Assembly (NCBI GenBank): GCA_016839785.1
Contig: JAEOTQ010000193.1
Coordinates: 1 to 12,781, forward strand
Length of the DNA stretch: 12,781 nt
Origin: Candidatus Hodarchaeota archaeon
GTDB lineage: Archaea; Asgardarchaeota; Heimdallarchaeia; Hodarchaeales; Hodarchaeaceae
Reading direction: 5' to 3'
Part shown: positions 1 through 12,781 of the stretch, piece by piece
How positions within the stretch are numbered: the first letter of the stretch is position 1
Layout: each line of letters begins with the position of its first letter
The notes under the pieces: generated by a model
Databases searched by the model: none
What the model was told of the DNA's origin: nothing
The model's input: the letters and a program-made list of their open reading frames with translations, nothing else
Position numbers and translations under genes: made by a program

Positions 1-145
1 AAGCTAATTCTTTCATATCCATTTCTTTGAGTAAGTGACGTATACTATCCCGAACTGCCTCACTTTTAGATGAATACAGACCAGATTTGACGAGTAATTC
101 CAAGCGTTCATCTAGGATCCCTTTAATCTCTACCGTTGTTGTCAT
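1..145 (-). CDS. Ribbon-helix-helix (CopG/Arc/MetJ-type) DNA-binding protein, possible antitoxin; partial, runs off the left edge
   Basis: Manual translation from ATG at 145: MTTTVEIKGILDERLELLVKSGLYSSKSEAVRDSIRHLLKEMDMKELA, open to the window edge. It has an alternating N-terminal beta-strand followed by the LVxxGxYxSxSEAVRDxIR RHH signature. Not in the ORF track. Confidence 0.88.
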   Translation of the reverse strand, partial: MTTTVEIKGILDERLELLVKSGLYSSKSEAVRDSIRHLLKEMDMKELA

Positions 146-163
146 ACTTTTTCACTAGTTTTG

Positions 164-197
164 ATTACTTGGAGAAATATAAGTTTTTCCAAGTAAT
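164..197 (-). promoter_or_regulatory. Promoter/operator of the RHH gene: inverted repeat centred on a TATA box
   Basis: ATTACTTGGA (164-173) and TCCAAGTAAT (188-197) are a perfect 10-bp inverted repeat, 13/14 when extended inward. The 6-bp centre reads CTTATA on the minus strand, preceded by purine-rich GGAAAAA (BRE-like), about 32 nt before the ATG. Confidence 0.7.
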
Positions 198-332
198 TCA
201 GAATTCAGGAATTCTTTCTAATGGTTAAATCTCCCAAAAAAAGGCTCAGTTCAGCGTCAGTGTGACTATATTAACGTCGCGAAATCTGTTATAGAAGTTT
301 GTATCCAAGGTTCATCATTGCAGAGAGCCAAT

Positions 333-3300
333 TCATGGTTTAAACTTTTTTCTTAAAGTTACCATTGAAATCGTGACTAAAATAATTAAAATAGACCAGT
401 TTGTCGTACTAGATGTAGTAGTTGTTGTGGTAGTTGTTGTAGTAGTTGTTGTGGTAGTTGTTGTAGTAGTTTGGGGGGGGGTGGTATCAGGGCCAGTAAT
501 TTCGAATTTCTTCAATCCTTGAACTATAAATGAATCAATTGTACCTGATGAGGGATCGTGCCCTTCAGTGTTCGTAAATATTAGCCTCTTTAGTATACCC
601 GAATTAGCGTTATATGTTAGGTTGAACACATGATCCTCAATAGCAAGTATTGATTCCCAAGTATCATCATGGGTTACAATAGAGGCATGAATTTCATTTT
701 TACCAGGAATGGCTGATTGACCAGTGTCATATAAGGTGGGATCACCGTGGATAAATAGATTCCACTCCTCTTTACTTTCTGTTGGGCCTCCTTCCCTTAC
801 AAGTGGTCCATTAACCAAATAGAAATTATTGTAGAAAAACCGTTCAGCTGCACGAATTCCAGACTCGTAGTTACCAAAGCCATCAGTTGTCACTAAAGGG
901 AAAATAAACCAGCCAAATTGCTGAGCGTGAGCAGGGTCGAGAGTTTTACCCCCTATGGAAACAGAAATTGGGTAAGAGATCGGCCCAGCTAATCCTACAG
1001 ACTCATCAGTAGCAGGATCAGAATTCCAAGTAATCCTTATAATATCAGCCTCATGGAGGCTCACATTCGCTGCTTCCCAGAACCAAGAGGCTGTACCCGT
1101 TTGATCCTCAATGGAAGTAATTTTGAATTCCAGCGTAGTCCCCTTTTTTACATTGGAATACCATTGTTGAGGCTCCTCTGAAACCCATTCTGGCGGAGAG
1201 CGAGGTTCCCATTGGCGCCAGATGGTTACATCATATCCCTCTGATTCCAACCAATCTAACGCTAATTGACGATCGTACGCATCCCACGCTGTAGTTGCAT
1301 CTGCCTCTAGGTATGAAGAATTACTAGCCATTATCATCTGTTTGTTAGAGAGCATTTCAGTTGCAGGTAGGACAGCCCATGAATTTAATGGTATGGGTGT
1401 ATGTACCACGGTTCCTAATCCGTTTTCTAGCTTATTGATTATCTCCAGACGAGGGATAACGTGGGAAATCGCGTGTCTTACCCCTTTTCGGTTAAAGGGT
1501 CTATCATTGACTCCAAGTTGAGTAGTAGTTGTAAATTTAGGGTTTACAGATAATGATTGCCAATTTGACTTTGGATCATAACCAATTTGAATAGTACTCT
1601 CCGTTTTAAAGCTAGAATATTCCGAGGCCAACATATATTTCTGATAATCCAATATATTGACATTTCCTGCTTTCAATTCCTCAATTGCATTATCCAAAGG
1701 CATTACGATAATTTCAACTGTTTGTAATGTATTATTCAATTTTCTATCTTTAATAAAAAAATGGTCATTTGAATCATTAGCAACCCATTTCCTACTGGAA
1801 TGATCCCATTGAATATTAGCAAACTTCTCTAAAGAAATTCGACCAGTTGAAGAATTATATTCCTTAAATATCATGGATCCACACCCAATAGGCCCATTCA
1901 GCCCGCCTGGATCTGAAGAATTGCCAGAATTATACGAATGGTTATCCCATTCATTCGGTGGAACCAACCAGTTTTTTGTGGCATTGAAGTCACCACTTAT
2001 ATTAAAACCATGGTTTGATGGGTCACCAAGAATATGTTCGGGGAATAGATGAAAACCTAGATAGCGAGTCTCGAAATCAACAGATTGATTGTCCAGATGA
2101 AAAGTCATTGATTCATAAAATCCATCTGCATCCATATCTTCAACAACAAATGCGTATAGGCCACTTTGCTTGACCTTATCATCCGCACCAAAGATAGCTC
2201 GTACATTCTTTGAGAAGAGATGAGGTATATCGGGAAGAAGTAACGCTTGATATGAAAATGCTACATCCCACGCGTCCAAGCGCTGACCATCATGCCAATA
2301 AACATCATCACGAATAGTGATACGATACTGAAGACCATCGCCGGAATAAGATCCTAACGAATTTGCTACACGGGGATATAATTTGAATGATTCAGTGGTG
2401 TTATAATTTGATAACATCCAAGAATCACGATCTATCTCTGGTGGAAGAAGCAATTGTTTAGAGGGAGTTTTCCCTACTAACACGTCCATTACTGGTGCTG
2501 CTACTGAATCGATAAAAAACTTATTGTAATTTTCTAAGAGGGTGTTAAAGTTTTCAAATGTTAAGTTAGTTGCGAAAACGACGTGGTCTTCTGATCCAGT
2601 ATAAGAAGAATCAGTCCAAAGACTTTCCAACCAAGATGAGGAGGAAATTGTCGACCACGCTATTGGGGATGCATATAAAGCAGGATCAAAACCGTAAAGC
2701 CCCGTAGATACTGGATAAAGGTTATGATAAGGCGTGTAAATTAGTACATTCGGTAATACATCATACCAGAGTTTTTGCCACTCGTACATAGATTCTCTGT
2801 AATCGTTAAGGTCCAATTCTGTATTAATCTGCTGAATAAACGTCTCAGATTCGCTGGCGCCATAGGTGAGATAATCTGTTGATTTAGAAGACCAATACAT
2901 TATGTTCATACCTGGAAATGGGGGTATACCCCCAAAATACCGCTGCAAAAAAAACCCACGATGATCACCATGCCATCCCCACCCATAACCTGCAAACAGT
3001 ATGTCATAGCCATTGTCACTCCATTGACCTGTCTCTTGGGTCCATAACCGCGGTTCCACACTATTCCAGCTTGCAATATTAACATCACATGAAATTCCAA
3101 TACTTTCTAACTCTCTGGCTACCCGATGGGCATATTGCATACGAACTGGATTTATTGGATCACCTGTAGGTACTAAAATCTGAGTATGAAATAGAGGTTC
3201 TGAAGAGTTTTGATCCGATGAAAGAATTTCACTCCTGGTATTCAACTCTCCAGGAGTTATGATATAAAACATTAAGACGAAGAATAGAGTAACCTTTAAG

Positions 3301-3341
3301 CTTACTTTATTTTTTTTGGTTTTACCCTTCTCATGAGACAT
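333..3341 (-). CDS. ABC transporter substrate-binding protein, family 5 (OppA/DppA-like), circularly permuted, with an extra C-terminal domain, Thr-rich linker and C-terminal membrane anchor
   Basis: Family-5 motifs DGLQYRITIRDDVYWHDGQRLDAWDVAFSY, PIGCGS, LKAGNVNIL, PFNRKGVRHAISHVIPR, YDRQLALDWLESEGY, ELESIGISCDV. Basic + hydrophobic N-terminal signal; C-terminal poly-Thr + hydrophobic helix + RKKFKP. SD-like GTGAGG upstream of the ATG. Confidence 0.88.
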   Translation of the reverse strand: MSHEKGKTKKNKVSLKVTLFFVLMFYIITPGELNTRSEILSSDQNSSEPLFHTQILVPTGDPINPVRMQYAHRVARELESIGISCDVNIASWNSVEPRLWTQETGQWSDNGYDILFAGYGWGWHGDHRGFFLQRYFGGIPPFPGMNIMYWSSKSTDYLTYGASESETFIQQINTELDLNDYRESMYEWQKLWYDVLPNVLIYTPYHNLYPVSTGLYGFDPALYASPIAWSTISSSSWLESLWTDSSYTGSEDHVVFATNLTFENFNTLLENYNKFFIDSVAAPVMDVLVGKTPSKQLLLPPEIDRDSWMLSNYNTTESFKLYPRVANSLGSYSGDGLQYRITIRDDVYWHDGQRLDAWDVAFSYQALLLPDIPHLFSKNVRAIFGADDKVKQSGLYAFVVEDMDADGFYESMTFHLDNQSVDFETRYLGFHLFPEHILGDPSNHGFNISGDFNATKNWLVPPNEWDNHSYNSGNSSDPGGLNGPIGCGSMIFKEYNSSTGRISLEKFANIQWDHSSRKWVANDSNDHFFIKDRKLNNTLQTVEIIVMPLDNAIEELKAGNVNILDYQKYMLASEYSSFKTESTIQIGYDPKSNWQSLSVNPKFTTTTQLGVNDRPFNRKGVRHAISHVIPRLEIINKLENGLGTVVHTPIPLNSWAVLPATEMLSNKQMIMASNSSYLEADATTAWDAYDRQLALDWLESEGYDVTIWRQWEPRSPPEWVSEEPQQWYSNVKKGTTLEFKITSIEDQTGTASWFWEAANVSLHEADIIRITWNSDPATDESVGLAGPISYPISVSIGGKTLDPAHAQQFGWFIFPLVTTDGFGNYESGIRAAERFFYNNFYLVNGPLVREGGPTESKEEWNLFIHGDPTLYDTGQSAIPGKNEIHASIVTHDDTWESILAIEDHVFNLTYNANSGILKRLIFTNTEGHDPSSGTIDSFIVQGLKKFEITGPDTTPPQTTTTTTTTTTTTTTTTTTTSSTTNWSILIILVTISMVTLRKKFKP
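414..471. repeat. 24-bp tandem repeat (~2.4 copies) encoding the poly-Thr linker
   Basis: TGTAGTAGTTGTTGTGGTAGTTGT occurs exactly at 414-437 and 438-461, with a partial copy at 462-471. A G9 run follows at 473-481. Confidence 0.9.
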
Positions 3342-3371
3342 TCAATCCCTCACAAGGTTATTGAATATGAT

Positions 3372-3396
3372 ATTGTAATTACAATTCTATATAAAA
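3372..3396. promoter_or_regulatory. Divergent promoter region: TATA box plus adjacent 14-bp palindrome
   Basis: Perfect palindrome ATTGTAATTACAAT (3372-3385) next to TATATAAAA (3388-3396; TTTTATATA on the minus strand), about 47 nt upstream of the SBP start and between two divergent genes. Confidence 0.55.
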
Positions 3397-3479
3397 TTAT
3401 CGTACCCTATAACACTCTAAGAAGATATATGGAGGAATTCCCTCTCATACTCATTTTAGCAGGATTGGGGATAAAAAAA

Positions 3480-6077
3480 GTGGTTGATTTAAGAGTTTGG
3501 GCTCCTAGTTTTATTGTGGGAGTTATTTTGCTAATTTTGATAGCAAGGTTCACCATCAGCGTTGAAATCAGCTCTGTTGAACTAATTTCTGGTTCTCCTA
3601 CATATTACTCATATCATCAATCTACCCCTTATGAGCCAGTAGAGCTGTGGAATTTTACAATGAAAAGTGGAGCGACTTATCCTGGATTAACTGGGAGCGC
3701 TATTACAAGCGATATAGATAAAGACGGAAAATTGGAAGTGGTTTTTGGGGGAGCGGATGGTTGGGTTTATGCATTAAATGCTGAGAATGGAAATCAATTG
3801 TGGGCTAACCCTGTTACTGATTGGATTCTCTCTACTTCTGTTGTAATAGGTGATGTCGATAATGACTCAATATTAGAAGTTTTCACTGGTTCTCATATGG
3901 GTACGATGTATGCATTAAATGCTCAAAGTGGAAATCTTCTGTGGACTTTTCCAACAGGGAGTTTAACAATTCAATCAACCCCTGCTCTTGGTAATATTGA
4001 CACTGACTCAGAATTAGAACTGGTCTTCGGTGCTTTTAACCATAAAATCTATGCTTTAAACGCTGAAGATGGGTCCCTCTTATGGAATTATACAACAGAG
4101 GGAGCAGTGCAATCATCCCCAGCTTTAGGAGATATTAATAACGATAACCAACTTGAAGTGGTCATTGGTAGCTCAGATCATAAAGTCTATGCACTAGATG
4201 GCGAGAGTGGGACTGTATTGTGGGCAACTGAAACTGGTGGATCTGTTATCTCTTCCCCAGCCCTGGCTCATGTGAATAATGATTCATATCTAGATGTGAT
4301 TGTTGGAAGCGATGATGGAGGTATATATACTTTCAATGGTTTAAACGGGAAAATTCTTTGGAAATACAGCACTGGGAATGCTATACGATCCTCTCCCGCC
4401 TTGGGGGATATCAATTATGATAACAAGCTTGATATTATAATAGGGAGTATGGATTATTACATTTATGCTTTAACGGCTGAAGATGGCCAACTCCTTTGGA
4501 AAACTCCAGCAGGTAATATAATCACATCCTCAGCTACTTTAGCTGATGTTAATAATGATATGAAACTAGATGTGGTTATTGGGTGTTACTCTGGGGTATT
4601 ATTAGCTCTTAATGGGGAGGATGGGAAGTTATTGTGGAGTTATCAAATTAATGGGGAAATCTGGGGGTCACCTACTGTTGGAGATCTAGATGATGATTCC
4701 AAAATTGAGATTTTCATTGGTGGTTATGAAGATCCTAATGTATATGCACTGGATATTGAAACAGCCGGGTCTCGTCTTTATTGGGAAGGAATGGCAGGAA
4801 GTAGCTTTTATAATCGCACAAAAAACTATCACGAAATAGATCCAGATAGGGATTTTCTATCAACATATTCAGAGCTTATTCTAGGTACAAATCCTTATAA
4901 CCATGATAGTGATAATGATCAAATGCTGGATGGCTGGGAGGTAAGCCTTGGTCTTGATCCCTCCATTAATGACGCTTCGTTTGATCCTGACAAGGATACT
5001 TTGACAAATATTGAAGAACATCTTTATACGACTGATCCAAATAATCCCGATAGCGATGGTGACTTTTTAAGGGATAATATCGAAATTATTCATGGTCTTA
5101 ATCCTAGAAATTCAACAGATGCAAGTATTGATCCTGATCAAGATGGTCTAAGGAATTTTGATGAAATTTTTTGGTATCATACTGACTGGAAAGATAATGA
5201 CTCTGATAATGATGGATTAACTGATGGTGACGAAGTTAAAGAACCTTATACTGATCCACTAGATCCTGACTCCGATACTGATTACATGCCTGACGGCTGG
5301 GAGGTATATTATGGACTTGATCCTACAGTGTATAATTCAGATTCCGATGATTATGATAATGATAATTTAATTGATCGTAATGAATACTTCAAAGGAACAG
5401 AGCCAAATAATAGTGATACTGACGAGGATGGGATCACTGATGGTGAAGAGGTTTATATTTATAATACTGATCCGCTAACCAACGATTCAGATAACGACAC
5501 AATGTATGATGGTTGGGAAGTCAATAATTCTTTGAATCCTAGGGATCCAACTGATGCGGAGTTAGATAATGATAGTGATGGACTGACAAATCTAGAAGAG
5601 CAATATTTTCTGATACACCTAGGGTGGATGTTAGATCCTTTAAACCCTGATTCTGATAATGATTCTCTGAAAGATGGTGATGAGATAGATTTTAATACTA
5701 ATCCAACAGACCCTGATACGGATAATGATGGGATCTTGGATGGAAAAGAAATAGATTTTAGACTTGATCCGACTGATCCTGATATGGATAATGATGGGGA
5801 TTTAGATGGCACTGAATTTGGACAATTACTGCTAGATCCAAGAAATCCTTGGTTGAATACTAAAACGAGGCTAGTGATCCTAGTAGGAATTCCTATAGTA
5901 ATTAGTTTAGGAATGGTAATTAATTTCTGGTATCTCCCAAAACGGAAGATGATCCGTGAAAAGTTGAGCCAATGGTGGATGAAACATATGTGGGGGATCC
6001 GTTATAGCGAAGAAGAAATTGCAGATTATGCGAAAGAAGCAACTAAAATTCTCCAAGAAGAAGAAGTAAAAAAATAG
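3480..6077 (+). CDS. Single-pass surface protein: FG-GAP/PQQ-like beta-propeller + thrombospondin type-3-like Ca-binding repeats + TM helix + cytoplasmic tail
   Basis: Eight ~46-aa repeats of SSPALGDINxDxxLEVVIGSxDxxVYALxxxxGxxLW, 14 DxDxDxxxxxxE repeats, TM LVILVGIPIVISLGMVINFWYL followed by PKRK. The ORF-track start (3333) overlaps the divergent gene. GTG 3480 (after GGGGAT, directly before a signal-like hydrophobic stretch) is preferred; ATG 3429 is the alternative. Confidence 0.88.
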   Translation: MVDLRVWAPSFIVGVILLILIARFTISVEISSVELISGSPTYYSYHQSTPYEPVELWNFTMKSGATYPGLTGSAITSDIDKDGKLEVVFGGADGWVYALNAENGNQLWANPVTDWILSTSVVIGDVDNDSILEVFTGSHMGTMYALNAQSGNLLWTFPTGSLTIQSTPALGNIDTDSELELVFGAFNHKIYALNAEDGSLLWNYTTEGAVQSSPALGDINNDNQLEVVIGSSDHKVYALDGESGTVLWATETGGSVISSPALAHVNNDSYLDVIVGSDDGGIYTFNGLNGKILWKYSTGNAIRSSPALGDINYDNKLDIIIGSMDYYIYALTAEDGQLLWKTPAGNIITSSATLADVNNDMKLDVVIGCYSGVLLALNGEDGKLLWSYQINGEIWGSPTVGDLDDDSKIEIFIGGYEDPNVYALDIETAGSRLYWEGMAGSSFYNRTKNYHEIDPDRDFLSTYSELILGTNPYNHDSDNDQMLDGWEVSLGLDPSINDASFDPDKDTLTNIEEHLYTTDPNNPDSDGDFLRDNIEIIHGLNPRNSTDASIDPDQDGLRNFDEIFWYHTDWKDNDSDNDGLTDGDEVKEPYTDPLDPDSDTDYMPDGWEVYYGLDPTVYNSDSDDYDNDNLIDRNEYFKGTEPNNSDTDEDGITDGEEVYIYNTDPLTNDSDNDTMYDGWEVNNSLNPRDPTDAELDNDSDGLTNLEEQYFLIHLGWMLDPLNPDSDNDSLKDGDEIDFNTNPTDPDTDNDGILDGKEIDFRLDPTDPDMDNDGDLDGTEFGQLLLDPRNPWLNTKTRLVILVGIPIVISLGMVINFWYLPKRKMIREKLSQWWMKHMWGIRYSEEEIADYAKEATKILQEEEVKK
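3636..4760 (+). repeat. Eight-blade FG-GAP/PQQ hybrid propeller repeats (protein level)
   Basis: Ca-loop variants DIDKDG, DVDNDS, NIDTDS, DINNDN, HVNNDS, DINYDN, DVNNDM, DLDDDS. Seven blades end in GxxLW; the N-terminal PVELW probably closes the eighth. Confidence 0.85.
4839..5816 (+). repeat. 14 acidic TSP3-like repeats (protein level)
   Basis: Run from DPDRDFLSTYSE to DMDNDGDLDGTE, usually separated by xxxxx[DN]Pxxx linkers, with a period of roughly 22-28 aa. Confidence 0.85.
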
Positions 6078-6243
6078 AAAAATGATTCATGTTATAAAAA
6101 ATGCGTCATGCTTCTGATAACTCCGAATATTTATAAGGAAAAAGAATTCTTACTATATTTAGTCTGAATTAATCCAATATAGGTACCAAACCAAAAATAT
6201 CTAACAAGTATCCATCTTAGATTTTTTAATACGTTGTGTAGAT

Positions 6244-7431
6244 ATGATTGAATCACCTTCTCCCATTCAAGACATATTTTCAATTGAGCCTTTATTTCTA
6301 GATATATTCAGGGATATCAACGAACAACATGCACGTATTCTCGCAATGATGTTTAAAATAGGAGGATATACCACACTAAATATCCTTACACAGCTTGTAG
6401 ATATAGCTCAACCAACAGTGAGTGTTCGTGTGCAGGAATTAGTAGATAAAGGATTTTTACGGAAAAATCCTGAGCTCATGCCAATTATCTTGGTTCTATC
6501 AATTTCTATGGAAGATATAAAACATGCATTAGATGAAAGAATGCGTGTACAACGAAATGCTATCGAATTCCTTGAGCAAGCCTCCGTATTAAGTAATAAA
6601 CAGATTATCGAAGCGTTATTAATTCGAGCATTTGATGTCATTTTTCCCCATTCTCTCAAGTTAGCTAAACTACTTGCATTTGTTTATTTAGAGGAAAAAA
6701 TAACTCGTGATGAGCTTTATAATCTTGTACGAAAGTTGGAAAATAAAAGTAAAAAAGATAAGGGGTTTTCAGATAGAGTATTTGATTCCATTATAGATGC
6801 TCATAAAGATTGGTTTCAAATAATTCGTCAAAAGAATCAATTCTATATCAAATCCGTAATTCCTCTGGATGTATTTGCGAAAACTCGGTTAGAGTTTACT
6901 GAAATAAAAACAGCATATTATACTTCCCGTCTTTTGACTCAACTTGAGTCTTCTATGACTGTTGAATACGAATCAATCATTCCCCATCAAATATTGGAAT
7001 ATCCATCCGAAATCAAATTAAGATTAAAATCCTGTTTACGTCATTATAGAAACATTAAGATAATAGACAATGGAATTTGTAAGGGAAAGGAGGATGGAGA
7101 AAGTTTATTAAATTTAATTTTGAATCATAAGCGAGTATTTAGATCAAGTAAATCAGAAAAACAGAATAGTCAATTCAGGATTAATGTTCTCACAAGCCAG
7201 CAAATAAATATACCAGAAGTACCAACAAATGTCACAGTCAAACAGAAAATATTAAAAGGGGACATTTCTCCAGATTTCCATTTACGGGACTTTCTAATTT
7301 TTGATAAAAATGGATGCCTTGTCTATCCAAAAAATCCTCACCAACAACCTTATTACAATATATCACCACAATATGTTTCAACAATACTGAATTTTTTTAT
7401 GCAAAAATGGGACGAAAAAGATGTTATCTGA
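6244..7431 (+). CDS. TrmB/MarR-like winged-helix transcriptional regulator, apparently with two wHTH-helix units and a TrmB-like C-terminal domain
   Basis: wHTH TTLNILTQLVDIAQPTVSVRVQELVDKGFLRK followed by a long helix; second degenerate unit LAKLLAFVYLEEKITRDELYNLV; C-terminal alpha/beta region with FLIFDK...FFMQKW resembling TrmB effector domains. Overlaps the next gene by 11 nt. Confidence 0.7.
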   Translation: MIESPSPIQDIFSIEPLFLDIFRDINEQHARILAMMFKIGGYTTLNILTQLVDIAQPTVSVRVQELVDKGFLRKNPELMPIILVLSISMEDIKHALDERMRVQRNAIEFLEQASVLSNKQIIEALLIRAFDVIFPHSLKLAKLLAFVYLEEKITRDELYNLVRKLENKSKKDKGFSDRVFDSIIDAHKDWFQIIRQKNQFYIKSVIPLDVFAKTRLEFTEIKTAYYTSRLLTQLESSMTVEYESIIPHQILEYPSEIKLRLKSCLRHYRNIKIIDNGICKGKEDGESLLNLILNHKRVFRSSKSEKQNSQFRINVLTSQQINIPEVPTNVTVKQKILKGDISPDFHLRDFLIFDKNGCLVYPKNPHQQPYYNISPQYVSTILNFFMQKWDEKDVI

Positions 7432-7990
7432 ATTTTTACGACTTATTAGGGGATTTATTCTGTTTATTGGTCCAACAGAGGCAGGTAAAACAAGTATATT
7501 ACGGAGATTAGTCACAGGAGAGTTTTCTGATCACTCTCCTACCCTTGGATTTCGTGAAGAGCAAATTGCCAAAGTCAGGGTAATTGAGATCGGAGGACAA
7601 GAAGGATTCCGAAGCCTCTGGAATGACGCTCTAGAGAGTAATCCTGTTCATACATTTTTTGTTATCGATATCACCAGAGACGACAATTGGGAGGAATTTA
7701 GGAAATACAGGAAGAGGTTGTCACAGTTTACTCTGATTGCAAATAAAAATGATTTAAATAAAAAATCTCTTGATAGGCTTCCAGAATTTGATTCTGCACT
7801 AATAAGTAGTGCTAAAACAGGAGAAGGAATGCTTAGTATATTAGAATCTATTGCTAGTTTGAGAACCGATGCTGAAGTACCATCCGCTCCCACTTCTTCA
7901 ATCGTGAGTAAAGAACACAAATCTAGTTCTTCAGAAAATGAGAAAGATCTCGCAGAGTCGATTTTAAAAGAATATCAAGATAAATTTTAG
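7421..7990 (+). CDS. Small GTPase, Arf/Arl-like (Ras superfamily)
   Basis: G1 GPTEAGKT, G2 PTLG, G3 EIGGQ (D->E), Arf-like RSLW after switch II, G4 NKND, G5 SAK. Short N-terminal amphipathic segment; Ser-rich linker and acidic helix at the C-terminus. Confidence 0.92.
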   Translation: MLSEFLRLIRGFILFIGPTEAGKTSILRRLVTGEFSDHSPTLGFREEQIAKVRVIEIGGQEGFRSLWNDALESNPVHTFFVIDITRDDNWEEFRKYRKRLSQFTLIANKNDLNKKSLDRLPEFDSALISSAKTGEGMLSILESIASLRTDAEVPSAPTSSIVSKEHKSSSSENEKDLAESILKEYQDKF

Positions 7991-8010
7991 TTGAATTAAC
8001 TAAACTTTAA

Positions 8011-8847
8011 TCAATCTCCACCAAATATCTTTGGAATAATCCGTATGAGTGTTGTGGAGAAAATATGATCAGGTTGATTAAGAGTATAAATAATACGTGA
8101 ATATTCAAGGTTTTGAAGCATTTTCATTGTTTCCAATAATTCAGCTTTTTGAAGTTCGAGATCTGTTGGAATCCAACCGAGAAATTCAGCTTGATTGTTT
8201 CCAATTTCTCTAGAAAATCGTTTTTCGATGAGTTGTTTCATTTTATGAGTTATTTCCTCATTTCGGACCATTTCATCAGGAATTTGGTTTGCTAATACAA
8301 AGACACGTGTCTTCAGATGTTCCTGCAATGCAGTGACCATACTAGTCGTGCCAAGAATATCAGCATTGCTTAGTTTAATAACAAAGAGGCTAACATCCGT
8401 TAATAGCATTGCATTTATGGTAGCATACCCTGTACCAGGAGAACAGTCGAGAATTAAATAATCAATTGAATAATCGTGTGTAATAGCTTTTTTGAGATCA
8501 ACAAGCCCTTGAAGCATCTTAAATGACTCTTTTTTATCGATTATAATTACTGACTGAATTGATTCAGGTGTTGGGTCGGCAAATCCAATTAACAACGATC
8601 CAGGAAAATTCAAATATTTCGCGTGTAATTGAAGACAGTTATATAGAGGTTCGGATCCAAATAAATAATTATTCAACCATTTTACCTTTGGATTCTTTTT
8701 AAAAAAGGTCATTATAGACGGCCCATGGAAATCCAGATCAAGAAGACAAACTTTTTTACCTATTTTAGTAAAGTACATCGCCAAATTCACAGCAATACTA
8801 CTTTTCCCGACACCGCCTTTATTCGAAAGAATGGAGAGAGATTTCAA
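8011..8847 (-). CDS. MinD/ParA family P-loop ATPase
   Basis: Deviant Walker A KGGVGKS with the signature Lys, A' motif LLDLDFHGP, Walker B YLILDCSPG, VLANQ and LGWIPTD. TTG start with GAGGA upstream. Confidence 0.92.
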   Translation of the reverse strand: MKSLSILSNKGGVGKSSIAVNLAMYFTKIGKKVCLLDLDFHGPSIMTFFKKNPKVKWLNNYLFGSEPLYNCLQLHAKYLNFPGSLLIGFADPTPESIQSVIIIDKKESFKMLQGLVDLKKAITHDYSIDYLILDCSPGTGYATINAMLLTDVSLFVIKLSNADILGTTSMVTALQEHLKTRVFVLANQIPDEMVRNEEITHKMKQLIEKRFSREIGNNQAEFLGWIPTDLELQKAELLETMKMLQNLEYSRIIYTLNQPDHIFSTTLIRIIPKIFGGD

Positions 8848-8979
8848 CTACATCGTCCTCTGTTCAATGCAAAATGAGCCATTATTTTTGGTATTTCGGT
8901 ACTGAATTGAACCTAATTTTTTTTAATGACATCAGGAATATAACAATTCATTATTATATTTGTGTGTCAATTATTTTGT

Positions 8980-9687
8980 TTAATATAAACAGAAATAACA
9001 TTTCTTCCCCCTATTTTCCGTTGTTTTAACATATCCTAGTTCGATTAATGTTTGCAAGTTCTTTTCAGTAGCAGACAAGTCATATTCAGCCTCTTGGGCT
9101 ATCTCATCAAGTGTTCCTCTACGCAAGTGAATTAGTGCTAACACTGTTGGATGTAAGTCCTTAGGTAAACTGAATATTTCATCTGGACTCAAAATTTTCT
9201 CGGGTTTATCCAGTTCCTGCTGTTTAGCTGATACCAAATCATTGATTCTTTGGGAAATCGTAGAAAGAAAACTAGAATCAATATCTTGAACTGAATGTTT
9301 ATTTTTTAAAACGGAACATAATAACCCTGTAAGAGAATCTTTGCAGAGAATAACTGCTGTGTCTAAATGTTTAGAATAAGTAATAATGAACATTGCAGGA
9401 GTCATTCCTCCCTCAAGTTGGATCCGAGTGTCTTCGACTACTGGATCTTCTATTAAAAAGCTGAAGGAAACAAAGTTCCACTCATAATCTGAATCACTCA
9501 CACGTGTCGTTTGTGGGAAAGGGCCATAAAGCCTTTCAAATTCTCCATATTGGTATAGAACTGCACTATATTCAATCATTGAAAGTAATTGATTATCGTC
9601 AAAGAGACAAGTTTCATTTTTCTCTTTCACAAGCCACCCTTTGTCTGTAAAAGAACCAAAACATACCCCAATATGCACGCATTTCAC
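8980..9687 (-). CDS. Putative longin/uDENN-like N-terminal domain fused to a C-terminal winged helix-turn-helix
   Basis: The C-terminal wHTH SLPKDLHPTVLALIHLRRGTLDEIAQEA...NLQTLIELGYVKTTENRGKKCYF is clear. The N-terminal beta-beta-alpha-beta-beta-beta-alpha pattern (GVCFGSF..G, LYGPFP, FSFLIED..D.R, MFIITY) suggests a longin-like fold, which is inference. The start may be GTG 9678, which has GGTGA upstream. Confidence 0.65.
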   Translation of the reverse strand: MKCVHIGVCFGSFTDKGWLVKEKNETCLFDDNQLLSMIEYSAVLYQYGEFERLYGPFPQTTRVSDSDYEWNFVSFSFLIEDPVVEDTRIQLEGGMTPAMFIITYSKHLDTAVILCKDSLTGLLCSVLKNKHSVQDIDSSFLSTISQRINDLVSAKQQELDKPEKILSPDEIFSLPKDLHPTVLALIHLRRGTLDEIAQEAEYDLSATEKNLQTLIELGYVKTTENRGKKCYFCLY

Positions 9688-10112
9688 CTTGATAACTTAC
9701 ATTCAATATTTCTATGTTCAAAGAAGTGAGGGATTAGTGAATGGAAAATTATTAGTCATTACACTGATAAACAATGCTTTCGATGCATTTCTTAATAAAG
9801 ATGTAGCTTCATACTCAAGGAATTTTCATAATTATATCTCTTTTAGCTTTAAATTCGTGATATCAACAAGAATAAATGTATTTTTCAATTCTTACTTCTA
9901 TTAAAAGCAGCTAAAGAAGGATTACATAAGGATTTGATGTTTTAACAAGAATAGAATACATTAAATAACATTTTTTTTATTTGAGATCATTCTTAAAGAA
10001 TTAATACTCATTATTTGAACTCATATCACAACAGTGAGCTCAATAAGCAGAATTCCCTCCTTGATGGGGAAATGGGGCGTTATAATTATAATGTCATAGT
10101 AGTAATAACTTA

Positions 10113-10160
10113 GAAAAGTTAATAAAGGAGTAATTTCCTGAGATCAATGAGCTCAGAAAT
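10113..10160 (+). promoter_or_regulatory. BRE/TATA plus dyad operator for the secreted-protein genes
   Basis: GAAAAG-TTAATAAA (10113-10126) followed by ATTTC-C-TGAGATCA-A-TGAGCTCA-GAAAT (10133-10160), which spans the expected transcription start. Confidence 0.55.
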
Positions 10161-10206
10161 CAACGAAATTATTTCTATGCTCATTTAAAAGAACGAAAAT
10201 GGAGGC

Positions 10207-10824
10207 TTGAAAATTAGAATTTCTAAAGTGACAAAAATTAGTCTTGTGATACTAGTAACTGTATTGGCATTCAGCATGGTAATGCCCGTTTCTGCAGGAG
10301 TTCCAACAAAACTCCAAAAGGTGATTGATGACCCCTCTTCAGTTCAGATTAGCGCTTGGGATCTTGATTTACCCCCGTGGGCTGATGGATATTATGACCC
10401 AGTCAAAAAAGCTATTGTTCAAGAATATCCTTCAGACACTCTGTTATACATTGTGCATGGAATTAGGATACAAAAACCAAATCTTGTTCCTAAACAGGAC
10501 AAGGAAGAAGGTTGGTGGCATCCATTTCTTATTGAAGTTTTTATAGATGGACAGGAGATTCAAATGCTGCGGTATGCTTCGCCTAGGGATTTTGATGGTG
10601 ATGGCAAAATCGATGCCATTACGTGGCGGTTTTATCATATTTTTGAACCAGGAGACCTCCCAGTAGGAGATCATACATTTGATATTCACTTTTATGTAAA
10701 ATCTGGTCTGTGGTTTGAATATTTACAGACACAAACCGAATACTACGCTGGTCGGCCTTATCCATGGGACCCAAATCCTCCCTATGATGTTCAAGCTCTT
10801 ATAATACGCATTGTAGAGGATTAA
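10207..10824 (+). CDS. Secreted hypothetical protein, beta-rich, with one DxDxDG Ca-binding loop
   Basis: Signal peptide KISLVILVTVLAFSMVMPVSA; DFDGDGKID at 10588-10614; no C-terminal anchor. Start is TTG 10207 or GTG 10228. Confidence 0.8.
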   Translation: MKIRISKVTKISLVILVTVLAFSMVMPVSAGVPTKLQKVIDDPSSVQISAWDLDLPPWADGYYDPVKKAIVQEYPSDTLLYIVHGIRIQKPNLVPKQDKEEGWWHPFLIEVFIDGQEIQMLRYASPRDFDGDGKIDAITWRFYHIFEPGDLPVGDHTFDIHFYVKSGLWFEYLQTQTEYYAGRPYPWDPNPPYDVQALIIRIVED

Positions 10825-10879
10825 ATTAGAAAATGGTCATATATCAATCTTATTCTGAAGGAAACTAGAGTGATGTAAC

Positions 10880-12319
10880 ATGAAGCGAAAAACCGTTTTT
10901 ATTTTCCTCTTTATTGGGGTGTATTTGATTCTAATTAGTACATCCCCATTGATAAGAGCTTTGACATTCTCGACATCCAAGACAATTTCCCCTAGAAAAG
11001 CAATCTCGTACACGGCACATTCTCCTATCAAAATTTTTGGAAATGCGAGTTTCAAAAATACAGCACAGAGTGAAGGATGGCCTGGAGATGGTAGTGAAAG
11101 TAATCCTTATGTAATTGAGGGACTTGAAATTACTGGATCATCCTCCGACCTGACTTTAATCTTGATTGAGAAAACTGATGTTTATTTTAAAATTTCTAAT
11201 AACTCATTAGATGGAAAGAAACAAACTCAAGATGGTATCAAGCTCTTCAGCGTTAGTAATGGTATGATTCTGGATAATGAAGTCAAGAATTGTCTCTATG
11301 CGGGGATTAGTATTCAAAACTCAGCGACTAATACAATTTCAGGAAATACTGTCTCAAAAAATGGAAGATCAGGAACTTGGAAAGCTAATTATTGGAAGCT
11401 TGACCTTTGTGGTATGAATTTAATCGCCTCTCATTCAAATGAGATAACAAATAATACTATCACTTCTAATAATATTCATGGTATTAGTTTAGACGCCTCA
11501 TCTAATAATCTTCTATTAAAAAATGAAATTTCTGGACAGGAAGTGGGTTTGGGACTATTTCGGGGTGCTAATTACAATACTATATCAGAAAACGAGATTT
11601 TTTCCTGTCCTGATACTGGAATATTTTCTTATGATGCCACACAAGGAGATGTACTGGCTGAGAATTCTCATAATATTGTGACAAAAAATATTTTTCATAA
11701 AAATCGAGGTACTGGGGTCAATATGGGTGCAATTCAATTTTGTGGGTCAAATAACACGGTCTCATACAATGAATTTTACGATAACTCTATTTCAATCACA
11801 ATAGGGATGCGATGGCATGGGGTCCAGTATAATTGGCAAGCACAAAACATTATTGTAGCCCACAATATCATCTATACAAGCAGTATTGGTATTTTGGTGA
11901 AATACGCTAACCAAGCAGTTATAATGAACAATTCAATCTATCAAAATAGTAATTATGGACTTGAAATCACAAATCAGTCTTCTCAAACCATTGTCAAATG
12001 GAATGATTTTCTTGATAACAATGTTGAAGGAGATTCTCAAGCGGTAGATAACGGCATAAACAACACCTTTTCTTCGAACTACTGGGGGAGTCTCTCCACT
12101 GACTCGTATTCTATTGCAGGTACGGCAGGAAATGTTGATTCGTCGCCATTAGCATCATTAAAACGTGTTGAAGAGTATAGTCAAGTGTATTTCCCCGCTA
12201 CCTCTGATACATCTACTACCACTACCTCCACCTCTAAAACAAGTCTGGGTTGGCAAATAATTCTTGTTCTGCCAATTATATTTGTTTTTGGAATAATTCA
12301 AAAGAAGAAAAGGATGTAA
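10880..12319 (+). CDS. NosD-like right-handed parallel beta-helix surface protein with C-terminal anchor
   Basis: Signal peptide; HSPIKIFGN...EGWPGDGSESNPYVIEGLEI cap; repeated GIxLxxSxxNxIxxNxI rungs; DNGINNTFSSNYW...DSSPL end motif; Thr/Ser linker + GW + hydrophobic helix + KKKR. SD-like GAGTGA upstream. Confidence 0.9.
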   Translation: MKRKTVFIFLFIGVYLILISTSPLIRALTFSTSKTISPRKAISYTAHSPIKIFGNASFKNTAQSEGWPGDGSESNPYVIEGLEITGSSSDLTLILIEKTDVYFKISNNSLDGKKQTQDGIKLFSVSNGMILDNEVKNCLYAGISIQNSATNTISGNTVSKNGRSGTWKANYWKLDLCGMNLIASHSNEITNNTITSNNIHGISLDASSNNLLLKNEISGQEVGLGLFRGANYNTISENEIFSCPDTGIFSYDATQGDVLAENSHNIVTKNIFHKNRGTGVNMGAIQFCGSNNTVSYNEFYDNSISITIGMRWHGVQYNWQAQNIIVAHNIIYTSSIGILVKYANQAVIMNNSIYQNSNYGLEITNQSSQTIVKWNDFLDNNVEGDSQAVDNGINNTFSSNYWGSLSTDSYSIAGTAGNVDSSPLASLKRVEEYSQVYFPATSDTSTTTTSTSKTSLGWQIILVLPIIFVFGIIQKKKRM

Positions 12320-12330
12320 TGACCAAAAAA

Positions 12331-12359
12331 CCTTTCTGTTCTCCCTTATTCCTTTTTTT
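12331..12359 (+). terminator. Probable archaeal oligo-T terminator
   Basis: Pyrimidine-rich tract ending in T7 (12353-12359), starting 12 nt after the beta-helix gene stop. Confidence 0.45.
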
Positions 12360-12542
12360 ACATTTGGAGTTCTGTTAGTCTACAACAGTTTGTGTCTGAG
12401 TTCAGTCAAATCAATTTTTTCATAATAACGAGAGTACCTGTTATCTTAACGTAAACCTTAAATTTGTATTCATCTGTTGAAAACCGTTTTATAAAAGGAA
12501 ATTACAGTTCATGAATAATGAATGATATAGAACTTTGTTGTT

Positions 12543-12781
12543 CTAACGTAAGCCAAACAATCGGTTCATTTTAGCAAAAAATAAGTCGTAGGCGTTAAAC
12601 ATTGTTTGGACGTTTCGAAAAATTCGTACTCGTGGTAACATTGTACGCATTTTAACTGCCCTGTGATCTAAGATAAGACTTGCAGCAAAGTCTGATTCAG
12701 ATCTAATCCCTCGTCCAATTGCTTGTGAAATTCCCCGTGTCACTGGTAACCTTGTGAGGTATTTAGCCATTTGCCAACCCC
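12543..12781 (-). CDS. C-terminus of an XPD/Rad3/DinG-family SF2 DNA helicase (partial)
   Basis: The frame is open to the right edge (..GWQMAKYL). QAIGRGIRSESDFAASLILDHR matches XPD/DinG motif VI QxxGRxIRxxxDxxxxxxxDxR, so the ATG at 12770 is internal. Confidence 0.85.
   Translation of the reverse strand, partial: GWQMAKYLTRLPVTRGISQAIGRGIRSESDFAASLILDHRAVKMRTMLPRVRIFRNVQTMFNAYDLFFAKMNRLFGLR

Follow-up and report, generated by a model that had tools for sequence, protein, structure and literature searches.

The window, the whole 12,781-nt stretch of DNA analysed, carries four tightly packed genes in two convergent pairs, with a surface-protein gene nearby:

6244–7431, plus strand: P1, a TrmB-like protein of 395 aa (open reading frame)
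7421–7990, plus strand: Arf-like small GTPase of 189 aa (open reading frame; Pfam Arf)
7991–8010: 20-bp spacer between the convergent stop codons
8011–8847, minus strand: MinD/ParA-type ATPase of 278 aa (open reading frame; Pfam)
8848–8979: A/T-rich spacer of 132 bp, from P4 to the ATPase gene
8980–9687, minus strand: P4 as a whole, 235 aa (open reading frame)
9208–9687, minus strand: P4 residues 1–160, longin domain (AF2 model and structural matches)
8980–9207, minus strand: P4 residues 161–235, linker and winged helix (hhalign and fold)
10880–12319, plus strand: NosD/beta-helix surface protein, given as context only (Pfam)

An earlier note on this DNA had described two gene pairs facing each other with their stops 20 bp apart, in each of which a winged-helix gene comes first and the gene of a P-loop switch NTPase second; both the anatomy (the spacer at 7991–8010) and the domain calls stand. 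The P1 and GTPase genes overlap by 11 nt, and the minus-strand pair is looser, its two genes being separated by the A/T-rich spacer. The real start of P4 is probably the second GTG (9678), which has GGTGA directly 5′ of it.

Both spacers are spanned by contigs from public sequencing runs, the 20-bp spacer by those of runs X1, X2, X4 and X6, and these bridging contigs rule out an assembly artefact as the source of the arrangement. A 5601-nt contig from a different study covers 6658–9700 in one piece, with 195 differences and three indels, all of which fall inside the 8848–8979 spacer; the gene order is identical in this strain, which is ~94% identical to that of the window.

Folds and motifs of the four proteins

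P1 consists of an extra N-terminal winged helix (residues ~13–110) and a TrmB-like core (121–395), itself made up of a second winged helix, a long helix and a PLD-fold domain (AF2 model, pLDDT 86.7). Pfam returned weak HTH_24/MarR winged-helix matches over residues 24–75, and Pfam TrmB (PF01978) was absent among the matches at E ≤ 1; at the level of fold, P1 has the winged helix-turn-helix (wHTH), coiled coil and PLD-fold effector subdomain of the TrmB family. Foldseek matched TrmBL2 (5bpd_B, 6e-6) and TrmB (3qph_A, 1e-4), and VIA gave Z 11.1 for TrmB 3qph_A against model residues 121–395, and Z 10.9 with an rmsd of 3.5 for the TrmB sugar domain 2f5t_X against residues 247–395. While residues 121–395 superpose on the winged helix, coiled coil and PLD-fold subdomain, P1 differs from TrmB and TrmBL2 in bearing the additional N-terminal winged helix, and in always being encoded with a GTPase. 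Since the alignment with TrmB is limited to the first subdomain of its sugar-binding domain, the model makes sugar sensing by P1 unlikely.

Arf-family small GTPases are expected to carry the motifs G1 GxxxxGK[ST], G3 DxxGQ, G4 NKxD and G5 SAK. In the GTPase of the window GPTEAGKT, NKND and SAK are present, whereas G3 reads EIGGQ, with a Glu in place of Asp that is invariant across the family (alignment A8). Against Pfam Arf (PF00025) the protein scores 47.4 bits (cut-off 22.3, E 2e-12), a match limited to residues 13–99 and to profile positions 17–106 of 174; its closest solved relatives are Arf1 proteins (2e-8), and the best set is entirely Arf/Arl. Further hallmarks of the Arf family are an amphipathic helix at the N-terminus and an interswitch toggle; here the N-terminus is formed by a conserved 11-residue segment (alignment A8), and the C-terminus by a low-complexity linker followed by a conserved motif ending in KF.

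The ATPase has the deviant Walker A motif KGGVGKS (residues 10–16) of the SIMIBI class, which places it among MinD/ParA proteins, together with Pfam matches to PF10609 (ParA; 74.9 bits against 27.1, E 9e-21), PF13614 (AAA_31; 63.8 against 27, E 2.5e-17) and PF01656 (CbiA; 49.7 against 25.4, E 4e-13). It falls short of the NCBIfam equivalog cut-offs for true MinD, bacterial (TIGR01968) and archaeal (TIGR01969), scoring 41.7 against 212.9 bits and 38.2 against 201.75. Rather, it is a fast-evolving member of an Asgard MinD clade normally paired with a longin-like/wHTH adaptor, with an end branch of 0.91 against a median of 0.08, and keeps the invariant columns of that clade.

P4 was modelled by AF2 at a pLDDT of 90.5, residues 1–160 having the longin topology bb-a-bbb-aa. 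VIA ranks 8yqg_B, a longin domain from Lokiarchaeota, as the top structural match of this part (Z 12.8, rmsd 2.9, 135 aligned); the longin of Lst4 (4zy8_C) follows with Z 12.1, rmsd 2.7 and 124 aligned; the longin-like assignment, first made from sequence alone, is thereby supported. The C-terminal part consists of a helix (138–160) and a wHTH (168–235), for which Pfam gave a weak winged-helix match (183–233) and the fold comparison a Z of about 10. Within the longin G55-P56-x-P58 is invariant and Arg88 conserved, the family rows showing Gly-Pro in 34 of 39 and Arg in 34 or 35 of 39; in the model the third strand opens with G55-P56, and strands 4 and 5 flank R88.

Two modules in related genomes

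In related Hodarchaeales-type genomes the four genes belong to two separate modules, not to one system. Module A is the TrmB-like protein with the GTPase: P1 homologues are found in 16 of 41 related genomes, that of the window (G000) included, and the GTPase is encoded directly downstream in all 18 loci with a long P1 match. One or two P4-type longin proteins, 21 in all, are present in 14 of these 18 loci; two of the four without a longin lie on short contigs, one is cut by the contig end beside the GTPase gene, and in one a stretch is left out. The module-A longin is usually the inner (cytoplasmic) tail of a surface receptor, 18 of the 21 standing directly behind a hydrophobic segment and the other three being TPR fusions. 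A metagenome scan likewise recovered only receptor-type loci.

The product of 10880–12319 matches Pfam Beta_helix (2e-27) and NosD (1.5e-24), and has a C-terminal membrane anchor with no inner domain. Evidence that it forms part of a split receptor is weak, because such surface proteins are common; its best blastp match among the fetched loci (31% identity, 514 columns, 1.5e-41) falls on the ectodomain of a 784-aa receptor with a longin tail, encoded at 9542–11896 of locus L028 in a relative.

Module B pairs a MinD-type ATPase with an adaptor composed of a longin-like domain, a helix and a winged helix, a pairing present in all 17 unfused loci. MinD orthologues with 47–62% identity adjoin genes, of roughly 210 aa, that match P4 residues 135–234, and several tandem copies of these adaptor genes are found in relatives. 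The adaptor comes directly after the ATPase in 16 of the 17 loci, and in the remaining one an LRR-wHTH protein precedes the ATPase, the same order as for P4 here. In four relatives, an ATPase of this MinD clade is joined to a small GTPase of the Roc type in one protein.

The P1/GTPase pair of the relatives never has a MinD-type gene as its neighbour (0 of 18 loci), nor do the MinD orthologues adjoin P1 or its cognate GTPase (0 of 21). On these counts a conserved four-component unit, as first proposed, fails the synteny check that the earlier note had set for itself. That reading envisaged a circuit of two HTH proteins, a GTPase and a positioning ATPase, serving to position chromosomes, set polarity or gate transcription by GTP; the four kinds of domain are indeed present and tightly packed, and both winged-helix proteins could bind DNA, but the arrangement is not kept as a unit outside a narrow lineage, and such a circuit is now highly improbable.

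The hybrid adaptor and a possible link between the pairs

P4 is homologous to both modules. Residues 1–160 match module-A longins only, while residues 117–234, spanning the long helix, linker and winged helix, have their homologue in the C-terminal half of the adaptors that accompany MinD, aligning to adaptor residues 100–216 with a probability of 99.2 and an E of 3e-19 (hhalign, A1 against A3). Full-length hybrids occur among metagenome proteins at 93, 61 and 55% identity, and in the two diverged ones identity is even across longin, linker and wHTH (61/65/60% and 55/54/54%); among 83 genomes of the class no full-length hybrid was found elsewhere, G000 being the sole carrier. The genome of the window (84.5% complete) has no module-A-type longin besides P4, which adjoins the only P1 and the only cognate GTPase, and a second, ordinary MinD and adaptor pair is present on contig C202. 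The GTPase falls in a private subclade with ten metagenome proteins (SH-aLRT 99), and the MinD in one with four (P0143–P0145 and P0343; SH-aLRT 100). The records of a MinD (P0144) and a GTPase (P0260), each of 65% identity, both name an ENA contig of 1687 nt, their co-location being read only from equal source and equal contig size.

The explanation we favour, with some reserve, is that two NTPase-switch modules of Asgard archaea (Hodarchaeales-type) have merged at this locus in one particular lineage. The first, module A, comprises a TrmB-like double winged-helix protein, apparently translationally coupled to a private Arf-like GTPase, and in relatives includes FLCN/NPRL2/Lst4-like longins, mostly predicted cytoplasmic tails of single-pass surface proteins. 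Module B is a MinD/ParA-type ATPase with its adaptor (longin-like domain, long helix, winged helix), of the “ParA-wHTH” type. Here P4 combines a module-A longin at its N-terminus with a module-B helix and winged helix at its C-terminus, its gene lying close to both NTPase genes. Its longin half may dock on the Arf-like GTPase as a regulator, and its helix-wHTH half may work with the MinD-type ATPase, probably on DNA; from these two steps it would follow that the GTPase switch, which elsewhere appears to take its input from membrane receptors and to act on the TrmB-like protein as its reader, is wired here to a ParA-like ATPase assembly instead of, or besides, a receptor.

A link between the pairs in this lineage is supported by the hybrid make-up of P4, by the conservation of the hybrid in other metagenome proteins, and by the matching private subclades of MinD and GTPase, and the MinD–Roc fusions of four relatives provide an independent hint. 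The linking of the two pairs in the earlier note is thus supported for this lineage, but not as a general conserved unit. Several points weigh against a merger: the two modules adjoin each other in no other genome examined; the hybrid has a single carrier among the 83 genomes; the branch of the hybrid winged helix is very long (2.73) and falls outside all ordinary adaptors; the placement of the hybrid longin within the receptor tails is not statistically secure (AU p 0.24); the fast evolution of the MinD could reflect relaxed constraint rather than new function; and P4 and the ATPase gene, 132 bp apart, may be transcribed separately.

A rival view is that the pairs are independent neighbours by chance, with P4 a ParA-wHTH adaptor whose longin was swapped for a paralogous one, unrelated to the GTPase across the 20-bp gap. 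The modules are unlinked in all relatives examined, and adaptors of this ATPase clade already tolerate varied N-terminal domains (longin-like, LRR). Chance, however, would have to account for a module that elsewhere nearly always has a longin partner and whose sole longin in this genome is P4, for comparable divergence of the hybrid and the two private subclades, and for the retention of gene order in the ~94% identical strain; it appears unlikely, though it deserves a hearing. What is established is how the genes are ordered and how the proteins fold, that each module is conserved separately, that P4 has homology to both and that the hybrid persists; the sequences make a coupling of the two switches in this lineage plausible.

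Relation to known systems and significance

The earlier note knew of no described system with this composition, which is true of one half only, as the pairing of ParA/MinD with a wHTH is already outlined in the available text of a preprint by Li, Burroughs and Aravind from October 2026 (bioRxiv 10.64898/2026.10.19.760177). These ParA-wHTH systems of the ConB2 ParA assemblage are there described as mostly archaeal, with a rapidly evolving wHTH bearing an elongated N-terminal helix, in some cases fused to a profilin-longin-like domain, and are proposed to have an immune role in coating foreign DNA (bioRxiv 10.64898/2026.10.19.760177). As far as that text goes, P4 conforms, its longin being followed by helix 138–160 and wHTH 168–235, and its gene adjoining that of the ATPase, so that an ATPase gene is again coupled to a fast-evolving wHTH behind a long helix. 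By the same partial account the present pair differs in that the adaptor gene comes before the ATPase gene, not after it, that the longin is of the receptor-tail (module-A) type, and that the pair abuts an Arf-like GTPase/TrmB-like pair.

A defence function, in which an anti-invader ParA-wHTH system coating foreign DNA would have recruited the GTPase/longin as a sensor, gains some appeal from the fit of the P4 helix and wHTH to the preprint’s description, as far as available, from the long branches of both wHTH and MinD, and from the tandem adaptor copies in relatives. Yet the immune role is itself, in that account, only a computational hypothesis (bioRxiv 10.64898/2026.10.19.760177). PADLOC models matched only generic P-loop or wHTH regions (best 3e-6 over 42 residues), and the Pfam-scanned neighbours are surface proteins, with no nuclease, integrase or other defence gene among them; we regard defence as improbable.

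Longin proteins act in eukaryotic GAP complexes, namely FLCN-FNIP/Lst7-Lst4 on RagC/Gtr2, the NPRL2-NPRL3 pair of GATOR1 on RagA, and C9orf72-SMCR8 on Arf1. The P4 longin resembles these in structure (Lst4 leading, then C9orf72-SMCR8 and Npr2, both Z 9.2, and FLCN-FNIP2, Z 8.7), with GATOR1 chains heading the Foldseek list; it has a conserved Arg and Gly-Pro, and its type is genomically tied to an Arf-family GTPase. As in NPRL2/3 it is followed by a winged-helix-type domain, and the tandem Arg-bearing and Arg-less longin proteins of relatives recall the eukaryotic heterodimers. It differs in having no DENN domain, in its TrmB-like partner, and in its setting, fused to a wHTH here and forming the tail of a receptor in relatives. 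No Pfam Folliculin or NPR2 match was found for P4 at E ≤ 1, and no PDB sequence match for the longin profile (A7); the one lead comes from an ESM Atlas cluster, where NPR2 is present in 19% of the members, at a score of 0.79 that does not reach the counting level. “FLCN/SMCR8-type” longins have been noted in Heimdallarchaeia, with their partner GTPases posed as a question, in the part of that work available, which also places the “GP motif” of GAP longins before the second strand, with a catalytic arginine finger as the other hallmark (PMC12290439). The Gly-Pro of P4 starts the third strand, so that any equivalence with the eukaryotic catalytic site would be tentative. The conserved Arg88 suggests a GAP-like role for the P4 longin, which may regulate the GTPase in either direction.

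MglA-MglB is a bacterial small GTPase with a Roadblock regulator, and MinD-MinE and ParA-ParB are two-gene systems of deviant-Walker-A ATPases. The present locus shares with all three a dedicated small regulator or adaptor encoded beside each NTPase, and with MglA-MglB a regulator from the profilin/Roadblock/longin superfamily, although it has a longin instead of a Roadblock, and an Arf-like instead of an MglA-like GTPase. From MinD-MinE and ParA-ParB it is set apart by having no MinE or ParB homologue, and by an ATPase far below the true-MinD cut-offs.

Asgard archaea have many small GTPases and longin/Roadblock proteins, whose pairing as regulator and GTPase is mostly unassigned. Operon links are rare, since genes for such GTPases and their regulators in the cultured Asgard MK-D1 do not as a rule share an operon, according to the portion of the report available (PMC10933270). 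This makes matched sets such as the present locus useful. The locus offers one soluble, easily expressed longin protein together with a specific Arf-like GTPase, a TrmB-like protein and a MinD-type ATPase; because its receptor-tail relatives are membrane-anchored and P4 is not, P4 gives the most tractable access to the receptor-longin/Arf-like/TrmB-like module, and it illustrates new wiring through the swapping of adaptor domains. More speculatively, and with considerable doubt, one longin/winged-helix adaptor may physically couple a TRAFAC-class Arf-like GTPase to a SIMIBI-class MinD/ParA ATPase, so that the nucleotide bound by one switch would determine whether the other assembles, or at which site, on DNA or at the membrane. 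Were this so, P4 would be a natural “Rosetta stone”, marking receptor-tail longins and ParA adaptors as interchangeable parts of one Asgard signalling toolkit, and sister genomes, with their MinD-Roc GTPase fusions, would have solved the same coupling a second time and independently.

Layout and integrity of the locus

The observation in the earlier note, that two gene pairs face each other on this contig, is confirmed as a whole: four open reading frames (ORFs) lie where it placed them. The window, 12,781 nt long, comprises an entire contig of a 4.04-Mb genome that is 84.5% complete.

6244–7431, + strand: P1, a TrmB-like double winged-helix protein (395-aa ORF)
7421–7990, + strand: Arf-like GTPase (189-aa ORF), overlapping P1 by 11 nt
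8011–8847, − strand: MinD-type ATPase (278-aa ORF)
8980–9687, − strand: P4, a longin plus winged-helix protein (235-aa ORF)

The 20 bp between the convergent stop codons of the GTPase and ATPase genes can be read directly, and an A/T-rich spacer of 132 bp divides P4 from the ATPase gene. The true start of P4 is probably its second GTG; GGTGA lies shortly ahead of this codon, and P0001, a 93%-identical metagenome homologue, begins there. Both spacers are bridged by contigs from public runs, and another study's contig of 5601 nt spans 6658–9700 unbroken, with 195 substitutions and three indels relative to the window, all three within the P4/ATPase spacer. The gene arrangement is therefore real, and common to a strain of ~94% identity. 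The 11 runs listed for the locus include no RNA dataset.

Two large surface-protein genes, divergent and with overlapping starts, occupy the left of the window: a 1002-aa SBP_bac_5 protein in which ~20 consecutive threonines precede the membrane anchor (333–3341, −), and a 914-aa PQQ/FG-GAP beta-propeller protein that has bacterial TSP3 repeats and is anchored at its C-terminus (3333–6077, +). At the other end, a gene cut by the contig edge (12543–12779, −) encodes 78 last residues that match Helicase_C_2, a C-terminal helicase domain (2e-6).

Two modules in related genomes

For a survey of the first pair, 19 regions containing P1 homologues were taken from 17 related genomes; one region, holding an N-terminal P1 fragment only, was excluded, leaving 18 loci. 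The GTPase lies directly behind P1 in all 18, and 14 also encode one or two P4-type longin proteins, 21 in total. Two of the four longin-less loci are on short contigs, another is ended by the contig edge at the GTPase gene, and the last has a stretch left out. In none of the 21 proteins is the longin N-terminal; it forms the last ~150 residues of proteins of 229–926 aa, just after a hydrophobic segment in 18 (by a crude Kyte-Doolittle scan) and behind TPR repeats in three. The long receptor-type members carry NosD/beta-helix or fibronectin-type ectodomains. In four loci (L027 10321–11412, L029 9474–10619, L031 6923–8068 and L032 10354–11526) the gene for a 363–390-aa protein separates the GTPase gene from those for membrane proteins with longin tails; this protein has a strongly hydrophobic N-terminal stretch, possibly a multi-pass membrane region. 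The beta-helix protein at 10880–12319 of the window was considered as the severed ectodomain of such a receptor-longin gene; with a lone match of 31% identity and a position on the opposite strand, it is taken as context only.

The GTPase is Arf-like by Pfam (2e-12), and among solved structures Arf1 proteins come closest to it (2e-8). Throughout its family EIGG invariantly takes the place of DxxG, and an N-terminal segment is conserved. The C-terminal part (residues ~150–189 of the window's protein) comprises a variable low-complexity linker and then a conserved short motif (consensus ESILKEFQGKF), which two complete short forms lack. A loosely similar acidic ILQE stretch occurs in the cytoplasmic tail of the beta-propeller/TSP3 neighbour. 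P1, in an AlphaFold2 model (pLDDT 86.7), resembles TrmB/TrmBL2 with an extra N-terminal winged helix.

The ATPase is assigned to ParA/AAA_31/CbiA by Pfam; it retains the deviant Walker A and every invariant column of its clade, and scores far under the NCBIfam cut-offs for true MinD. PADLOC models gave generic matches only. Its orthologues in relatives (47–62% identity) are located away from the P1/GTPase module. At 16 of 17 unfused ATPase loci, including a second ATPase copy on another contig (C202) of the window's own genome, a protein of 165–217 aa follows directly behind, its C-terminal half matching P4 135–234. At the remaining locus (L055 3881–5074) this longin-like adaptor is replaced by a 397-aa leucine-rich-repeat plus adaptor-type winged-helix protein ahead of the ATPase. 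Several relatives have two or three adaptor copies per locus, on either side of the ATPase gene and also a few kb off (L044 4832–7080 and 17078–17575; L045; L046; L048). At four further loci a member of the ATPase clade forms a single protein with a Roc/Ras-type GTPase domain and, at the C-terminus, DUF4145.

MinD-Roc-DUF4145 fusions in relatives (895–902 aa where complete; 51–53% identical to the window's ATPase)
L060, 1–1738
L061, 4761–7469
L062, 866–3553
L063, 1–1696

These fusions, found in sister genomes, show an independent case of the ATPase clade being repeatedly combined with small GTPases. On L061, upstream of the fusion by 0.9 kb, on the other strand and past a 219-aa ORF, is the gene for a 209-aa protein that ends in a winged helix.

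The earlier note had suggested that the four genes may form one circuit, to be judged by synteny in related genomes. A MinD-type gene occurs in none of the 18 P1 loci, and P1 or its cognate GTPase in none of the 21 ATPase loci; the modules are apart in relatives, so the four genes do not make up a circuit of general conservation. The note's interpretation is partly supported, a link between the two pairs within this lineage being backed by a hybrid P4.

The hybrid P4 and its spread

In the AlphaFold2 model of P4 (pLDDT 90.5), residues 1–160 have a longin topology, which includes a long helix (138–160), and residues 168–235 form a winged helix. An all-against-representatives structure search returned a Lokiarchaeota longin domain first (Z 12.8), then the Lst4 longin (Z 12.1), with C9orf72-SMCR8, Npr2 and FLCN-FNIP2 at Z 8.7–9.2; the top matches in Foldseek were GATOR1 subunits. 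Given this topology and these matches, the label 'longin-like-wHTH', which had been read from the sequence, was right.

The two halves have different relatives. Only residues 117–234 align with the adaptors of the MinD-type ATPases in a profile-profile comparison (probability 99.2, E 3e-19), and matches to residues 1–160 are confined to the receptor-tail longins. No other longin of this type occurs in the window's genome, where P4 lies beside the only P1 and the only cognate GTPase. When the PDB was searched with sequence profiles, nothing was found with the longin family, and weak winged-helix matches only (E ≥ 0.15) with the adaptor family. Among three MinD-associated adaptors of relatives, Pfam gave one weak Fuz_longin_1 match to the N-domain (E 0.0054). 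The N-domain of ordinary adaptors may itself be a longin, judging by this match and by a preprint (bioRxiv 10.64898/2026.10.19.760177) that describes MinD/wHTH pairings as a 'ParA-wHTH system', some with a profilin-longin-like domain, and proposes an immune role.

Against 1.84 billion proteins the longin-family profile retrieved only 139 representatives, 31 of them at E ≤ 1e-30; nearly every one of the 31 carries the domain as a C-terminal tail, the sole clear exception being the hybrid cluster. A search of 5.8 billion proteins recovered full-length hybrids at 93, 61 and 55% identity, and conservation is even across longin core, helix/linker and winged helix; judged from these homologues, the hybrid is more than a one-off. 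Counting against this, no other hybrid was found among 83 species genomes of the class. The names attached to homologues put the lineage in Hodarchaeales, Heimdallarchaeota or Promethearchaeota. Scans for the context of the 61% and 55% hybrids returned, from metagenomes, only two receptor-type loci (L064 and L065), lacking the GTPase, and from genome contigs, known relatives only.

The partners have matching private subclades: the window's ATPase, on a long branch, clades with four metagenome proteins (SH-aLRT 100), and the GTPase with ten (SH-aLRT 99). P0144, from the ATPase clade, and P0260, from the GTPase clade, are each 65% identical to the window protein and each recorded on a 1687-nt ENA contig, a shared contig being inferred from equal size; the two genes together would nearly fill 1687 nt. 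These matching records suggest, indirectly, that the GTPase/MinD junction predates the species. On the other side, the hybrid's winged helix, like the window's ATPase, is on a long branch. The AU test also did not reject (p 0.24) a topology in which the receptor tails form a single clade that leaves out the hybrids, so the hybrid longin is a putative derivative of a receptor tail.

Proposed working and relation to known systems

The comparisons demonstrate that both modules recur and are merged here, that P4 is homologous in two parts to different families, and that the hybrid has persisted. The locus is a lineage-specific merger of known or previously noted kinds of module through a putatively domain-swapped adaptor, and what is new is the hybrid adaptor together with the private MinD and GTPase subclades. 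A literature search, limited in coverage, turned up no paper on Asgard archaea in which TrmB is linked to small GTPases or longins, and a term search of a preprint on Asgard Arf GTPases (bioRxiv 10.1101/2024.02.28.582541) found no mention of TrmB, neighbourhood or operon. PMC10933270 describes GTPase/regulator operons as rare in cultured MK-D1.

Longins can act as platforms for small GTPases; by that analogy, P4 may regulate the adjacent Arf-like GTPase through its longin half, and the helix/winged-helix half, common to MinD adaptors, presumably keeps its partnership with the MinD-type ATPase. If both partnerships hold, P4 would connect a GTPase cycle, probably read by the always co-encoded TrmB-like P1, to assembly of a ParA-like ATPase; in this lineage that link would take the place of the input from membrane receptors observed in relatives. 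A complex prediction for the ATPase with P4 scored 0.01 against a mark of 0.32 and, run without controls, counts neither for nor against binding.

A conserved longin arginine (R88 in P4) is present in 16 of 22 aligned P4-type longins, and in 34–35 of 39 rows of a wider set. Five of the six lacking it are short two-helix membrane forms (229–241 aa) in tandem with an Arg-bearing longin protein, an arrangement reminiscent of eukaryotic longin GAP dimers, which pair a catalytic with a non-catalytic partner. The arginine and an invariant Gly-Pro would fit a GAP of the type of FLCN, NPRL2 and SMCR8. According to PMC12290439, Heimdallarchaeia FLCN/SMCR8-type longins carry a GP motif and an arginine, and which GTPases they serve is asked there. 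The published motif precedes the second strand, whereas the Gly-Pro of the P4 model is at the third, so the P4 longin may be either a GAP or a GEF.

P4 gives soluble access to an Asgard longin/Arf-like system that is otherwise bound to the membrane, and it is mainly for this that the locus merits modest binding and nucleotide-cycle assays. Bacterial MinD has a membrane-targeting C-terminal helix. Members of the clade of the window's ATPase end in a conserved hydrophobic/basic stretch (consensus LIPxLFGE), which by its position could be a helix of that type.
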